Below, piece after piece: positions 1 through 64,000 of a DNA stretch of 64,000 nucleotides (positions are counted from its first letter, which is position 1; each line of letters starts with the position of its first letter). Source of the stretch: a virus. Under the pieces are notes generated by a model, which was given only the letters and a program-made list of their open reading frames with translations, was not told where the DNA came from and did not search any database. The position numbers and the translations under genes were made by a program. Where the stretch lies: IMG/VR virus record IMGVR_UViG_3300045999_007505. One strand, 5' to 3'.

Positions 1-834
1 CGGATTAACAGTTGCCGTGCCATCTGAATTTTCTTTTACAGTGTCTGGATCAGTTAATGCAGTCACATCTGCTAAAACATTGCTTGTGCCTCGCATTGTT
101 AAAGTTACTGTTGCAGAATAATCAGAATTATATGATAAATCAAACGATGTAATTAAACCTTCAAATGAAACTCGATTCATTTTGCTAATTTCTTGTAATT
201 TTGCAGCAATGTCAATTTTAGTTCCATATAATGATTTTAATTTTTCTTCGGTAGGTAAAACATCTTCTGATAATGTAAGACCTGTAATTACAGAATTAAG
301 TGGATATTCAATATCAACTTTTACTTTGCGACCTGGTCGCATATATATTTCTTCAATTAAATCAATATCTCTACTAACATTTGGTACTTCTATAACTACA
401 GTAGCAGTATTTAATAATCCCATACTATGATCACCAACTGAAATTTCTGCCGACGAAAGATATGGTGGCCATCGATTATTATTACTAACTGCAGTCGTAT
501 CTCGTAATACCGGTACAGCTACTTTACCAGTAATGCCTTCAACAATCCAAGCTAATTCAGTTTTACTAATATTAAATGGCGATAAATATCCATTTCCAAA
601 TCTGCCTGTTGGTAAAAACTGCGCAGATGTTACATTACGGCCGCCTAATTCATTTACTACATCTACTGCATATACGTCTTTGCTATTAAATTCATATGCA
701 TTTATTTGTACATTTGCAACTTTTGATAGCATATAATTTAAATCAGCTGTTGTTCGGCGGTGTCCGGCTAAGGCACGCGCGTTTAATTCTTGTTGCAAAT
801 TTAAATCTACCTGTGAATAAAATATTTCGCTCAT
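1..834 (-). CDS. Baseplate hub-like protein (gp27/P2 gpD-like), N-terminal part; runs off the window
   Basis: Not in the ORF track. Hand translation from ATG 834 (ATGA overlap with upstream stop) gives MSEIFYSQVDLNLQQELNAR...IEEIYMRPGRKVKVDIEY...FEGLITSFDLSYNSDYSATVTLTMRG, open to position 1. It follows the LysM-like gene, as hub genes do in contractile tails. Confidence 0.6.
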   Translation of the reverse strand, partial: MSEIFYSQVDLNLQQELNARALAGHRRTTADLNYMLSKVANVQINAYEFNSKDVYAVDVVNELGGRNVTSAQFLPTGRFGNGYLSPFNISKTELAWIVEGITGKVAVPVLRDTTAVSNNNRWPPYLSSAEISVGDHSMGLLNTATVVIEVPNVSRDIDLIEEIYMRPGRKVKVDIEYPLNSVITGLTLSEDVLPTEEKLKSLYGTKIDIAAKLQEISKMNRVSFEGLITSFDLSYNSDYSATVTLTMRGTSNVLADVTALTDPDTVKENSDGTATVNP

Positions 835-1133
835 CGTATATTATTTATTTGTATAGCTAGTTCTTGAATGTTATCTGCAGATGGAATTCGCAATTTAGTA
901 TTTTCTGGAACCATTAATGAACCTTTACCTAAACCATTTACTGCAGCAATAAGCCACCATAACTGTGGATCTGCATAAAAGTCATTAGCAATGTTATCTA
1001 ATCGATCTGAAGTAGTTGTTTGAATAAATGTATCATTGTTATTAGTTTCAGGAACTGCATAAATCCATGTTTGTGCTCTACGTATATTGCGCGCATCTCG
1101 TATTTGTTTGGTTGATTGATATCTACTACTCAT
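831..1133 (-). CDS. LysM/tail-X-like baseplate protein (gp53-like)
   Basis: DRLDNIANDFYADPQLWWLIAAVN...LRIP signature; position in the baseplate cluster. Confidence 0.8.
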   Translation of the reverse strand: MSSRYQSTKQIRDARNIRRAQTWIYAVPETNNNDTFIQTTTSDRLDNIANDFYADPQLWWLIAAVNGLGKGSLMVPENTKLRIPSADNIQELAIQINNIR

Positions 1134-3022
1134 TATAATTCCTGTTCTTGACCTGTTGAGCCTGGTGATGCGTTAGGTGTTCCTATAGGGCCTTTTTTTC
1201 GAAAATCATTTAACCAACCACCCTTAGATGTTGAAGAAGCTGCACCATTAACGCCGATATCATTTATTGGTGCAAATGTATAAAATGCGCCACCTTTCTG
1301 CGGCAAGTAATCAGTAATCATAGTTAATCCCATACTAACATCAATTTTATGTGTTACTTGTTTCATTTCTGGATCTTCTTCTATGTTAATTTCCCATGTT
1401 GTATCACTATCAACAAATGTATATGATAAACTTTCAATAACAGCCGGCTGCGAAATAAAATAATCTCCAATAGTTACTCGGATCCATGGACCTTTTAATG
1501 CAAATGAATCTGTAGTATATTCGGGGGCAGTATATCCAGCAAGTGCATTTAATTTTCGATAAATAAATTTTAATTCATCTCGGTCCGTTGCATATACTGT
1601 AAATCCAAGATCAACTGTACGAGAATAACCGCCGTAATGATAATTTGAATCTGCTCTACCTAATATATTTACCGGACTCCAACTCGGAGAAAATTGATCA
1701 CTTAAACTTGATAAAATTGCTCGAAATACAATTACATCATCTGGACTATTTTGAGAGCCAGCATGTAATGATGGTCCTGTAAAAAAGAATTTTACAAAAT
1801 CTTTAGTAGTTCCATACGGATTAACTCCTAAAATATCTGCAGTTTTAGCTGCAAAATTACCAAAATCTCCTTTAGTTTCTCCCGGTAGCCATCTATAAAT
1901 ATCTTTCCACGTACGTCGTCCAAAATCAATTACTGTTACCCGGTCTCCACGAAACGGTGTAATTTTTTCAATAACATTTTTTGTTTGTGTAAGTACGCGA
2001 CCAATTTTTTCTTTACCGGTACCCAATGTTCTTAATTTGGATTGTGCTCGTAATTCTTTAAAGTCCCAAGTAGATGCAACATTTGAACGCATAGTAAAAT
2101 CATTTCGCATTGCGGTGGGCGAATCATGTGACCCCCATCCATAAGTTGCATCTAAATTAAATACATTATATGGTCCTATGGTAGCTGCAAGTGCTGCATA
2201 TGCACCAGCAGTTGCAGTTTCAGATCGCGTTTGTGCGGAAAATCCATCGATGCGCCTGTCTAAAAGACCTGCCGCTGCCTGACCAACCGATTTTCCAGTT
2301 AATGAAAATTTTCTAGTTCGAAAGTCGGGATATGGTACTGCAATGCCTTGTCCTCCAATTCCTATTTTATTATTTAATAAATTAAATGGAGCAGTAGCAT
2401 ATGTAGCGTCAACAAGACCAGCTTGATTTAACAATGTGTTGCTAATTGGAGAAACTGCAGCAATGCCACTTACTCCAATTGCAGCATTTATGCCCGATCT
2501 AATTCCGGTTCCTACTCCGAATTGTTTGTTTGTATTTTGCACCCCGGCCATTGTAGTTGAATTAACATTTGCATTTATTTGCGGAGCTTGTTGTGTACTA
2601 TTCAACGGAATTAAATAGGCATCAGTACCTGCAGGAGTATATGCATATGCTTCATATTCAGGCGTTTGTTCGGGATCGGTAGAAAATTTTTGACCATAGG
2701 TGCTAAACTGTGATATAATATTGTCAGTATAGCCTGTTAATCTTCCTGCAGCATCATATGTTGGAGCTGATTTTCCTCTTCGCGTTGCATTGGTTGTTGG
2801 GTTTTTTCCAGCAAGCAATGCTTCGGTTTGAGTATCGATATTGAAACTTGAAAATCCATTTCCCCATACAAGTGAAGGAGTAAATTGTGTTGCATTGAAT
2901 GTCGGATTTTTTCCAGCAAGTAATGCTTCGGTTTGAGTATCAATATCGAAACTCGAAAATCCATTCCCCCATGCATATGAAGGAGTAAATTGTGATTCAT
3001 TACCAATGGTTGGATTAGGCAT
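1133..3022 (-). CDS. Tail tube initiator / baseplate protein (gp48/gp54/P2 gpU-like C-terminal domain)
   Basis: C-terminal FRAILSSLSDQFSPSW..VNILGRAD..YHYGGYSRTVDLGFTV...PWIRVTIGDY...IESLSYT; lies between tape measure and LysM genes. Confidence 0.6.
   Translation of the reverse strand: MPNPTIGNESQFTPSYAWGNGFSSFDIDTQTEALLAGKNPTFNATQFTPSLVWGNGFSSFNIDTQTEALLAGKNPTTNATRRGKSAPTYDAAGRLTGYTDNIISQFSTYGQKFSTDPEQTPEYEAYAYTPAGTDAYLIPLNSTQQAPQINANVNSTTMAGVQNTNKQFGVGTGIRSGINAAIGVSGIAAVSPISNTLLNQAGLVDATYATAPFNLLNNKIGIGGQGIAVPYPDFRTRKFSLTGKSVGQAAAGLLDRRIDGFSAQTRSETATAGAYAALAATIGPYNVFNLDATYGWGSHDSPTAMRNDFTMRSNVASTWDFKELRAQSKLRTLGTGKEKIGRVLTQTKNVIEKITPFRGDRVTVIDFGRRTWKDIYRWLPGETKGDFGNFAAKTADILGVNPYGTTKDFVKFFFTGPSLHAGSQNSPDDVIVFRAILSSLSDQFSPSWSPVNILGRADSNYHYGGYSRTVDLGFTVYATDRDELKFIYRKLNALAGYTAPEYTTDSFALKGPWIRVTIGDYFISQPAVIESLSYTFVDSDTTWEINIEEDPEMKQVTHKIDVSMGLTMITDYLPQKGGAFYTFAPINDIGVNGAASSTSKGGWLNDFRKKGPIGTPNASPGSTGQEQEL
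2784..2993 (-). repeat. 105-bp (35-aa) tandem duplication in the N-terminus of the tube-initiator-like gene
   Basis: QFTPSYAWGNGFSSFDIDTQTEALLAGKNPT / QFTPSLVWGNGFSSFNIDTQTEALLAGKNPT; gttgcatt anchors at 2784 and 2889. Confidence 0.9.
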
Positions 3023-5003
3023 ATCGTCCTTTGTTCATTGAATTGCTAGAAAATGTTCTATCGACATCAACTTTTATGTTAGCAGATTCTACTGCTTGTT
3101 TCATTTGAGCAGCCATATTAGATATTAAACGAGTCATGGTTGCTTCAAAACGCGAATCTCGTTTTTCCATTTGAGCTGCAAATCGATCGATGCCTCCAAC
3201 GTTGGTACCAGCTACAGTCATACCATCATTGACTCGAGTAAATTTATCTCGCGGATTAAATTGCACAAACCCATCGTTTATCATTACGCCATCCTGCGTG
3301 CCGCTGCCGGCTACTGATAAATTTCCGACTGAATTAATAGCCATATTTTCAATCGGAGTGCCGCTAAAGTCTTCTGCAAATCCTTTAATTGAATTAGCTG
3401 CTGCTGTAAACTTATTGCCAATAATTGGTATAGCTCCAGCTAACGTAGTTAATTCTGCAGTAACGCTAGTAACCGATTTATTAAGTATTGCAGCAGACCC
3501 AACTACGTTAACTACTTGCTCTTGAAAATTAAAAAATGTTTGTGCCCCTGATTTCAATCCTTCTTTTGTTGCGCCAATTGTAGTTTTATAATCACTTAAT
3601 GCAGTTTTAATACCAGCTATTGAATCAGTATACATTGATTTAAATGCACCTTTATCATACTCTCCTGTTGTTTCATCGTCGGCATTTTTTTTTGCAAATC
3701 TTGCAAGAATTCCTTTAGTTTCAATATTACGAAGTGATTCAGCCATTCGATCTTGAGTGGTGCGGGTATCATCCTGCTCCATTATTGCAGCAATGTTTTC
3801 AGAACCAACTTTCATTTCCTCTAATTTTTTCTTTAATTCATCGCCAGATGTATTGAAAAGCTCTTCAGCACCCATTGATTTTAACAATTTACGTTTTTGC
3901 ACCATTTTTGCCATGGTACTTTCTTCAACGCCTAATGTTGTAGCTAGTTGTTTACGTGCTAACATGTTGTTTTCTAAAACATCGCCTTGTGAATCCATGA
4001 TTTGTTTCATGATATCGGCTTGTTTATTCATGTCGCCTTGAATAGTAGCTTGTCTATATAAATTAGTTAAACTTTCACCTTGATTGTTGACTAGACGCTT
4101 GCCTGATAATAATTGATATTCTAATTCATTTCCTACACTTGATTCAATATTTAATAACTCATCGCCTGTTTTAGCCATTTGCTCCATGGATAAACCTAAT
4201 GCTTTAGATTTCATCACTGCTAATCCTAAAGTTTTTGGCATCTTGCTATATTGTAACGAAGTTTCAGAACCAGCAGCTGCAATTTCTGCATCAATTGTGC
4301 GTTGAACTCCTTTAAGTCCAGTTGCTTCTTCGATAGCTTTGGCTTCCTTTGCACGTAAAATCAATTGTTCTTCTAATTGTTCTGCAGTAACTTTAGCATC
4401 TTTGCCAACGTCTCTGGATGCAATTCCGGCGTTCATATCCATGATTGCTTCTGCGGCTTCTTCTGATACCCCAACAATATCTGTTAAATATCGCTGTTGT
4501 TTAATCAGTGACTGATTAAATTGATTATTGCCTGCATTGGATACAATAAATCCGTTAGTTAAATTTCCTAGTTGTTTAATATATTTTTCTGTTTCTTCAC
4601 GACCAAAATTCAAATCAATTGATAATTTATCAATTGCAAATCCCATATCTTGAGCAGCATCTTCAGTAATTCCATAAGATTTAATTAATTCATTATTTCT
4701 TGCAAAAACTTTAGTAATTTGTTCTACGTTATCTAAAAATCCTTTATTTAAACCTTGTAACGTTCCAGTTAATTTATTAATACCGGTTGCTAAATTAGCA
4801 GAATCCGTTTGCATTGATAACATTGCTTGGGATTGCTGTTTAAATATATCAGTTATACTACCAACGTTGGAGCTTAAATTTGAATATGCGGCATCTAATT
4901 GAGTTGTAAGATCAGATGCAGCTTCGCTTATTTTTTTCCCGGGCATACCTAAACGAGGTTGTTGTTTAAGACGTTTAATTGTATGTAAGTGTGAGTTATG
5001 CAT
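3015..5003 (-). CDS. Tape measure protein
   Basis: 662 aa, alpha-helical and Ala/Gln/Glu-rich; downstream of tube and chaperone genes. Confidence 0.7.
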   Translation of the reverse strand: MHNSHLHTIKRLKQQPRLGMPGKKISEAASDLTTQLDAAYSNLSSNVGSITDIFKQQSQAMLSMQTDSANLATGINKLTGTLQGLNKGFLDNVEQITKVFARNNELIKSYGITEDAAQDMGFAIDKLSIDLNFGREETEKYIKQLGNLTNGFIVSNAGNNQFNQSLIKQQRYLTDIVGVSEEAAEAIMDMNAGIASRDVGKDAKVTAEQLEEQLILRAKEAKAIEEATGLKGVQRTIDAEIAAAGSETSLQYSKMPKTLGLAVMKSKALGLSMEQMAKTGDELLNIESSVGNELEYQLLSGKRLVNNQGESLTNLYRQATIQGDMNKQADIMKQIMDSQGDVLENNMLARKQLATTLGVEESTMAKMVQKRKLLKSMGAEELFNTSGDELKKKLEEMKVGSENIAAIMEQDDTRTTQDRMAESLRNIETKGILARFAKKNADDETTGEYDKGAFKSMYTDSIAGIKTALSDYKTTIGATKEGLKSGAQTFFNFQEQVVNVVGSAAILNKSVTSVTAELTTLAGAIPIIGNKFTAAANSIKGFAEDFSGTPIENMAINSVGNLSVAGSGTQDGVMINDGFVQFNPRDKFTRVNDGMTVAGTNVGGIDRFAAQMEKRDSRFEATMTRLISNMAAQMKQAVESANIKVDVDRTFSSNSMNKGRYA

Positions 5004-5023
5004 ATATCAATAAATATCGTTAA

Positions 5024-5236
5024 TTACTTTTTTGAAGTCACGGGTCCGCGAGATACGTTACTTGTTGGTTTTGGGTCTGGTTGCAATTTTTCATTGACTT
5101 TGTTAATCCAAAATTTTCTTAAGAATACCGGCATCGTATAAACAGTATTCCAATCCCAACGTCCTTCGCCCGCCCAAATCAAATCAAACATTATGTTATG
5201 CAATGCTTTTCGATCTGATGCATTAAAACCAAAAAA
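5024..5236 (-). CDS. Tail assembly chaperone C-terminal extension (gp51/gpT-like), probably reached by frameshift from the upstream gene
   Basis: WDWNTVYTMPVFLRKFWINKV resembles the small MPxxxR chaperone partners; overlaps the end of the upstream ORF at a U7 run; no convincing start or RBS of its own. Confidence 0.55.
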   Translation of the reverse strand, partial: FFGFNASDRKALHNIMFDLIWAGEGRWDWNTVYTMPVFLRKFWINKVNEKLQPDPKPTSNVSRGPVTSKK

Positions 5237-5987
5237 AGTTTGATCCAATTTGAAATTTAGATTTGAAGGTGCCTCCCTGTTCACCTTCGAATTCCAATTC
5301 TAAATTTACTCCCGGTGTATTTGCTTGAACAAATTCTCGAAAACGTTTTGCATCTCGTGCTAAAAATTCATAGCGAATAAAATTTTCAATGTCTGTTGTT
5401 GATCTTGATGCATTGATTTGTTTGATTAAACCTTGCAATGCACCAGAAATAGTTCGTTCGTCGGTAATTTTTTTTGATTCTCGATTAGTTAAAAATGAAA
5501 ATTTAAGCGTAAACTTGTCATTTACTTGATAATCAAATTCTCCGTTTTGATCGGCTTGTAATTCAAATGGCAAAAAGGTCAATTTGGTTAAATCAGCAGT
5601 TCGCTCATATGTTTTTCCAGTTTCTGGATCTGTTACTTGTACAGGATATTCTGGACCATATGATAAAATACGAGCTTGAATAATTAATGCATCTTTATCT
5701 GCTTGTGCAATTGTGTCTGCATCAATTCCCGGCGTAATAATCAAACTTTCAATCAGTTTATCTAAAACAATGCCTTCTCGTATATATGATAAATTAGTTA
5801 AAACATCTTCATCATATGCTGTCATGTATCGCATTTCGAGTTGTCCGCTTCGCAATGGATGTGATTCGGGATAAATTTTACCTGCTGACGGCAATGAAAT
5901 TATTTCTGTTGGAATTGTATTGCGCTTGGTTTGTTCGTATTGTTGCTTAGCAAGTGCAATGATGTCTTGATTTGTTACTGATTTCAT
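5223..5987 (-). CDS. Baseplate hub / tail assembly chaperone (T4 gp26-like)
   Basis: LPSAGKIYP...MRYMTAYDEDVL...DKDALIIQARILSYG motif; ends FFWF; lies between tube and tape measure. Confidence 0.75.
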   Translation of the reverse strand: MKSVTNQDIIALAKQQYEQTKRNTIPTEIISLPSAGKIYPESHPLRSGQLEMRYMTAYDEDVLTNLSYIREGIVLDKLIESLIITPGIDADTIAQADKDALIIQARILSYGPEYPVQVTDPETGKTYERTADLTKLTFLPFELQADQNGEFDYQVNDKFTLKFSFLTNRESKKITDERTISGALQGLIKQINASRSTTDIENFIRYEFLARDAKRFREFVQANTPGVNLELEFEGEQGGTFKSKFQIGSNFFWF

Positions 5988-6009
5988 TAATATCCTTTAT
6001 AACTTTATT

Positions 6010-6017
6010 ATAAATAT
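6010..6017 (-). promoter_or_regulatory. Putative late promoter ATATTTAT (representative of about 20 copies)
   Basis: Other copies on the minus strand at 5010, 6620, 9200, 15791, 16841, 20185, 21163, 24201, 27705, 29581, 33431, 35507, 38227, 45247, 47152, 53713, 56604, 58908, 61092; on the plus strand at 62192, 62216, 63231, 63255, before the plus-strand genes. Confidence 0.75.
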
Positions 6018-6025
6018 GTATGAAC

Positions 6026-6053
6026 AAGAAAAATGGGGCATAATAGCCCCATT
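6026..6053 (-). terminator. Intrinsic terminator after the tail tube gene
   Basis: AATGGGGC-TATTAT-GCCCCATT-TTTCTT on the minus strand. Confidence 0.8.
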
Positions 6054-6064
6054 AATCATTAATA

Positions 6065-6595
6065 TTAGAAACTTAAGAATGCCCAATCATATCGAAGAGT
6101 TAATTCAATAGTAACTACATCTTCGGTTGACCAATCCAATGAACCAAAATTTGCATCAACAATATAAGTCCCGTTTAAGATCCATTCTTCAATTACTTCA
6201 CCCAATGGAGAAAGTTGTTTTAATCTTACTTCTTTTTTGTAAAATGAAGAATATCCGTCTCGGCCGGTTGCTGATTCGTGATGTAAACGAATCCATTCCA
6301 TTACTGCTTGTGCGCCTGATGGAACAATTGCATCATAAAGTGATACTGAAATTGTATTCCAAACAGATTTACCTTTAACATAACGTTGTACGTTAATATG
6401 ATCTAAAGTAATTTCTCCGTTAGCAATACTAGGTTTTGCTGAAGCTTTTATTAAATATGCAGGAACATCGCCAATTGACATAATAAATTGATGTTGCTTT
6501 TTTGGTTCCCATGAAAATGCATTGCTATAAAATCCTGCCGGGTTTTCTCCAGCATAATCCGTTAGATTGCCATTTACTTGATCTTGTAGTGCCAT
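6065..6595 (-). CDS. gp19: Tail tube protein (gp19-like)
   Basis: EPKKQHQF...YVKGKSVWNTISVSLYD...EWI...YKKEVRLKQLSPLGEVIEEWIL...LRYDWA; downstream of the sheath gene. Confidence 0.9.
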   Translation of the reverse strand: MALQDQVNGNLTDYAGENPAGFYSNAFSWEPKKQHQFIMSIGDVPAYLIKASAKPSIANGEITLDHINVQRYVKGKSVWNTISVSLYDAIVPSGAQAVMEWIRLHHESATGRDGYSSFYKKEVRLKQLSPLGEVIEEWILNGTYIVDANFGSLDWSTEDVVTIELTLRYDWAFLSF

Positions 6596-6636
6596 GTTTG
6601 TATCCTATTGTATTTTCATATAAATATAGTTACAGT

Positions 6637-6666
6637 AAAAAAGGTAGAACTTTCATCCTACCTTTT
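6637..6666 (-). terminator. Intrinsic terminator after the sheath gene
   Basis: AAAAGGTAGGAT-GAAA-GTTCTACCTTTT-TT followed by ACTG; GNRA loop. Confidence 0.8.
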
Positions 6667-6679
6667 AAATTATTTTTTA

Positions 6680-9178
6680 CTACTGCGTAAATGTCGCACC
6701 CGTTGATTGAATATTGAAATCTAAAACAATAAATTCTGCAGTTCTGGTTGGTTGCAAAAATAATTGTCCGTATAAAATATTTCTATCAATTAAATCTGGT
6801 GTATTATTTGAAGCATCCATTACCACACGGAAAACTGACAATCCTTGTTGTGCTCTTACTTGTTCTAAATAAGGATTAACAATTGCCAAGAATCTGTCTC
6901 GTGTCTGCGATGTATTTTGTTCAAATACCAAATAACGAGTTGACGATGCAATAAATTTCTTGATTGTAATCAATAATCGACGTACATTTACTCGGTCTAA
7001 TGCACTTGGAAGAGATTGTAGTGTCTTTTGACCCCAAATTACTATACCTTCGTTAGGGAAGTTCGCAATAGGATTAACGCGAGCTTCATACAATGTATCT
7101 CGATCTGCTTGTGCTAAAGATTGATATGTATCAATTACAGAATTCAAACTACCACGATTCAAACCAGCTGGTGCATACCATGGAGCTGCAACTGCATCAT
7201 TGAATGCCAATGCGCCTGGAACAACAACTGAAGGTGGTACCCAAATTGGAACATTCTTGCTAGGATTAACAATTCGCACCCATGGCCAATATGTTGCAGT
7301 ATAATTATCATCAATATTTTGTACTTGCGATGTTACGGTTGATATTGAATCAGTTAATGCATTTGAATCCATTACATAGAATGTATCTTGACGAGTTGTA
7401 GCCAAATCTCTAGCTGCAGTTGTTACCGCAGAATGCAAACTATCAATAACACCTGGAGTAAGCAACATATTAACATCATAATAATCTGTATTGCTTAACA
7501 ATGTAAATGCTTTATTATATGCTTTCGTACCCGTACTTGTTGATGTCGAACAATCAAATCCAAATGTATTTGTAGAAGCAATATTGATTCCAGAATATTT
7601 AGGTAAATTTGGACGAGCTCCATCAAATCCACCTTGGAATGGCATAATGAATTTTCTAGTAGTTAAAGCAACATTAGTTGTAAATGTAGACCCCGTCAAT
7701 GCTGCCTGTAATGAACCACTATATGCAGCAGTTAATGAAGGAAATCCTGCTTGTCCGTCTTGACTTACATCACCTAAATAAAAATCTGAATTGCTACCAG
7801 TATTTGAACCTGATGTTGGAATTGGAGCTAAATAATTAATATTGTTTTGTGCGGTAAAATCAAATCCTAAATAATTTCTTGAACTATATTCAGATGCAAC
7901 AACTTGCGATGTTTTATATGTTGCTGCAGATAAATTCAATGTACCAGATACCATCGGTATTGGTGAATTAACAGCACGGAATCCAAACGGTATCAATGTT
8001 TTATCGATAGTCGAATTTGAAACTGCCTGATCTACTTCAACTCGAATATATTGTGAATTGTTTGGATAATCGCCATTTACAAAAAGTTGTCCATTATCAT
8101 TTACTGTTTGATAACGATCTCCAATTATTCTTGCAATATATCTAGATGAATTTGGATTCAAATTGACATTAGTAAATGTTTCTACAACATCAGGAACTTT
8201 GTCTGTATCTTGAGATGAATATGGAGAATTTGGAATACCTGGTGTAGGTGATAATGAATTTACTCTACGAATTTCTACCGTAAAGGCTCCGTATCCTGCA
8301 GGATCGCCTGTTTCAGTTGATAATCTAACATCTCGGATACCAATCTTTGTTTCATAGTTTACCGATGTGCCATGTGACAATGTATGAAACTTAAATAAAT
8401 TTTTAGTAAGCGAACCAATTTTTTGTGATGTTACCCACGGTGTTGATGCTACATTGTAATCTTGTAAAAATTCATAATTTGAAATTTTTTCTAATGACAT
8501 CGTAACATTAGCTAAGTTTGCAAACAATGACGATGCAGCAAGATTTTCATATTGCACATATACTGGATAATCTGTTGATTTAGGAGATGTTCCAAATACT
8601 TTTGAAATATAATTGTTTGCTGTAGATACAATTGATGCTGATATTGGGGTTGTTTCACTTACTAAGAATGAACCACCAAATCCAATTGCATTTGCGTCAT
8701 TTCCAGTTGCTACTGCATATGAACCAGAAACTGTAATTGCAAATGACCCTGAAGTACTAGATGCTATTACTGAATCTTCAAATACATTAGTTGCACCCGT
8801 TGTAGTTACTGCTTGAACTGGATGTAATATGTGTGTTACAACTTTTGTTGAACCTGATTGTGCAACAACTGCCAATCCACCATTGGTTAATTTATACCCA
8901 TCTTCATACAATAAACGTGTTACGGTAATTACGTTACCATTACGTAAATAATCTTGAACTACATATGGAACGTATGAATCATCTGTAAATGATCCAAATT
9001 GTGCCGTAAACTGTCCAAATGATGTAATTTGTGTAGGAACTAAAGCAGGCCCTTTGGTTGTTGGTCCTACAATTGCTGCTCCTATTTGCGCAATAGCTCC
9101 GGGTAAAAACGATTGATCAATTTCATTCGTAAATACACCAGGAGAAACTATTCCAGCGCCTATTTGTCTTTCTGCCAT
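6680..9178 (-). CDS. gp18: Tail sheath protein (gp18-like)
   Basis: SPGVFTNEIDQS at the N-terminus; C-terminal PWYAPAGLNRG...VNPI...WGQKTLQ...LDRVNVRRLL...FEQN...LQPTRTAEFIVLDF. Confidence 0.95.
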   Translation of the reverse strand: MAERQIGAGIVSPGVFTNEIDQSFLPGAIAQIGAAIVGPTTKGPALVPTQITSFGQFTAQFGSFTDDSYVPYVVQDYLRNGNVITVTRLLYEDGYKLTNGGLAVVAQSGSTKVVTHILHPVQAVTTTGATNVFEDSVIASSTSGSFAITVSGSYAVATGNDANAIGFGGSFLVSETTPISASIVSTANNYISKVFGTSPKSTDYPVYVQYENLAASSLFANLANVTMSLEKISNYEFLQDYNVASTPWVTSQKIGSLTKNLFKFHTLSHGTSVNYETKIGIRDVRLSTETGDPAGYGAFTVEIRRVNSLSPTPGIPNSPYSSQDTDKVPDVVETFTNVNLNPNSSRYIARIIGDRYQTVNDNGQLFVNGDYPNNSQYIRVEVDQAVSNSTIDKTLIPFGFRAVNSPIPMVSGTLNLSAATYKTSQVVASEYSSRNYLGFDFTAQNNINYLAPIPTSGSNTGSNSDFYLGDVSQDGQAGFPSLTAAYSGSLQAALTGSTFTTNVALTTRKFIMPFQGGFDGARPNLPKYSGINIASTNTFGFDCSTSTSTGTKAYNKAFTLLSNTDYYDVNMLLTPGVIDSLHSAVTTAARDLATTRQDTFYVMDSNALTDSISTVTSQVQNIDDNYTATYWPWVRIVNPSKNVPIWVPPSVVVPGALAFNDAVAAPWYAPAGLNRGSLNSVIDTYQSLAQADRDTLYEARVNPIANFPNEGIVIWGQKTLQSLPSALDRVNVRRLLITIKKFIASSTRYLVFEQNTSQTRDRFLAIVNPYLEQVRAQQGLSVFRVVMDASNNTPDLIDRNILYGQLFLQPTRTAEFIVLDFNIQSTGATFTQ

Positions 9179-9226
9179 TTATACTCCTATGATTTTTTTA
9201 TAAATATGAATCCACGAACTCAAACC

Positions 9227-9496
9227 TTATGCGGTTGGAGTAAATGTTCCAGATTGAATATTGATTTCGCCTTCGCCATAACGTTCGCGCATTTTGTCTA
9301 ATAATTCTGATTCTTGTTTACGCAAATCATAAAATGCATTCATGCAACGAGCTTGTTCGTTTTGTAACATTTCTAATCGTTGTTGAGTTATGGTAATTTC
9401 AATTGCTAAGTTTCCTAATTCTAAAGCATTGCTATTATAGGAATTTCGCAATTCCATGATTTCATCTAAATGCTCTTTATCTAATTTTCGAGTCAT
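9227..9496 (-). CDS. Small coiled-coil hypothetical protein
   Basis: 89-aa ORF ending ERYGEGEINIQSGTF; has its own TTGGAT-N17-TATAAT promoter. Confidence 0.7.
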   Translation of the reverse strand: MTRKLDKEHLDEIMELRNSYNSNALELGNLAIEITITQQRLEMLQNEQARCMNAFYDLRKQESELLDKMRERYGEGEINIQSGTFTPTA

Positions 9497-9513
9497 AATA
9501 ACCTTTTCTTGAT

Positions 9514-9542
9514 ATTATAATGAAAATGTTTCAATTATCCAA
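9514..9542 (-). promoter_or_regulatory. Sigma70-like promoter TTGGAT-N17-TATAAT
   Basis: Exact 17-nt spacer; the same architecture recurs at four other sites. Confidence 0.7.
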
Positions 9543-9777
9543 GCATTTCAGTTTTAGACATATCAATCGTAATGGCACCTACTGACAGGATATCTCCTTC
9601 TATTGTAAAATCTTCCCGCGTTGTTATGGAGGTACCTCCAGGTACATTGGATAAGTCTACGTTCAATCCGTGACATGCATCATCGACATACACGTTAATG
9701 ATTAAATCAAATCCATCAACCGTGTCAATGGCAGTTATTCGTTTACCGAATATAAATTGTTTTAGTGTTAATTTCAT
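9535..9777 (-). CDS. Hypothetical protein (possible fibre chaperone)
   Basis: 80-aa ORF directly after the propeller gene. Confidence 0.55.
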   Translation of the reverse strand: MKLTLKQFIFGKRITAIDTVDGFDLIINVYVDDACHGLNVDLSNVPGGTSITTREDFTIEGDILSVGAITIDMSKTEMLG

Positions 9778-9784
9778 ATGTTTC

Positions 9785-12133
9785 CTATGTTATTATGTTT
9801 AATATAGCATATGGCACTGTGTTAAATCCATTGCCAGTATCGTTAAATGTTATCGTGCCAGTATTGAACGTTGTATCTAAACTTCCCGATATGTTAAGTT
9901 TAGCTACATAATTAACTATTGAGCCACTGTATGTTGTAAAGTTACTTGCTATGTATGGTTTATTGTTTTTATCCAAACTAATGGCTCCTACAGATAGTGT
10001 GCCCCATCCACTTGGTCCATTGCCTACTACAAATGAATTATCTCGAGACCCGTTTGAGTTTATTTTAACTAAACGGTTAGCAGTTGATCCGGAATATGAA
10101 GTAAATATTCCTGCTACTAGTAACGAGTCATTGTTCAATAGCTTTAAAGTATAAACGGCGCCATTCTGAGTAGTGCCCGGACTAAAGGCTAAGTCTCTAG
10201 TGCCGTCAGTATTAATCTTAACAAGTCGATTAACCGAGGAGCCTGAATATGTAGTAAATGCTCCTCCAATTACGGGTTTGCCATCTGATTGAATGACTAC
10301 AGAATATACTTCGTTATTAAAGCCTGTTCCTACGTTAAACGTTGCATCGCGCGTGCCGTCGGTATTTATTCGTACTATTCTAGTTGTACTTGAACCGGAA
10401 TATGCTGTAAAATTGTTTCCAACTACAATAAACTTACCATCACTTTGCATAGCAATTGATAGTGGAGTTCCGCCAGTAAAACCGGTACCTACATTAAATG
10501 TAGTGTCGCGAGTACCATTAGTGTTTATTCGTACTATACCTGGACTGCTAGAACCACTGTATGTTGAAATATTTCCAACGGCAACTATTTTACCATCTGG
10601 TTGTATTTTAAAATCATATACGGCTCCATTAGGGCCCGCTCCTACGTTGAATGTTGTATCGAGAGTGCCGCTAACATTTAATCTTGCAAGTCTAGTAGCA
10701 TTGGATCCAGAATACGTTGTATAGTCTCCTCCAACTACAAGTTTTGCGTCGGATTGCGTAGCCATGCAATAAACCACGGTATTAAACCCAGCACCCATAT
10801 TAAATGTTGTATCAATTGAACCGGTATTATCTAATTTTATAATTCTATTATACGCGGGAGCATTGTATGTTGTGAAAGCGCCGCCTAAATATAATTTGCT
10901 TCCAGATACAAGTGTAGTCCAAACGCCGCTGTTAAATCCTCTAGTACTTTGGTTGTTAAATCCAATGCTCCCCGTGTTGAATGTTAAATCTATAGTGCCA
11001 CTTGGTGATGTTTTTACAAATCGATTAACCGTTGAACCGCTATATGTTGTAAAGTTGTTTCCAATATATACATTTCCTGCAGTATCTAAGGAAAGTCCGT
11101 TTATTGCATTGGCTGTAGTACTATTAAGTCCCGCTCCTACATTATAAGATGTATCTAGATTACCATTAGATAATATTCGAGCTAAGTTGGTTTGAACGCT
11201 GCCACTTACGGAATTGAAGAGGCCAACTATTAGTATTTTTTGATCAGGTTGCATTTTTACAGCATATACTGAGTTATTAATAGTTCCCGGATTAAAAGAA
11301 TTATCTAACGTGCCATTAGTGTTTAATCGCATTAAACGTGTCACAGTTGATCCGCTGTATTGTGTTGCACCGTGACCTATAACAATTTTACCGTCTGATT
11401 GAATATCAACCGCATATCCAACTCGCGTCGTTGCTGTAAATCCAGTACCATTGTTAAAAGTAGTATCTCTAGTACCATCGATGTTTATTCTCAATGAGCC
11501 AGTTCCAATAACTGAGCCTGAGTATGTAGTCATGCTGTTTCCAACAATAACGGCTTTATCATCACTTTGTATAGCAACAGCAAACCCGTTTTGATTTAGA
11601 CCAGTTCCTATATTGTATGTTGTATCATATGTGCCATTTGTATTAAGTCTAGCAATACGGTTTCTTGTTGATCCACTGTATGACGTAAATGCTCCAGTAA
11701 CGATCACTTTGCCATCAGATTGTAATTTTAAGTCGTATACTGTACTATTGAATCCGGTACCGACGTTAAATGTAGTGTCACGGGTACCATCGGTATTTAT
11801 TCTTATAATGTATTGGGACGAAGATCCTGAATATGCTGCAAAGCTGCCACCCATTATTATTTTACCGTCGGACTGTGTAACCATGCATAAAACGGAGTTA
11901 TTAGCTCCGGTACTACCCATGTTAAATGATGTGTCTACTGAACCAGATAAATCGGTACGTAAGATTCTAGAGTATAACGGTTGGTTGTAGGTTGTAAAGC
12001 CACCACCAACGTATAGATAATCTGGTAAGGTTGTGGTAATTGTTGTCCCCATGTAATTTACTATGTCATTAATGGAAACTCCATCAATGTATAATATTGA
12101 TCCAAAAGGAACGCCGCCTATACTTGTAACCAT
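9785..12133 (-). CDS. Delta-60-repeat beta-propeller protein (putative receptor-binding or decoration protein)
   Basis: About 14 repeats of ~53-55 aa: Q.DGK..VGG.FT.YSGS....I.R.N.DGT.DTTFN.G.G; two duplicated halves. Confidence 0.85.
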   Translation of the reverse strand: MVTSIGGVPFGSILYIDGVSINDIVNYMGTTITTTLPDYLYVGGGFTTYNQPLYSRILRTDLSGSVDTSFNMGSTGANNSVLCMVTQSDGKIIMGGSFAAYSGSSSQYIIRINTDGTRDTTFNVGTGFNSTVYDLKLQSDGKVIVTGAFTSYSGSTRNRIARLNTNGTYDTTYNIGTGLNQNGFAVAIQSDDKAVIVGNSMTTYSGSVIGTGSLRINIDGTRDTTFNNGTGFTATTRVGYAVDIQSDGKIVIGHGATQYSGSTVTRLMRLNTNGTLDNSFNPGTINNSVYAVKMQPDQKILIVGLFNSVSGSVQTNLARILSNGNLDTSYNVGAGLNSTTANAINGLSLDTAGNVYIGNNFTTYSGSTVNRFVKTSPSGTIDLTFNTGSIGFNNQSTRGFNSGVWTTLVSGSKLYLGGAFTTYNAPAYNRIIKLDNTGSIDTTFNMGAGFNTVVYCMATQSDAKLVVGGDYTTYSGSNATRLARLNVSGTLDTTFNVGAGPNGAVYDFKIQPDGKIVAVGNISTYSGSSSPGIVRINTNGTRDTTFNVGTGFTGGTPLSIAMQSDGKFIVVGNNFTAYSGSSTTRIVRINTDGTRDATFNVGTGFNNEVYSVVIQSDGKPVIGGAFTTYSGSSVNRLVKINTDGTRDLAFSPGTTQNGAVYTLKLLNNDSLLVAGIFTSYSGSTANRLVKINSNGSRDNSFVVGNGPSGWGTLSVGAISLDKNNKPYIASNFTTYSGSIVNYVAKLNISGSLDTTFNTGTITFNDTGNGFNTVPYAILNIIT

Positions 12134-12143
12134 ATCTTACCTT

Positions 12144-15100
12144 TTATAATTCAATCCATTCATTAGATGGTCTAAATTTCATAATCCAATCTACACCACC
12201 ATTATATGAGGTATAACAATAGCCTAACAATCTAACATATCCAGTTGTTGGAATTGTTGTCGACATTAATGTACCGCCACCTTCTCGAATATAAACAGGA
12301 AGTCCATAGTTAGGCCCATTAACATTTGGATATCCGCCGCCGGATGAAACAACTATATCGCCTTCAATTAAAACAGAACCAGTTTGAGAAAATATATCAA
12401 TAGCCATTCCTAACATTTTGGTTGATGTATTTGTTGTTTGATCTACTTGATACCATTGACCATCTGTATTTAAATATACTAACTCATTGCTTGATACCGT
12501 AGCATCGAAGTACGAATCTCCTAAAAGTTGTCCGGCTTTAGAATTAAACCCATATAATGAATCTCTATTAGTAGTACTTATGCGTTGTGAGCCATATAAA
12601 TCTATATTATATATTCCTGTTTGACCATCCCAAGAAATTACAGGTTGACCGGTAGCAGAATTCAATGATCTATTTCCAAAATCTATACTAGAACTACCAG
12701 CATTTAAATCATATAAATTTCTTGAAAAATTTGCATCATCTACTTCAATTGCCTTAAATGGTCCAGTAAATCCTGTTCCTTCGCCTTGTACTTTAAATGA
12801 ACCACTTAATATAGTTGGTCCTTGATTTATTAAAGTCGAAGACCCGGTTATAAGCAAAGAACCTGTTACAACTAAACTGCCAGATACTGTAGCAGATCCT
12901 GTTATTGATACCCCCGATGTCCAATTCAATATTTCAGTTCCGTTACTGTCTTTCAATTGACGGTTTTGCCAATTTATAGAATCTTTATTAGCTGTATCGA
13001 TTGCTATGCGATTCTGCCAATCTATAGAATTTTTAGCATTTGTATCTCGTAGTATGCCAGTATTCCAATTAACCGTGTATGATGCTGGGCCGTTGTCTAT
13101 TTTAAGAAGACGACTACTCCAATCAATCGATTGCGAATCAACTGTATCATATGTTGAGCGCTGATCCCAACGCATTGTAACTACTGCCGAACTATCAATT
13201 AATCTACGTACTTCCCAATTGACGCTGTTTATAGCAGAACTATCATATAAATCTCTGTCATCAGCATTAATGCTTGAAGTTCCCATTACATCATTAATAA
13301 CTCTAGTAACTCCGCCGAAATCTAATGCAGTTACATCAGATATTCCATTGTAGGTTTGTAAATTAAACGAACCAGTTACTCCTAATGAACCTGTAATACG
13401 AGTAGTGCCAATAACATCTAAGTTTGCAGTTGGATTAATTGTTCCAATTCCAATATTACCACTCTTTCCTGATATAACACCCCCGCCACTTCCTAGTTTA
13501 ATAGAAGCTACTGTAGAATCTTGTTGTCCATATACGCCTAAATGATTTGATATATTTATATCCCATAGTTCAACATCATCACCCCCTCGAAGATACATTG
13601 CACCATTTGTATTAGGAGCAATAAATCCTGTTGTTGCAGTTAATGATCCAGTTATAACTGCATTTCCTGTATATGGAAAAACTGTTCCTCCGGAGGTTGA
13701 TACTGTTATGACATTTCCTCCGGAATCTACTGCTAAGTTAGCTGCTGCTGTTCCTGGAAAAGAAGAGGCTGCTGTATATCCTGGGAGTTGCATTTGGGTG
13801 GTATGTATATCCCATTGGGCTATTAACCCCGTACTTGTGGTATTATTTCCTTTTAGTATTCTAGCTTTATTTTGCCAGTTGTCCATAAATGAAGCAGACG
13901 TATAAGTACCCCCTGGTGCATTGAATCCTATTTGTCCGCCCTCATTACTAGTGTCGCGAGCTCCTAAAGTTAAAGTATTTTCAGACGGACCTAAACTTGA
14001 AGTTCCTATAGCAGCACTACCAGTTATTATTACGGTTTGATTAAGCGTATTAACATATGAAGCAGTTGAAGCAAATGAAGCACTTACTGCTTGTAGAACG
14101 TAACTAGCAGTTGCGGCATATGAAGCACTAGTAGCAGTAGCCGCATTTCCTGTTATTGAGGCACTAATAGCAGATGTATTAACCCATTTAGCTGTAGAAG
14201 AATCATATGCCAATGGTTGTCCCGCTGATGGTCCTGAAATACTTACGTCAGATAATCCGGCCAATGTTTGAGTTACACTTCCTCCGCCACCGCCACTTCC
14301 ACCAACGGTTCTAAATAATCCTCCGGGAATTATTTTATAAGAAGCTGCCGTTGTAAAATCTGCATTATTTCTTACTACTATAGCACCCAAATAAACAGCT
14401 TGTGCTGCAGTATTAGGAGCCTCAGTAAATGGTTCAATGTTTATATTAGCAATTGCATCTAATTCTGTTGTGTATGATGCATTACCATAATATACATAAA
14501 ATGCTTTAGTGACGCTGTTTGGGAAAAAATATACTCGCTGGATTGACCATTGTCTATTACTACCACCACCAGGAACTGATGTTAAAACTCCATTAAGTGA
14601 ATATCGAGTTGGATCTATTGCACCATATCCCGCTCCTGCATTTGTATCATATACCCACGATGATCCAGATTGGTAATAACGAAATATTTTAGATACGGTG
14701 GTACCTGAGTCTGTAATGTATGAAGGATTATTAGGATCTACTGTATAATTTCTACCGTCTGACCATGCTATTCCGCTACTAACTACTAAACTACCCGTTG
14801 ATGAACCACTCACTGCTAGTGTCATTCCGGATATTTTTAATGGGCCAAATGCTCTAATAAAATCTGAAGAACGTTGTTTCCAACCGTATGCCAATGATGC
14901 AAATGTTTGAGTTCCATTAATTGTAGCATGATTTTGATGCAATACTACACCAATTGGAATTAAAGTATTGTATTGACCGTCATTATATGGTTCGCCTTGT
15001 GCATATATAGTACCATTTGATTGAATTGCTACAAATTGTTGATCATATGATGCGCTAAATGGTGCTATACTAGCAGATACATTTGGCCAATTAACATATT

Positions 15101-15707
15101 CAATTGTTGGAAATGGATTTTCATTATATGATGCATTTAAATTTACAATGATACCGCTACCACTTGATATTTGATACATTGTAGATGATTGTGATGAAAT
15201 CAATCCGCCATTTAATAATCCAGTATATAAATTACCTTCTATCCAACGCAAACGAGTTACGTTGTTATATCCTAAACCATTTTGCGAAAAATATAAATCG
15301 TTTGTTGAGCCAGAAACATAAATATAAGATGCAGATATGCTTGTATCAATGTTTTTAACAACCGGTGCAAATTTAATTACACCATTAGTTTCCATATCTC
15401 CATATACTTTAATCGTAGGCGTTACTGGAGTTGTAGTCGAACCTGATATGATAATACTACCCGACAATGTTGTGTTACCTAATAGTGTATTTGTTCCAAT
15501 CTGTGTGGTAGAGCCGGTAATATTTAATGATCCGGTTTGAGAAAATACTCCCGTTAAAAATTTACTACCTGTATGATAAACACTACCTGTATGATTGGAA
15601 TCTCCTAGCTGATTTAAACTACCCGTTATTGTAACTCCATTAGTTACATTTAATGAATTTAATGAGGCATTAGAGCCAGATGTAATGACCTTTTTCCAAG
15701 ATGGCAT
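12144..15707 (-). CDS. Large fibre-like virion protein
   Basis: 1187 aa, Ser/Gly/Thr-rich with ITGS and ASYA repeats, GNIGIGTINP, SIDWxxR repeats; C-terminal LGMA...YVRLLGYC...FRPSNEWIEL domain. Confidence 0.7.
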   Translation of the reverse strand: MPSWKKVITSGSNASLNSLNVTNGVTITGSLNQLGDSNHTGSVYHTGSKFLTGVFSQTGSLNITGSTTQIGTNTLLGNTTLSGSIIISGSTTTPVTPTIKVYGDMETNGVIKFAPVVKNIDTSISASYIYVSGSTNDLYFSQNGLGYNNVTRLRWIEGNLYTGLLNGGLISSQSSTMYQISSGSGIIVNLNASYNENPFPTIEYVNWPNVSASIAPFSASYDQQFVAIQSNGTIYAQGEPYNDGQYNTLIPIGVVLHQNHATINGTQTFASLAYGWKQRSSDFIRAFGPLKISGMTLAVSGSSTGSLVVSSGIAWSDGRNYTVDPNNPSYITDSGTTVSKIFRYYQSGSSWVYDTNAGAGYGAIDPTRYSLNGVLTSVPGGGSNRQWSIQRVYFFPNSVTKAFYVYYGNASYTTELDAIANINIEPFTEAPNTAAQAVYLGAIVVRNNADFTTAASYKIIPGGLFRTVGGSGGGGGSVTQTLAGLSDVSISGPSAGQPLAYDSSTAKWVNTSAISASITGNAATATSASYAATASYVLQAVSASFASTASYVNTLNQTVIITGSAAIGTSSLGPSENTLTLGARDTSNEGGQIGFNAPGGTYTSASFMDNWQNKARILKGNNTTSTGLIAQWDIHTTQMQLPGYTAASSFPGTAAANLAVDSGGNVITVSTSGGTVFPYTGNAVITGSLTATTGFIAPNTNGAMYLRGGDDVELWDINISNHLGVYGQQDSTVASIKLGSGGGVISGKSGNIGIGTINPTANLDVIGTTRITGSLGVTGSFNLQTYNGISDVTALDFGGVTRVINDVMGTSSINADDRDLYDSSAINSVNWEVRRLIDSSAVVTMRWDQRSTYDTVDSQSIDWSSRLLKIDNGPASYTVNWNTGILRDTNAKNSIDWQNRIAIDTANKDSINWQNRQLKDSNGTEILNWTSGVSITGSATVSGSLVVTGSLLITGSSTLINQGPTILSGSFKVQGEGTGFTGPFKAIEVDDANFSRNLYDLNAGSSSIDFGNRSLNSATGQPVISWDGQTGIYNIDLYGSQRISTTNRDSLYGFNSKAGQLLGDSYFDATVSSNELVYLNTDGQWYQVDQTTNTSTKMLGMAIDIFSQTGSVLIEGDIVVSSGGGYPNVNGPNYGLPVYIREGGGTLMSTTIPTTGYVRLLGYCYTSYNGGVDWIMKFRPSNEWIEL

Positions 15708-15722
15708 ACTATTTTCCTTTTG

Positions 15723-15784
15723 TGTTGTGGTTGGTTACATACACTTATGCCGTGCGTGTGCCCACTTCCTTGCGGCCTACAACA
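15723..15784 (-). ncRNA. Putative structured cis-regulatory RNA in the 5' leader of the fibre gene
   Basis: GC-rich island UGUUGUAGGCCGCAAGGAAGUGGGCACACGCACGGCAUAAGUGUAUGUAACCAACCACAACA with a closing stem, a CC-GCAA-GG GNRA hairpin and a second stem; lies between the ATATTTAT motif and the RBS. Confidence 0.55.
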
Positions 15785-15797
15785 TTTATAATAAATA

Positions 15798-15974
15798 TCA
15801 CTGTTTTAGATATTGGTCTTGTAATTTTAGAATGATATTGTAGAATGTCTCTACTTGGTCTCCGCGTACGGAAACATCTTTAAGGATCATCAATAAAAAT
15901 TCAATTTCTTGTTTTGTTAATTGTGATGCAGATTCTGGATTTGGTTGTGCTTTTAAACGATCAATTATGCTCAT
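15798..15974 (-). CDS. 58-aa hypothetical protein (not in the ORF track)
   Basis: MSIIDRLKAQPNPESASQLTKQEIEFLLMILKDVSVRGDQVETFYNIILKLQDQYLKQ; fills the intergenic gap. Confidence 0.7.
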   Translation of the reverse strand: MSIIDRLKAQPNPESASQLTKQEIEFLLMILKDVSVRGDQVETFYNIILKLQDQYLKQ

Positions 15975-15989
15975 AACTTGTTTTTATTT

Positions 15990-16820
15990 TTATGCGTAAA
16001 TATATATATCTCCGGTATTTGTATCAACGTGAATTGTTCCGGAGCCATTACCCGATCCACCATATATTGGTGCTGCAGCTGGCGCTATGGCACTTGTTTC
16101 TACCGTTCCTACAAACACTGCAGGTGTAAATGAATTTCCGGTTGCAACGAATGAAGAAGTAAATCCCCAACGGGTTGTTCCGGAATCATATCCATATAAT
16201 TCACCGATATTTTGAGTGCCTTGTTGAACTACAATACCACCATCGCCAGTAGTATTAGACCCAGATGCAAACAATACAAATCGATCTGCAACAAGCAAGT
16301 TTTGTGTATTTTGAAATGATGCAGTACCTAATACAACTAAATTGCCTGTTAATGTTAATCCAACAAATTGAGGAGAGTCTGTAGTTTGTAGTCCTAAATC
16401 AATAGTTGAACCAGCTACACCATTCGTTGTTAAAAGAGCTTCACCTTGATTTGGTGATGATAATACTGAAGAAGATATTACCGTGCTACCCGCTAATATT
16501 TGTGCTTGCGTAACTGTTCCGCCTAATGATGTTGCATTACCGGCAATTGTTATGGAAGAATTAGTTAAACTTGCATTTGGAATTCCACCTAATGTAAATG
16601 TAATTGTATCAGAACCAGCGTTGCCTGCAATATTTAATCCTGCGCCAGACGAAGATGCAAATGTTAATGTATCTACTGCACTGTCTGCTACTATATTCGT
16701 GCCATTGATAGACATCGTAGCAAATGTATTTTGTGCTGTTATCGATGTTAAATAATTAGCATCATTATTTAATTGTGAAATATTACTACCTGATACTACT
16801 ACTTTTTTCCAAGTTGCCAT
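15990..16820 (-). CDS. Fibre-like virion structural protein
   Basis: N-terminus MATWKKVVVSGSN parallels MPSWKKVITSGSN of 12144-15707; DSPQFVGLTLTGNLVVLGT and LLVADRFVLFASGS fibre-type segments. Confidence 0.7.
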   Translation of the reverse strand: MATWKKVVVSGSNISQLNNDANYLTSITAQNTFATMSINGTNIVADSAVDTLTFASSSGAGLNIAGNAGSDTITFTLGGIPNASLTNSSITIAGNATSLGGTVTQAQILAGSTVISSSVLSSPNQGEALLTTNGVAGSTIDLGLQTTDSPQFVGLTLTGNLVVLGTASFQNTQNLLVADRFVLFASGSNTTGDGGIVVQQGTQNIGELYGYDSGTTRWGFTSSFVATGNSFTPAVFVGTVETSAIAPAAAPIYGGSGNGSGTIHVDTNTGDIYIYA

Positions 16821-16853
16821 GTTTTATGTTCCTATTTTATATAAATATATGCA

Positions 16854-17183
16854 TCAATCTAAACCTACAAAAAAAGATCCGGATGTAAAATAAATTCCGC
16901 CATTTGGAGCCGTTCCTGTCAATTCAATACTTTGTGTTGCTACTACAACGACACCACTTTGTGATACTGTTAATATTGGTTGATTATTAAAATTTTTAAT
17001 TAAAAATATATTGTTTACATCACTTCTAATTTCTAATGAACCGGTGATTACTGCACTACCGGAGAATGGAAACGTATTTCCTCCACCGCCATTCATTGCA
17101 TATGATGCAGTTAATGCATAACTAGAAGATATATTAAATAAAGATCCGGTTTGTAATTGTCCAGGTCTAAACTGCCTTGCCAT
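16854..17183 (-). CDS. Small virion structural protein
   Basis: Likely start MARQF at 17183 (TAATG overlap); SSSYALTASYA and FPFSGSAVITGSL motifs shared with the fibre protein. Confidence 0.65.
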   Translation of the reverse strand: MARQFRPGQLQTGSLFNISSSYALTASYAMNGGGGNTFPFSGSAVITGSLEIRSDVNNIFLIKNFNNQPILTVSQSGVVVVATQSIELTGTAPNGGIYFTSGSFFVGLD

Positions 17184-18406
17184 TATGCCCATCTCCCTTT
17201 AACTACAATAACATCTTGTGCGTTTATAGTATATCCTAATGTTGCAGTATTGAATACAATTGTTTGTGTTGTAATATCACTCGGTGTCCAAGTATATACT
17301 ATTTTATCAATATACTGGCCATTGATAAATACATCAAATTCATTTTTACTTGCAACTGCAAAGGTAACCGGATTAACTGCTGCTAGTGCCGGAATAGTTA
17401 TCGTAGTTGCATTTGAATATGTTGCAATCTCTTCAGTTAATTCGGTTAGGTATGACATTACTAGTGCATTAATTGTTATAGCTCCAGATGGAGTATTAGC
17501 AACAACTTGTCCTCCAGAAAATATATTGGCTTGTTGTTGTAATATTGCAGTTGGTAATGCAATTGATTCAAATATATTTTGTTCAACGTCGACTACTATA
17601 TCAAATGTAACTCGTTTTACGGAATACATTTTCTTCAATGTTGATAGTCTAGCTTCTTGACCGGAAAGCAAAGTTGCTTGCACCGTTAATGGCAATGTTG
17701 CACGAACTAAACGATCTTCGCCAACGGTATTTACAGTTTCAAATGTTATCGATCCAATTGTTGTTGCAAATTTATTTGATTCATTTCCCCAAGCAAATCG
17801 GCTGTATGTAAATATTTGATCGACTAATTCGTTAAGTTGTGTAGTAAAATCACACCAAATCATCATTTCATATTCAACAGTTACATATTTTGGAATATCA
17901 ACAATCATTACTTGTTGTGATGATTGTGGTTGTTGAAGTGGTATTGGAAATAATTCATCTTCATAACGATTTTTTTCGTTATATCTTTGTCGATAAACAA
18001 TTTGATTTCCAGCCTGTGGCCAATTGACATCCAATGTTTTAAATGAATCGCGTTCTGCTACCGAACTTCGTTTTAACATAATTAATGGCGATTGTAACAT
18101 GCCTTTTTCATCACGTAAATAACCTAAACGCTGTACATTGTCCCATTTTTCGCCATTCGCATAAATTACTGGCACTGGTATGATGGTTTGTTGTGCTTTA
18201 ATCTGTGGTTGAATTTCATTTTCAACATACCATTTAATGGCATAATCTACATCGTATAATGTTCTTTTTGGCGAACGAATTACGTCATCATCTCGTCTCG
18301 TTTGCATGGACCGATCTAAAACGCGATCGCCGCGCATACTTTCTACAATATCCAAGCTTGGTTTGTTTGTTTTGCGGTCAATATTTTTTCTATTCAGTCT
18401 AGGCAT
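17183..18406 (-). CDS. Tail terminator / sheath stabiliser (gp15-like) with C-terminal extension
   Basis: VPVIYANGEKW...PLIMLKR...PKYVTVEYEMMIW....QLNELVDQI; follows the neck genes. Confidence 0.65.
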   Translation of the reverse strand: MPRLNRKNIDRKTNKPSLDIVESMRGDRVLDRSMQTRRDDDVIRSPKRTLYDVDYAIKWYVENEIQPQIKAQQTIIPVPVIYANGEKWDNVQRLGYLRDEKGMLQSPLIMLKRSSVAERDSFKTLDVNWPQAGNQIVYRQRYNEKNRYEDELFPIPLQQPQSSQQVMIVDIPKYVTVEYEMMIWCDFTTQLNELVDQIFTYSRFAWGNESNKFATTIGSITFETVNTVGEDRLVRATLPLTVQATLLSGQEARLSTLKKMYSVKRVTFDIVVDVEQNIFESIALPTAILQQQANIFSGGQVVANTPSGAITINALVMSYLTELTEEIATYSNATTITIPALAAVNPVTFAVASKNEFDVFINGQYIDKIVYTWTPSDITTQTIVFNTATLGYTINAQDVIVVKGRWA

Positions 18407-18930
18407 TAGATTCCTTTCCTAAATGCAGGAGATTGATTACTACCCCCCCGACGTATATCGGTAATATTTTGTGGCGTTTGACGAGTTGTATGTGCATCAC
18501 ATAACACTGAAACGCTATATCCATATGTATTTCCATTTGGCCATGTATCTGGATTCTTGCCTACAAAATATTGATTTGATTCTACATTATCAATTTCATA
18601 GTATTCATTATCCCAAAATATAATATCGCCAGCCTCAGGATACAATGTAACAGTTTCTAACAAATCGCGAGACAATGCAAATTGTGCTGTTCTAGTATAT
18701 GAATGTCCATAATCATCCATTGTTGCTGTTTTATTTTCTTTGGTTATAATGCAAGGCATTAAAATAGAATTGTAAAAACTTTTTTGTTCAGATTCACCAT
18801 AAATATTTGAATCGCTTTGTTCTACAATTAATTTGTAATAAAGAATTTCAGTATCAATGATTGCATTAATCAATTCTGAATTAATTGCTGCTAAAAATTT
18901 TGCATCTCGTTGACTGCCAAAAAGTGCCAT
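18406..18930 (-). CDS. Neck / head-closure protein (gp14-like)
   Basis: NIYGES...YPEAGDIIFWDNEYYEIDNV; synteny. Confidence 0.7.
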   Translation of the reverse strand: MALFGSQRDAKFLAAINSELINAIIDTEILYYKLIVEQSDSNIYGESEQKSFYNSILMPCIITKENKTATMDDYGHSYTRTAQFALSRDLLETVTLYPEAGDIIFWDNEYYEIDNVESNQYFVGKNPDTWPNGNTYGYSVSVLCDAHTTRQTPQNITDIRRGGSNQSPAFRKGI

Positions 18931-18941
18931 GTAATTCCCCC

Positions 18942-20168
18942 TTATCCAACATAAATTTTTAATGGAACTTTTGCTAGCATCTCATGCATTTGAGTTGCTT
19001 CGGTATTTTGACGAGTCATCATGTTTTCTTTAGTTAATTTATCTAAAAACTCTCGCAATTGCGTTATAAGCGTTTCTTTTTCAGATTGACCTTGTGATGT
19101 TAAATCACCTCCATTAAGTGTTACTTCACCATTTGGAATAGGAACACTACTGTATTTACCCCGTACAAATCCTAACATTTCTTTTGATAACGCTGTGGCA
19201 TATTTAAAAATCCACGCACGCCCCATATCATTAATGTTACTGTATGTTTGATATGTATATGGTATATTTGATGCGTCACTTACAACATCGTTTAAAAGTG
19301 CTGTATTGCCGAATAATACGCTTTGATTGTCTTTATCTTCTGTAACTATAAAATCTACATATACATTTTTAAAGTATGGAGTTGCTGAGCTTGATCCGGA
19401 TGGCGCAACTGGAACTGGCCAGAACTTAATATCATCTCCGTGTAGCTCAAATGAATAGCTAGATTTTCTTACAGTATCATTAAATTCAATTGCTTGTAAT
19501 CTAAATAAATCTGCATTAATTGGCATCATCATAAATGATACAGATGGAGAAAATCCTCCAAAATCAAATGAATCTAACAATTGTTGTGAACCTAAACCAG
19601 TTCCAACAAACGGGTCAAAGTATCTTACAATGGCAGGTGGTGGATTATGAAGTACTCGTTTTACTTCAATTGACCCCGATGATAATACTAATCCTAAAGA
19701 TTTTGATATTGCAGTTATTAAATTATATGTTTGTTGTCCTGGCTCAACATCAATTCTTGCAGTTTTCCAAGATAATGTTCCTCCAGAATCTGCTTCAGTA
19801 CCATATGCTTTTGAAAGCTTAGTTATATACCCAAATGAATTTCCAACCAATGCGCCGGTAAAACTTTCATCTGTTAAAAATGCAGATTCTGTTTTTATAC
19901 CTAAAGTGTTAACTAAATTATTAACAATATTAACTTGATTAACTTGATTTGAATATTCAACAATTGCTGCTTCAAATGCCGTATAAAAATTAATATCTTG
20001 CAATTCCACATCCATGATTGGATATCCCAATGTTTGGGCAGCTAATCTTGCAAATTTGTCAGCATGTTGTTGAAACACAGCATCATTATCAAAAAATCCA
20101 AAAGGAGTATCACCGGGCTGAAATGAACTAGACCCGGGCCATATTGGTTTTTGAACGCTGTAATCCAT
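18942..20168 (-). CDS. Neck / head-tail adaptor (gp13-like)
   Basis: LGYPIMDVEL...WIFKYATALSKEMLGFVRGKY...PNGEVTLNG. Confidence 0.8.
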   Translation of the reverse strand: MDYSVQKPIWPGSSSFQPGDTPFGFFDNDAVFQQHADKFARLAAQTLGYPIMDVELQDINFYTAFEAAIVEYSNQVNQVNIVNNLVNTLGIKTESAFLTDESFTGALVGNSFGYITKLSKAYGTEADSGGTLSWKTARIDVEPGQQTYNLITAISKSLGLVLSSGSIEVKRVLHNPPPAIVRYFDPFVGTGLGSQQLLDSFDFGGFSPSVSFMMMPINADLFRLQAIEFNDTVRKSSYSFELHGDDIKFWPVPVAPSGSSSATPYFKNVYVDFIVTEDKDNQSVLFGNTALLNDVVSDASNIPYTYQTYSNINDMGRAWIFKYATALSKEMLGFVRGKYSSVPIPNGEVTLNGGDLTSQGQSEKETLITQLREFLDKLTKENMMTRQNTEATQMHEMLAKVPLKIYVG

Positions 20169-20191
20169 TATGCTCCTTTTTTATATAAATA

Positions 20192-20857
20192 TCAATACGT
20201 TTCATTTAGAAGTTTTAAAATTTCATTTAATGATTCATGACGATGATTATCCAATAAAATAATTTCATTAACATATTGTGATTTCGTTAATTTAGGTACT
20301 TCATGCACTGCCGAATCATTTGCAAACTTTAAATCTATTTGATATCTATCACCTGTGAGTATCATAATACTATCTTTACCTAATCTAGAAACAACCATTT
20401 GTAGTTGTTGTTTAGTTAAGTTTTGAAATTCGTCTACAATACAAACTGCATGATCGAATGTACGTCCTCGGAAGTGTGCTAATGAAACTAATTCAATATT
20501 TTCTTCCTTTTCCATTTTGTCTAATATTTCCGGTTTATTATAAACCTTACGCATATTGCTACGTAATGGAACTAACCATGGATCCATTTTTTCTGCTAAA
20601 GACCCAGGAAGAAATCCATTATCTTCGTTTGACACTGTAGGACGTGTTATGATAATTTTATTAATTTGTCGTTTAAAAAACATATCCAATGCAACTTGAA
20701 CTGCTAACAATGTTTTACCAGATCCGGCTTTGCCTAATATAAAATTAAATGGGGTTTCTATAATTTTTGCTTTTGCTTGTTTTTGCTCTTCTGATAATGT
20801 TATTGAAAATTTAATATCAGTTTTAGGTGGAGTTTTTTCCCGATTTTGAGTAGCCAT
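20192..20857 (-). CDS. phoH: PhoH-family ATPase
   Basis: GKAGSGKT, ITRP, GFLPG, RGRTF, DEFQN, SRLG, GDRYQID, NHRH. Confidence 0.95.
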   Translation of the reverse strand: MATQNREKTPPKTDIKFSITLSEEQKQAKAKIIETPFNFILGKAGSGKTLLAVQVALDMFFKRQINKIIITRPTVSNEDNGFLPGSLAEKMDPWLVPLRSNMRKVYNKPEILDKMEKEENIELVSLAHFRGRTFDHAVCIVDEFQNLTKQQLQMVVSRLGKDSIMILTGDRYQIDLKFANDSAVHEVPKLTKSQYVNEIILLDNHRHESLNEILKLLNETY

Positions 20858-20872
20858 AACTAACCTTTTTAA

Positions 20873-21148
20873 TTAAAATAATTTTGTAAGCGTTGATTGT
20901 TGCAATGTCATATCTTTCAATGTTTCAATTTTACCTAAACACATTTTTCGTATAGCAAAAAATGTTTCTTTCGGCGGATATGGAGTCATAACTTTTATTT
21001 TAATTAATTCTTTATCTGGCCCTAAGTCTCGTTCTATATGTACCATTAAAACTAATCGTATAGCTCGAATCCGATCTAATACATCAATAAGACGACCTGC
21101 ATATCGTATTTCTGCAAACATTTCGTATTTGTGTCTTTCTACTGCCAT
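20873..21148 (-). CDS. Hypothetical protein
   Basis: 91-aa ORF with the ATATTTAT motif upstream. Confidence 0.7.
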   Translation of the reverse strand: MAVERHKYEMFAEIRYAGRLIDVLDRIRAIRLVLMVHIERDLGPDKELIKIKVMTPYPPKETFFAIRKMCLGKIETLKDMTLQQSTLTKLF

Positions 21149-21179
21149 ATTATCATTTTAATATAAATATACAACCAGT

Positions 21180-21206
21180 AAAAAAGGGTGACCGAAGCCA
21201 CCCTTT
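21180..21206 (-). terminator. Intrinsic terminator after the major capsid gene, cUUCGg tetraloop
   Basis: AAAGGGTGGC-TTCG-GTCACCCTTT-TTT followed by ACTG. Confidence 0.9.
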
Positions 21207-21257
21207 CCTTTTTAATTAGTTAATTCGTTAAATATAAAAGCTAATCGAAGTTAACTA

Positions 21258-22928
21258 TTAAAGTGTGTTAAGACCGTGAACGTATACTTTTCCGTAGAAT
21301 TCAGGACGAACTACTTTCTTCGCGTAACGTGTCATAACACCTTTACGTGGAGTGAAGTTTACTGGATCATATACAAGCGGAGTCATAATCAACGGAATAT
21401 ATGGACTAAATACAGCACCTGTTTCAAGGAACTGCGAACCACGGAATCCCATAAGGATTACATTCTCTAACATGTATGGGTTTTTGTATACTGTATAACG
21501 GTTATTGATGCTACCAATTTTTTGAACACCAGCAGCAAATTCCATTTTGTTACCATCTGTCTCGGCAGCAAATCCTGGGATAGACTCAAGGATAGTTGCA
21601 ACTGCAGGAGATGTTACTAAGAAGTTAGCACCGCCACGTAATGTTTTTTGGTGAATCTTATTAGATACTTTTTGAAGTTTAGTACCTAAAGTTTGGAACC
21701 AACCACCTTGGGTGTTGTAATATCCATCACCAACCGCAGTAGCTGCACCAGCACCAGATTGAGTAAATCCTGTACCGTTCCAGAAGTTGTTATTTAATGC
21801 TGACCAATACTCAGTTGTTGGAGCTGCTGAAATCAACATATCAAGGATTTCAAGATCGATTTCCATTGATACATACTCAGACAACATTGAAGTTAATTCA
21901 GCTTCAGCATCAATTGAGTGATAAGCATTTAAATCTTGAGCAAATTCAGGAGTCCAAACTGCTTTCAATTTACGTGTTTTAGCAACGATTGGCTCAGATT
22001 GCATTTCAAGGTTGATTTCTGGGATATCAATATCCGTACCATTATCGATACCTGTATTAGCAGAAGATCCTTTAAATGGATTTTTATCTTCAAAATCACC
22101 ACGCGTAATATCGGTAGGTTGCTTGCTATAGTTCAAGCTAAAGTTAGATGCACTAATTGCAGTTTGAATTGCAGTAGCTTGAGCGGTTGTTACAACAAAT
22201 GATGCAGTGTAATTGCTAGCAATTGTTGAAAATGCTTGAACTGGAACAATTTCAGTACCAGCTGAACCAGAAGCAAATGTCCATGAACGTACTGCATATA
22301 AATCAGCATCAGTTGGAACATTAACGGTAACTACTTTATAGCTAGCTAACGCAGTAGTAAAATTACCATCATAATTTACAGATCCAGAACCAGGAGCAGA
22401 ACCAGTTGCTGCATTAGCACTTGATGCTACCGTAGTATAAGGAATTGAATATCCAAAACGACCTGCACCATAAAGACCGCCAGCTGCATCACTACCAGTT
22501 GTAGTAACACCGAACATTGAGTCTAATGCGTTAGGATTTCCAAATGGATCTCCGGTACGGTTTGAATTATCATCATCAAATCCAGGTACAGATGTACCAT
22601 ATTTGAAGTCAAGATAGAAAATAAGACCTGATGGCAAATTCATTGGTTGAACTGAAACGAATTCTTTAGCTGCAAATTCAGCAAAAATACGACGTACCAA
22701 TGGAAGTGCTACACCTGCCCACTCTTCTGAACCAGCTTGTGTACCTGTTCCAGATGATTCTTTTACTAATTGACGTGCTTGGTTTTCAAGCAATTGTGCC
22801 ATTCCGGCTCTTTCGGTCTCACCACGAAGACCTTCTAATAAACCTGTTCTTTCCCACTTTGCAGATAAAGCTTTTGCATTGTTTCTTTGAACAAAGTCGT
22901 TTGTTTGAAGTAAGTTTGAAATACTCAT
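21258..22928 (-). CDS. gp23: Major capsid protein (T4 gp23-like)
   Basis: LPLVRR...VSVQPMNLPSGLIFYLDF; AKTRKLKAVWTPEFAQDLNAYHSIDAEAEL; PYIPL...FTPRKGVMTRYA. Confidence 0.97.
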   Translation of the reverse strand: MSISNLLQTNDFVQRNNAKALSAKWERTGLLEGLRGETERAGMAQLLENQARQLVKESSGTGTQAGSEEWAGVALPLVRRIFAEFAAKEFVSVQPMNLPSGLIFYLDFKYGTSVPGFDDDNSNRTGDPFGNPNALDSMFGVTTTGSDAAGGLYGAGRFGYSIPYTTVASSANAATGSAPGSGSVNYDGNFTTALASYKVVTVNVPTDADLYAVRSWTFASGSAGTEIVPVQAFSTIASNYTASFVVTTAQATAIQTAISASNFSLNYSKQPTDITRGDFEDKNPFKGSSANTGIDNGTDIDIPEINLEMQSEPIVAKTRKLKAVWTPEFAQDLNAYHSIDAEAELTSMLSEYVSMEIDLEILDMLISAAPTTEYWSALNNNFWNGTGFTQSGAGAATAVGDGYYNTQGGWFQTLGTKLQKVSNKIHQKTLRGGANFLVTSPAVATILESIPGFAAETDGNKMEFAAGVQKIGSINNRYTVYKNPYMLENVILMGFRGSQFLETGAVFSPYIPLIMTPLVYDPVNFTPRKGVMTRYAKKVVRPEFYGKVYVHGLNTL

Positions 22929-22959
22929 TTGTTTTCCTTTGTTTTTGTTTTTTTTTGTT

Positions 22960-24090
22960 TTACAATAATCCTGCTAATTTTTTCCATCTGTTAGCTAATT
23001 CAAAGCCTTCAGATAAAACATTTTGCGTTTCCACACTTGGTGCGGTAGTTGTTATTGGTCGAGAAGCATAAGATTCTTTAACCACTCGTTTTTTGGTAGG
23101 ACGTTTGAAACTTTCAGCCAATGTAGCAAAAACTAATTTTGCTTCACGTGTATTTGCTGCCCTATCAAAATTTTCAATAACTTTCATTTTTTGCGGTTCT
23201 GATAACTCAAAATTACGGAACAATTTGTTTGTGTAAAGAAGTTTTGCATTAAGTAAATTTACTTCATTGATAACTGATTGAAGATGTTTAACTGTGCGAT
23301 ATGCTTCTTTAAGTGCGCCTTCTTTAGCTGTCAATTCATCTTCCATTGCTTCCAATACTTCATCTTTGTCTTCTTCAGACATAGTGTTTGGATTCAGTTT
23401 CTCATCTTCTTCTTCACGCAAAATTGCTTCAATAATTTCTTCTAATGCTGCATCAGACATTTCGTCGCCTTCGGTTGCCATTTCTTCTGAATCGCCCATC
23501 ATGTCATCTTCGGTCAATTTTCTTGAACCTTTGCCAATTTTGGAAGAAGTTAATTTTTTATACCCTTCCATTGTTGGCATTCCCATGTCATCATCTTCGT
23601 CTTCATCATAGCCTTCCATCGCCATTTCGTCTGATTCTAGATCGCCTTCTAACTCACGTAAGATTGATTCAATATTTAAATCATCTCCTTCGTTGTATTC
23701 AGCAGTCATTTCTTCATCAGATACTGGTTGTTCTTCAGCTGGCATTTCTTCTCCACCCATTTCATCACCTGCCATTCCTACTTGAAAAGAATAATCATTA
23801 CCACCAACTGATGCTGACAATGTATCATCTGTCCAAGTAAAATCATCATCGCCGGCTACTTCTGCACCTGCTTCAACACCCATTGCGTCTGTTTCTGGAC
23901 CAGCTACAGCACCTGCGTCTGTTGCTATTTCTTCTTCGCCATCAATTTCGTTTTGCAATTCTTTTGCTAACATTGCTTCTACTCTTGGACGAAATGCTTC
24001 CTGTAAAGCAATTTTTGCGTTTGCTAAAGCAGTTTCTTTAACAGCTTTTGCATCAGCGATTGCCTCTTTTAGCAAATCTGATTTTGCCAT
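22960..24090 (-). CDS. Prohead scaffold/core protein (gp22-like)
   Basis: Highly acidic, many (L/I)xE sites, C-terminal RWKKLAGL; directly upstream of the capsid gene. Confidence 0.8.
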   Translation of the reverse strand: MAKSDLLKEAIADAKAVKETALANAKIALQEAFRPRVEAMLAKELQNEIDGEEEIATDAGAVAGPETDAMGVEAGAEVAGDDDFTWTDDTLSASVGGNDYSFQVGMAGDEMGGEEMPAEEQPVSDEEMTAEYNEGDDLNIESILRELEGDLESDEMAMEGYDEDEDDDMGMPTMEGYKKLTSSKIGKGSRKLTEDDMMGDSEEMATEGDEMSDAALEEIIEAILREEEDEKLNPNTMSEEDKDEVLEAMEDELTAKEGALKEAYRTVKHLQSVINEVNLLNAKLLYTNKLFRNFELSEPQKMKVIENFDRAANTREAKLVFATLAESFKRPTKKRVVKESYASRPITTTAPSVETQNVLSEGFELANRWKKLAGLL

Positions 24091-24229
24091 GTTTTTCTCC
24101 TTAAATTTGTTTTTTTTTTTGGAAATAAGATTATTTGAAATCTTAATAGAATATTTTATTTAATATAAACGCTATATAGAACGGATAGCGTATTCATACA
24201 ATAAATATAAGCACGTTTGAAAAAACAGT

Positions 24230-24260
24230 AAAAAAGTCCCAACTTTTATGTTAGGACTTT
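24230..24260 (-). terminator. Intrinsic terminator after bS21
   Basis: AAAGTCCTAAC-ATAAAA-GTTGGGACTTT-TTT followed by ACTG. Confidence 0.8.
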
Positions 24261-24277
24261 AAATTTTCTTAAATTAA

Positions 24278-24517
24278 TTAAAATTTGTTTTGCAAGTCTT
24301 GCATTTTTTGACTATACTTAGCCTTTGATATCATGTCTCTACGTTTAACACTAGGTTTAGTAAAAGTACGATTATCTTTAACATATTCTAATACGCCAGC
24401 ATCTTTTACTTTACGTTTCCATGTTCTTAATGCAAAACTTAAATCTCGATTTACTACATTTATTGCAGTTGCATTGCCTGGTACAATGCTTTGGTGTTGT
24501 TTTTGTTTTTTGTTCAT
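24278..24517 (-). CDS. rpsU: Phage-encoded 30S ribosomal protein bS21
   Basis: V.NRDLSFALRTWKRKVKDAGVL..VKDNRTFTKPSVKRR...KAKYSQ matches the bS21 pattern (ALRxFKRK...G...FxKPSxxR). Confidence 0.88.
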   Translation of the reverse strand: MNKKQKQHQSIVPGNATAINVVNRDLSFALRTWKRKVKDAGVLEYVKDNRTFTKPSVKRRDMISKAKYSQKMQDLQNKF

Positions 24518-24526
24518 ATATAACTA

Positions 24527-25111
24527 TTAAATTTTTCTTTGTGGTTGTTTTGAAGCTTGTTGTTTAACATTAAATCTAAAATGTTTTAATTCTGGTTTTT
24601 GTGCTAAATATCCTTGAAGCTTCTGCGATTCTAATGCTGGATCTTGTCCTAATCGAAAATAAAAATATCCTATTTTGCCTGATGCAGAAATTGATTTTTT
24701 AATTACGGTAAATCCTTTACGTTCAGCCCATTCTTGAATTTCTTGTGCGGTTTGTTGTGCGGTTGCTGGATCTCGAAGTACATATTCAATGCCGCCGCGA
24801 TAATCTGTTAAATTGTTAACTAATTGTGCTTCATCTATATCTATTTCTTGAATAGCTTTTTTACGTGCCATTCTTCGATTTTTTAAATATCGATCTGATT
24901 TGGTATTTTGTTTTCCATTATTATCAATATCTGCATCTTCATGTCCAACTGCATCTAAATCTTCAGTGGTCATACCAGGTTTAACTAGTTTAACATTCAT
25001 ACCCTTTTTTGCCATGGTTTCGGCTTGAGCAGGATCATCAGTTTCGATTTTACCAGTTGCTTCAGTTAACCCAAAAAAATCGCGATACAATTTTTTAAAT
25101 TTATTCATCAT
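24527..25111 (-). CDS. Putative internal head protein with DxDNxG motif
   Basis: LDAVGHEDADIDNNGKQNTKSDRYLKNRR resembles motifs in T4-like prohead-core-region proteins; LTE/IQE sites. Confidence 0.55.
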   Translation of the reverse strand: MMNKFKKLYRDFFGLTEATGKIETDDPAQAETMAKKGMNVKLVKPGMTTEDLDAVGHEDADIDNNGKQNTKSDRYLKNRRMARKKAIQEIDIDEAQLVNNLTDYRGGIEYVLRDPATAQQTAQEIQEWAERKGFTVIKKSISASGKIGYFYFRLGQDPALESQKLQGYLAQKPELKHFRFNVKQQASKQPQRKI

Positions 25112-25119
25112 GCACCTAT

Positions 25120-25148
25120 ATTATATTAAATTTTTTTATACTATCCAA
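25120..25148 (-). promoter_or_regulatory. Sigma70-like promoter TTGGAT-N17-TATAAT
   Basis: Exact 17-nt spacer; drives 24527-25111 and bS21 up to the terminator at 24230. Confidence 0.7.
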
Positions 25149-25149
25149 A

Positions 25150-25527
25150 TTATCCAACTTTAAAATAACGATTTAAACCTTGACCAATATTTTCATATGC
25201 CATGCTTAAACGTTCTTGCAAACGAGCCATTTCTTTTGCAGTGTCTTCAAACATTCTATAATCTTCTTCAAGTCGTTTAAAGTTTTTCTTGTGTGCAATT
25301 TCATTAAACCAATCAGCATCTTCCGTAACTATGCGTTGTGCTTTTTCTACAATGTCTCTTACTCGATCAGACAATTCATGTAAATCTGCCTTTCCGTATA
25401 CAGATTCTCCCATTGCTGTAAAATTTGCTACCGCTTCTGTAAATGCTTGTTTTTCTTCTTTTGATAACGGTTGTTGATGATCGCCATTAATGGTTTCAAT
25501 CAAATATTTAAGTGTGAATTGTTTCAT
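25150..25527 (-). CDS. Hypothetical helical head-region protein
   Basis: 125 aa, N-terminal LKYLIE, TAATG-coupled to the protease gene. Confidence 0.7.
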   Translation of the reverse strand: MKQFTLKYLIETINGDHQQPLSKEEKQAFTEAVANFTAMGESVYGKADLHELSDRVRDIVEKAQRIVTEDADWFNEIAHKKNFKRLEEDYRMFEDTAKEMARLQERLSMAYENIGQGLNRYFKVG

Positions 25528-26159
25528 TATATTATCCTACATTTACCATCTTCACATAAAATTGAAGTAATGATTTCGTTTGTTTTTACGTATTTATTTG
25601 TTGTTATATTTTTATTTATAGATTCATTCATGTGCGTAGGACGCATAAAAGCCCCATGGGTTGAAGGATTAGATACGAAGTCCCAACATATCAATTCAAA
25701 ATCTTCTTGAACTTCTACAGTGCCTTCATTTCGTAATTCTTTTACTGAACCCAATCCGCGCGATGATATTCCTAATGTAATTCCTGCTCTAAATAATTCT
25801 TTAAGAATTTTACCAGACGGAGTATCTAATATTTGTACTGCTCCGTGTAAATCATCGCCTTTCCACCAAATTTTTAAAACATTGTGTGAAACATTGTTTA
25901 AGTTTACAACCGAAGATTCTGGATGATCTAATTCTCCTAATGCTCTATGTTGATTAATATATTCAGCTTGATACCGTTGACATTCTCTTTCTAGAATATG
26001 TTTTGGATATACTCGACCATTTTGATTTTTAGAACCAGCTCGTTGCAAAACACCTTGTACAACAAATCCTCCTGGTATTCCGTATGATGCACCATTTGAT
26101 TCAGTTAATGAACCAACAGGCTTAAATGGAATATATTCTACTATTAGTTGTTTTGACAT
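25527..26159 (-). CDS. gp21: Prohead protease (T4 gp21-like)
   Basis: NQNGRVYP, ALGELDHP, VSH, TPSGKIL, GISSRGLGS, DFVSNPST. Confidence 0.95.
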   Translation of the reverse strand: MSKQLIVEYIPFKPVGSLTESNGASYGIPGGFVVQGVLQRAGSKNQNGRVYPKHILERECQRYQAEYINQHRALGELDHPESSVVNLNNVSHNVLKIWWKGDDLHGAVQILDTPSGKILKELFRAGITLGISSRGLGSVKELRNEGTVEVQEDFELICWDFVSNPSTHGAFMRPTHMNESINKNITTNKYVKTNEIITSILCEDGKCRII

Positions 26160-26160
26160 T

Positions 26161-26826
26161 TTATTCTCCTAATGCTCTCACGCGCTCTGATATTTTAATT
26201 AATCTTTCTGAAATTTTTAATAATGCTGATTCTACTGCAGAACCGTATCCGTTACGAGCAACTCCGGATTCTGTTTTTAAACGAGAGGCATAATTTACAG
26301 TGCGCTCAATTTCTTGTAATTGTCGTGCTACTTCTTTTATTGTATGTTTTATTTTTTGTTCAGGTGTTGACTTTGCATCTCCTGTTGAATATGCTCGATA
26401 TGATTCAATAAGTTGTTCATACTTAGTATCCATCATTTCGAAAACAGATGTTTTATTATTAGATGTGCGACTTGGTTTATTTGGCATATGTTTTGATGGG
26501 TATTCATATGATTTATTATGCCAATCTTTATCATCATCACTAAATGGAAATTTATCATTCATTACTTCTTCTTCTGATTCTGGATGTTGATATGTATCAT
26601 CTTTCCAACGAAACGAAGGCGGAGTATTTACAGATTCGTATGTTTTATCTTTATTTTTCCAATTTCCTGGTTTAGCAAATGCAGCGGGTATATTATATCC
26701 AGCTACACCGCCGGTTGCAGATATTTCATCTAATTCTTCTTCATTAGTGACATCTTGCGCATCCAAATCAATTGAATCATCTAATTCAATAAATTTTGAT
26801 TCAATTTCTTTTAAAAATGATTTCAT
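26161..26826 (-). CDS. Putative prohead core protein
   Basis: MKSFLKE N-terminus, LDEISATGGVAGYNIPAAF, coiled-coil C-terminus; between portal and protease. Confidence 0.55.
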   Translation of the reverse strand: MKSFLKEIESKFIELDDSIDLDAQDVTNEEELDEISATGGVAGYNIPAAFAKPGNWKNKDKTYESVNTPPSFRWKDDTYQHPESEEEVMNDKFPFSDDDKDWHNKSYEYPSKHMPNKPSRTSNNKTSVFEMMDTKYEQLIESYRAYSTGDAKSTPEQKIKHTIKEVARQLQEIERTVNYASRLKTESGVARNGYGSAVESALLKISERLIKISERVRALGE

Positions 26827-27677
26827 TAATGAACTCCTTTTAATTCTTTAATCAAATCAAAATATCGCAATAAAGAAAGTACGTGTGATTCTTTAATTGA
26901 TTTCATATTTTCTACAGTGCATAACATTTCAGAAAGTTTTTTAACTTTAATTTTTGTAGCTTTGTCTGTAATCAATTTTGATTGTTCAGCCAATTGTTTT
27001 TTAATTGCCGGAATAATTTTTTCTATATATTCTCGCAACGCAACCGTATCATTTACATTGGTAATATACTTATTTAAAAGTTGTTTTTGCGATTCATCTA
27101 GTATAGAATATTTTTCATTAAACTTATCAACAAGCAATTTATATGTTATTAATCGTACATCTTTTGGTTGTGATTCAAACTGTTCAATAATTGGATCTTT
27201 ATATTCTTTTTTTCGTTCTGCAATTAAAGTATTACGTATAATAGCAGTTTTGCATTCCATAATTTGTTTTGGGTTATCAGTTTCATCATATTCAAACAAC
27301 ATGGAAACTGATGCTAATGTTTTATAATTAGAAATATGAATTTTTGCCATATTTTCAAAAACAAATTTTTCTGAAATTTCTTTTACTAAATTATATTTTT
27401 GTCGTTTTAATATGCTCTGGTTTAGTTTACTATGAGTATTTTTTATACTACGTATATAATCTAATGCTTGTGCTTCACTTTTAAACTGATGTTCTTTTAA
27501 TAATGCATTATACAATTGTAATTCTTTTGATAATTCTGTATTTTTACCAAAGTATTTTTTGATAATATCAACAGTTATTGTTTTATCAGAAGACAATGTT
27601 TCAGAAGTCAATTTTCGAACCAAAATCTCAAAAAGAAGACCGGTATTTTTATATTTCGAATGTTTGAGCTTTTTCAT
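26826..27677 (-). CDS. Hypothetical head-assembly-region protein
   Basis: 283 aa, MKKLKHSKYKNTGLLFEIL; helical; follows the portal gene. Confidence 0.7.
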   Translation of the reverse strand: MKKLKHSKYKNTGLLFEILVRKLTSETLSSDKTITVDIIKKYFGKNTELSKELQLYNALLKEHQFKSEAQALDYIRSIKNTHSKLNQSILKRQKYNLVKEISEKFVFENMAKIHISNYKTLASVSMLFEYDETDNPKQIMECKTAIIRNTLIAERKKEYKDPIIEQFESQPKDVRLITYKLLVDKFNEKYSILDESQKQLLNKYITNVNDTVALREYIEKIIPAIKKQLAEQSKLITDKATKIKVKKLSEMLCTVENMKSIKESHVLSLLRYFDLIKELKGVH

Positions 27678-27720
27678 TAGTCCTTTTCAGTATTCGTTTT
27701 TTTAATAAATATGTTTAGTT

Positions 27721-29562
27721 TTATAAAATATTAGTTTCATCCAACATAGTACCAGAATCTAAATTCTCATCAATTGATTTAGATTTCAATGATTCCGTTA
27801 ATATTTTGGATGATTTTGTTTTTAAATATTTTAAAATATCGTGATTTTCTGCTGCAATGTTGTTAGCAGTTTTTGTTTTTACAAATGCTGGATCTGGTTG
27901 AAATGCTGTTTTTTGATTTTCTGGACGAAATGCTTGATCTAATTCCTTTTTACCCGTAGGATCCCATCCAAAGGCATTTTTATGTTGTCCAAACTTGATT
28001 CCTTCTTTTGGTCGACCACCTTTATCTTTTTCTTCTACTTCATTGGATGACATATGAATTGATGCTAAATCGTGTGGCGTTCCAAACGATGCGCCCGTCA
28101 CTGCTGGATCATTTCCTTCTTGTTCAATTTGATTTTGACGGAATCGCAATTTAAGATCTTCAATAACATTGGTTCTTTCTTGCAACCATTGATCTTCTGA
28201 CATATTAAATATAAACTCATATATGTATTTATCTGAAACTAATTTAGAATCTTTCATTGCGGTTGCAAGTGTCATCTTTTCAGTCATTAACGCAACTTTT
28301 TGTTGATCATAAATAATTGATGGTGCTGTTAATTCTAATTCAAATCCAACTAAATCTTCACCTTCAAAACCTTGCGTATACAAATGTACAATTGCAATTT
28401 TATATAATTCTGATGTTACTATTTTTTGAATACGTTCAATCGTTCTAGCAAACCGAATATCCATCGATGCTAATGTAGTTTTACCTTCTACTGCTTCTGC
28501 ATATCCTAAAAATGGTTTAGGAATTTTAAGTGCAGCCATCATCTTATCTTTAATATAAGTAATATCATCCATTCCGGTAAAAGTCATACCAGGTAATGTA
28601 TCAATTGCAGTAGTTGAATTGCCTCCGCGAACTGGTAAATAATAATCTTCTAACATGTTATTAAGATTAAATTTTAAATTGTAATTTCCAGTTTGCGGAT
28701 CTACGTGTGGAATTTTTTTCATCTTATTGATAATTTGTTCCATAAATGCATCTACTTCATTTGGCGGAATATTACCAATATCAATTTTAAAAATACGTTT
28801 TTCTGGAGCTCTCATGATGCGATGAATTAACATTGCATCTTCCATCATCATAAGTTTTTGAAATTCTTTTCGTGCACCTTCTAACATGGATCTACCATAT
28901 GGTAAAAAATTAGAATCTGACAACATACGAAAATGTGCTATTTCATATACGTCATATGTTGCTTGTTGATTCGCAACATGTTTAAATGAAATTTTATATT
29001 GACCCGTTGCTTCATCATATTCTTCCCAACGTTCGATTTCGTAGCTAGAAAATGGTCTTGCATTGATAATTCCAATTTCATCAGCAATATCCAATTTTAA
29101 AAAGAAATCTCCATATTTTGTCATGTTACGAATCCAAGTCCATAGATTGAATTCAATATTCAAAATATCATAAAATAAATTATAAAGAATTTTTTGTATT
29201 TTGGTATTGTTTGTTTTAATAGTTAAAATATCTCCAAATTGATCTGCTAATGTAGATTCATCTGAATATATATCTAATGCCGAACTAATTATTGGATCGC
29301 GATCCATCATTTCATAATCAGCATAAAGCTGCATACGATTTTGATGCATATAATAGTTGGAATCATATCCGCCCATACCTCCTACACGATGTTTGTTTGC
29401 ACCGTGCAATCTAGTATATCTATCAGCTACCTTAGTTTGATTTAAATTACCAACAGATTGCAATCTATTAGTATCTACTATCTTAAGTTTATCTTTACCA
29501 TATGCACGAACAATCACGTTCGTAGCAAAAAGATTTTGTAATCGTTTTCTTAATGTTGGCAT
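27721..29562 (-). CDS. gp20: Portal protein (gp20-like)
   Basis: YGRSMLE.ARK...MEDAMLIHRIMRAPEKRIFKIDIGNIPP; EDYYLPVRGG; IDTLPG; ALKIPK; DIRFARTIERIQ. Confidence 0.95.
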   Translation of the reverse strand: MPTLRKRLQNLFATNVIVRAYGKDKLKIVDTNRLQSVGNLNQTKVADRYTRLHGANKHRVGGMGGYDSNYYMHQNRMQLYADYEMMDRDPIISSALDIYSDESTLADQFGDILTIKTNNTKIQKILYNLFYDILNIEFNLWTWIRNMTKYGDFFLKLDIADEIGIINARPFSSYEIERWEEYDEATGQYKISFKHVANQQATYDVYEIAHFRMLSDSNFLPYGRSMLEGARKEFQKLMMMEDAMLIHRIMRAPEKRIFKIDIGNIPPNEVDAFMEQIINKMKKIPHVDPQTGNYNLKFNLNNMLEDYYLPVRGGNSTTAIDTLPGMTFTGMDDITYIKDKMMAALKIPKPFLGYAEAVEGKTTLASMDIRFARTIERIQKIVTSELYKIAIVHLYTQGFEGEDLVGFELELTAPSIIYDQQKVALMTEKMTLATAMKDSKLVSDKYIYEFIFNMSEDQWLQERTNVIEDLKLRFRQNQIEQEGNDPAVTGASFGTPHDLASIHMSSNEVEEKDKGGRPKEGIKFGQHKNAFGWDPTGKKELDQAFRPENQKTAFQPDPAFVKTKTANNIAAENHDILKYLKTKSSKILTESLKSKSIDENLDSGTMLDETNIL

Positions 29563-29610
29563 ATTTTTAACTATTTTAATATAAATATAACTAGTTGTAG
29601 AACTGCGATG

Positions 29611-31188
29611 TTAACGTATCAACCACGTTAAATCTTCATCATTGTGACCATTATTCCAAGTCCACCCATCAGCTGAATTTGAAGGTCGACCTGTATATAT
29701 TTTCGTTTCTGATTTTTGGAATTGTGAAAGTGCACGTTTATGCAATTCAATTCCTTGTTGTCGCAATTTAAGCGATGTATCTCGTAACCATAATCCAATA
29801 CAAAATGCCATAACGAGGTCATCATTATACCCACCTTGTGATTGTGCTTTACCATTTAACCAAACAAATACAAATAATTCTTGTATTAATCGTTTAGAAC
29901 GAATTACTGGAGTTCGTTCTCGCATATACATTTCAAGTGCTGATATCATTAATGGACGTGTACGTGAGGTTGTAGATACGCCAGGGACCATTTGAGTCTT
30001 ATCCTTCATATCATAACCTTTTTTAAGTTGTACATCTATATCAACATATCCATCATCTTTATATGTATAAAATAAATTTTCATATCCTCGGTCTAACGCC
30101 GGTTGTATTGCCGCCCAACCAATATTGGCATTTTCAATTGCTAGTAATGCATTATTCCATTCTGTTGCAACTGACACGAGCATATTACCAAAATCCTTAG
30201 GTGGCATTTTTCCTTTATATTCAGCAACTTGTGATATGTTTTCTACATCAATAACATGAAAAGTAGACCAGTCGGCACCATCGCCGCGCGCGACGTCAGC
30301 TACTACTATATAATTTTTTTCATAGTTCGGATATTCCCAAATCCAATAGCCGTTATCAAAGCCTCTACGTTCAATTGGTTCACTGCATTTATTTTCATAA
30401 TCTAGCAGTATAGCCCCATCTATTACAGTATGACCGGATGAAATAAAGTCGCAATCACATTCTTGTGCCGCACCTCGTTCTCCTAACAATTGAGTTTGTT
30501 CATCTCGCCATTGTTGATCGCGGTCTGGATGTACGGTCCAATGTAGTTTAATTGTATGAAATCCATTAATTTCTTGCTCAGCTTCTGACCATACCGAATG
30601 AAACCAATTACCCACACCATTCGGCGTAGACAATACAATCGCCCCACCACCTGTTGATAATGTTGCTTGCGATGCAATCCAAATTTCTTCAATGTTTCTA
30701 ATGAATGCAGCCTCATCTATAATTAACAACGATAATGCTTCCGAACGTGCTCCTGTGGTTGCGGATGAAACTGCTTTAATTTGCGAGCCATTTCTAAATT
30801 TTAAAGAAAGCTTATTATCTGCTTCAATATTTCCTTTTAACCAACTAGGTAAATTGTCGTGCATTACCCGTACTTTTGTTACTAAGTTTTTTGCTACTTC
30901 TTGAGTTGTTGCAATAACAAGTACGTTGAAATCTTCTTTGAATAACATGCTCCAAAGAGCAAAGCCAGCTGACAATGTTGATATACCTAACTGACGAGAC
31001 TTTAATATTACATTGTAACGATTATCTCGTAATTCAGTTAATGTATCTTCCTGAAAAGAATACAAATTAAATTTAATCTTACCACGTTTAGGATGTTGTA
31101 TATAACAATATTGCCGCATAAAAAAAACAGGATCTTTAGCACACATCGTGTACTGTTGTTGTATAATCTGTTTTATATTTTGTGACAT
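29611..31188 (-). CDS. gp17: Terminase large subunit (gp17-like)
   Basis: KSRQLGIST Walker A, LIIDEAAF Walker B, STPNG, QECDCDF, RNase H DVARG...DDLVMA. Confidence 0.95.
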   Translation of the reverse strand: MSQNIKQIIQQQYTMCAKDPVFFMRQYCYIQHPKRGKIKFNLYSFQEDTLTELRDNRYNVILKSRQLGISTLSAGFALWSMLFKEDFNVLVIATTQEVAKNLVTKVRVMHDNLPSWLKGNIEADNKLSLKFRNGSQIKAVSSATTGARSEALSLLIIDEAAFIRNIEEIWIASQATLSTGGGAIVLSTPNGVGNWFHSVWSEAEQEINGFHTIKLHWTVHPDRDQQWRDEQTQLLGERGAAQECDCDFISSGHTVIDGAILLDYENKCSEPIERRGFDNGYWIWEYPNYEKNYIVVADVARGDGADWSTFHVIDVENISQVAEYKGKMPPKDFGNMLVSVATEWNNALLAIENANIGWAAIQPALDRGYENLFYTYKDDGYVDIDVQLKKGYDMKDKTQMVPGVSTTSRTRPLMISALEMYMRERTPVIRSKRLIQELFVFVWLNGKAQSQGGYNDDLVMAFCIGLWLRDTSLKLRQQGIELHKRALSQFQKSETKIYTGRPSNSADGWTWNNGHNDEDLTWLIR

Positions 31189-31189
31189 A

Positions 31190-31570
31190 TTATTTTAAGA
31201 TTTCATTGATTAATATTCCAGAGCCTAATGTTGTAAGTATTCCTGCAGTAAACCATAATCCTTTTGATTCATACCATTTTGGTTTAAGGTAACGTTCTCT
31301 ACGAATATATATTTCTACGTTTTCTTGCAATAGAGCAATTTGTTGATCTTTGTAACGTAGTTGCAATGAATCTAATTTAATTAATTCGTCATGCTGTTTT
31401 GATAATGTAACATACTTATCAATTATTGCATTGTTAATTGAATCTAATGCATATAATGAATCTAATGTATATGAAATATCAACAATTTCTTGTTGCGTAA
31501 AACACGTATCAGGTTTTGTTTGCGTTAATGCAAATACCGGAAATAATAATATAACTAATAAACGTTTCAT
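31190..31570 (-). CDS. Secreted or membrane coiled-coil protein (spanin-like candidate)
   Basis: N-terminal signal-like sequence, coiled coil, C-terminal KWY..hydrophobic helix. Confidence 0.45.
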   Translation of the reverse strand: MKRLLVILLFPVFALTQTKPDTCFTQQEIVDISYTLDSLYALDSINNAIIDKYVTLSKQHDELIKLDSLQLRYKDQQIALLQENVEIYIRRERYLKPKWYESKGLWFTAGILTTLGSGILINEILK

Positions 31571-31571
31571 A

Positions 31572-31907
31572 TTATTTTCTCGATTTACGTCCTCGACGTG
31601 TTTTATTTAAAATATTTTGTTTTGCTTCTTCTACAGGTTTTTCTTCTACTTGTAGTTCTTCTTTAGCTGTTTGCAATTCTTCAATTTCTGTTTTAGTTTC
31701 TTGAATTTCTTCTTTTATTTCAACACGCTGTTCTTCGATAGCTTCTGTTTTGCCTTGAAGCTGATCAATTTTTTGATTATTGTCATCAAGTTTTTTATCA
31801 GTTTTTTCAATTTTCTTTTTATTAAGTTTATCACTTACAAAAATAGCAGCAATGATTGCTAAAATTACTCCGGCAATAACTGCCCAATATTTTTTAATTG
31901 TTTTCAT
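31572..31907 (-). CDS. N-terminal TM + coiled-coil protein (i-spanin-like candidate)
   Basis: MKTIKKYWAVIAGVILAIIAAIFVS followed by a long charged coiled coil. Confidence 0.5.
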   Translation of the reverse strand: MKTIKKYWAVIAGVILAIIAAIFVSDKLNKKKIEKTDKKLDDNNQKIDQLQGKTEAIEEQRVEIKEEIQETKTEIEELQTAKEELQVEEKPVEEAKQNILNKTRRGRKSRK

Positions 31908-32529
31908 TTGATTCTCCATTTAATCGTTTTATAAAATTTTCTTTGAATTTATCCCATTCTTTTTGTATTGTATTTTCAAATTCCTCAGGTGTCATTTTTG
32001 CCGACCAAGTTTCTGTAATACCTTCACTATTACTTACAAATTTCATTGATTCGGTATATGCTTGTTTTAAGAGTTCAACATCTCGTTCTGCATTACGTAA
32101 CCATGCTAATGCATTTTCATGAATTTTATTGCGTTCGTATTCTTCATACGTTCCGGTATTTTTTAATTCATGTTCCATTTCAATTACACAATCGAAACAC
32201 ATACCATGAACTTTTCTCATTTGTTGATCTAAATGATGTGTACCAACACATGTACATACGTCTTTTCTACAATTGGGAAATGCACGTAATTCATCTCTTA
32301 CGGATTGAAATATATCAGAATTTTTTGTTTTTCGAATTCGAAAACCTTCACGCTGTTCTACAACATATACGTTTCCATTTGCATCAGTTTCTTCCCAAAC
32401 ATCGCCAACTTCTCGATGTTCTGATTTGTTTTTTGCATCAGAAAACCCTACAGTTTTTTTGGTTTGAAACTTATGAGTGCCGTCCAACATTTGTTGAACA
32501 GCTTTAATGTTTTGTAACTTTTTTGACAT
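31894..32529 (-). CDS. Hypothetical Cys-rich (zinc-binding) protein
   Basis: REVGDVWEE; C..DVCTC...HGMCFDC. Confidence 0.7.
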   Translation of the reverse strand: MSKKLQNIKAVQQMLDGTHKFQTKKTVGFSDAKNKSEHREVGDVWEETDANGNVYVVEQREGFRIRKTKNSDIFQSVRDELRAFPNCRKDVCTCVGTHHLDQQMRKVHGMCFDCVIEMEHELKNTGTYEEYERNKIHENALAWLRNAERDVELLKQAYTESMKFVSNSEGITETWSAKMTPEEFENTIQKEWDKFKENFIKRLNGESNENN

Positions 32530-32535
32530 GTAACT

Positions 32536-33411
32536 TTATTTTTTATTTTTATGTTCTTGACCAAACTTTGCTAATTTTTTTGTAGTTGCAATTTTTATCA
32601 TTTTATAAGTATTTGCAATATCAGCTGCATCTAAATCTTTTGTAGCTAAATTAAGAACTTTTAATATATCTTTAACTTTAGCTATATTTCCATCTTGTTT
32701 ATTTAAATGTTTAACAAATCGATCAACATCTAATGCTTGTTTTGTTTCTGGAGAAATTTCTTTTTCTGCTTCTTTGTCTGCATCTGGTTCAGCGGCAGCA
32801 TCTGGTTTAGCAGCTGCATCGGGAGCCGGAGCTTCTGGTGCTGGTGGTGCTGGTGGTGCAGCAGGTGGAGGTGTAGCAGGAGCTCCTCCGGGTGCAGGTG
32901 CTTCTGCAGGTGGAGCAGGTGCTTCTGCAGGTGGAGCAGGTGCTTCTGCAGGTGGAGCAGGTGCTTCTGGGGCGTCAGCTGGAGCAGGTTCGCCTGCCTC
33001 TTTTATTATTTTTGCAATTTTTCTGCGAACATATTCTCTAACCAATCGTTCGTGCTGTTCGCGAGTCAAATTTTCAATTTTATCTTGTAATACATCTGCA
33101 GTTTCTTTTTCTTCTGCATCTTGTCGTTTTTTTAATCGTTTAGCGGCAGTCTTTGGATCATAATCGCCATCTTCAATATCTTTATATAAACGATCATCAT
33201 CATTATATGTTGGATATAGTTTACCGTCATCTTGCATTTGTTTGTCTCGCTTACGCAAAACATTATGTTGCATATCTCCAGTAGTTTTAGGATTCATTCC
33301 GCCTTTTTTATCATCTGCGGTATAATCTTTAAGATCTTTTCTTAGTTTTGGTTTTTGAGACTTCTCAAAATCTTTCGGTGTTTTATACTTGCTTTTATGT
33401 CGTTCAGCCAT
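32536..33411 (-). CDS. Hypothetical protein with Pro/Ala-rich linker (putative internal virion protein)
   Basis: Probable start MAERH; LVREYVRRKIAKIIKE followed by (APAPPAE)n; ATATTTAT motif upstream. Confidence 0.7.
   Translation of the reverse strand: MAERHKSKYKTPKDFEKSQKPKLRKDLKDYTADDKKGGMNPKTTGDMQHNVLRKRDKQMQDDGKLYPTYNDDDRLYKDIEDGDYDPKTAAKRLKKRQDAEEKETADVLQDKIENLTREQHERLVREYVRRKIAKIIKEAGEPAPADAPEAPAPPAEAPAPPAEAPAPPAEAPAPGGAPATPPPAAPPAPPAPEAPAPDAAAKPDAAAEPDADKEAEKEISPETKQALDVDRFVKHLNKQDGNIAKVKDILKVLNLATKDLDAADIANTYKMIKIATTKKLAKFGQEHKNKK
32894..32969 (-). repeat. 21-bp tandem repeat (x3.6) encoding APAPPAE
   Basis: gcaggtgcttctgcaggtgga repeated exactly three times plus a partial copy. 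Confidence 0.95.
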
Positions 33412-33439
33412 AATTTGTTCCAATTTTAATATAAATATA

Positions 33440-35491
33440 TCATCGTGCGTATTTCAATACTCCTAGTATCTGATTAACAGGTGCAAATGCTCCGGTAAGT
33501 TTGTATGTATTTCCGCCGTATGTAAATACAACTCCCTCCGAAGGAACAATTTGATCAAATCCGCCAAGTTTCTCAATGCGTTTAAGTTCTAATTCTAATT
33601 TTGCAACGGTTGATGGATTTGGATTGGTTTGCAATTCTCTAATAAGTTCAGCTAATTCTTGTTTAATTGTTTGTACCGTTTTTGATGGATTTGCTGCTAA
33701 GAAATTTTCTGCATTTTTTAATGCTACTGCACCTAATCTTAAAAACAATGTTTCAAACGGTTCCATATTTTGTTTATAATATCGTTTGAATTCATTTTTA
33801 TCAAATTCTTGAACCCAATTTAAAAATTCTGGATTTGTGATTAATTTCTTAAGTGCCGTAATACTTTGTGATTTATCAAAGAATGCCCAACGGTTTATTA
33901 ATGCGTTTAAAACATCTTCTGAAATATCATATCCCATTTTATCGGCTTGCGTTTTAATAACATCTCGCCACCATGCTTTATGATATTCAGCTATTTGATC
34001 TGTTTCTTTTAAACCAAATTTAGATCGTAATTGATCAATTTCATTAAAGAATGCAGCTTGTTGATCTTCAAAATTAGATATTCTACCAATTTTAATTTTT
34101 TGAGGTGGAATAAAGGAAAATGTTTTTTGCATATGTGCATTTGCATCTTGAATAATTTGTTGAACCATTGCACCACCGGTTAAATCCGTTTCGACTATAT
34201 TACCTTGTTCATCATATTCAACCAAATTATGAAATTGCAAATGTGCTTTATCATATGATATAACATTTTTAGTTGCAGGATAAATAATTTCCATGTTTGC
34301 AAATACTCGACCATTTTTAAATATTTGTGCTAATCTATCTGCAGGTATACGTTGTAATGATTCTGTTAAGTCTTCAGCACATGCGCTATATGCATCTACT
34401 ACTGTTTGATATGTAGCTCCTGCTTGTGCTCCATTTTTTGCAATTGATTCACGTTGTTTGCGTTGAAAATCAGCAATTAATTCTGCAGGAGTCATTGGAT
34501 TAATAATAGTTCCTTTGTTTCGTGCAAATCCCGGTTGGCCGTTTTTCCAAGTAACTTGAATATTTTGACCATCGGTTTTTTCTGTAACTGCAGCTTCAAT
34601 ATCTAAACGCCCTTCTAATGCACGAGATACTATTTCTTTCATGTCATTAAAAGTTAAACCATGATCGTCCCATGGGTGTGCCATATGTCCAGCTGCGCCG
34701 CCTTCCATTAATTTTGCACCATATACGGTTTTTGGAAATTTATCAAAATCATATACAAATGATCTATCATCTTGTTTATCTAAAAATTTGTTTAATTTAT
34801 TGATCTTGTTTTTATGTCGACGCGTTTCTGCATTGTTCATTGTAGCAGCAAACATTTCATCAACTTCTTCTTGTAATTGTTTTGTCCACCATTCTTTTGA
34901 AAACAATGCTTCTTGTAATCCTGTTGCAATTTGCCATGCATTTTTTACAACTGCATCTTTAAATTGAGGATATGATGCACGAAATGTTTCATAATCTCGA
35001 TCTACTATTGCTTTACGTACTATAGTTGCTGATATAGGTGTGCCATCTGCATATGTTTCCGGATCTACGTCTATACTTAATTCGGTAGCATCAATTCCTA
35101 TAGGAATTTTACGTCCTTTTTTATCGCCAATCGTTGCATACTTATCTACATTAGGAACAAATGTTTTTGCTCTAACATAATCATCTCCTTTTGCGGAAGC
35201 TGCCATGGCATAACGGCCCGTTGCATCCGTAGGTAATGCAAATAAATATTCGTATGCGGCTAATATTGGTGAATTGAATTCGGTAGGTCGAATTTGAATA
35301 TCTGGATTATCATTGAGAAGATTAAACATTTCGATAGTTTGTTCTCTAGTAATACTGTCTCGCGATTGCGGCCCAATAAGCATAATTACTTGACCTACTT
35401 GTGGAGATTCAGCATACCGTTGAGCCAATGCTAAATGAGCTCCTGTTAATGGTTTAAATCCTCCGGGAAATAAAACTGTTATTTTATCCAT
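33440..35491 (-). CDS. Two-domain protein: HIGH-type nucleotidylyltransferase + KxDG ligase-like nucleotidyltransferase domain
   Basis: N-terminal FPGGFKPLTGAH and ISATIVR; C-terminal EGGAAGHMAHPWD, TEKTDGQN, SEGVVF..KLTG. Start moved to MDKITV (35491), just after the ATATTTAT motif. Confidence 0.7.
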   Translation of the reverse strand: MDKITVLFPGGFKPLTGAHLALAQRYAESPQVGQVIMLIGPQSRDSITREQTIEMFNLLNDNPDIQIRPTEFNSPILAAYEYLFALPTDATGRYAMAASAKGDDYVRAKTFVPNVDKYATIGDKKGRKIPIGIDATELSIDVDPETYADGTPISATIVRKAIVDRDYETFRASYPQFKDAVVKNAWQIATGLQEALFSKEWWTKQLQEEVDEMFAATMNNAETRRHKNKINKLNKFLDKQDDRSFVYDFDKFPKTVYGAKLMEGGAAGHMAHPWDDHGLTFNDMKEIVSRALEGRLDIEAAVTEKTDGQNIQVTWKNGQPGFARNKGTIINPMTPAELIADFQRKQRESIAKNGAQAGATYQTVVDAYSACAEDLTESLQRIPADRLAQIFKNGRVFANMEIIYPATKNVISYDKAHLQFHNLVEYDEQGNIVETDLTGGAMVQQIIQDANAHMQKTFSFIPPQKIKIGRISNFEDQQAAFFNEIDQLRSKFGLKETDQIAEYHKAWWRDVIKTQADKMGYDISEDVLNALINRWAFFDKSQSITALKKLITNPEFLNWVQEFDKNEFKRYYKQNMEPFETLFLRLGAVALKNAENFLAANPSKTVQTIKQELAELIRELQTNPNPSTVAKLELELKRIEKLGGFDQIVPSEGVVFTYGGNTYKLTGAFAPVNQILGVLKYAR

Positions 35492-35513
35492 TATGTTCCA
35501 TTTTATATAAATA

Positions 35514-38207
35514 TTAGAATTTTGGTAATGCCGGCGTAATTGTCGATCCACCAACAACTCTACTAGTACGCCAAACAAAGTTTTTCATTTTTAATGTTCC
35601 TGTTGCTGCAGTTGCACTCGTATATGCAACTAAATATATTTGAGCGTACATACCTTGTCGTTCTGCAAACGTTGTACTAACTGTTACTTCAGAAGTTTGT
35701 GCTCCGGATTCTATAGTAGTAGCCGGGACGCTAGTTCCGATTGCAATTGGATTTCCGATAGATGCATCATCTTGAAATGCACCATAATAACCAGATCCAA
35801 CTATTGGACCTAAACTAGCTGTTGATACATATGCACGCATTTGGCAAGTAACTGCTGCCCCTGATGTATTGTTAATTTCATATGTAAATGAAACTTGACA
35901 CTTAGTTTCTCCTGGTAAAATATATGTTTGAAATACAGATGCAGTTTGTGCATTAGTTGCACCGTTATCAATTAATGATAAATCTAATGAAGTTTCCGAT
36001 TGATTAAAATAAACTATTCGTCCAATATTGGCTCCATCAACAAATTCATTATTAGAATCAAATAGTACTTCTCCTCCTTGTACTGCAATAAATGAAGATG
36101 CTGTTACATTGCCTTGTGCTGTTAAATGAAATCCGCTAGCAGAAATTTCAATATTACCATTAGCACCACTTATAAAGGTTGTTGCAGGATTGCCAAAAAA
36201 GAATCTATTCGTACGAACATCAATTTCAGAATCTGTAGTTGAATATCTAAAATAACTTGCTGTATTTGCATAAAGTTCTAATCCTACGCCAGTATATGCA
36301 GCGCCGCCTTTTGTCCCGGCACTATTAGGTAATGCCGATCCAGACCAAAGTAAGAATCCAGGAAAGCCGGCATAAAACCCTTCATATCCCAACGATCTAA
36401 CAAATCCTGAATTTGGATATCCGCTGATTGCAACACCACTATTCAATGAATCGGCAACATATAAAGAACCAGTAAGCATTGAATAATCGCCATCGATGTA
36501 TCGATTACCCCCTTGCCAATTTTTATCATAAACATATGATATTTGTTTGCTTTTTACTCCGGCTACATTGTAATATTCTGTTTTAAATGAAATTTGATTG
36601 TCAATTTTATGTGTAGTTTGAATTGGCGTTTTAATTCTTGTATAATTAGGAGAATATCCGGCATCATTATCTGTAGTAACGTGTATATCCGAAACTTGCC
36701 ATTCTCCTGATTCTACTACTAGTAATACTACACCAGTACCATCAAAGTCTGCTTCGAAACTAAATATTTGATCATCAAATCTTTGATTTCCGTATGACGT
36801 TAATTCGCCGATTCGTTTACCAAATTTTACAGGAAATGATTGATTAAAATAATCGGTAGGGTCTTGATAAAAACTGCTACCAGATAAATATATTGATAAT
36901 TTTGCAGTAGCTGCAGAAATTGTTGTACCTAATGCATCTAAAGAAATTTTATATGAAGAATCTTTTAAAAAGATTCCTTGATATGATGAACTTATTTGTG
37001 CAACCTGTACAGAATTAGGAGATGTAATATTAATTGAACTAGAAATTAACATTGCATTTGATAATGACGATGTAATCCATTGCAATGTAGTTGGAGTTAT
37101 TTCAGACCCATTTTGATATGTATGAGGTTGCCAATATGTATTGATAACGCTTTGAGATGTAAATATTCCAATTGATTGATCTGGAAATAGCGATGATGTA
37201 CTAGAAATAAAAATTTCTGTATCTTCTAATTCAAAATCATTAACTAATTCCCAAGTACCAACCGTACCTTTATTGTTTGTAAAAACTTTAATGCGTGCAA
37301 TATCTCCAGTTGCTGGTTGTAAATTTTCAATTTGTATGAGTGCAAATGATTGTGAATTTTCTGTTGGAACATAAGTTGGCGTTGCTTCATATTCTATAGA
37401 AAATGTAGATGCATCAAATGAATCATATGTGTGAATATATACGCTTTGGCTGCTAAATGCTGTATATTCTGTTTCTAATAATGCCAATGATGGCGATAGT
37501 ACCTTTGATATCTTAGAAACATACGCCGTTGTAGATATAGGATATGTAGCCGTAGGACGAGGATTGATTGGATTCGACACTGTAATAGTACCACCAGTCA
37601 TATCTGCATCAAATTGTCCGCCGGTTATAGAAATTGCCGGTTGTTCATTATACGAAAAATATGTAATTGTGCCGGTACTATAAGTTGGAAATTGTGTGTT
37701 ATTTGGATATACTCGATCTAATTGTACTCCAATTTGTTCTGAAACTAATACAGTTGGTAATGATTCAAAAATAATTTCAGATTCATTTGCCGTTACTGGA
37801 TTAACTGGGCATGACCGAGTCCACCGTACGTTAGTTTTATTTTGCCAATCTGCAGTTACTTGTTGTCCTTCAATATTTACTGCTTCACCTGTAATAATTA
37901 CAGTACAATCACCTGGAGATGTTGTATCATAAACATATATTGCTATTACGCGTGATTTGTCTTGATCTAAATAATCTACTACTTCATGATAAATTGGATC
38001 GCCATTATAATCTAATATTTCAATTCCTAGTAAACTTCCAACTTTTAAATTTGTTGGATTTCCTTGAAACTTAAATAAATTTTTTCCTGCAGTTAAGCGT
38101 ACTGGAAATTCTGTTATTTGAAAATATTCAGGCGAAGTTAGTGATGTGTCTTCGAATAAAACAGGAATTAAATCTAATCCAGAATATATTGCTTCTTTGC
38201 GTTTCAT
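35514..38207 (-). CDS. Large virion structural protein (tail/baseplate)
   Basis: 897 aa, beta-rich and SGS-rich; YFQITEFP..LTAGKNLF N-terminal domain; ATATTTAT motif upstream. Confidence 0.6.
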   Translation of the reverse strand: MKRKEAIYSGLDLIPVLFEDTSLTSPEYFQITEFPVRLTAGKNLFKFQGNPTNLKVGSLLGIEILDYNGDPIYHEVVDYLDQDKSRVIAIYVYDTTSPGDCTVIITGEAVNIEGQQVTADWQNKTNVRWTRSCPVNPVTANESEIIFESLPTVLVSEQIGVQLDRVYPNNTQFPTYSTGTITYFSYNEQPAISITGGQFDADMTGGTITVSNPINPRPTATYPISTTAYVSKISKVLSPSLALLETEYTAFSSQSVYIHTYDSFDASTFSIEYEATPTYVPTENSQSFALIQIENLQPATGDIARIKVFTNNKGTVGTWELVNDFELEDTEIFISSTSSLFPDQSIGIFTSQSVINTYWQPHTYQNGSEITPTTLQWITSSLSNAMLISSSINITSPNSVQVAQISSSYQGIFLKDSSYKISLDALGTTISAATAKLSIYLSGSSFYQDPTDYFNQSFPVKFGKRIGELTSYGNQRFDDQIFSFEADFDGTGVVLLVVESGEWQVSDIHVTTDNDAGYSPNYTRIKTPIQTTHKIDNQISFKTEYYNVAGVKSKQISYVYDKNWQGGNRYIDGDYSMLTGSLYVADSLNSGVAISGYPNSGFVRSLGYEGFYAGFPGFLLWSGSALPNSAGTKGGAAYTGVGLELYANTASYFRYSTTDSEIDVRTNRFFFGNPATTFISGANGNIEISASGFHLTAQGNVTASSFIAVQGGEVLFDSNNEFVDGANIGRIVYFNQSETSLDLSLIDNGATNAQTASVFQTYILPGETKCQVSFTYEINNTSGAAVTCQMRAYVSTASLGPIVGSGYYGAFQDDASIGNPIAIGTSVPATTIESGAQTSEVTVSTTFAERQGMYAQIYLVAYTSATAATGTLKMKNFVWRTSRVVGGSTITPALPKF

Positions 38208-38233
38208 CGTATGAAATATCTTTTATATAAATA

Positions 38234-41200
38234 TTACACATGATTAATCTTGCTGAATCCGTTTGTTTTGTTAACTTCAATTAAATTATCAACCATATCT
38301 CGCATAGAATCAACGTGCGAAATAATAATTGAAAAATCAAATTTAGTTCTAAAATAATCAAATAAGTTTACTACCGAAGAAATATGTTCTGCATCTAACG
38401 AACCCCATCCTTCATCGATTGCAATAAAATTAGGACGAGGTAATGCTGAAACATTGATAAGTGCAATGCGTATTGCTAAAGATGAAATAAATCGTTCCAT
38501 GCCGGATGTCAATTCTAATGGCCAATAATTATCTTCATCATAAATAATATATCCGTTAATATTTTTGCCATCGGTATTCAATACCATGTTAAATTCAACA
38601 ATTTGATTTAAAACGTTATTAATTTCAGATTCAATTTTAGGAATAGCTTTTGCAACTAATTCATATGGAATTCCATTTCTTTTAACTGACTCTAAATAAT
38701 ATTCATATGCTTTGTATTCCGTTTCGAGTTGTCGATAACGTTCCAATTGATCAATTGCAGTTCCTTTATTTGTACGTGCAACTTCAATAGCACCGAATAA
38801 TGATTTAATTTGATCTTGAATTATTTTGATTTGTTGCGAACATGATACGATTTGTGTTTTACATTCTTCAATTGATTGATCTATTCGTTGATTATGCGTG
38901 ATTGCTGTTTCATTTTTACGAAATGATTCTTGTCGTTCAATAACTGTTTCTAATTCAGATTCTCGAGTTTGCAAATCGCTTTCTAAAATTTGTAATTGTA
39001 ATTCATTGCGTTCTAATGTAATTTTTTTAGTAGCAATATTAGATTTTAATTTATTATATTGATCTGCAATTTCAAATATAGGTTTTAATGCATCTAATTG
39101 AGAATTTAATTCTGTTAGTTCTTGCTGTATTTCTTCTAATAACGCTCTATCCGAATCAATTGTATTCTGGGCTTCAATTGCGTTTTGCACGAAAACGTTA
39201 GATGTACAGTATTTGCAGTTTGGATCATATTCATGAGATTCGAGATGTTTAATTTTTTCTTGTTTGACATTTACTTTCTCCTGTTGTTGTCTAAATTTTT
39301 GTAAGCACGTGTTAGTTAATTGTTCTAATTTTTGATACTGAGTTGTTTGCGTTTCAATTGCGGCTGTATCTATTTGTGATAATTCCGATTCTAATGTCTC
39401 AACGGTTTCAGATAATGTTTCTAATGCTTGTTCTGCCGTTTCTATATCTGTTTGAATTGTTTCAATTTTACCAATCAATGTTTGTTCTTGTGATTGCAAT
39501 TCCGCAATATTCGGCCCATCGTATGTTGTTGGTAATTTTGTTTCAATTAGTTGTAATATTTGTTCTTGAAATTCATTTCGAAGATCTTGTTGTTGATCTT
39601 CAAGTTGTTCTAATGATATAATAGTATCTTGATTTTCCGTAATAACGGCATCTGCTTGAATAATAATTTCAGCAAAATCCGTTTTCTTATAATCCTTTAA
39701 TCGCCCCGCAGTTTCTTTAATTTCATCTGCGGCAAGTTGATACAGTTGTTCAAATACTGTAATATCTAGGAATTGTGATAAAAGATCTTTGCGTTCTTTT
39801 TGTGACTTTTCAATAAAGTTATTGTTGTCTGCTTGTAAAGAAAATGCAGTTAAAATAAAATCATCATATGTGCCTAAATAGCGTCGAATGTTTTTATTTG
39901 TTTCACTACGTTCCTCACCATTTAAATTTTCTGAATCTGTATAAAATTCTACATCAACTTTAACGTGCGTTTCTTTCTTTTTATTTTGAGTACCTCTACG
40001 TTCAATAGTATATGTTACTCCATTCATTTCGAAACGAAATACACCTCGGAACCAATCTTTCTTGTTATTTAATACTTCATTTGCTTTGCTTGTTTTGCTA
40101 CATTTATCAAATATAGTATATGTAATTGCATCAAGCAAGCTTGATTTTCCAGATGTGTTTGCAGCAAATAATCCGCATACATCAGACAAGTTTTCAAAAT
40201 TTAAAACATTGCCTTCACCATATGAAAACATGTTATCAAATTCAAATGATATAGGATGCCAAGTAGTATGACGTATTGATTCCACTGCTGGCAATTTTGA
40301 ATTTATTGTGCGATTAATATGTCGAATAGCATCAATTTCATTCAGAGTAGCCTGTGGGAAATTCGTATCAATATATTCTGTTAATAATACATTTTGATAT
40401 TCAACATCCCGAACATTTCCTATTGCTAAACTAGAAGAAGTATTAGTCGCATTCGAACCTATAGTTCTTTGAATTGTAATGTCTTCTACTTGATATTTTT
40501 TTCGAATCATTGCAATCAAACGTTTCATATCTGCTGCACTCGTTTCGTTAAATTTAATACGAATGCGAGGACGTTTTGGCATACGATGCGGAGAAGATAT
40601 GATTGCAGAACCCTGAGTTTCTATAGTTACATAACCATAATCATTTTCAATTTGTACAAATTCTGCACTTCGTTGTTCTACATCCCAAACTAATATACCA
40701 TGGTCCAATGCTTCGCCATGATTTTGTTGAATAAGTGAACCAGGATATGCGACGGTTTGTGCTGCATCTAGGAATTGTGCTGGTTTGTGAATATCTCCTA
40801 GCAACGTAATGTCATGTCCTTCAAATAAATCAACACCTACATGTTCATTTGATATTTGATATCCAATATCCGTTTTGGCAGTATTTACTGCACCATGGTG
40901 TAATGCAATTTTATATGTAGCTGTAAAATCTTTTGCACGAATATAATCAGCGGGTGTTTTATCAACAGCCATATGATTCCAAGTAACGCCTCCCAATTCA
41001 AATAAACCATTATCTTTAACAAAATGAATATGTTTATTTTGAATTACATCCAGTACTGGACTTACTGCATCGATGCGATGCATATTGTTTAAGTTCATGT
41101 CATGGTTACCTAAAATAACAATTGTAGGTAATTCAAATCCATTAAAGAAATCAACTAGCATTTGAACTAGTTCTGGCGACATATCTAATTTGCTATGCAC

Positions 41201-41380
41201 AATATCTCCAGTAACTACTGCAATGCTTCGTTCTGTTTTAGTTTGATTAATATATTCAAACATGTTTTTAAATACTTCTCGATATTCTCGATGCCGTTTC
41301 AATGTTCGAATATGTACGTCTGAAATATGATAAATTTTATCAATCTTATCAATTCCCGTTTCAATTTTTTTTATGCCCAT
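38234..41380 (-). CDS. SbcD/Mre11 nuclease-SbcC/Rad50 ATPase fusion (gp47-gp46-like)
   Basis: Phosphoesterase DVH, GD, GNHD, GDIH, YPGS; Walker A ANTSGKS; zinc hook CKYC; signature TSGME; Walker B IAIDEGWGSLD; ISH. Confidence 0.92.
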   Translation of the reverse strand: MGIKKIETGIDKIDKIYHISDVHIRTLKRHREYREVFKNMFEYINQTKTERSIAVVTGDIVHSKLDMSPELVQMLVDFFNGFELPTIVILGNHDMNLNNMHRIDAVSPVLDVIQNKHIHFVKDNGLFELGGVTWNHMAVDKTPADYIRAKDFTATYKIALHHGAVNTAKTDIGYQISNEHVGVDLFEGHDITLLGDIHKPAQFLDAAQTVAYPGSLIQQNHGEALDHGILVWDVEQRSAEFVQIENDYGYVTIETQGSAIISSPHRMPKRPRIRIKFNETSAADMKRLIAMIRKKYQVEDITIQRTIGSNATNTSSSLAIGNVRDVEYQNVLLTEYIDTNFPQATLNEIDAIRHINRTINSKLPAVESIRHTTWHPISFEFDNMFSYGEGNVLNFENLSDVCGLFAANTSGKSSLLDAITYTIFDKCSKTSKANEVLNNKKDWFRGVFRFEMNGVTYTIERRGTQNKKKETHVKVDVEFYTDSENLNGEERSETNKNIRRYLGTYDDFILTAFSLQADNNNFIEKSQKERKDLLSQFLDITVFEQLYQLAADEIKETAGRLKDYKKTDFAEIIIQADAVITENQDTIISLEQLEDQQQDLRNEFQEQILQLIETKLPTTYDGPNIAELQSQEQTLIGKIETIQTDIETAEQALETLSETVETLESELSQIDTAAIETQTTQYQKLEQLTNTCLQKFRQQQEKVNVKQEKIKHLESHEYDPNCKYCTSNVFVQNAIEAQNTIDSDRALLEEIQQELTELNSQLDALKPIFEIADQYNKLKSNIATKKITLERNELQLQILESDLQTRESELETVIERQESFRKNETAITHNQRIDQSIEECKTQIVSCSQQIKIIQDQIKSLFGAIEVARTNKGTAIDQLERYRQLETEYKAYEYYLESVKRNGIPYELVAKAIPKIESEINNVLNQIVEFNMVLNTDGKNINGYIIYDEDNYWPLELTSGMERFISSLAIRIALINVSALPRPNFIAIDEGWGSLDAEHISSVVNLFDYFRTKFDFSIIISHVDSMRDMVDNLIEVNKTNGFSKINHV

Positions 41381-42312
41381 AACATGTCCATTTTGAGTGC
41401 CATGATGCGCTCAAATGTTAATATATCAGTATCGTTAATAATTTCTGTAATATGTTCAAAACCTAATTCTGATGCATCTGCATCTTGTAGTTTGATAAAA
41501 TAAACATTTAATCCTTCTGCCATAAATCGTTCTGCAATTTGCACTGCATTTTTAAGTGCATCAGCATCCAAGCAAATATAGATATCTCTAACTCGTTTTT
41601 CAATGATTTTCTTTTGCAAAGCTGGTTGAATAATTTTTCCGAACAATGGTATTGCATTGCGTTTAATTGCAATTGCATCAAATGCCCCTTCGCAAAGTAT
41701 AATTGGTTGTGACCAATTTATAGTTAAATCAAATCCGATAATGTCTTTTGATATTTTTGGATTTTTATGTTTTTGTTTGTCTGCCTTATAAAATGCTCTA
41801 GAAACAAAATAATTCAATTGTCCTGCTTCATCATAGCTAGGAATAATTATCTTTCCGGAATATTCTCCTCGTTCGCAATATCCAATGCGATACTTTAAAA
41901 TATCTAACATACCAACACCGCGCTGAGCTAAATAATGAATTGCATTGCGATAATCTGGTGTACTTTTTTTATTCCATAACGGAATATAATTTTCTGGTAA
42001 TGATAATGCAGTTACGATTTTCGTTTCTGTATTAACACGATATCTAGAAGATTCAATTATTTTTGAAAGTTGTTCAAACCATTCTTTCGACAAGCCCATT
42101 TGCTTGAATAAACTAGAAATAGTTCGTCCTTTTTTATCAGATATCCAACAATGCCATGGATTTTCTCCGGCATGATTTGTGTTGATATCAATTTCTAATT
42201 TTGGTTTGTAATGTGAAGTAAATGGCGAAAAGAAAGCAATATTATTACCAGAAGTAGATTTTCCTTTACCTAGAACTGATTCTAATAATTGTAACAGTTT
42301 AAGATTCTTCAC
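41371..42312 (-). CDS. DNA primase (TOPRIM)
   Basis: WHCW, YL.QRG, IIIPSY, CEGAFDA, CLDADA, DASE; GTG start. Confidence 0.85.
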   Translation of the reverse strand: MKNLKLLQLLESVLGKGKSTSGNNIAFFSPFTSHYKPKLEIDINTNHAGENPWHCWISDKKGRTISSLFKQMGLSKEWFEQLSKIIESSRYRVNTETKIVTALSLPENYIPLWNKKSTPDYRNAIHYLAQRGVGMLDILKYRIGYCERGEYSGKIIIPSYDEAGQLNYFVSRAFYKADKQKHKNPKISKDIIGFDLTINWSQPIILCEGAFDAIAIKRNAIPLFGKIIQPALQKKIIEKRVRDIYICLDADALKNAVQIAERFMAEGLNVYFIKLQDADASELGFEHITEIINDTDILTFERIMALKMDMLWA

Positions 42313-42318
42313 AATTAT

Positions 42319-42347
42319 AATATAATAAAAAACTGTAAGTAATCCAA
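42319..42347 (-). promoter_or_regulatory. Sigma70-like promoter TTGGAT-N17-TATATT, probably giving a leaderless primase mRNA
   Basis: 17-nt spacer; the -10 box ends 6 nt before the GTG. Confidence 0.6.
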
Positions 42348-42490
42348 TTAATAATTAATATATAATATATGTTAAGCACATACATTTCATTACTGGCTTA
42401 ACGATTGAATCAATAAATTCTTCAATCTATTAATTAAATAACTTTCATTAATCTTCATGAATATATTAAAAATAATTCACAAAACAAACC

Positions 42491-42973
42491 TTACTTAAAA
42501 AAACGTTTCGGGTCTGCTGGAATTTCGCCTGATTTTACGCATTCAGCAAACCATTCTGCAGGTATATCTTTTTTTGCAACGTGCATAATACCTAGCTTAC
42601 GTGCAAATGATTCATATGTAGTTGGAGATGTTTTTGACAATTTTTGATTAGGATTTTGAAACACCATTCTTATATCAATTCCAGGATTTGATTGTAATAC
42701 ATGTTTCATCTTAGTGCGATCTGCAGTAGTCCACCGTCCTTTCGTTTCAATATACATGGTACCGCCATTGCGTTTTGTAAACACAAAATCCGGAGTATAT
42801 TTTGCTTTACGTTCTGGAACTATGTAATTTAATGTGTCGGTTTCATAACGCAGTTCATATTCTGTTTGTTTAATTTGTTCTGATACAGTTAATTCTAATC
42901 CTGATTTATAACCATGTTTAAGAGCATTTGCTCGTTTAGAATTACCAGAACTATGAAAATGATTTCGTCTCAT
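42491..42973 (-). CDS. T7 endonuclease I-like Holliday junction resolvase
   Basis: YKSGLE, YTPDF, IETKGRW...DR.KM, DIRMVF. Confidence 0.9.
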   Translation of the reverse strand: MRRNHFHSSGNSKRANALKHGYKSGLELTVSEQIKQTEYELRYETDTLNYIVPERKAKYTPDFVFTKRNGGTMYIETKGRWTTADRTKMKHVLQSNPGIDIRMVFQNPNQKLSKTSPTTYESFARKLGIMHVAKKDIPAEWFAECVKSGEIPADPKRFFK

Positions 42974-42995
42974 ATTATAACTTTTTTATTTTAAT

Positions 42996-43532
42996 TTACC
43001 AATCAACCATAACCATTTTATCATTCCATATCATGATATTATCCGATCGGAAATCTAAATCTAAATCAAATTCTTTTATATTTAATTTTTCAACATCTAA
43101 TTGTAATGCATTTAAAAAATTATCTATCAATGGATCTATAGTATCTGTTTCTTGAATAAAATCAAAAATAGAAACTTCTCCACCTCGTTCTCTAGCAAAC
43201 GAATAAAACTCATCCATAAACATATCAATTATTTTACGTATACGATCAGGCAATTCAGATGCATTTGCCATTATATACATATTTTTTCCATCAACATAAT
43301 ATACTGGAATAAACGTTGTAAATTCAGTATATCGGTTTACGATAATGTTTGCAACTTTATATTCATCTTGTTCTTGCGTAATTTTAAAAGTTTTATCTTC
43401 GCCATCAATTTCATAAACGCGACCATTATCGCCAGCACCAATTAATCGAAATTGTTTGTTTTGTATCTTATCTAAACAACGTTGAATATCAGATTCAGAT
43501 AATTCTTTAAGTAAATTTTTTAAACGTATCAT
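42996..43532 (-). CDS. Protein-kinase-like fold protein with MIRLKNLLKE leader
   Basis: Gly loop IGAGDNGRVY, FKIT..QDE, catalytic-loop-like DFRSDNIM, terminal VMVDW. Confidence 0.65.
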   Translation of the reverse strand: MIRLKNLLKELSESDIQRCLDKIQNKQFRLIGAGDNGRVYEIDGEDKTFKITQEQDEYKVANIIVNRYTEFTTFIPVYYVDGKNMYIMANASELPDRIRKIIDMFMDEFYSFARERGGEVSIFDFIQETDTIDPLIDNFLNALQLDVEKLNIKEFDLDLDFRSDNIMIWNDKMVMVDW

Positions 43533-45220
43533 TTTGCAAATCCTGGATTAGAAAATAAAATATTTCGATCTAAATCTAAACGTATTAAAAAATTTAAATC
43601 TACATCATCTCGTTTTTTTATTGGTTGTGCTAATTTTCCAATAGCTAATAATTGACCATTGGCATTATATAATCCAATTGTAGTAATATAAGGTGTAAAA
43701 TTGCTACCCGTTACAAAACTTTGATATGTATAATTATCATCGTTAGTTAATGTAACATTTGTAGACAAATTAAATTCACCTGCATCTATTCTAACTAATG
43801 CACTTAGTTCGTGAATTGTTTTAGTACTTTTGTATGATGCAGTAAATGGCGTATTTAATAAATTTTGAAAACGATAATCAGGACTAGAAAATACAACTAA
43901 ACCTTGAGCAGGCATAACGGTACCAACATTTCTAGTTTGTAACATAGTACCGCCTTCCGTTCTATCAGCTAAATAACCAATTTCTGTACCTGTTAATGCT
44001 TTATTAAAAATTCGTATTTCATCTAGTTTTCCGATGTAATTAGAATCGTGCAACAAATTCTTTATATCGGTAGGATTCCCTGCATTAAATATTTGGCTTC
44101 CTGAAATTGAAAATCCTCCTATCTTTAACGGATCATTATTATCAATTCGAATCGATGCAGATAACGGATTATTTATCGGTTGCAATAATGTACTCGATTG
44201 TGATGCTACTAATGTTCCGTTAGTATAAAGTTGAATAGCACTACCAGATTTTTGAAAAAGTATATGAGTCCAATTGTTAGAAATAGATGCAGTAACACGT
44301 AAAGTTGGGTAGCCCAATTGTAAGTTTACACCTGGAATGTCGGGGTAAATAACGTCACTATTTCCGCCAACTGTACACACAATACTTGGTCCACTTCCTA
44401 CAGCAACAATCTCAAATGGCCATTGTTTTTGATGTATAGATGTTCGTTTACTAAGTAAAATTTGCGGTTTAAAGACATTAGTATTTGAAGCACTAACAAA
44501 AAATGATATTGCATAATCATGATCTCGATCATACGATCCATCTAATATACGATCAATTGACCCCGATCCGTTAAAATTTGCAGCATACCCAATACTTCGT
44601 TGTTGTCCCGTAGTAGTAGGAATTCCTGAAACATATGTAACTCCCGATGTATTATACGGAGTACGCGATATATCAAAATATTCATTGAAACCTTCATAAA
44701 ATACAGAACCTGATATGATTGCTGCTGTATTAAAACTCGTATCATAAATATTTTCATATGAATCTGAAGCAAATGATCCAGATACCGAAGAAGTAAACGT
44801 AAATGATGTAGATTTTATTCGTTCGCCAATTTTAACTTGAGGAATTGATAAAACTGACGCTGATTGAAATAATGCTTTTTTTGTTTTTGTTATATTGGGC
44901 GGACCATATGTAATAAACGGTTCATTTTTATATCGATAAAATAAATGATTAAGTGAATAATAAATAACTGTTTGCAAACTTCCGTCAATATTAGCAGCAT
45001 CATTATATGTTAATTCAGTATCTAGTATTGGCAACGTGTCTGTATAAATTGCCGTTAATGGTAATGCACTAGAAGTAACACTTCCCGATGTAATAGTCCA
45101 ATTTTTATATACCTGAAATGAATTCATCGATATATCCGTAGGATCAACTTTTTTTAAAGTTGTCGGATATAATCCATCATACGTAAAAAAATTATCTATA
45201 CCTATTCTTGTTTGTTCCAT
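43529..45220 (-). CDS. LamG/ConA-domain baseplate/tail structural protein
   Basis: WTHI...LYTNG, GKLDEIRIFNKAL; C-terminal PYITTIGLYN...LLAIGKLAQPIKK. Confidence 0.75.
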   Translation of the reverse strand: MEQTRIGIDNFFTYDGLYPTTLKKVDPTDISMNSFQVYKNWTITSGSVTSSALPLTAIYTDTLPILDTELTYNDAANIDGSLQTVIYYSLNHLFYRYKNEPFITYGPPNITKTKKALFQSASVLSIPQVKIGERIKSTSFTFTSSVSGSFASDSYENIYDTSFNTAAIISGSVFYEGFNEYFDISRTPYNTSGVTYVSGIPTTTGQQRSIGYAANFNGSGSIDRILDGSYDRDHDYAISFFVSASNTNVFKPQILLSKRTSIHQKQWPFEIVAVGSGPSIVCTVGGNSDVIYPDIPGVNLQLGYPTLRVTASISNNWTHILFQKSGSAIQLYTNGTLVASQSSTLLQPINNPLSASIRIDNNDPLKIGGFSISGSQIFNAGNPTDIKNLLHDSNYIGKLDEIRIFNKALTGTEIGYLADRTEGGTMLQTRNVGTVMPAQGLVVFSSPDYRFQNLLNTPFTASYKSTKTIHELSALVRIDAGEFNLSTNVTLTNDDNYTYQSFVTGSNFTPYITTIGLYNANGQLLAIGKLAQPIKKRDDVDLNFLIRLDLDRNILFSNPGFAK

Positions 45221-45225
45221 ACAGT

Positions 45226-45262
45226 AAAAACCCTGCTACATTTAATATAAATATAACAGGGC
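45226..45262 (-). terminator. Hairpin plus U-tract containing an embedded ATATTTAT motif
   Basis: GCCCTGTTATATTTA-TAT-TAAATGTAGCAGGGT-TTTT-ACTGT-ATG. Confidence 0.65.
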
Positions 45263-45278
45263 TTAAATCAGTGTTGAT

Positions 45279-46466
45279 TTAGAAATCTAATTTAACTCGT
45301 ATAAGAGCTTCTCTCTGAAATGATTTTAATAATGGTTTAGAAAGTTTTGCTACTGCTAACAATTCTTGATTATCATTATAAAGACCAATTGTAGTAACAT
45401 ATGTTTTAGGATCGCCAATAAATGTAGTTTGTGATAATTGTCCATTGGACCCACTAGTAAACGATGGATTATTTGAAAAATTATATTCACCGTTTTTAAT
45501 TCTTACGAAATAATTTGTACTAGTTACATTTTCTGAATTTCGTGCTAAGAATCCATATTCATCTCCCGTGCTAGGATTAGTTAATACAGAACTTCCTGAT
45601 ATTGAATGAAACAATGCAAAATGATTATTTCCTTCCGAACTTGAACCCGTATTTGTTTGGAAATTCAATTGTTGATCTAACATCTTTCCGTCTAATATCA
45701 ATGTACCAAATGCTGGATATGCTAATCCGTAATATACTGGCGCCGATGGATTGTAAACACCATCATTGATAGAACCTGATACGATATTATAAACTTGTCC
45801 AGAATCTCCAACCGTTGGATTTGAAATTGATGAATCATCAATTAATGTGATTACTCTAGACCCCGAAACATTTACACTACCCGTTGCATTAGTAGGTCTA
45901 GAACCAGAAATTGTACGTAATGGAATTTCAAAATTTCCAGCATCTAATCGTTCTCGTAAACGATTACGTTTAAAGTTAATAACATAGATATAATCAGTAC
46001 TTCCAGAGCCAGCTGTTGTAAATCTAGAATCTGTAGGATTAAGTAATAATTGTCGGTATTGCGAATAAATTGCTTTTGATGGAGAATCTTCTAACTGTCC
46101 TTGAGAATCTGATCCACTACCTAAAGCATGTCCGAATGCTAAAGAAAATTGTGTTGCTGCGCCATCTGCGCTAGGCGTTTCTTGATAAACATCAACATAA
46201 TATCTACGTTGTGCTGTAGTTTCTGCAGATGATGTAAAAAACGTAGTCAGACTAGCAATATTATCACTCCATAATCCAGCTGTAACAGTTTCGGTTTGAT
46301 TTCCAACGACATCATTTAATACATCAAATCTAGTAAATGTTCTACCTGTAATATTTTGTGCTGCTTGATTTAATGCTCCAAGTAATGCATTATTTCCCAA
46401 ATTTGGAAGTTCGGGAGTTTGTCCTATTCTTGGTTGTGTTTTTAATCGTTTAATTAATTCTTTCAT
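45279..46466 (-). CDS. Baseplate/tail structural protein (C-terminus paralogous to 43529-45220)
   Basis: NFSNNPSF...TYVTTIGLYNDNQELLAVAKLSKPLLK. Confidence 0.7.
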   Translation of the reverse strand: MKELIKRLKTQPRIGQTPELPNLGNNALLGALNQAAQNITGRTFTRFDVLNDVVGNQTETVTAGLWSDNIASLTTFFTSSAETTAQRRYYVDVYQETPSADGAATQFSLAFGHALGSGSDSQGQLEDSPSKAIYSQYRQLLLNPTDSRFTTAGSGSTDYIYVINFKRNRLRERLDAGNFEIPLRTISGSRPTNATGSVNVSGSRVITLIDDSSISNPTVGDSGQVYNIVSGSINDGVYNPSAPVYYGLAYPAFGTLILDGKMLDQQLNFQTNTGSSSEGNNHFALFHSISGSSVLTNPSTGDEYGFLARNSENVTSTNYFVRIKNGEYNFSNNPSFTSGSNGQLSQTTFIGDPKTYVTTIGLYNDNQELLAVAKLSKPLLKSFQREALIRVKLDF

Positions 46467-46488
46467 ATTAATATTTTCCTTTTATGCG

Positions 46489-47133
46489 TTAGTTAACTAC
46501 TTTTTTAACGGTTAACTGAATAGTAACGCTGCCTCCTGTTTCATTACCAATAATAGTAATAGTTGCAGTTTTATCAGTAACAAATACTGATTTTGCAACT
46601 ACTCTAAATTGGAATCCTACTGCAGACACACTAGTTGCATCTGAATTATCACCAATAAATCCAGGAGCGGTAGGAGCTGCTGCTGCATTAGCCAATGGTT
46701 GAGATACTTGTAAATCTGCAATTGAATTGTCTGATAATATTGCTGTATATCCCAATGTACTATTGCCACTAATAATATTAGCAGTATTAGGTGCAATAAC
46801 TGAAGATGCGCCTGGTGTTTGTAATATTATCGTAGTATTTCCTACATTAATTTTAGGTAAATATACAGTATTTTTAGGCAATGATATCAATCGATATTTC
46901 AATGCCTGCGTTTCATCTGGAATAGCTTCTGTAATTGGCATATTTTCAATAATAGTGCCATAATATGATGTACCAAGTGGATGATCTGGATTCCATAATG
47001 AATAATCAACTTCATCATCTCCAACTGCAAATTGTGTAATGTTAAATGCATTTCCGCCTTGAGCTAAAAGTTCACGGCCTTTTAAAGTTAAAATTGCATC
47101 AACTGTAATTGTAGAATTATCTAAATATCCCAT
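46489..47133 (-). CDS. Baseplate/tail structural protein
   Basis: MGYLDNSTITVDAILTLKGRELLA...ITQFAVGDDEVDY (tail-collar-like N-terminus). Confidence 0.7.
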   Translation of the reverse strand: MGYLDNSTITVDAILTLKGRELLAQGGNAFNITQFAVGDDEVDYSLWNPDHPLGTSYYGTIIENMPITEAIPDETQALKYRLISLPKNTVYLPKINVGNTTIILQTPGASSVIAPNTANIISGNSTLGYTAILSDNSIADLQVSQPLANAAAAPTAPGFIGDNSDATSVSAVGFQFRVVAKSVFVTDKTATITIIGNETGGSVTIQLTVKKVVN

Positions 47134-47177
47134 AATATTTTTACCTTTATTATAAATATTACATATTAAAAAAATGG

Positions 47178-50100
47178 TTAATTTGTATTGCTACTTTTTC
47201 CCGTAGACTTTTTACCTGGATTTTTTTTGTTTGTTATGACTAAATTACCTTCTTGTCCTAGTTGTTGATATACCAATTGATTTGGATTTGATAAACTCCA
47301 TTGTACAACCGGACCACCGTCTACCGATTCGGTTGATGGGGCATTAAATCCTGGACCAGTAATTTTACATCCAGCATATCGATGATTTTCAATTCCACGT
47401 GGCAAGTAGTCTTGTACTTGTGCAAAACTACCGGTAAATACTAAAGGAGACGTAATTGCATAACTGCCAGTACCATACGATCCAGTACCATAATATGCTA
47501 TAGGTCCGGAACTTGTTATAGCTGATACTGTACCAGATATGAATCTATATTCTGATGTTACGCTCGATGTAATTGCTGGAAACGAAACTTCACTACGCCA
47601 ATATGGAGTAGAACTAGTATAATATGTGCTACCAGAATATGTTAAATATTGATAACTATATGTCGTACCATTATATTTTTGAGCAATTGATGCCGTTAAA
47701 TATCCTTGTAGTTGATCATCATCAGTTCCAGATAATGTCATTATTTTACCATCAATCGATCCCGTATATTGAACATAATATGCAGACGCGGTTGGCAACG
47801 TACTAACCAATTGTGCATTATATGTATCATTTGTTTTTTGTAGGATTGGTAATATCGTATCTTTATTTCGTTCTAATATATTCGGTTGTACTAAAACACC
47901 TGTAATTTTTTCGACACGTGCCGGTAGTAATTGTTCTAATTGTTTAAAGAATGATAAATCAAACAACGTAAACATTGAAATATACGAATTAAAATCATTT
48001 TTATCAGTGTATTTTTTCCAATATTTTTGAGACTCAACAATTAATTCAGGATATCCATATGGATTTGTATTACCTGGATCTCCGATATAATCATCTAAAT
48101 TAGTAAATCCTAATTGTGCAATGATATCTTCATCAATCATTGTTTGTGGAGAAAAGTATACTCCTATTTTTTTACTGTCTAATGGAGCTTTATCAAATTG
48201 ACTTCGTTCTGCTCTACTTGTAGGACTCAAAGTTCCAACTAAATCATTATTTTCTAATCGTATTTTGTTATCATCAAATGTACTGCCACCTAATGAAATT
48301 GCGTCATAATAATATGTTTCTTCAATTGAATCATACGGCGTTGCTAATGACCAACCAGAAAACGATGCAGATATGTTTGACGGCTTTGGTTCAACCCCAG
48401 TTAAACTACCCGTTAAATTATGATTTATATTTTGTGTTAATGGCAATCTAAAAACTAATTCTGCATATGAATCAATATTTCCATTGTATGCAGCAGGAGC
48501 TTTAACATGATTATTAAATGCTTCATCATTTAAACTAGATGACCACAATCTAAGTTCTTGTAATTGTCCAACTAATCTATTAGCACCGGTCGATGTCCCA
48601 CCTAATGTTAATGTGCCAGATCCTGCAAATGAAGCTGTTGCTGATGCAGACGCTGCAGCTACAATCGATCCATATTTAGATTTCTTAGTTACAATATCTA
48701 AATTAGTTCCATTAGTTCGTAAAACTAAATTAAGCCAATTGCCATCAAACAATTCAATTTGATTTGAACTAGTTCCATTTATTTGTACAACCCCTTTATT
48801 TCCACTAGTAAAATTTAAAGTTACTGTATTTGAACCTATTGTAAATAAATTCATAGTACTAGGTATCGTAGGATATTTTACAACATCAGCCGTTTTAAAT
48901 CTAAGTTCTACAGCATTTATTGATTGCGAATAATTAACTGTTACAGTACCTGCAGAACTACCACTTAAATCTAATGCATAATCAAAATTTAATTTTTCAT
49001 ATATTGGAGCTCGTTCTAAACGAGGACCGCCATATTCATTAATACTAATTAAAGATTGCGGAATACCATAACAAGATAACAATGCTTGAATACTTCGTTT
49101 AGTACCTTTAGATTTTAATAACAATGGCAAGTTATTGATAATTCTACGCCATACTGTATATGTTATATCCATTGCTGGAACAGAAGGGTCGCCAACTGTA
49201 TTTGATCCAGTCAATGGTGCACCAGCTTCTGATGTTCCTAATACATATTGCCAAAGATTTTTGTCCTGATTTCCATTAGTTAAATTCCAACCAAATTGTT
49301 TTGCTACTGAATATAATAATTCATTTGGCATACCAAGTTTTGGATTTTCCTCTCGTTTATTAATACGAGACATATGATTGATATATGTATACAATATATC
49401 ATAATGATGTCCTAACATATTAACAAATGTAATCATATCAATGTTATTATCATCAATTCTTTGATATGATGGAATATTTCGATATAATGAATTTATATTA
49501 AATGTATCGTATATATTTGCATATTCATATGATGAACTATACCATGCAATAAATTGCGAACTAGTTGTCGGTGCATTAATATATGGATATGTTGAGTTTA
49601 ATTTAGGCACTGGAGTTATGTAACTACCAGTTAATCTAGCAACTATTGGCGCTTCTAACGGATTTGTAAATGTTGTTAATATTGATGACGATTGATTATA
49701 CAAATATTGTTCAAATCCATCAAATCCTCCAATTAAACTAGTTATTTGAGTTTGATATGAAGCAGCATCTGTTTGTGCAGCGGTACCATTAGTTAAAGCT
49801 AATGATGCACTTTGTTGAGCATAATATTCTAGTAATTCTAATTTGTATTTAAAATTATCTAATCTATCAGTTGCTGTACTATAAAAAACAAAGTTATTAA
49901 AATCTGAATAATCAATATTCAGTTTCATTCCTGACAAACTTCCGGAGAAATATGCATCAATAATTTGTTGAGATGTTGATAATGAAGATCCTAATAAATC
50001 GGTCCATGTTTTAAAACCAGTTTCTGCAGATGTATTATATGAATAATTTGCTTGCCAATTTGGTCCTGATAAAACGTTTGTTGTAGGAAGTGCAATAGCT

Positions 50101-50804
50101 GGATTAATAACAACGTTGTCTATATATGGTTGTTTTTGTTCTTCAACAATCCAACATTTAAATCCTTCCTGAATATCTTCGGGCAATGGTTCATATAATT
50201 TAATATATAATACGCCTTTAGCTTCTACTGCATTAATAATAGTAGCAGTATTATTTCTGCTAAAATTTAATAACAATGTTTTATAAACAGGCCCGGTACG
50301 TAAACTAGTTAAATTTACAGTTTGTATAAAATTAGTTATTTGTTGTAAATATCTAGAACTAGTTGGATCTGTTGGTCGCAGTGCAATCTCTGTTCGATCT
50401 GGAGAAATTTCTTGAATTTTTAAATACTGTAAATCGTAATTTCCAATTAAATTTTTAAAAAAGTTAACTACAAATCTAAACTGACCGGCTGATATTTTTA
50501 ATTGATTTTGTAATTGTGCATATAAATCAATAGCTAACGGTTGAGTAGTAAATGATATAATATTATTACCATCATAATATTGCGGAATACTTCCTACGGC
50601 AGGAACATTGTGATTTGCTGTAATCCATGTTTGATCTAAATATACATGTAATTCGACCCGATCGGTATCATCTCGTTGTATGATATCGGTATTAAACGTT
50701 ACATTTGTTCGAAAATCAGAAACATCAGATGCAGTATATCGTTCAGCCGATAAAGATTGAGATGCAATTAATATTTGTTCGATATTTTTATACTGCGTTA
50801 ACAT
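47178..50804 (-). CDS. Large baseplate wedge protein (gp7/P2 gpI-like segment plus LamG domain)
   Basis: LLKSKGTKRSIQALLSCYGI; GQLQELRLWS; LEQLLPAR. Confidence 0.65.
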   Translation of the reverse strand: MLTQYKNIEQILIASQSLSAERYTASDVSDFRTNVTFNTDIIQRDDTDRVELHVYLDQTWITANHNVPAVGSIPQYYDGNNIISFTTQPLAIDLYAQLQNQLKISAGQFRFVVNFFKNLIGNYDLQYLKIQEISPDRTEIALRPTDPTSSRYLQQITNFIQTVNLTSLRTGPVYKTLLLNFSRNNTATIINAVEAKGVLYIKLYEPLPEDIQEGFKCWIVEEQKQPYIDNVVINPAIALPTTNVLSGPNWQANYSYNTSAETGFKTWTDLLGSSLSTSQQIIDAYFSGSLSGMKLNIDYSDFNNFVFYSTATDRLDNFKYKLELLEYYAQQSASLALTNGTAAQTDAASYQTQITSLIGGFDGFEQYLYNQSSSILTTFTNPLEAPIVARLTGSYITPVPKLNSTYPYINAPTTSSQFIAWYSSSYEYANIYDTFNINSLYRNIPSYQRIDDNNIDMITFVNMLGHHYDILYTYINHMSRINKREENPKLGMPNELLYSVAKQFGWNLTNGNQDKNLWQYVLGTSEAGAPLTGSNTVGDPSVPAMDITYTVWRRIINNLPLLLKSKGTKRSIQALLSCYGIPQSLISINEYGGPRLERAPIYEKLNFDYALDLSGSSAGTVTVNYSQSINAVELRFKTADVVKYPTIPSTMNLFTIGSNTVTLNFTSGNKGVVQINGTSSNQIELFDGNWLNLVLRTNGTNLDIVTKKSKYGSIVAAASASATASFAGSGTLTLGGTSTGANRLVGQLQELRLWSSSLNDEAFNNHVKAPAAYNGNIDSYAELVFRLPLTQNINHNLTGSLTGVEPKPSNISASFSGWSLATPYDSIEETYYYDAISLGGSTFDDNKIRLENNDLVGTLSPTSRAERSQFDKAPLDSKKIGVYFSPQTMIDEDIIAQLGFTNLDDYIGDPGNTNPYGYPELIVESQKYWKKYTDKNDFNSYISMFTLFDLSFFKQLEQLLPARVEKITGVLVQPNILERNKDTILPILQKTNDTYNAQLVSTLPTASAYYVQYTGSIDGKIMTLSGTDDDQLQGYLTASIAQKYNGTTYSYQYLTYSGSTYYTSSTPYWRSEVSFPAITSSVTSEYRFISGTVSAITSSGPIAYYGTGSYGTGSYAITSPLVFTGSFAQVQDYLPRGIENHRYAGCKITGPGFNAPSTESVDGGPVVQWSLSNPNQLVYQQLGQEGNLVITNKKNPGKKSTGKSSNTN

Positions 50805-50812
50805 ATTTTATA

Positions 50813-52030
50813 TTATCCTGCGTTTGACCCACTTACTAATAAATTATTCCAATCATCGACAACTTTATCTGCATTTGTTATGGACCAATACGATGTATCA
50901 GCATTTATCGTATGAAATCTAAATTCTTCATTTAGATTACAAATTGCAGTTATACCAAAAACATCGCCTTGCGTAAATGACGAATTTGGAATAGTAACAT
51001 CAATATATAAATCTTGAACGCCATATTGTCCTATACGTCCAGGCGTAGCTTGTTGTACTTGATCTAAATAATTATCTAATTGTGTTGATAACGTAGATCT
51101 TAAATTAGGTCGTAATATATCAAGTTGTATATTAGTACTAATTAAATTAGATCTGCTTGCTGGTTCAAGTCCATTTAACGGATTATCTTGTAAAACATTT
51201 TTTAAACTATTAATAAATGTTGATGACAATATTATTGAATTTACGGGCGCCGAACTATTAGAAATTGATATAAATGTTGCCTTAACTTCTGCATCGGATG
51301 CGTTTGTTTGTCCCAACGTGCAATATTCGTTTGCATTTATTATGATATCGTTTATTAATTGTACAAATGCGTCTTGTTGCTGCGTATTTTCAAAATTTGA
51401 ATTATAAAATGGCCCTAAAAACGTTCGATTTAATCCATCTTGTGTTGTAGTTTTTGCAATATAAAAAAACGCAGTTCCGATGTCAGCAGAATTTGGCGTA
51501 TCAAAACGATGTTGCAATTTAATTCTAAATCTAAGATTTGCACCGGAACGTTTTATCTCTTTAGTAATAAAATACCTGTTTATTTTCTGAGTAGGGTTTC
51601 CATCAACTAACTCATCCATTAATATACCAGAAGGTATTCCGATTTGTATTTTTCTAGATTCCGTTGGTTTATATCTTGCATAAACAGGATCAATTAAAAT
51701 ATCATCTAAATTTATCGGAGCTGGTTCAAAACTACCAGTAGCAAAAACGATTGCAGGGAAACTAAAATATTGAAATCTAGTTTGTACGGTATTTAAAAAA
51801 CTTTGTTTATTGATCTGTCTAGCAGTTGGCTCAATAATAAGTAAAGGATTATCAATACTATTTTCAGTTATAATAATATTTCCTGCAGAATCTCTAGGTA
51901 TAATTGCAGTATTATTTGAAACTGCAGTTAGGCCATTTTGTAAATAAAATGATGCAGGTGAGGCAACTACGAATTCTTCAGAATTTGGATCTTTACCTGG
52001 GCTACCTGCTAAATCTTGTTGTTTTGCCAT
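50813..52030 (-). CDS. Hypothetical baseplate-region protein
   Basis: 405-aa ORF translationally coupled within the baseplate operon. Confidence 0.6.
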   Translation of the reverse strand: MAKQQDLAGSPGKDPNSEEFVVASPASFYLQNGLTAVSNNTAIIPRDSAGNIIITENSIDNPLLIIEPTARQINKQSFLNTVQTRFQYFSFPAIVFATGSFEPAPINLDDILIDPVYARYKPTESRKIQIGIPSGILMDELVDGNPTQKINRYFITKEIKRSGANLRFRIKLQHRFDTPNSADIGTAFFYIAKTTTQDGLNRTFLGPFYNSNFENTQQQDAFVQLINDIIINANEYCTLGQTNASDAEVKATFISISNSSAPVNSIILSSTFINSLKNVLQDNPLNGLEPASRSNLISTNIQLDILRPNLRSTLSTQLDNYLDQVQQATPGRIGQYGVQDLYIDVTIPNSSFTQGDVFGITAICNLNEEFRFHTINADTSYWSITNADKVVDDWNNLLVSGSNAG

Positions 52031-53226
52031 TATCTAACTACTTTAAAATAAATTTGGTCATCGATATACTGCTGTGTAAATCCATCTGTTATCATGAATT
52101 CTAAACGATAATATCGTTCTGGCATAAAACCATTCATATCCATGTAAATGTAATTACTAGTATTATCGCAACTTACTTTATTATAAATATTATCAAACGG
52201 AATTATGTATTCGTCCGTTGCAGCATCTAATACTGCATAATATGTAGTAGTTGGTAATTTTTGTACGGTTTGTGTAGGAAATAAATTTGTTGGAGATTTT
52301 ATAGGATACTTATCTCGCGCATAAATTCTAAGCTTAATTATTTCGGTATCTTTATATTCTGGTTTTAATTTTGAATATATTAAAAATGATTCTAAATCAA
52401 CATCATCTAATGTAGAAGCATATTCCGAATTATCGAAATACATGATCAATCTAGGAACATATACGGTATGCGTATCCCTACTAAAAAATCGAATATAACC
52501 GCTTACGCCGGCAACGGCCTCATCTGAATCAGAAAATTTTAATATGAATCCATTATTTTCTATAGTATGTCCGCCACTTCCGCTAATCCATAAATCGATT
52601 GCATCAGTTACATCCATATAGATGTCAGTTGGACGATAAGAAAAAGATTCATTTTCTTCTAAACCAGGTTGATGAAAAAATACTTGATTAAAACTAGATG
52701 TATTAAAAAATCCACTACCCGATTGCCACAACCAACTTCCGCCATACCCAGAACCAGATACATATAATGATGAATTGTTTACTTGAATTTGTTGAGAACT
52801 AGAAATCCACAAACTTCCAGATGTATTATCTAATGACCATGAAGCATACGGCGTTGCCCATTGTGCGCCATCTTTAATAATTGGCGATGCACCTAAATAA
52901 CCTGTACCATTTATCCACGGCTGTCCTACAATTTTTGCATCAATTGTATATTCACTTGGCAAATTTTTTGCATGAGTTGTAAATAACTGTAAAATAAATT
53001 TGCATGAACTTAACGGCACCGAATATGTTGATAATACTTGTTGAATCTCACTCATATCAAATTTAATCAATGATCTAGATTTTAACAAAGTACTGCCATC
53101 TGTACTTAAACGTTTACCAATTTCTAATACTTCATCTAGTCCAGTATTCGTAAGACTAGTAGCGCTACTAGTAGTAGCTCCTTCATATAATGTAGCATCA
53201 GATTGTGCATAAAATATTCTAAACAT
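52030..53226 (-). CDS. Baseplate-region structural protein
   Basis: DATLYE...NTGLDEVLEI...RSLIKFD...NNGFILK...FFSRDTHTVYVPRL; C-terminal Ig-like PERYY. Confidence 0.65.
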   Translation of the reverse strand: MFRIFYAQSDATLYEGATTSSATSLTNTGLDEVLEIGKRLSTDGSTLLKSRSLIKFDMSEIQQVLSTYSVPLSSCKFILQLFTTHAKNLPSEYTIDAKIVGQPWINGTGYLGASPIIKDGAQWATPYASWSLDNTSGSLWISSSQQIQVNNSSLYVSGSGYGGSWLWQSGSGFFNTSSFNQVFFHQPGLEENESFSYRPTDIYMDVTDAIDLWISGSGGHTIENNGFILKFSDSDEAVAGVSGYIRFFSRDTHTVYVPRLIMYFDNSEYASTLDDVDLESFLIYSKLKPEYKDTEIIKLRIYARDKYPIKSPTNLFPTQTVQKLPTTTYYAVLDAATDEYIIPFDNIYNKVSCDNTSNYIYMDMNGFMPERYYRLEFMITDGFTQQYIDDQIYFKVVR

Positions 53227-53233
53227 AATTACC

Positions 53234-53695
53234 TTAACTTCCAGAGCCTGTACTAATCATTAAATAACTGCCACTTCTCCATAATTGATTTACAACTCCT
53301 GGATTTGTAGTAGGTAACGATGCTGTATACATAAATACGGTTCCTTGTGTAATAAATGTGCTAGAAACATTTACATAATTAAATGAACCGGTTGTCGTTT
53401 GTGCTATAGATCCAGTTAAATATGATGAAGTTGTTGCATATGATGCAGATTCTGCATTACGGACATATGATGCCGTAACAGCATATGAAGAACTAACAGC
53501 ATTCAATACATATGACGCAGTAGTAGCAGTTCCAGTTAATGTACCAATAATACTTCCTGTTATGTTTAATGATCCGGATATAGAAACCGATTCAGTTACA
53601 TTACCAGTAAATACATCGTATAAATCTTTAACAAAACTAGCAGAAATTAATCCACCAGCAACAATTTGCGAACGATTTGTATTCAATACGCCCAT
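53234..53695 (-). CDS. Small fibre-like structural protein
   Basis: ISGSLNITGS, ASYV/SSYA repeats, LPTTNPGVVNQLW. Confidence 0.65.
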   Translation of the reverse strand: MGVLNTNRSQIVAGGLISASFVKDLYDVFTGNVTESVSISGSLNITGSIIGTLTGTATTASYVLNAVSSSYAVTASYVRNAESASYATTSSYLTGSIAQTTTGSFNYVNVSSTFITQGTVFMYTASLPTTNPGVVNQLWRSGSYLMISTGSGS

Positions 53696-53727
53696 TATGA
53701 TCCTTTTTACATATAAATATCAAAGGA

Positions 53728-55611
53728 TTAATAATTTACAACTCTACCTCGAATATCTTGATTAGGAAATTTAATTTCAAAAATACTAGGATCCAATGAT
53801 GGATATATTACACCATTTTTTGTAGCAGTATCAATATCATAAATATTTCCAGAATAATTTAATGTAGTATCAAATAAATTTGTAATTTGTATGTTAATAA
53901 CATTTTGAACGCCTTGAACGTTTGCTAAAACATTCATGATGTCTGATTTAACAATTGGTTGATTAATTTGCCAAACATCCGGATCAAAATATGTTTTTAA
54001 TGTTTCTATACATTTTAACAATACTTCATTGCTGTTATAATTAGATAAAACTGAAATTTCAAAATCAACGCCAATATTAATAATAAAAGCATCTTTGATA
54101 TTTATAGCATCTGTTAAAATTCTATAATAATTTAAATATGTTTTTAAATTTTCTTTGATTGCTTGATTTAATTGTGTTAGTTGTTTAGATGAATTATAAC
54201 CTAAAACATACATATTCAATGCTAAAGGATTTGGAACTCGTCTATCAATTAACTCTTGTTGAACAATTTGATCGTCTGGTACAATATATGTTTTTGATAC
54301 ACTACCAAATTTTGGTGGCATCGAATATGCACGTATTATGTAGTCTTCTCTAGTTACAGAACGATTTTGTGTTGCAAAATTAGCTAATGCGTGATTTTTA
54401 ATGTCTTGTATTGTTTCTACATTTTTTGCACCAACTGCAGGCGTTTCATTATTTACCGATACAGAATTTTTTGCAAAGTTAACCATACTTGCATTATTAG
54501 TAGAATTTATATCTTGTACATATTCAATTGATTTAATGTTAGTTAATGTATTTGCAGCAACATTTTCATCAATTCCTGTGCTAGTAGTATATGTTACTGT
54601 TAATGTTGTATTTGCTGGTGCTTGTCCGTATGTTCTAGTATATAAAAAATTAGATGGGTCAATGTCAACATCAATTGCACGACGAAATCCAGCTAATCCA
54701 TTTCCAACATTATCTGGATTAGGAACAATTTCTTCATCATTATTACTAGAAATACCAGCACCAAATTGTAATTCCATTTTATTATCGCTACGCAATCTTG
54801 TTATAAATCGTTTTGCAGCTCTTCGAAGTTTTAATAAACTAGGCGCAGCATCTCGATATGCGTATAATGTAGGATCATTTTCTGCAATATTAGGTACAGA
54901 TTCAAAAATTGTATCTTGAGCTAAATATGGTACTTCATACCAAGCATCGCCATCTGATTCTACAACCGATACTATTTCGACTACATTTGTATCAGGCAAT
55001 ACAATCTTATCATATGGAATTGGAGTAGTAAATGTATATGTTGCAGTAACAACATTTCCCGATACTGCTCTTACTTGTTTTTTTAACAAATAATATATTG
55101 GATCATTTGTAACTGTATTTGTTTGAAACACGGTTACTGTGGTTGGATTATTACTAGAAGAAAATGCAAAATCAACAGACTCCAATGTTCGAAATTCAAC
55201 GTTACCTGTTTGTTGTTTTACTTGCATGCCCGGTTTAATTGATAATGCATAATTAAAATCAGGTCTAGTATTTGATCCAGAGCTTATAGCAGGCACTAAT
55301 TGAAATACATCTAAATCAACATATGCTGGTATTGCATTTTTTGGTTTATATCCTAACGCTCTTGCTAAATCATATACATTTGCTCGTTCGGTAGCTTGTT
55401 CTAGTAACGATTCTTTTAAATTAGTATCAGCATAGTATGACAAAACATCGCCAACATATGCAGATAATTCCAAGAACAACATACCAGGAGATGATTCATT
55501 AAAATCAGTATAGGTTTGTGGAAAGTATTGTTTTGTGAAATCAATTAGATTTTTTCTAAATTGACCAAAATCTTTTCCTAAATATGATACATCTCGTTTT
55601 TTTAGTTCCAT
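53728..55611 (-). CDS. gp6: Baseplate wedge protein (gp6 / baseplate J-like)
   Basis: YLGKDF...YFPQTYTDFNESSPGM...YVGDVLSYY.D; QFGAG; QNRSVTREDY. Confidence 0.9.
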   Translation of the reverse strand: MELKKRDVSYLGKDFGQFRKNLIDFTKQYFPQTYTDFNESSPGMLFLELSAYVGDVLSYYADTNLKESLLEQATERANVYDLARALGYKPKNAIPAYVDLDVFQLVPAISSGSNTRPDFNYALSIKPGMQVKQQTGNVEFRTLESVDFAFSSSNNPTTVTVFQTNTVTNDPIYYLLKKQVRAVSGNVVTATYTFTTPIPYDKIVLPDTNVVEIVSVVESDGDAWYEVPYLAQDTIFESVPNIAENDPTLYAYRDAAPSLLKLRRAAKRFITRLRSDNKMELQFGAGISSNNDEEIVPNPDNVGNGLAGFRRAIDVDIDPSNFLYTRTYGQAPANTTLTVTYTTSTGIDENVAANTLTNIKSIEYVQDINSTNNASMVNFAKNSVSVNNETPAVGAKNVETIQDIKNHALANFATQNRSVTREDYIIRAYSMPPKFGSVSKTYIVPDDQIVQQELIDRRVPNPLALNMYVLGYNSSKQLTQLNQAIKENLKTYLNYYRILTDAINIKDAFIINIGVDFEISVLSNYNSNEVLLKCIETLKTYFDPDVWQINQPIVKSDIMNVLANVQGVQNVINIQITNLFDTTLNYSGNIYDIDTATKNGVIYPSLDPSIFEIKFPNQDIRGRVVNY

Positions 55612-55612
55612 G

Positions 55613-56056
55613 TTAATCTATCCGTAATATTCCATTTTCAGCTGCAAATATTACTATAGTATTAGTTTCAATCGATCCAAAGACTGAAAACTCTATAGTA
55701 ATTTTTACGGTATGTTCTGGTATAATTTCACTTGAATTTATGTTTATGTCCAACGTTTCAATTGTTAAATACGGTAACCAATATGAAACTGCAGTTCGTA
55801 TTATATCATTTATGTCATTAATTAAATAATCAGTCATTGGTTGAAATAATACATTTAATAAATTACAACCAAATTCTGGATGATATAATCGTTCGCCTTT
55901 TCTTGTTAACAATAAATTACGAAAATTATCTCGGGCTTGTTGCGTACTAGTATAATTCGTTGTAAAAATACCAACTCCATTAAACGTGGCCTTAATACCT
56001 AATGGTATAGGATTTGCTGATGGTACATCAATATTGGTATCTATTACATACGCCAT
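55613..56056 (-). CDS. gp25: Baseplate wedge / sheath initiator (gp25-like)
   Basis: NLLLTRKGERLYHPEFGCNL...WLPY. Confidence 0.92.
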   Translation of the reverse strand: MAYVIDTNIDVPSANPIPLGIKATFNGVGIFTTNYTSTQQARDNFRNLLLTRKGERLYHPEFGCNLLNVLFQPMTDYLINDINDIIRTAVSYWLPYLTIETLDININSSEIIPEHTVKITIEFSVFGSIETNTIVIFAAENGILRID

Positions 56057-56589
56057 TATCTACCTTTCTTATTGTTAATTGCTTTCATTAAAGCCGAATA
56101 ATCTCGAGTCATTGCTTGTTGTACTTCTTCCGGAACTTCAAACGTTTTGCCCGTTTCTGGATCTTCCATAATCTTAGGAGCAGCGGGAGCTATTCCCATT
56201 GCTTCTTTCATATTTTGTCGCATTGCTCCAAAATTAGCTGCATCGCGCGATGTCATTCTAATTTCTTCCATTCCTTCATTCATAATATCTTTAAAACTGT
56301 TCATAGCCATGGGTTGTTGTTCTACCAAAGCATCAGTTTCATTTAAAATATCTGCCCATTTATTTTCTGTAAAAAGTACTTTTGGTTTTTTTCCCGATTC
56401 ACTAACCATTCTAGGTTCAACTCGTATTACTTTATCTGAATCTGTTTTAACAGATTTTGCTATACTTTTAAGATCTGCCATTTCTACAATTGTAGATTGT
56501 AATCCTTCTCGAAGAATTTCAGTTAATTCCTCCTTTATAACTTCACGTACGGCAACTTTAAGTGCTTTTACTAATGTTTTTGAATCCAT
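56056..56589 (-). CDS. Hypothetical protein
   Basis: AVREVIKEEL...ILNET...AMTRDYSALMKA; ATATTTAT motif upstream. Confidence 0.7.
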   Translation of the reverse strand: MDSKTLVKALKVAVREVIKEELTEILREGLQSTIVEMADLKSIAKSVKTDSDKVIRVEPRMVSESGKKPKVLFTENKWADILNETDALVEQQPMAMNSFKDIMNEGMEEIRMTSRDAANFGAMRQNMKEAMGIAPAAPKIMEDPETGKTFEVPEEVQQAMTRDYSALMKAINNKKGR

Positions 56590-56616
56590 ATGAATACTTT
56601 TATATAAATATTAGGT

Positions 56617-57429
56617 TTAATAATTTATACCACGTGGCCATTCTGTTCTTATGACTTTTGGACCATAAATAATTCGATTAACAGTATCAATAAAATAATC
56701 TCCTGGTTTTCCTAAGTCTGATTGCGGTGCAGCTTTGCCTTCATAAACTTTGCTAGGAGCTTCTTGTAATGATGCTAATAAATCTTGTTGTTGTTCTACT
56801 AAATTTTGAATAGTGTCATTGCGTTCTATTAAATCAGAATCAGATACATTAGCCGTATTATAAAATTCAGTTTCAGTATCTTGTAAATTAGTTGGCGTTA
56901 ATTCATTTGGCAATTCGTATTGTGTTTGTTCTGTATCGCAAACTGTAGATAATGTATCTAATGAATTATTTAATGGTAAACTAATACCAACCAATGCTCC
57001 TTTTAAAATTTCTGGAATTTGTGCCAATTGATTAATTGCCTGTACAGAATTTGCAATTGTCATGTTTTGTACTGCTAATAATTCTGCTGCAATTATTGCA
57101 GGTGCAGTAGCTGGATTAAGTAATTGTGCAGCTTTAATTGCCTGCGCCGTAGTTACTGCTGCTTGTAATCCTGAGACAACTGGTTGAATTTTGCTTGGTA
57201 ACTGTTGCAACTTAGTTATTGAATCTAATACGTTTGCTAAATCTTCTTTTGCTTGTTTTGTTTTAGGATCATCGCAACCAGTTGTTTCTGAAATTTTGTT
57301 TGTTGATTCTAATAAATTATTAATATCGGATACTAATTTAGAAACTTGAGTATTAACTTGATTCATTAATAAACTAACACCTTTTGCTGGCAATGCTGGT
57401 ATTTTGTCTAATGGCGGTGTAACTGGCAT
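56617..57429 (-). CDS. Hypothetical helical baseplate-region protein
   Basis: Helical body; C-terminal G..AP.SDLGKPGDYFID...YGPK motif common in fibre proteins. Confidence 0.6.
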   Translation of the reverse strand: MPVTPPLDKIPALPAKGVSLLMNQVNTQVSKLVSDINNLLESTNKISETTGCDDPKTKQAKEDLANVLDSITKLQQLPSKIQPVVSGLQAAVTTAQAIKAAQLLNPATAPAIIAAELLAVQNMTIANSVQAINQLAQIPEILKGALVGISLPLNNSLDTLSTVCDTEQTQYELPNELTPTNLQDTETEFYNTANVSDSDLIERNDTIQNLVEQQQDLLASLQEAPSKVYEGKAAPQSDLGKPGDYFIDTVNRIIYGPKVIRTEWPRGINY

Positions 57430-57431
57430 AC

Positions 57432-58466
57432 TTATCCTTTACGTATAAAATAATTTGTACTTAATAGTGAATTTAATTTTGTTCTAGCAGATGCAATTCC
57501 GGCCGTATTAATAAATTGACTAGTAATGCCAGCTGTGCCTACGGTACCCGAACTCAATGTCGATAAGATATCGTTTAATATCTCATACAGAACTTTTCCG
57601 TGCGGTATTGGTTCGCCGGCAGCATCGTTACCCATATAAATTTTAGGTGCATTTAACACAATCGCTTTAGGCGAATCGATAACTGCAATGTCTGTTTTTG
57701 CAGTTAAAATAATTCTATCTGCAGATCCTAATAATTGAGACTTATCAAAATTTGATTCAGATTTAAATTTAGTTAATGGCTGTTTTTTAGAATTTATACC
57801 TAAATAAAAATTAGGAAGTTTTTGTGTAGTTGTTAAATATATCGATGCTGGATCTTGTTTTATATCTTCAACTACAAATTGTTTATTGTTTTTATTTTTT
57901 TGTCCGTTAGAAATAATTGTAATCGGATCACCTACATTATCGCCAATCCAAGTTGAATTTAGTAATCCTGGTTGTGATGTTACGGTACTGCCTATACGTA
58001 TTGAATTGCCAAATCGCCCTTCAATAATTAAATCACCCTCATAAGGTTGCAATGGCGATATAGACATCGGTTTAAAAACATTACCTGGTTTAATTTCGCG
58101 CGCTTGTTCTTCGGATATTGTCGAGCCATAAGATATTCCAGGAACTAAATTTGCATTTACTGAAGATTGAATCGAATATGGATTCAAATAATACCATTCG
58201 ATGTTAGTGCCATCCAATGTAGTTTCTTGACTATATGCTCGAAAAATTAAAACATGTTCTCCAATTAACGGAATTTGTTTAAAATTCATATTAAATGGTC
58301 TACATGTATAAACATCAAATTGTTTGGTAAATCTATTAATAACTCGAACTTGAATCGTAAACAATTTGTTTGTAGTCGACACAGAACCAGATGCAATATA
58401 TTTTAATGTATTGTCATACCCCGTTACAACTTCGCCAACCAAAAACAGAATGCTATCTTCATTCAT
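57432..58466 (-). CDS. Baseplate central spike/hub (gp5/gpV-like OB fold)
   Basis: QIPLIGEHV...WYYL; PYEGDLIIEGRFGNSIRIGST; ADRIILTAK; MGNDAAGEPIPHG. Confidence 0.65.
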   Translation of the reverse strand: MNEDSILFLVGEVVTGYDNTLKYIASGSVSTTNKLFTIQVRVINRFTKQFDVYTCRPFNMNFKQIPLIGEHVLIFRAYSQETTLDGTNIEWYYLNPYSIQSSVNANLVPGISYGSTISEEQAREIKPGNVFKPMSISPLQPYEGDLIIEGRFGNSIRIGSTVTSQPGLLNSTWIGDNVGDPITIISNGQKNKNNKQFVVEDIKQDPASIYLTTTQKLPNFYLGINSKKQPLTKFKSESNFDKSQLLGSADRIILTAKTDIAVIDSPKAIVLNAPKIYMGNDAAGEPIPHGKVLYEILNDILSTLSSGTVGTAGITSQFINTAGIASARTKLNSLLSTNYFIRKG

Positions 58467-58890
58467 TGTTTTCCTTTTGCGATTTATTCATTGATTCAAT
58501 GCGTTGTTTTAACGCAGCAGATTCTTGTTCAATTGAATCTAATTCATCGGTTAATTCTGAAGATAATGTTTGTTCAGCAACACGTAATAATTGTTGTTTT
58601 TCTTCTTCACTTAATAAACTATCAGCACCTGATATTGTTTGCTTGGTTGAAATGTATCGTTGTACGATTGCAGTTAGTTTAACTAAATGATCGTCATTCT
58701 TAACTGCAACGTCTAAATATTCTTTAATTAATGGCACAATGATAGTAGCATCCGATGCATTTTTAATTAACGGTTGCAATTGTGCAATAAGCTGATTTAT
58801 TTGTCGATCTTTCTTTTTTGAATTGTGATATACATCGGACATTAAGTCAGCAAAGGTGGTTCCTTTGAATAATTCATCATTTTTGTCCAT
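58459..58890 (-). CDS. Helical hypothetical protein (terminase small subunit candidate)
   Basis: PLIKEYLDVAVKNDDHLVKLTAIVQR; ~140-aa helical protein with ATATTTAT motif upstream; TerS role is inference. Confidence 0.45.
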   Translation of the reverse strand: MDKNDELFKGTTFADLMSDVYHNSKKKDRQINQLIAQLQPLIKNASDATIIVPLIKEYLDVAVKNDDHLVKLTAIVQRYISTKQTISGADSLLSEEEKQQLLRVAEQTLSSELTDELDSIEQESAALKQRIESMNKSQKENNE

Positions 58891-58914
58891 ACATAAAACC
58901 CTTTAAAATAAATA

Positions 58915-59613
58915 TCAAAAAGGCAATTTTATGAAGTTTGTTTGTTCATACTGTTTAAATTTGTCATCATAAATTTGCTTAAGTACTTTTACAACGCGAG
59001 TAATATTAGTAGTTTCCAATCCAGATCGTTCGCGGATAAGTATATACAATGCCTTTTTATTAAATTCCGCAATATTTTCTCGAGTTTCAAAAATATGTAA
59101 TACTGAGTCTGCTACATGAATGTCGGTTGAATTTGAAAAAATATAATTTAAATTTTCAAAACAAAAATCAACATACGCATCCATGAATTCTTGTAGCGTT
59201 TCGCGCATTTCATCGTTATGTATTTCTGTAATAACATTGCGTTGTTCATCAACATCAATTTCTAATGCATCGGACTTTAATTTATTATAACCTTTTTGAT
59301 TTTCTGCAATCAAATAATTAAATGATGTTCTAGTATAATATGAATATGCTTTTCCTGACAATGGATTAAATTTATCTAATCGAGCAGTTAAATATGTAAC
59401 TAAATCGGTTTGTAAATCTCGAAACGATGAATCAATATAATCAGGCTTAACCTTATTAATAATATTTTCAGTTAGTTTCATGAATGCCGGATAAATAAAT
59501 CTACGATAAATTTTTTCTCGTTGTGCTACATGATTAGATTTATTATATGCGGATATTGCAATGTCTGTTATTTTCGTAAAATATGATTTACTTTTTTTCT
59601 TCCTGACCATCAA
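58915..59613 (-). CDS. Late-transcription sigma factor (T4 gp55-like)
   Basis: YFTK...KLTENII...KFNPLSGKAYSYYTRTSFNYLI resembles the sigma region 2 of gp55 (FDP.K..PFAYFT). Confidence 0.7.
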   Translation of the reverse strand: MMVRKKKSKSYFTKITDIAISAYNKSNHVAQREKIYRRFIYPAFMKLTENIINKVKPDYIDSSFRDLQTDLVTYLTARLDKFNPLSGKAYSYYTRTSFNYLIAENQKGYNKLKSDALEIDVDEQRNVITEIHNDEMRETLQEFMDAYVDFCFENLNYIFSNSTDIHVADSVLHIFETRENIAEFNKKALYILIRERSGLETTNITRVVKVLKQIYDDKFKQYEQTNFIKLPF

Positions 59614-59905
59614 ATTGTTCCTTAAGATTTGTAATTACTTCATTTAATAAAGCAAATGTAGTACCTGCCTCATCCTCCGATTCAAATGCACCCAAATGAT
59701 CAAGCTTTTTCATAGTTTCATATGCATCAACTATTTTTCCATACATGAATTCATTTGTTAATTCTAATGAACGTACATAGTCATCTGTTTGTTCTTGAAT
59801 GTCGCCAACTATTCCAGCGAGGAACCATACGCGATATCCTAAATATATGCTAACACCGAGTAGCAATATTGTTGTTATGATAAAAAATAACATGTTATTC
59901 TCCAT
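59588..59905 (-). CDS. Single-TM membrane protein
   Basis: Hydrophobic N-terminus; LDHLGAFESEDEAGTTF. Confidence 0.7.
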   Translation of the reverse strand: MENNMLFFIITTILLLGVSIYLGYRVWFLAGIVGDIQEQTDDYVRSLELTNEFMYGKIVDAYETMKKLDHLGAFESEDEAGTTFALLNEVITNLKEQFDGQEEKK

Positions 59906-60671
59906 TAAATGCTTTGAAAATATCCGTTAATGTTCGTTCAACATCTGGATTATTTTCAGCTAGATTTTTTAATCCCGTAGATTTTTGTGCTCTGCTTTTT
60001 TCTGAAACTGGTTTGGGAGTAACTTTATCTTTATTTCTCCAACGCTCAAATTCAATTTGTGCTGCCATATGATCTGCATGATGCAAAATGATAGGTAAAT
60101 TTGTTTTTAATTTGGCTTGTGCTGAGCGAGCAACATAATAAGGCTTATTTGCATCATCATACATTCCATCATGAATTTTAATTGCCTGATATTCATTCCA
60201 AGACATTTTAACATCATATTCTTGTAGCAACCAAATTGAAAGATCTGGTACCATAGTGAATGGAATATTTTCGTTATGCCGATACATCTTGTTTTGATTC
60301 TTGCGATGCCAATCTGAAGTTTCAATTTGATAAACTTCGTTACCTTCGCCTGGAAATCCTACTTTACCTAAATCATGATGCATTGCAGCAAACATTAATT
60401 CTTCTAAGGTATATCCGGACATATCTGCACCCGATGATTGCCATGTCGCATATAACGTTTTAGCACAATCCATTACGCGAAGTACATGATCTACATACCC
60501 TCCGGCAAATGCATTATGAAAATGTGCAATGGATGAAGCTGGCATCATAACAATGCGATCTTCTAATTCATCATACATTTTATGTATTTGTGCTGCTCTT
60601 GTTGGAAAGAATGTGTCAATTTCTTTGCGAAACTGTTCCCAGTTTGATTTGATTTTTTCTGCTTGTAACAT
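59895..60671 (-). CDS. HD-domain phosphohydrolase (YhaM-like HD)
   Basis: PAS..HFHNAFAGGYVDH, HHDLGK, IHDG, HHAD. Confidence 0.88.
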   Translation of the reverse strand: MLQAEKIKSNWEQFRKEIDTFFPTRAAQIHKMYDELEDRIVMMPASSIAHFHNAFAGGYVDHVLRVMDCAKTLYATWQSSGADMSGYTLEELMFAAMHHDLGKVGFPGEGNEVYQIETSDWHRKNQNKMYRHNENIPFTMVPDLSIWLLQEYDVKMSWNEYQAIKIHDGMYDDANKPYYVARSAQAKLKTNLPIILHHADHMAAQIEFERWRNKDKVTPKPVSEKSRAQKSTGLKNLAENNPDVERTLTDIFKAFNGE

Positions 60672-60687
60672 AACTTATTATATTGAT

Positions 60688-60876
60688 TTATTTTCGTATT
60701 TCCAATACTTGTCCATTAACAAGCTTTGACACGCATTTATAACATGTAACGGCCGTTGCATTTACATCTACTTTTTGACAAATTTCATCGCAATATTTGC
60801 ATTGTAACTTTTTAAAGCCCTTAGGAGTAGGACTACTTTTTATTTTTCTCATTTGTTTTGGATTAACCGCGATCAA
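60688..60876 (-). CDS. Small zinc-ribbon protein
   Basis: CKYC...CYKC; true start may be MRKIK. Confidence 0.65.
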   Translation of the reverse strand: MIAVNPKQMRKIKSSPTPKGFKKLQCKYCDEICQKVDVNATAVTCYKCVSKLVNGQVLEIRK

Positions 60877-61054
60877 TAAAATAACGTGCTTCTTCTAATT
60901 TTTTAATTGCACGAGCTAAATTGTCTAATGTTGAATTTTTATCAATTTTTCCTTCGGTAATTGCTTTACCTACATTTCTAACAATTTCTTTTGCATCTTC
61001 TACATTGTCAATAACATTGCTTTTGTACTTATACTTTGGATCATAACTTGGCAT
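60863..61054 (-). CDS. Hypothetical protein
   Basis: 63-aa ORF with AAGGT RBS and ATATTTAT motif upstream. Confidence 0.65.
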   Translation of the reverse strand: MPSYDPKYKYKSNVIDNVEDAKEIVRNVGKAITEGKIDKNSTLDNLARAIKKLEEARYFIDRG

Positions 61055-61100
61055 AATTTTACCTTTTATTTAATTATTAATATTATATATAATAAATATA

Positions 61101-62126
61101 TTATTCTAAAATTAATTGAGTATTTTTACAATATTCAAAATTTAAATTGGTCAATGCTAATTCTTTTGCTTTTGCCTCAACCATAACATCGAGATCAGCT
61201 ACACCATACGTGTCTGGAAGCCGTGTAATATAATCGGCATGAGCCTGCTCCTTGATCTTGGTAAACTCCTTGTATTGTTTGTGAAAGGTAGGCCAATTGG
61301 GCAAGTCGGCAATGTCAATACCATGATGTTCAAACATACGCTCAATAAGAATCTGTGCTTCGCGTCGACGGGACTCGCTGTAATGGGTACATTGAGTAAC
61401 ACCATGACGCTGCCAAGTCTCACGAGCCATAAAGAATGCTTCTTGTTCAGTCAAGTCGCCGGTATTGAAAGTGTGATGCCAATAATCAAATGTAATCGGT
61501 ATAGCAATCTCGGCATGTAACATTTCATACAACTCGCGCACCGAATACATAGATGCCTTATCATCATTCTCAATAACTAAACGTGACTTGCAAGAATCTG
61601 ATAAACGATCATAGTTATGCAACCACCGTGCAATAGTACCAGGCTTATCATTATAAGTAGCACCAACGTGAATATTGATCTTGTTCTCAAAGCTAGGTGC
61701 AAAGCCCATCATATCAAAGAGCTCGGAATGTCGTTCGAGACCAATAATAGAATTATCAACAACTACAGCATCGGGACTACCAAGAATATGAAATGGACCA
61801 GGATGCGTTGTAATGCGGTGGCCATGTGCACGTGCATAATCACCTGCGGCACGAAGATGTTGAGCAATAAGATCGATGTCGGGCAAATCTTCAAGACGAT
61901 AATGATTCCAACGCGGAAACAACTCGGAGCCTAAACGAAACAATCGTATACCATGGGCTTCATTCCATTGCAGAATAGTTAATAAATCACGGGCATTGGC
62001 AAGTGCAATATCAGATGCAAGCCGTAAGCCACCTAGTTTAAATTTGCGATCAATCATGGCACGTCCGGTACGAATACCTTGGGCGGATAACTCCATGTTG
62101 ATACAAGCATAACCGAAACGAATCAT
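61101..62126 (-). CDS. uvsE: UV damage endonuclease UvsE/UVDE
   Basis: RFGYACIN, IRLFRLGS, RITTHPG, INIHVG, RLVIENDD, FDYWHH, HYSES, AHAD, MVEAKAKE. Confidence 0.95.
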   Translation of the reverse strand: MIRFGYACINMELSAQGIRTGRAMIDRKFKLGGLRLASDIALANARDLLTILQWNEAHGIRLFRLGSELFPRWNHYRLEDLPDIDLIAQHLRAAGDYARAHGHRITTHPGPFHILGSPDAVVVDNSIIGLERHSELFDMMGFAPSFENKINIHVGATYNDKPGTIARWLHNYDRLSDSCKSRLVIENDDKASMYSVRELYEMLHAEIAIPITFDYWHHTFNTGDLTEQEAFFMARETWQRHGVTQCTHYSESRRREAQILIERMFEHHGIDIADLPNWPTFHKQYKEFTKIKEQAHADYITRLPDTYGVADLDVMVEAKAKELALTNLNFEYCKNTQLILE

Positions 62127-62140
62127 ATATGTTTTATTTT

Positions 62141-62169
62141 ATATTATGTAAAAAAAGTGAAAAATCCAA
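62141..62169 (-). promoter_or_regulatory. Sigma70-like promoter TTGGAT-N17-TAATAT for uvsE
   Basis: Same -35 box and spacer as the other four copies. Confidence 0.55.
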
Positions 62170-62211
62170 ATAACATTATTTTTTTTGCGCGATATTTATT
62201 ATCGTAACATT

Positions 62212-62397
62212 GAACATATTTATTATAAATCATAAAGGAACATAACCAAAATGAAAAATTTACTTTCAGAAAACATGCTACGGTTTGGAACCAAAAATTT
62301 ATCTGAATCAGCACAAAGAGAATTAACTCTTAAATCAATCATGGAAACCATTAATGAACATGGTTTACATAATGAAGTTAGACGACATTTAATGGAA
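62212..62397 (+). repeat. Copy A of the promoter + RBS + 49-codon leader module
   Basis: gaacatatttatta...ataaagga...atgaaaaatttactttcagaaaacatg; repeated at 63251-63435. Confidence 0.9.
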
Positions 62398-62823
62398 CAA
62401 GGAAAACCTGATCCTAATTATTTAGGTTATGCAAAGAAAATTGCAGGTCAGCTAATGACTGCATTAGGTGGTGCTGATGATGAGGATGGCGTTTTAGCTG
62501 CATTAAAATCAATAAAAACATATGGTGGTCAACCAGTTTATGATAATTTATTACAACTAGTTAAAACATCTCCAAAAATTAAATCTCAATTTGGAAAAAA
62601 TTTTAAATTAGTTTCTTCTATGATTGCTGATGGTGGTATATCGCAAATGGATTTGGGATATGATGATGCAACTTCTTCTCCGGTAAAAAATCCTTTGCAA
62701 GGAAAAGGATTAGGTATTGATCGGGATTATATTATCAAATTTAAGGAAATATTACAACAGTATAATCCAAATGAAGATGACTTTACTAGAGGAATGTTTC
62801 CAAGTAATTTACAAGGAAAATAG
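62251..62823 (+). CDS. Leader-cassette protein A; payload has an annexin-repeat-like segment
   Basis: Shared 49-aa leader, then YAKKIAGQLMTALGGADDEDGVLAALKSI (cf. annexin A..L..Am.G.GTDE..i..il). Confidence 0.7.
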   Translation: MKNLLSENMLRFGTKNLSESAQRELTLKSIMETINEHGLHNEVRRHLMEQGKPDPNYLGYAKKIAGQLMTALGGADDEDGVLAALKSIKTYGGQPVYDNLLQLVKTSPKIKSQFGKNFKLVSSMIADGGISQMDLGYDDATSSPVKNPLQGKGLGIDRDYIIKFKEILQQYNPNEDDFTRGMFPSNLQGK

Positions 62824-62855
62824 TAAATTTACTAACATACAAAAACTTAAACAAC

Positions 62856-62888
62856 AAATGGGATAGACATCTATCCCATTTTTTTTTT
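62856..62888 (+). terminator. Intrinsic terminator between convergent genes
   Basis: AAATGGGATAG-ACAT-CTATCCCATTT plus a T run. Confidence 0.9.
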
Positions 62889-62892
62889 GTTC

Positions 62893-63144
62893 TTATTTTA
62901 AAGAAATATTTTTTACTTTTAAAATTTTTACCAATAATACATTAATAAAAACTAAACTAACGATAGTACTAAATAAATAAAAATTTGAAATACCATAAGA
63001 TGGAAATAAATTTGTGATATCAAATCCATTAAAAAATTGTAATTCAAATAAATTAAGATTTGATGGATTAAACAACCCAATTGTAGTTAATATTAATACG
63101 ATATTAAGAATCGCTACCCCTGAAATAAACACTGATTTTTTCAT
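62893..63144 (-). CDS. Small two-TM membrane protein
   Basis: Two hydrophobic segments and a basic C-terminus; TTGGAT-N17-TATTAT promoter upstream. Confidence 0.55.
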   Translation of the reverse strand: MKKSVFISGVAILNIVLILTTIGLFNPSNLNLFELQFFNGFDITNLFPSYGISNFYLFSTIVSLVFINVLLVKILKVKNISLK

Positions 63145-63177
63145 AACTTAAATCTTTAACTGGTTAATTATATTATA

Positions 63178-63206
63178 ATAATATGAAAACTTTTGTATGA
63201 ATCCAA
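63178..63206 (-). promoter_or_regulatory. Sigma70-like promoter TTGGAT-N17-TATTAT
   Basis: 17-nt spacer; back-to-back with the ATATTTAT motif of cassette B. Confidence 0.55.
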
Positions 63207-63250
63207 ATATATTATTTTTTTTCTTGAATCATATTTATTATTGTTAATAA

Positions 63251-63435
63251 GAACATATTTATTAAAAACCATAAAGGAATACAAACAAATGAAAAATTTA
63301 CTTTCAGAAAACATGTTGCGATTCGGAACCAAAAATTTATCTGAATTAGCACAACGAGAATTAATTCTTAAATCAGTAATGCAAACTATTAATGAGCATG
63401 GATTGCATGAAGATGTTACTCAACGATTAAATGAA
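63251..63435 (+). repeat. Copy B of the promoter + RBS + 49-codon leader module
   Basis: 36 of the first 40 aa identical to copy A. Confidence 0.9.
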
Positions 63436-63948
63436 ACGATGTTGACAGAAGGCGTGCCAAATACAATATTAACAGGTCCTGCATCTATTACTATCCCTTC
63501 GAGAACGGTATGTATCAGCGGTAAAGATTATATTCAAGTAAGTTTTATAGTTGAAAACACTGGCGATGCAGACGCATATTTAACTCAGTTCCCATTTCTA
63601 TCCACACCGGCATCTGCAGATAAGATAGGATACGGAGTATTCACTTCAAATAATTACAATGTTACTATTGGTGGTAAACCATCGTGGGGCCAAGCTGACC
63701 AACAAAATGCACCTAAAATCCCTAAAGGAAAAAAAGCAACAATTAACATGACAATCTATACAGATTTGGCTCGGCCGGGAGATCAAGGTGCAGCTTTTCG
63801 TAAAAATCTTAAAGAATTAACATCTGCAACAATTGTAGTAAGATATAATGGAGCTACAGGTTTGAAAATTCCTGTAACATTTGGTGGGCTTACTTGGAGT
63901 AATTCTAATGCATGCGATATAGAAATTGCATTACCAAAAGGTTTCTAA
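63289..63948 (+). CDS. Leader-cassette protein B; Ig-like (DUF1573/CARDB-like) payload
   Basis: True start is ATG 63289 (paralogy, AAGGA RBS); payload VSFIVENTGDADAYL...IPKGKKATINMTI. Confidence 0.7.
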   Translation: MKNLLSENMLRFGTKNLSELAQRELILKSVMQTINEHGLHEDVTQRLNETMLTEGVPNTILTGPASITIPSRTVCISGKDYIQVSFIVENTGDADAYLTQFPFLSTPASADKIGYGVFTSNNYNVTIGGKPSWGQADQQNAPKIPKGKKATINMTIYTDLARPGDQGAAFRKNLKELTSATIVVRYNGATGLKIPVTFGGLTWSNSNACDIEIALPKGF

Positions 63949-63972
63949 AAACATAATTGATTTTTTTCAATA

Positions 63973-64000
63973 AAAAAAAAGCCCCATCCTAAGATGGGGT
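63973..64000 (+). terminator. Probable terminator after cassette B (cut by the window end)
   Basis: A-run-GCCCCATC-CTAA-GATGGGGT. Confidence 0.7.

Follow-up and report, generated by a model that had tools for sequence, protein, structure and literature searches.

The window analysed here, a 64,000-nt stretch of viral DNA (IMG/VR record IMGVR_UViG_3300045999_007505), carries a gene for a large tail-fibre-like protein whose leader raises a simple question: is the GC-rich island just ahead of the start codon a functional RNA, and if it is, what might it do for the gene that follows? From the comparison of homologous leaders described below, we regard it as near certain that the element is a conserved structured RNA. 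As judged from sequence comparison, it represents a family that is absent from Rfam 15 and widespread among aquatic phages of the Flavobacterium type, in which it most likely serves tail-fibre genes as a cis-regulatory leader; we found no paper describing the motif in the literature, and a search with the literal sequence string gave unrelated matches only.

The leader of the fibre gene and its predicted fold

The fibre-like gene (12144-15707 in the ORF list) encodes a protein of 1187 aa starting MPSWKKVITSGS, and all leader coordinates given here are on the minus strand. Directly upstream of the RNA lies a 58-aa ORF (15798-15974) belonging to a small two-helix protein family. Between its stop codon (15798-15800) and the fibre ATG at 15707 is an intergenic stretch of 90 nt (15708-15797), made up of a promoter-like ATATTTAT box, a 62-nt GC-rich island and a 15-nt A-rich linker. 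The box (15791-15798) overlaps the TGA stop of the small ORF, and its end is 6 nt away from where P1 begins, while the linker (15708-15722), as read from the sequence, holds a Shine-Dalgarno-like AAGGA at 15715-15719; both motifs lie where they had been placed earlier. The island (15723-15784) has a GC content of 0.51, compared to about 0.35 locally, and a covariance-model search found one copy of the element in the window.

The minimum free energy structure given by RNAfold for the 62-mer is exactly the three-way junction that had previously been folded by hand, consisting of a UGUUGU-A-GG/CC-ACAACA closing stem, a CC-GCAA-GG hairpin, a UGG/CCA stem and a distal ACAC.GCAC/GUGU.UGU stem. The 5' strand of P1, UGUUGU (RNA nt 1-6, 15779-15784), forms six pairs, all of which show changes on both sides across the family, and it is followed by a bulged A7 (15778) and by G8-G9 (15776-15777), which pair with C56-C55 at the inner end of P1 and are invariant in most copies. 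In the P2 hairpin (nt 10-17, 15768-15775) the pairs C10-G17 and C11-G16 are nearly invariant, and the J2/3 linker, A18 A19 G20 (15765-15767), consists of columns that are invariant in alignments A1 and A2. The P3 arm (nt 21-53, 15732-15764) starts with the pairs U21-A53, G22-C52 and G23-C51, after which G24 stands opposite a U48-A49-A50 bulge (15735-15737) and a variable distal stem begins. J3/1 is the single A54 (15731), again an invariant column, and the element closes with C55-C56 (15729-15730), whose pairing with G9-G8 is seen in the covariation alignments, and with the 3' strand of P1, ACAACA (nt 57-62, 15723-15728), which is supported by both RNAfold and those alignments.

The stability of the lone sequence does not exceed chance on either strand: the 62-mer folds at -17.5 kcal/mol (z -0.85), 32 of 200 shuffles fold equally well, and the opposite strand has a z of -0.49. 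The element was thus accepted as real because of the comparison across homologues, and not on the basis of single-sequence energy.

Homologous leaders and compensatory changes

Protein-guided searches of IMG/VR with the fibre and the upstream 276-aa gene yielded 101 loci, and blastn found the leader in 56 of them at 92-98% identity, against 75-91% for the neighbouring protein. Among the 33 unique homologous leaders, 95% of cells were paired and 12 pairs had changed on both sides, a result reached by none of 500 shuffles, and RNAalifold, given no structure as input, independently rederived the same three-way junction. A covariance model (R1) was built from the core, and IMG/VR was scanned with a pattern for two invariant strings; full-length matches to R1 were obtained for 69 of the first 100 loci and, at E <= 1, for 91 of the 99 new loci from the pattern scan (87 at E <= 0.001). 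The strict pattern gives at least 138 distinct copies, and the family is larger than what was sampled. In 96 distinct model-aligned copies 94.6% of cells were paired, compared to 29-53% in slid controls, and 15 of the 21 modelled pairs carried compensatory changes in a total of 168 cells, which again none of 500 shuffles attained; these are counts that overstate the number of independent events because the copies are related. The absence of conservation and covariation in homologous leaders had been set beforehand as refuting the original prediction, and what was found, in the 33-copy and 96-copy alignments alike, is an element that is conserved and covaries. With its GC content, fold, conservation and covariation, the structured 62-nt RNA first proposed for the leader of the large fibre gene is borne out.

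Pairs of the G-U type are frequent in the 96-copy alignment, with U6-G57 in 35 copies and U-G at pair 27-47 in 22, and since these would be A-C mismatches on the other strand, the coding strand can be taken as the functional one. Pair 5-58 of P1 is GC or AU across the family (32 and 63, respectively), G9-C55 is replaced by A-U in phage immuto and at two further loci (L059 and L077), and at pair 22-52 a GC (66 distinct copies) alternates with an AU (30), one-sided changes being absent. The invariant or near-invariant positions are G8, G9, C10, C11, G16, G17, A18, A19, G20, U21, G23, G24 and C25 in the 5' half, and G47, U48, A49, C51, A53, A54, C55 and C56 in the 3' half.

Outside this core the element, which measures 52-72 nt across the family, is free to change. 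P2 varies from 2 to about 10 bp with an unconstrained loop, and since UUCG, UGAAUAA and long P2 arms occur, the GNRA hairpin of the window, to which attention had been drawn, is not a feature of the family. The shortest P3 is a hairpin of 3 bp and the longest has about 11 bp. The family-wide register of P3 runs C25-G47, 26-46, 27-45 and onward, with 100, 92, 81, 89 and 91% of 77 unique P3 arms paired at successive steps and all four Watson-Crick types seen at pair 26-46, and throughout the family G24 faces a conserved U48-A49-(A/U)50 bulge. The register of the minimum free energy structure in the window (A26-U48 onward) is found only in the long-P3 subclass, and the repetitive stem there allows slippage by one step. 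The register of the distal stem in the window is thus ambiguous by that one step, and the AA linker that was drawn beside it in the original hand fold is part of the bulge.

In 12 close relatives the core is 98.5% identical, compared to 82-86% for the flanking genes, and in 10 of the 12 the fibre body beyond about 75 nt is unrelated. As measured by these identities, constraint on the RNA core is stronger than that on the neighbouring proteins.

Genetic context of the element

The ATATTTAT box occurs 35 times in the window (30 times on the gene strand and 5 times on the other), against a mean of 21.5 and a maximum of 30 in dinucleotide shuffles, and most of its copies lie 7-30 nt before start codons. 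Ahead of the RNA, a TAYNTAT box ends 10-18 nt before G8, i.e. about 6 nt before P1, in 102 of the 138 copies (74%); the remaining 36 (26%), which are mostly from a marine group, have no box, and it is the stop codon of the upstream ORF that abuts P1 instead. The distance from the end of P1 to the start codon is 6-25 nt, with a median of 12.5 over 122 copies, and is 15 nt in the window.

A gene beginning MPxW(K/N/R)K follows the element in 129 of the 138 distinct copies. The other nine comprise two at contig ends, two with GTG starts (one of them after an insert), two with an insert of about 105 nt ahead of the fibre start and three with a homing-endonuclease ORF in place of the fibre gene. The 105-nt insert (L200 and L118) looks, from its sequence, like a partial second copy of the 3' half of the motif; as a candidate for a terminator-type expression platform it was rejected, since no terminator was found in it. 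Codon 2 is CCN (Pro) in all 129 motif-linked genes, whereas in 124 MxxWKK paralogues that do not have the motif it is Ala in 113 and Pro in 11; the upstream 276-aa gene of the window, which starts MATWKK, is an example of such a motif-less paralogue. The Pro/Ala split may be the mark of two old paralogues. Conservation within the fibre family is limited to about 25 N-terminal residues, and synonymous sites past codon 6 vary freely.

On the other side of the RNA, a homologue of the small ORF (47-85 aa) stands directly upstream in about 126 of 130 copies. Its sequences fall into two BLAST clusters that are joined by hhalign (probability 93%, E 3e-7), and AlphaFold predicts its core as a helix-turn-helix-like helical hairpin with a pLDDT of about 90. 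The small ORF has no Pfam or PHROG family, it appears in the Atlas only within unnamed viral clusters, and a Foldseek search against the PDB returned nothing at E <= 0.001, a result that is uninformative for a helical hairpin.

Complementarity between arm loops and the start codon

The terminal loop of P3 in the window, ACGGCAUAA (15745-15753), includes the sequence GGCAUA (15746-15751), which is complementary to UAUGCC at the start codon (15703-15708), a stretch that runs from position -1 through the AUG to the second base of codon 2 (Pro). A 6-bp helix of -8.9 kcal/mol would result from the proposed pairing of the two, a value matched by only 1% of shuffled loops. In the long-P3 class this loop hardly changes, and (C/U)GGCAUA faces UAUGCC(G/A); the U is found in three copies, all opposite CCA (7 bp), and the C opposite CCG in nine. 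At locus L041 a shifted loop, UGGCA, faces UGCCA. The marine group combines a short P3 with a long P2, and here it is the P2 loop (UUGGCA, UUUGGCA, GUGGCA or UUGGCG) that faces UGCCAA(A); there, too, P1 ends in a 3' strand, AUAAGG, that shares bases with the AAGGAG site. Two further arrangements are AGGCAU in the P2 loop of L097 and, in L103 and L122, a P3 loop ACUCACU facing AGUGAGU just 5' of the AUG. The loop-start duplexes range from -7.4 to -11.6 kcal/mol with loop-shuffle p values of 0.000-0.022, and the match is weak in the GUG-start copy L213 (-6.3 kcal/mol, p 0.10).

Helices of at least 6 bp between a terminal loop and the region from -12 to +9 can be drawn for 38% of 131 copies, compared to 1.5% of random windows from the same loci, and the length of the spacer increases with that of P3 (rho 0.69). 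These sequences suggest roughly five independent anti-start loop architectures, placed on two different arms. The start-side partner cannot be expected to covary, because AUGCC is also fixed by the protein (Met-Pro). About 40% of the copies, those in which both P2 and P3 are short, have no loop-start helix of 5 bp or more, and for this reason the pseudoknot is not a universal mechanism.

Comparison with known RNAs

None of the 4227 models of Rfam 15 matched positions 15700-15800 of the window at E <= 10, the wider region 15400-16100 gave at the same threshold only a chance match to snoR4a elsewhere, and no match was obtained at E <= 1 for 14 loci with divergent copies. The collection includes models for hammerhead, twister, pistol and hatchet ribozymes and for preQ1, glutamine and c-di-GMP I/II riboswitches, and the earlier statement that the element could not be matched to hammerhead, twister, pistol or a riboswitch agrees with these searches.

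Shape and wording do recall some known aptamers. A string in the element resembling GGGCA...AACC(A/G)ACC is, we presume, similar to part of the c-di-GMP-II aptamer. In that aptamer (RF01786; 3Q3Z) the junction is made of P1 and P2 together with a pseudoknot stem P4, whose adenines and guanine hold the ligand, and P3 serves as the bridge (PMC13715770). The two share a three-helix junction as their core; however, the consensus of our element has no internal pseudoknot and consists of three ordinary hairpin or closing stems, the sole pseudoknot candidate reaches the start codon outside the core, and the model gave no match, so that identity with c-di-GMP-II was rejected. The glutamine-I aptamer (glnA RNA, RF01739; 5DDO/5DDP) has 61 nt and a loop E formed by GAAGUAA and UGAAGC (PMC5393176). 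It shares with our element a size of about 60 nt and a junction of three stems in the order P1-P2-P3, a likeness of shape only, and the further similarities are a GGAAGUA(A/G)GG string after the P2 hairpin, occurrence in aquatic microbes and phages, and a pseudoknot, formed in the active state of the aptamer and proposed for our element. Identity was again rejected, as loop E is absent (the opposite strand reads C-Y-A-A-C-C), pair 22-52 covaries as a Watson-Crick pair and the model did not match at E 10; moreover, glutamine-I RNAs are found with nitrogen genes or short peptides, and our element with a fibre gene.

Other candidates fared no better. In the DNA of phage immuto every G is replaced by a preQ1 derivative (10.1101/2023.04.13.536721), and because this DNA is fully modified, a ligand of the 7-deazaguanine or preQ type was considered. 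QueC (PF06508) occurs in immuto and one other contig, but a preQ1 or 7-deazaguanine sensor found no support, since QueC is absent from four whole or near-whole genomes that bear the motif (three 100% complete and one 95%). The 3-nt U48-A49-W50 bulge is flanked by the standard pairs C25-G47 and G23-C51 with no tandem G-A, and a kink-turn was accordingly rejected. A hammerhead ribozyme was also dismissed, given that the junction strands are none, AAG and A, that the CUGANGA/GAAA core is absent and that no model matched.

Translational operators that fold the initiation region are known from the pseudoknot of E. coli rpsO (S15), the pseudoknot of T4 gene 32 and the hairpin of the MS2 coat protein and replicase, and in each case a protein of the same module stabilises the structure, resulting in dosage control. 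Our element resembles them as a structure in a cis leader that goes with a single gene and takes in or borders the start codon, just as theirs do with a pseudoknot or hairpin that limits access of the 30S subunit. It differs in having no relation of sequence or fold to any of them, in being a three-way junction with about 24 invariant nt, and in carrying its anti-start loop on either of two arms and, in about 40% of copies, on none. What would fit an autogenous translational operator is the context, namely the strict link to one gene, the one copy per genome and the conserved small ORF directly upstream. The put RNAs of phage HK022 (putL and putR), which mediate processive antitermination, are likewise compact multi-stem phage RNAs that act in cis and are transcribed immediately after a promoter, but our element is anchored to the AUG and not to the promoter, and 26% of its copies have no promoter box.

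Proposed mechanism and alternatives

We consider it probable, with some room for doubt, that the element acts in cis, as a leader RNA by which translation of the tail-fibre gene is gated. Transcription would probably start a few bases after the ATATTTAT box, and the three-way junction would therefore form the extreme 5' end of the fibre message. P1, whose end is 15 nt from the AUG, would border on the site where the ribosome lands. The element can be thought of as having two layers. The near-constant scaffold, consisting of G8G9/C55C56, C10C11/G16G17, the AAG linker, U21-R22-G23/C51-Y52-A53, G24, the U48-A49-W50 bulge and A54, may serve as a recognition surface for a trans-acting factor, and the freely evolving arm may pair with the initiation region through its terminal loop, which in the window would create a pseudoknot between GGCAUA of P3 and UAUGCC that hides the start codon. 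As long as fold and pseudoknot are stable, the 30S subunit could not engage, and once the fold is opened or remodelled the fibre would be made. The tuning of fibre output that the original prediction supposed is consistent with the spacing of 6-25 nt to the AUG, the exclusive link to MPxWKK genes and the start-complementary loops. The small RNA offered at the same time as another possibility is unlikely, as the element always adjoins the initiation region of the fibre gene and lies on the coding strand.

Plain occlusion of the start codon would leave about 24 invariant nt of the junction unexplained, and the scaffold would thus have to be recognised by something. The likeliest effector would be a phage protein of the same module, either the upstream two-helix protein or the conserved N-terminal part of the fibre itself, which would provide dosage or timing control of a low-copy virion protein. 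A phage protein is likelier than a ligand because of the one-gene, one-copy association and the ever-present small ORF; a small ligand is possible, and it is equally possible that the small ORF product, instead of being the RNA effector, is a fibre assembly factor. Repression or gating of translation is what we infer, and the effector named here is a guess. More tentatively, the junction could be a specific receptor, being either a new riboswitch class that senses a signal from the infected cell or the site at which the two-helix protein (50-85 aa) binds, and aquatic Bacteroidota phages would use it as a dedicated switch to time or dose their host-recognition fibre. Were this true, we would know of no earlier regulatory RNA class dedicated to a receptor-binding protein of a phage, and it would act in hosts whose ribosomes take little notice of Shine-Dalgarno signals.

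Of the readings that compete with translational gating by a phage protein, a riboswitch would have the junction and bulge form a small-molecule pocket, whose ligand stabilises or releases P1 and the pseudoknot and so switches fibre translation according to the state of the cell. Its appeal lies in the aptamer-like anatomy, where about 24 invariant nt cluster at the junction and internal bulge and the length and sequence of P2 and P3 are unconstrained, in a size (52-72 nt) and stem order that resemble those of the 61-nt glutamine aptamer (PMC5393176), and in the marine-group P1, whose 3' strand over AAGGAG would be a classic translational expression platform. We nevertheless hold it to be unlikely: it accompanies only one family of structural genes, which is not linked to metabolism, its expression platform is of one kind, no riboswitch model of Rfam matched even at E 10, and the only ligand idea tested, of the 7-deazaguanine or preQ type, failed. 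Known riboswitch classes, for their part, control varied genes. A role in RNA processing or stability, whether as a 5' structure protecting the fibre mRNA from decay, as an RNase site or through self-cleavage by a new ribozyme that releases the fibre cistron from the upstream message, appears improbable. Small ribozymes, which are numerous in phages, typically take the form of compact three-way junctions around a conserved core, and 74% of copies have the element at the predicted 5' end of a transcript, the others having it immediately behind a stop codon; but the hammerhead, twister, twister-sister, pistol, hatchet and HDV models gave no match, a CUGANGA/GAAA hammerhead core is missing from the sequence, the tight spacing to the AUG and the start-complementary loops would go unexplained, and a mere stabiliser would not require an invariant junction.

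The position of the element about 6 nt after a promoter-like box in most copies, as an RNA of about 65 nt with several stems ahead of a 3.5-kb gene and further structural genes, would also suit a put-like RNA that binds RNA polymerase just after the promoter and carries it through the long fibre operon. This we judge very improbable, given that 36 of the 138 copies have no box and directly follow a stop codon, that it is the distance to the AUG (6-25 nt) and not that to the promoter to which the element is anchored, that anti-start loops make no sense for such a role, and that no terminator-like sites were found in the one region scanned. Finally, the RNA fold might be incidental to a module boundary at the DNA level, i.e. 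a recombination or homing site for swapping fibre bodies, as the element is located where a conserved leader and about 25 codons meet mosaic fibre bodies, and ORFs for endonucleases of the HNH and GIY-YIG types have been inserted right behind it in three lineages. We give this idea hardly any credence, since the helices are preserved by compensatory changes as the sequence diverges, G-U pairs specific to one strand are numerous, and the arms change in length yet remain hairpins, none of which would be foreseen for a site in DNA.

Distribution and relation to the fibre module

One copy of the element is present in each of four whole or near-whole phage genomes of about 160 kb, namely three IMG/VR records (two with terminal repeats and one linear, 95% complete) and the cultured Flavobacterium phage vB_FspM_immuto. 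In immuto it precedes gp052, annotated as a 'putative tail fiber-like protein', with which the fibre of the window agrees over its first 29 residues. When 1 kb spanning the element was compared by blastn with 50,697 records of isolate phages, no match was obtained, and tblastn with the N-terminus of the fibre found immuto phages only. No prophage copy was seen among the matches tested from a pattern scan of 596 Gb of cellular genomes; there were at least 120 pattern matches, and because the covariance model rejected all 100 of those tested, we take them to be due to chance. The sequencing runs listed as carrying the element are DNA metagenomes of lake, freshwater and river, and no RNA run is among those listed.

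The family is abundant in lake and marine viromes, and with immuto growing on Flavobacterium sp. LMO8 the question of its function is directly testable. Structured regulatory RNAs are, to our knowledge, rare in the structural modules of phages, and we know of none dedicated to the tail fibre, which is a determinant of host range. Bacteroidota hosts largely initiate translation without Shine-Dalgarno pairing, and if the element gates translation, it would show how Bacteroidota phages control initiation in hosts that do not use this pairing in its classical form. If it binds a ligand or the small protein, it would represent a new aptamer or a new RNA-protein pair.

The element also marks a fixed boundary, beyond which fibre bodies are swapped and beside which homing endonucleases land. 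The homing-endonuclease ORFs found directly behind the leader in three lineages are of the HNH_3, HNH and NUMOD1/GIY-YIG-like types. Such ORFs are typically kept at low expression, and two of the three reuse the ATGCCAAAT of the fibre.

Leader RNA and fibre gene

Comparing the fibre gene of the window (12144-15707, minus strand) with those of 12 otherwise close relatives (L023-L042), the gene was unrelated past its first ~75 nt (window 12144-15632) in 10 of them. The leader and N-terminus stay fixed, and the fibre bodies 3' of them are exchanged. In three further loci, a homing-endonuclease-type ORF lies directly 3' of the RNA motif and replaces the fibre start; these ORFs carry HNH_3 (L007:2484-3005, plus strand), HNH (L107:1553-1795, minus strand), and NUMOD1 with a weak GIY-YIG match (L176:10525-11247, minus strand). 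Two of the three open with ATGCCAAAT, as the fibre itself does, and thereby look as though the fibre leader had been taken over together with its first codons.

A different arrangement is seen in two loci where ~105 nt are inserted between the RNA motif and the fibre start (L200:11543-11652 and L118:3956-4063). No terminator was found in the insert of either locus. The insert contains a partial second copy of the 3' half of the motif, UCUAUCCAACCC ... CCAACGAUA, and the 5' strand of stem P1 could base-pair with this copy instead of its usual partner. In the minimum-energy register, the loop of stem P3 consists of 7 nt, GGCAUAA (window 15745-15751, minus strand). Loop positions 3-5 read CAU and the next two are AA, a layout that resembles the anticodon loop of the initiator tRNA, CUCAUAA. 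This tRNA-like layout may be a mere by-product of pairing with AUG.

Neighboring genes and the promoter-like box

Directly 5' of the RNA motif, the window encodes a small two-helix protein (15798-15974, minus strand), and in about 126 of 130 loci the RNA motif is immediately preceded by the gene of such a protein, 47-85 aa long. The protein has the sequence motif L-T-x-x-E-I-x-F-L ... G-x-D-A ... L-Q-x-K-L-E, matches no Pfam or PHROG family, and is a candidate for the effector of the leader RNA or else for a fibre assembly factor. The gene just 3' of the fibre gene (9785-12133, minus strand) encodes a 782-aa protein made up of 12 DUF5122 beta-propeller repeats (E 3e-131). The closest complete relatives of the window lack QueC, which belongs to the 7-deazaguanine DNA-modification pathway; QueC is present in the cultured Flavobacterium phage immuto (NC_055915.1 18622-19287) and in one further motif-bearing contig (G009:C1:17122-17844).

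Two genes upstream of the fibre, a 276-aa gene (15990-16820, minus strand) starts with MATWKKVV, an N-terminus paralogous to that of the fibre. Across loci, residue 2 is mostly Ala in such motif-less paralogues, whereas it is Pro in the motif-linked genes. The 276-aa gene has no leader RNA and is preceded by the box ATATTTAT, which occurs 35 times in the window, between 582 and 63262; shuffled controls average 21.5 copies and never exceed 30. Most copies are located in short gaps, 7-30 nt 5' of start codons (e.g., 5010-5017, 6010-6017, 9200-9207, 16841-16848, 20185-20192 and 38227-38234), and the box looks like the phage's own promoter element. The gene strand holds 30 of the 35 copies, and four of those on the plus strand precede plus-strand genes at 62-63 kb.

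Follow-up and report, generated by a model that had tools for sequence, protein, structure and literature searches.

The internal proteins of phage T4 (IPI, IPII, IPIII and Alt) are the closest described counterparts of the genes that we report here: these unrelated, mostly basic proteins have in common an N-terminal propeptide, the capsid-targeting sequence (CTS), which ends in (L/I)xE and is cut by the prohead protease gp21 according to an established cleavage rule (PMC9026906, PMC3012670). The basic character of the T4 internal proteins has likewise been described (PMC9026906), and the polymorphic internal-protein loci of the T-even phages place variable genes behind a constant leader (PMC3012670, PMC9026906). 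In the giant phages phiKZ, 201phi2-1 and SPN3US, with their inner-body or ejection propeptides, a gp21-related protease cuts many head proteins after Glu; these propeptides contain several redundant cleavage sites, and according to a review there are few determinants beyond the Glu before the cut (PMC9026906). A likeness of another kind is found in the T4 tail lysozyme gp5 with periplasmic Spackle and in the T5 receptor-binding protein pb5 with the lipoprotein Llp: in both, the phage exports a protein that corresponds to one of its virion proteins and that blocks, in cells already infected, either this virion protein or the receptor for it (PMC7677548, PMC9586334).

The window that we analysed, the whole 64,000-nucleotide stretch of the IMG/VR virus record IMGVR_UViG_3300045999_007505, has near its end two plus-strand genes, WA (62251-62823, 190 aa) and WB (63289-63948, 219 aa; starting at the ATG at 63289 rather than at a TTG further upstream at 63193). 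Both have the ribosome-binding site AAAGGAA, as read from the sequence (62234-62240 in unit A and 63273-63279 in unit B), and about 120 nt of DNA upstream of the leader is conserved between the two units. Leader A comprises 49 codons (62251-62397), with a MKNLLSENMLRFGTKNLSE core followed by a helical extension, and leader B comprises 54 codons (63289-63450), namely the common 49 residues and then TMLTE. As the initial annotation had described, they are nearly identical: the alignment is free of gaps over residues 1-49, 36 of the first 40 residues are the same, and the similarity ends after LME49 in WA and after LNE49 in WB, beyond which the sequences are unrelated. Its description needs amendment in two respects. 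Each leader contains five (L/I)xE triads, those of leader A being at residues 5-7, 17-19, 30-32, 34-36 and 47-49, not the four reported. The units are not stand-alone, as unit A also includes a convergent minus-strand gene (62893-63144). Of the terminators ascribed to both units, that of WA stands, being a hairpin plus T-run (62856-62881) in the region between the two convergent genes, which share the hairpin at 62856-62890 with its T-run on the plus strand only; past WB, the hairpin at 63982-63999 is truncated by the end of the window and is scored as a terminator on the minus strand only, that is, for a minus-strand gene entering from beyond the window.

On the plus strand the late-type motif ATATTTAT occurs twice ahead of WA (62192-62199 and 62216-62223) and twice ahead of WB (63231-63238 and 63255-63262). 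The window contains 35 copies against 21.5 expected, a count reached in none of 100 shuffles; 29 of them are on the minus strand, which is the strand of most genes, and many of these are situated 21-35 nt upstream of structural gene starts. A late-like motif is also present upstream of 55 of the 72 leader genes in related loci. The late-type promoter motif is shared by the WA and WB leader genes and the structural genes, and from it late co-expression is predicted.

A search with a profile of the leader core, MKN(L/I)L(S/A)ENMLRFGxKNLxE, recovered this segment as the N-terminus of 1184 protein clusters (representatives at 50% identity), and most of the 150 matches listed begin at residues 1-4. 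The 49-residue leader is the long form, seen in 241 clusters, of a leader that otherwise has 26-33 residues. The payloads that follow it in 323 proteins fall into about 104 groups, and individual related loci contain one to six leader genes. It is a widespread portable module, as had been surmised from the two copies, and a one-off duplication is ruled out by the 1184 clusters carrying the core. The leader is polar and helical and resembles neither a Sec nor a lipoprotein signal. Neither its long nor its short form gave a tblastn match in 50,697 records of cultured phages; the DNA of the WA/WB region likewise found no match among cultured phage records, the nearest isolate, Flavobacterium phage immuto, does not have the leader, and the motif was not found in the literature searched. 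Among 185,579 prokaryote species genomes it is carried only by one contig of 3.7 kb, from a metagenome-assembled genome that bears the label Aquiluna; the leader is phage-restricted and a cellular origin is rejected. The phages bearing it are uncultured aquatic far-T4 phages, probably with hosts among the Bacteroidota.

The point at which leader gives way to payload is strongly constrained. In 319 of 328 proteins (97%) the last residues of the leader are an (L/I/V/M)xE triad, as against 9% of same-size background windows from payloads, which bears out the earlier proposal that the leader ends at a site of the gp21 type. Of the short leaders having the site, 100 of 153 place the junction Glu exactly 10 residues past KNL, and of such long leaders 124 of 166 place it 32 residues past KNL. 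Within the leader, residues 5-7 and 17-19 form two further LxE triads, each conserved to at least 90%; within payloads, (L/I)xE is slightly depleted (90 seen, 103.5 expected). The WB payload, which starts at G55 directly after LTE54, is found joined to three unrelated leader families, the junction always being L(M/T)E followed by GVPNT; a like search for other leaders on the WA payload found only the present one.

The two payloads themselves are unrelated, as the initial annotation had held: homology between them is ruled out by the AF2 models, one helical and the other a beta-sandwich, and by an alignment that stops at the leader. Payload A (62398-62823 including the stop codon, 140 aa, pI 8.0) is modelled as a helical domain followed by a low-confidence tail, with pLDDT of about 80-93 across most of residues 51-130. 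Its top structural matches by VIA-align are annexins and giardins, with rmsd of 2.2-2.6 over 72-75 residues and Z of 6.4-8.6, a range also common by chance for helical models. Foldseek gave nothing significant (E-values >1), and there was no Pfam or PHROG match; its relatives have a GxGTDE motif. The model may bear a weak resemblance to a single annexin repeat, and the annexin half of the earlier description is to be read at that strength. The Ig-like half held up: payload B (63451-63948 including the stop codon, about 165 aa, pI 8.9), with two conserved Cys and pLDDT of about 85-92 in most strands, has 45 Foldseek matches at E<=1e-3, all of them beta-sandwiches (the best, at 8.7e-6, Ig-like or PapD-like; TM-scores 0.3-0.5). 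Its model is an Ig/PapD-type beta-sandwich, which denotes a fold class and not family membership.

Most payloads across the leader family are of 120-250 aa. They are basic, with a median pI of 8.9 and 69 of 104 above 8, compared with a median of 5.7 and 13 of 53 above 8 for backbone proteins. Pfam domains were recognised in 0 of 69 and 3 of 125 payloads and in none of the ten longest, the rare matches being Lcl_C, Fib_succ_major and LysM. PHROGs matched none of 69 leader proteins, and in particular no fibre or decoration family was hit; PDB profile searches with three large payload families found nothing, the ESM Atlas gave no usable match, and neither the Pfam nor the PHROG searches recognised a toxin domain in any payload.

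What is new here beyond the leader is that most cassettes consist of a leader-payload gene and a convergent gene whose product is exported or membrane-bound, and that the family of this partner tracks that of the payload. In cassette A the partner (62893-63144, minus strand) is an 83-aa protein with hydrophobic membrane-type segments, and small hydrophobic homologues of it follow WA-type payloads in two other loci (L013 and L005). Of the 45 partners considered, 36 have a Sec signal peptide ending in (A/S/G/T)-Q, in keeping with the Q-rule of Bacteroidota. Cassette pairs with the same payload share the partner family in 21 of 24 cases, where permutation gave a mean of 1.3, a co-variation to which physical linkage by itself could give rise. 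Payload and partner tend to opposite charge, one basic and the other acidic in 24 of 45 pairs. The partner of cassette A has its own promoter-like block on the minus strand (63161-63212): TTGGA, about 17 nt, then CATATTATTaTAATATAATTAACCA, unique in the window. This conserved block, in the loci where it is found, is located at the upstream end of the partner gene. The host-type Bacteroidota promoter TAnnTTTG was considered for the same position and rejected, being present ahead of only 4 of 45 partner genes.

The gene order of the backbone is kept as far as UvdE in about 36 related phages, with 72-99% aa identity, and cassette content differs even where UvdE is 99% identical (L001 and L027). 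For 4 of the 10 relatives compared, blastn homology between the window and the relative's first cassette ends at 62399-62417, no more than about 20 bases away from the end of the leader (62397), in agreement with the cargo swapping through shared promoter and leader DNA that the initial annotation had postulated; with three relatives having short leaders it ends earlier, at 62307-62327. The leader genes lie in an exchangeable array beside UvdE, in which the promoter and leader on one flank and the conserved promoter block of the partner on the opposite flank would offer homology for recombination, so that payload and partner could be swapped as one cassette via both. By eye, the partner's N-terminal coding region also appears conserved and may add to the recombination homology.

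The ORF at 25527-26159 on the minus strand, named earlier as the protease, is indeed a gp21 homologue: it is a T4 gp21-type prohead protease of the Peptidase_S77 family (Pfam PF03420, 1.1e-32; PHROG 207, 2.9e-54), with the N-terminus MSKQLIVE. We propose it, from its sequence, as the enzyme that would process the leaders. An S77 protease is encoded in 5 of 5 records with this leader and in 11 of 12 records with the two other leader families, in all a raw count of 16 of 17 leader-bearing virus records. The protease specificity of the leader-bearing clade we infer from T4 together with a single site in the aligned capsid proteins, where LTE65 followed by A in T4 gp23 corresponds to LVKE57 followed by S in the capsid protein of the window phage. 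In T4, exchange of the Glu for Asp prevents processing yet leaves targeting intact. The head-core proteins adjoining the protease also have short N-terminal tags of the type ...L(L/I)xE; core proteins are encoded at 25150-25527 and 26161-26826, and the scaffold at 22960-24090. An (L/I)xE tag occurs within the first 16 residues of 10 of the 57 genes in the window, about 8 being expected by chance on a rough estimate, and this count is a lead only.

Judged from these sequence features and by analogy with T4, it is fairly probable that the leader is a capsid-targeting propeptide akin to that of the T4 internal proteins, and one such leader on many unrelated small proteins is probably a route for loading changeable cargo into the head. 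The leader-payload genes would be transcribed together with the structural genes from the ATATTTAT type of promoter; the leader would dock the protein on the assembling head core; the S77 protease would cut after the (L/I)xE triads, that at the junction included; cleavage would free a mostly basic mature payload within the head; and the payload would exit with the DNA upon infection. Speculatively, the partner, which is exported or membrane-bound and has a promoter of another type, may act against superinfecting phages by neutralising the payload that matches it. The cassette could in this case be an effector/immunity pair, in which a late effector would be loaded into the head through the leader and set free in the next host, either in its envelope or within the cell, and an exported or membrane partner of a different promoter class would neutralise the same effector when more phages attack a cell that is already infected. 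Such pairs would be polymorphic among competing phages and swapped as units through the promoter-plus-leader flank and the flank with the partner's conserved promoter; we offer this only tentatively, as a rather doubtful possibility.

Against the propeptide reading it may be held that the Ig-like WB payload, the Lcl_C, Fib_succ_major and LysM payloads and the exported partners would suit the cell surface or the periplasm better than DNA-bound internal proteins. The leader's lack of sequence similarity to the T4 CTS, its length of 3-5 times that of the CTS, its absence from cultured phages and the only slight depletion of (L/I)xE in payloads also count against it. The leader might instead be an uncleaved adaptor by which variable binding modules, such as adhesins and decoration or fibre accessory proteins, are attached to a conserved site on the outer side of the virion, the exported partner masking or altering the matching host receptor in the manner of T5 pb5/Llp (PMC9586334). 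The Ig/PapD-like fold of WB, the few Pfam matches to binding-type domains and the exported partners whose family tracks that of the payload are all consistent with such an arrangement, and a late promoter would suit any virion protein. However, an anchor gives no reason for the near-invariant (L/I)xE at the end of homology (97%), for the conservation of three LxE triads within a peptide of only 26 residues or for the fact that three unrelated leaders each meet their payload at L(M/T)E before G; the payloads are moreover unusually basic compared with other virion proteins, are spread over as many as six different cassettes in one phage and more than 100 payload groups, mostly of 120-250 aa, and yield no PHROG match to fibre or decoration families in 69 proteins. 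We consider an adaptor unlikely.

It is quite improbable, too, that the leader acts outside the virion as a pro-domain or a tag for sorting, one that would keep an effector inactive or send it to some phage or host machine in the infected cell and be removed at the Glu by some protease, the cassettes then being effector/immunity-like pairs unrelated to head assembly. The layout does recall polymorphic toxin loci in its constant N-terminus, variable C-terminus and adjacent co-varying small gene, and the tendency of payload and partner to opposite charge (the 24 basic-acidic pairs) points the same way; yet the S77 head protease co-occurs with the leader (16 of 17 records), the leader genes have the late structural promoter type, the polar, helical leader has no Sec or lipoprotein signal, payload and partner would be made in separate compartments of the producing cell, and the head-core proteins beside the protease have ...L(L/I)xE tags as well. 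Conservation of the shared segment as nucleic acid, be it a promoter, a 5' mRNA or translation enhancer or a recombination site, with no role for the peptide, might account for the conserved 120 nt upstream of the leader and for homology blocks that stop at cassette borders. In the first 40 leader codons of WA and WB, however, 28 are identical, 8 differ synonymously and only 4 non-synonymously, and therefore the constraint on the leader is at the protein level; N8, R11, F12, G13, K15 and N16, among others, show little or no variation in leader protein alignments drawn from more than 1000 diverged clusters, and the conserved junction is a peptide motif. A purely nucleic-acid role is thus highly improbable.

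Proteins carried in the head and injected are the first strike of phages on host defences, and beyond T4 and a few giant phages packaged proteins have been nearly impossible to spot from sequence. The leader provides a sequence handle on over 1000 candidate packaged proteins, in more than 100 families of no known function, from abundant uncultured aquatic phages, and would predict the exact mature N-terminus of each candidate. The cassettes, with breakpoints at the leader end, suggest how such arsenals could be exchanged, and the co-varying exported partners may indicate phage-against-phage exclusion. The occurrence of the same payload behind two further leader families suggests that phages encoding gp21-type proteases follow this principle more generally. 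Should cargo loading by the leader prove true, the leader could double as a tag for packaging in phages of Bacteroidota.

Set beside T4, the array adjoins UvdE much as ipII and ipIII adjoin the UV-repair gene denV. By eye, the leader and the CTS MKTYQEFIAE, as we read it from the N-termini of ipII and ipIII, have only the initial MK and a near-start (L/I)xE in common, the T4 tag being too short to score. In contrast to this 10-residue CTS, the leader has 26-54 residues with three to five (L/I)xE triads, and its core is far more strictly conserved, as seen across the 1184 clusters. The cassettes further differ from the T4 genes in usually having a convergent exported or membrane partner with its own promoter, and the system is known from sequence alone, in uncultured far-T4 phages probably of Bacteroidota. 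The giant-phage propeptides, unlike the leader, are not one portable segment on more than 100 unrelated payloads, and neither a cassette array nor a partner gene is described for those phages in the literature consulted. Polymorphic toxin loci, such as those of CDI and Rhs systems, have a constant N-terminal delivery part, a variable C-terminus, a sharp conserved joining motif and an adjacent co-varying small gene, and are exchanged by recombination; the present cassettes differ from them in having no recognised toxin domain, a partner that is convergent and exported, and the context of a phage head. In comparison with Spackle and Llp, the pairing of payload and partner is here seen in adjacency and co-variation alone, and each locus offers many alternative pairs.

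The window ends in two plus-strand genes, WA (62251..62823, 190 aa) and WB (63289..63948, 219 aa, starting with the ATG at 63289), and the near-identical 49-aa leader that the initial annotation had noticed on both is real: residues 1-49 align without gaps, with 36/40 identical over the first 40. About 120 nt 5' of each gene are also conserved between the units, and the claim of a shared motif and ribosome-binding site holds, with two copies of ATATTTAT and an AAAGGAA site in each. A terminator of its own, claimed for each unit, is seen as a hairpin with a T-run 3' of WA; the hairpin 3' of WB is interrupted by the window end, the array having been read as far as position 64000. Beyond residue 49 the alignment is meaningless, in agreement with the annotated lack of relationship between the remainders (payloads), which are helical in WA and a β-sandwich in WB. 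The first 40 codons have eight synonymous as against four non-synonymous differences, so it is the leader peptide that is under selection.

The initial annotation had supposed a leader reused with diverse payloads, and both its copy number and payload diversity bear this out. A query with leader residues 1-50 returned 241 clusters, with proteins of 104-333 aa; in 40 IMG/VR loci the leader genes stand in tandem on one strand, one to six per locus. There are two forms of the leader: a long one of 49 residues, as in the window, and a short one of 26-33 residues, in which the core MKN(I/L)L(A/S)ENMLRFGxKNLxE is followed by a few extra residues and then LxE. A 32-column core profile searched against 1.84 billion representatives gave 1184 matches at E up to 1e-3; in most of the 150 matches listed the core begins within the first four residues. 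The payloads of 323 proteins fall into about 104 BLAST groups, nearly lacking known domains (Pfam, 0/69 and 3/125; PHROGs, 0/69). The leader was not found among 50,697 cultured phage records, nor its motif in the literature searched. Its single occurrence in 185,579 prokaryote genomes is on a small contig (CAZKLA010000117.1, 3.7 kb) of a metagenome-assembled genome labelled Aquiluna, probably a mis-binned phage contig.

As the structural region of a far-T4 myophage, the window has genes for a gp20-type portal (27721-29562), the gp23 capsid protein (21258-22928), the large terminase and PhoH; the closest isolate is Flavobacterium phage immuto (57% capsid protein identity). ATATTTAT is over-represented here (35 copies against 21.5 expected). 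The minus strand, the bearer of most genes, holds 29 of these, many of them 21-35 nt upstream of structural-gene starts, that of the portal included. ATATTTAT behaves like the late promoter of this phage, and it is present at WA and WB. The form ATATTTATA(T/A)AAA lies 21-35 nt ahead of many structural-gene starts on the coding strand (e.g. 29581-29588, 20185-20192, 53713-53720, minus strand), placed as a late promoter would be; the T4 late box TATAAATA is the reverse complement of its core, TATTTATA.

Synteny across about 36 related loci covers a backbone of several genes, one HD-domain gene, a pair of small genes and UvdE (72-99% identity); directly beyond UvdE, the leader array usually starts. 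L001 and L027 differ from the window in cassette content despite 99% UvdE identity. When the window was compared with ten relatives by blastn, homology spanned UvdE, promoter and leader and ended at 62399, 62399, 62400 and 62417 in four, the leader end being 62397; in three short-leader relatives it ended at 62307-62327, in a further one at 62370 and in two ahead of the promoter. UvdE, a UV-damage endonuclease gene (61101-62126, minus strand), adjoins the array in most related loci reaching it; T4 ipII and ipIII adjoin the UV-repair gene denV, unrelated to UvdE (NC_000866 64939-66415), and this common neighbourhood may be a coincidence.

The WB payload (starting GVPNT) is also found fused to two other leaders, MKKIVRLTESDL... 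and MKFIISEQEKQRILEMHQ..., and is always joined at L(M/T)E|GVPNT. Matches to both in the viral collection are mostly confined to leader residues, which suggests that both carry many different payloads; S77, the T4 gp21-type prohead protease, is encoded in 11/12 large records bearing either. These two leaders represent portable families, MKKIVRLTESDLxRIVRRVxNE..LL(T/M)E and MKFIISEQEKQRILEMHQNATSRQYL(M/T)E (proteins P0268-P0299; loci L044-L147), widespread among viral contigs 30-290 kb long, each with an early (L/I)xE triad and a closing L(M/T)E.

The leader is closed by (L/I/V/M)xE in 319/328 proteins, against a background of 9% of equal-sized payload windows. Of 153 short leaders with a site, 100 have the junction Glu exactly 10 residues past KNL; of 166 long ones, 124 have it exactly 32 residues past KNL. 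The core holds two further LxE triads conserved to at least 90%. In T4 IPIII the first 10 residues are the capsid-targeting sequence (CTS), of which residues 8 and 10 are required for processing; T4 IP genes are variable behind a conserved CTS, and giant-phage propeptides have multiple redundant cleavage sites (PMC9026906, PMC3012670). We read the N-terminus of T4 ipII and ipIII as MKTYQEFIAE. The site at which T4 gp23 is matured, LTE65|A, is aligned to LVKE57|S of the window phage capsid protein and IVSE|A of that of immuto; because of this alignment, it is plausible that the window protease follows an aliphatic-x-Glu rule. That protease (25527-26159, minus strand) is a Peptidase_S77 (gp21) prohead protease, as annotated, and S77 is encoded in 5/5 further records bearing the window-type leader. 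Around it, the head-core module proteins have a short N-terminal tag ending in (L/I)xE, all on the minus strand: the scaffold (22960-24090; MAKSDLLKE); a 125-aa head-core protein (25150-25527; MKQFTLKYLIE); the protease itself (MSKQLIVE); and a 221-aa head-core protein (26161-26826; MKSFLKE). On the same strand, a kinase-like gene (42996-43532) has the N-terminus MIRLKNLLKE, about 10 residues, and its neighbour (41371-42312) has (V)KNLKLLQLLE. Leader variants open with MI(R/K)LKNILAE-NMLRFG and thus start with a MIRLKNLLKE-type tag; the first leader residues (MKNLLSE; MIRLKNILAE in relatives) look like the tag of all these proteins. Since a rough estimate puts the overall count of short (L/I)xE tags not above chance, we treat this link as a lead only.

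WA residues 51-130 are confidently predicted as helices, with single annexin repeats as best structural matches (Z 6.4-8.6, a level often reached by helical models by chance) and no significant Foldseek match. WB has a predicted Ig/PapD-type fold, and both leaders are modelled as low-confidence helices. The payload families are basic (median pI 8.9, 69/104 above 8) relative to the other proteins of the window phage (median 5.7, 13/53 above 8). In some large payloads of 450-626 aa (L027:5561-7180, L040:5239-7056 and L028:11348-13186, in related loci), stretches like NGNEFLAQQRGESAKKYLESKGV resemble by eye an OmpA/MotB peptidoglycan-binding motif, unconfirmed by Pfam and PDB sequence searches.

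Directly 3' of the payload, a convergent minus-strand gene is present in 45/64 evaluable cassettes. Leader genes and these exported-protein genes alternate along the related loci (e.g. L002:8087-8500, L004:10618-11031, L028:9254-9871). A Sec signal peptide ending in (A/S/G/T)-Q, the Bacteroidetes Q-rule (PMC5837995), is found in 36/45 distinct partners, which suggests that the host belongs to the Bacteroidota; the remaining nine, that of the window (62893-63144, minus strand) among them, are mostly hydrophobic and membrane-type. With a median pI of 5.5, the partners in mature form are acidic, the payloads basic. Partner genes have their own conserved promoter-like block, which is located at their upstream ends in loci where it was found and has a unique window copy at 63161-63185. 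A block of about 60 bp (63127-63188), spanning the partner gene 5' end and part of its upstream region, recurs at cassette borders of other loci with 83-94% identity and could act as the right-hand arm of homology when cassettes are exchanged.

The family of a payload predicts that of its partner: 21/24 same-payload cassette pairs have a common partner cluster (permutation mean 1.3, maximum 7 in 5000), the payload-partner pairs being found at varying array positions. This co-variation could be explained by linkage; by analogy, we hypothesize a functional pairing like T4 gp5/Spackle (PMC7677548) or T5 pb5/Llp (PMC9586334). A receptor-masking partner belongs to the main rival reading, where the leader is an uncleaved external adaptor; we hold this to be unlikely, and it leaves the conserved Glu junction unexplained. 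In the reading best supported by the evidence, all of it computational, the leader would be a capsid-targeting propeptide that the head protease cleaves; we regard this as reasonably probable. In kind, the leader system follows the same principle as the CTS and internal proteins of T4; what is new relative to these is the leader itself, the scale, the host group, the precise breakpoints, the parallel leader families and the two-gene cassette.
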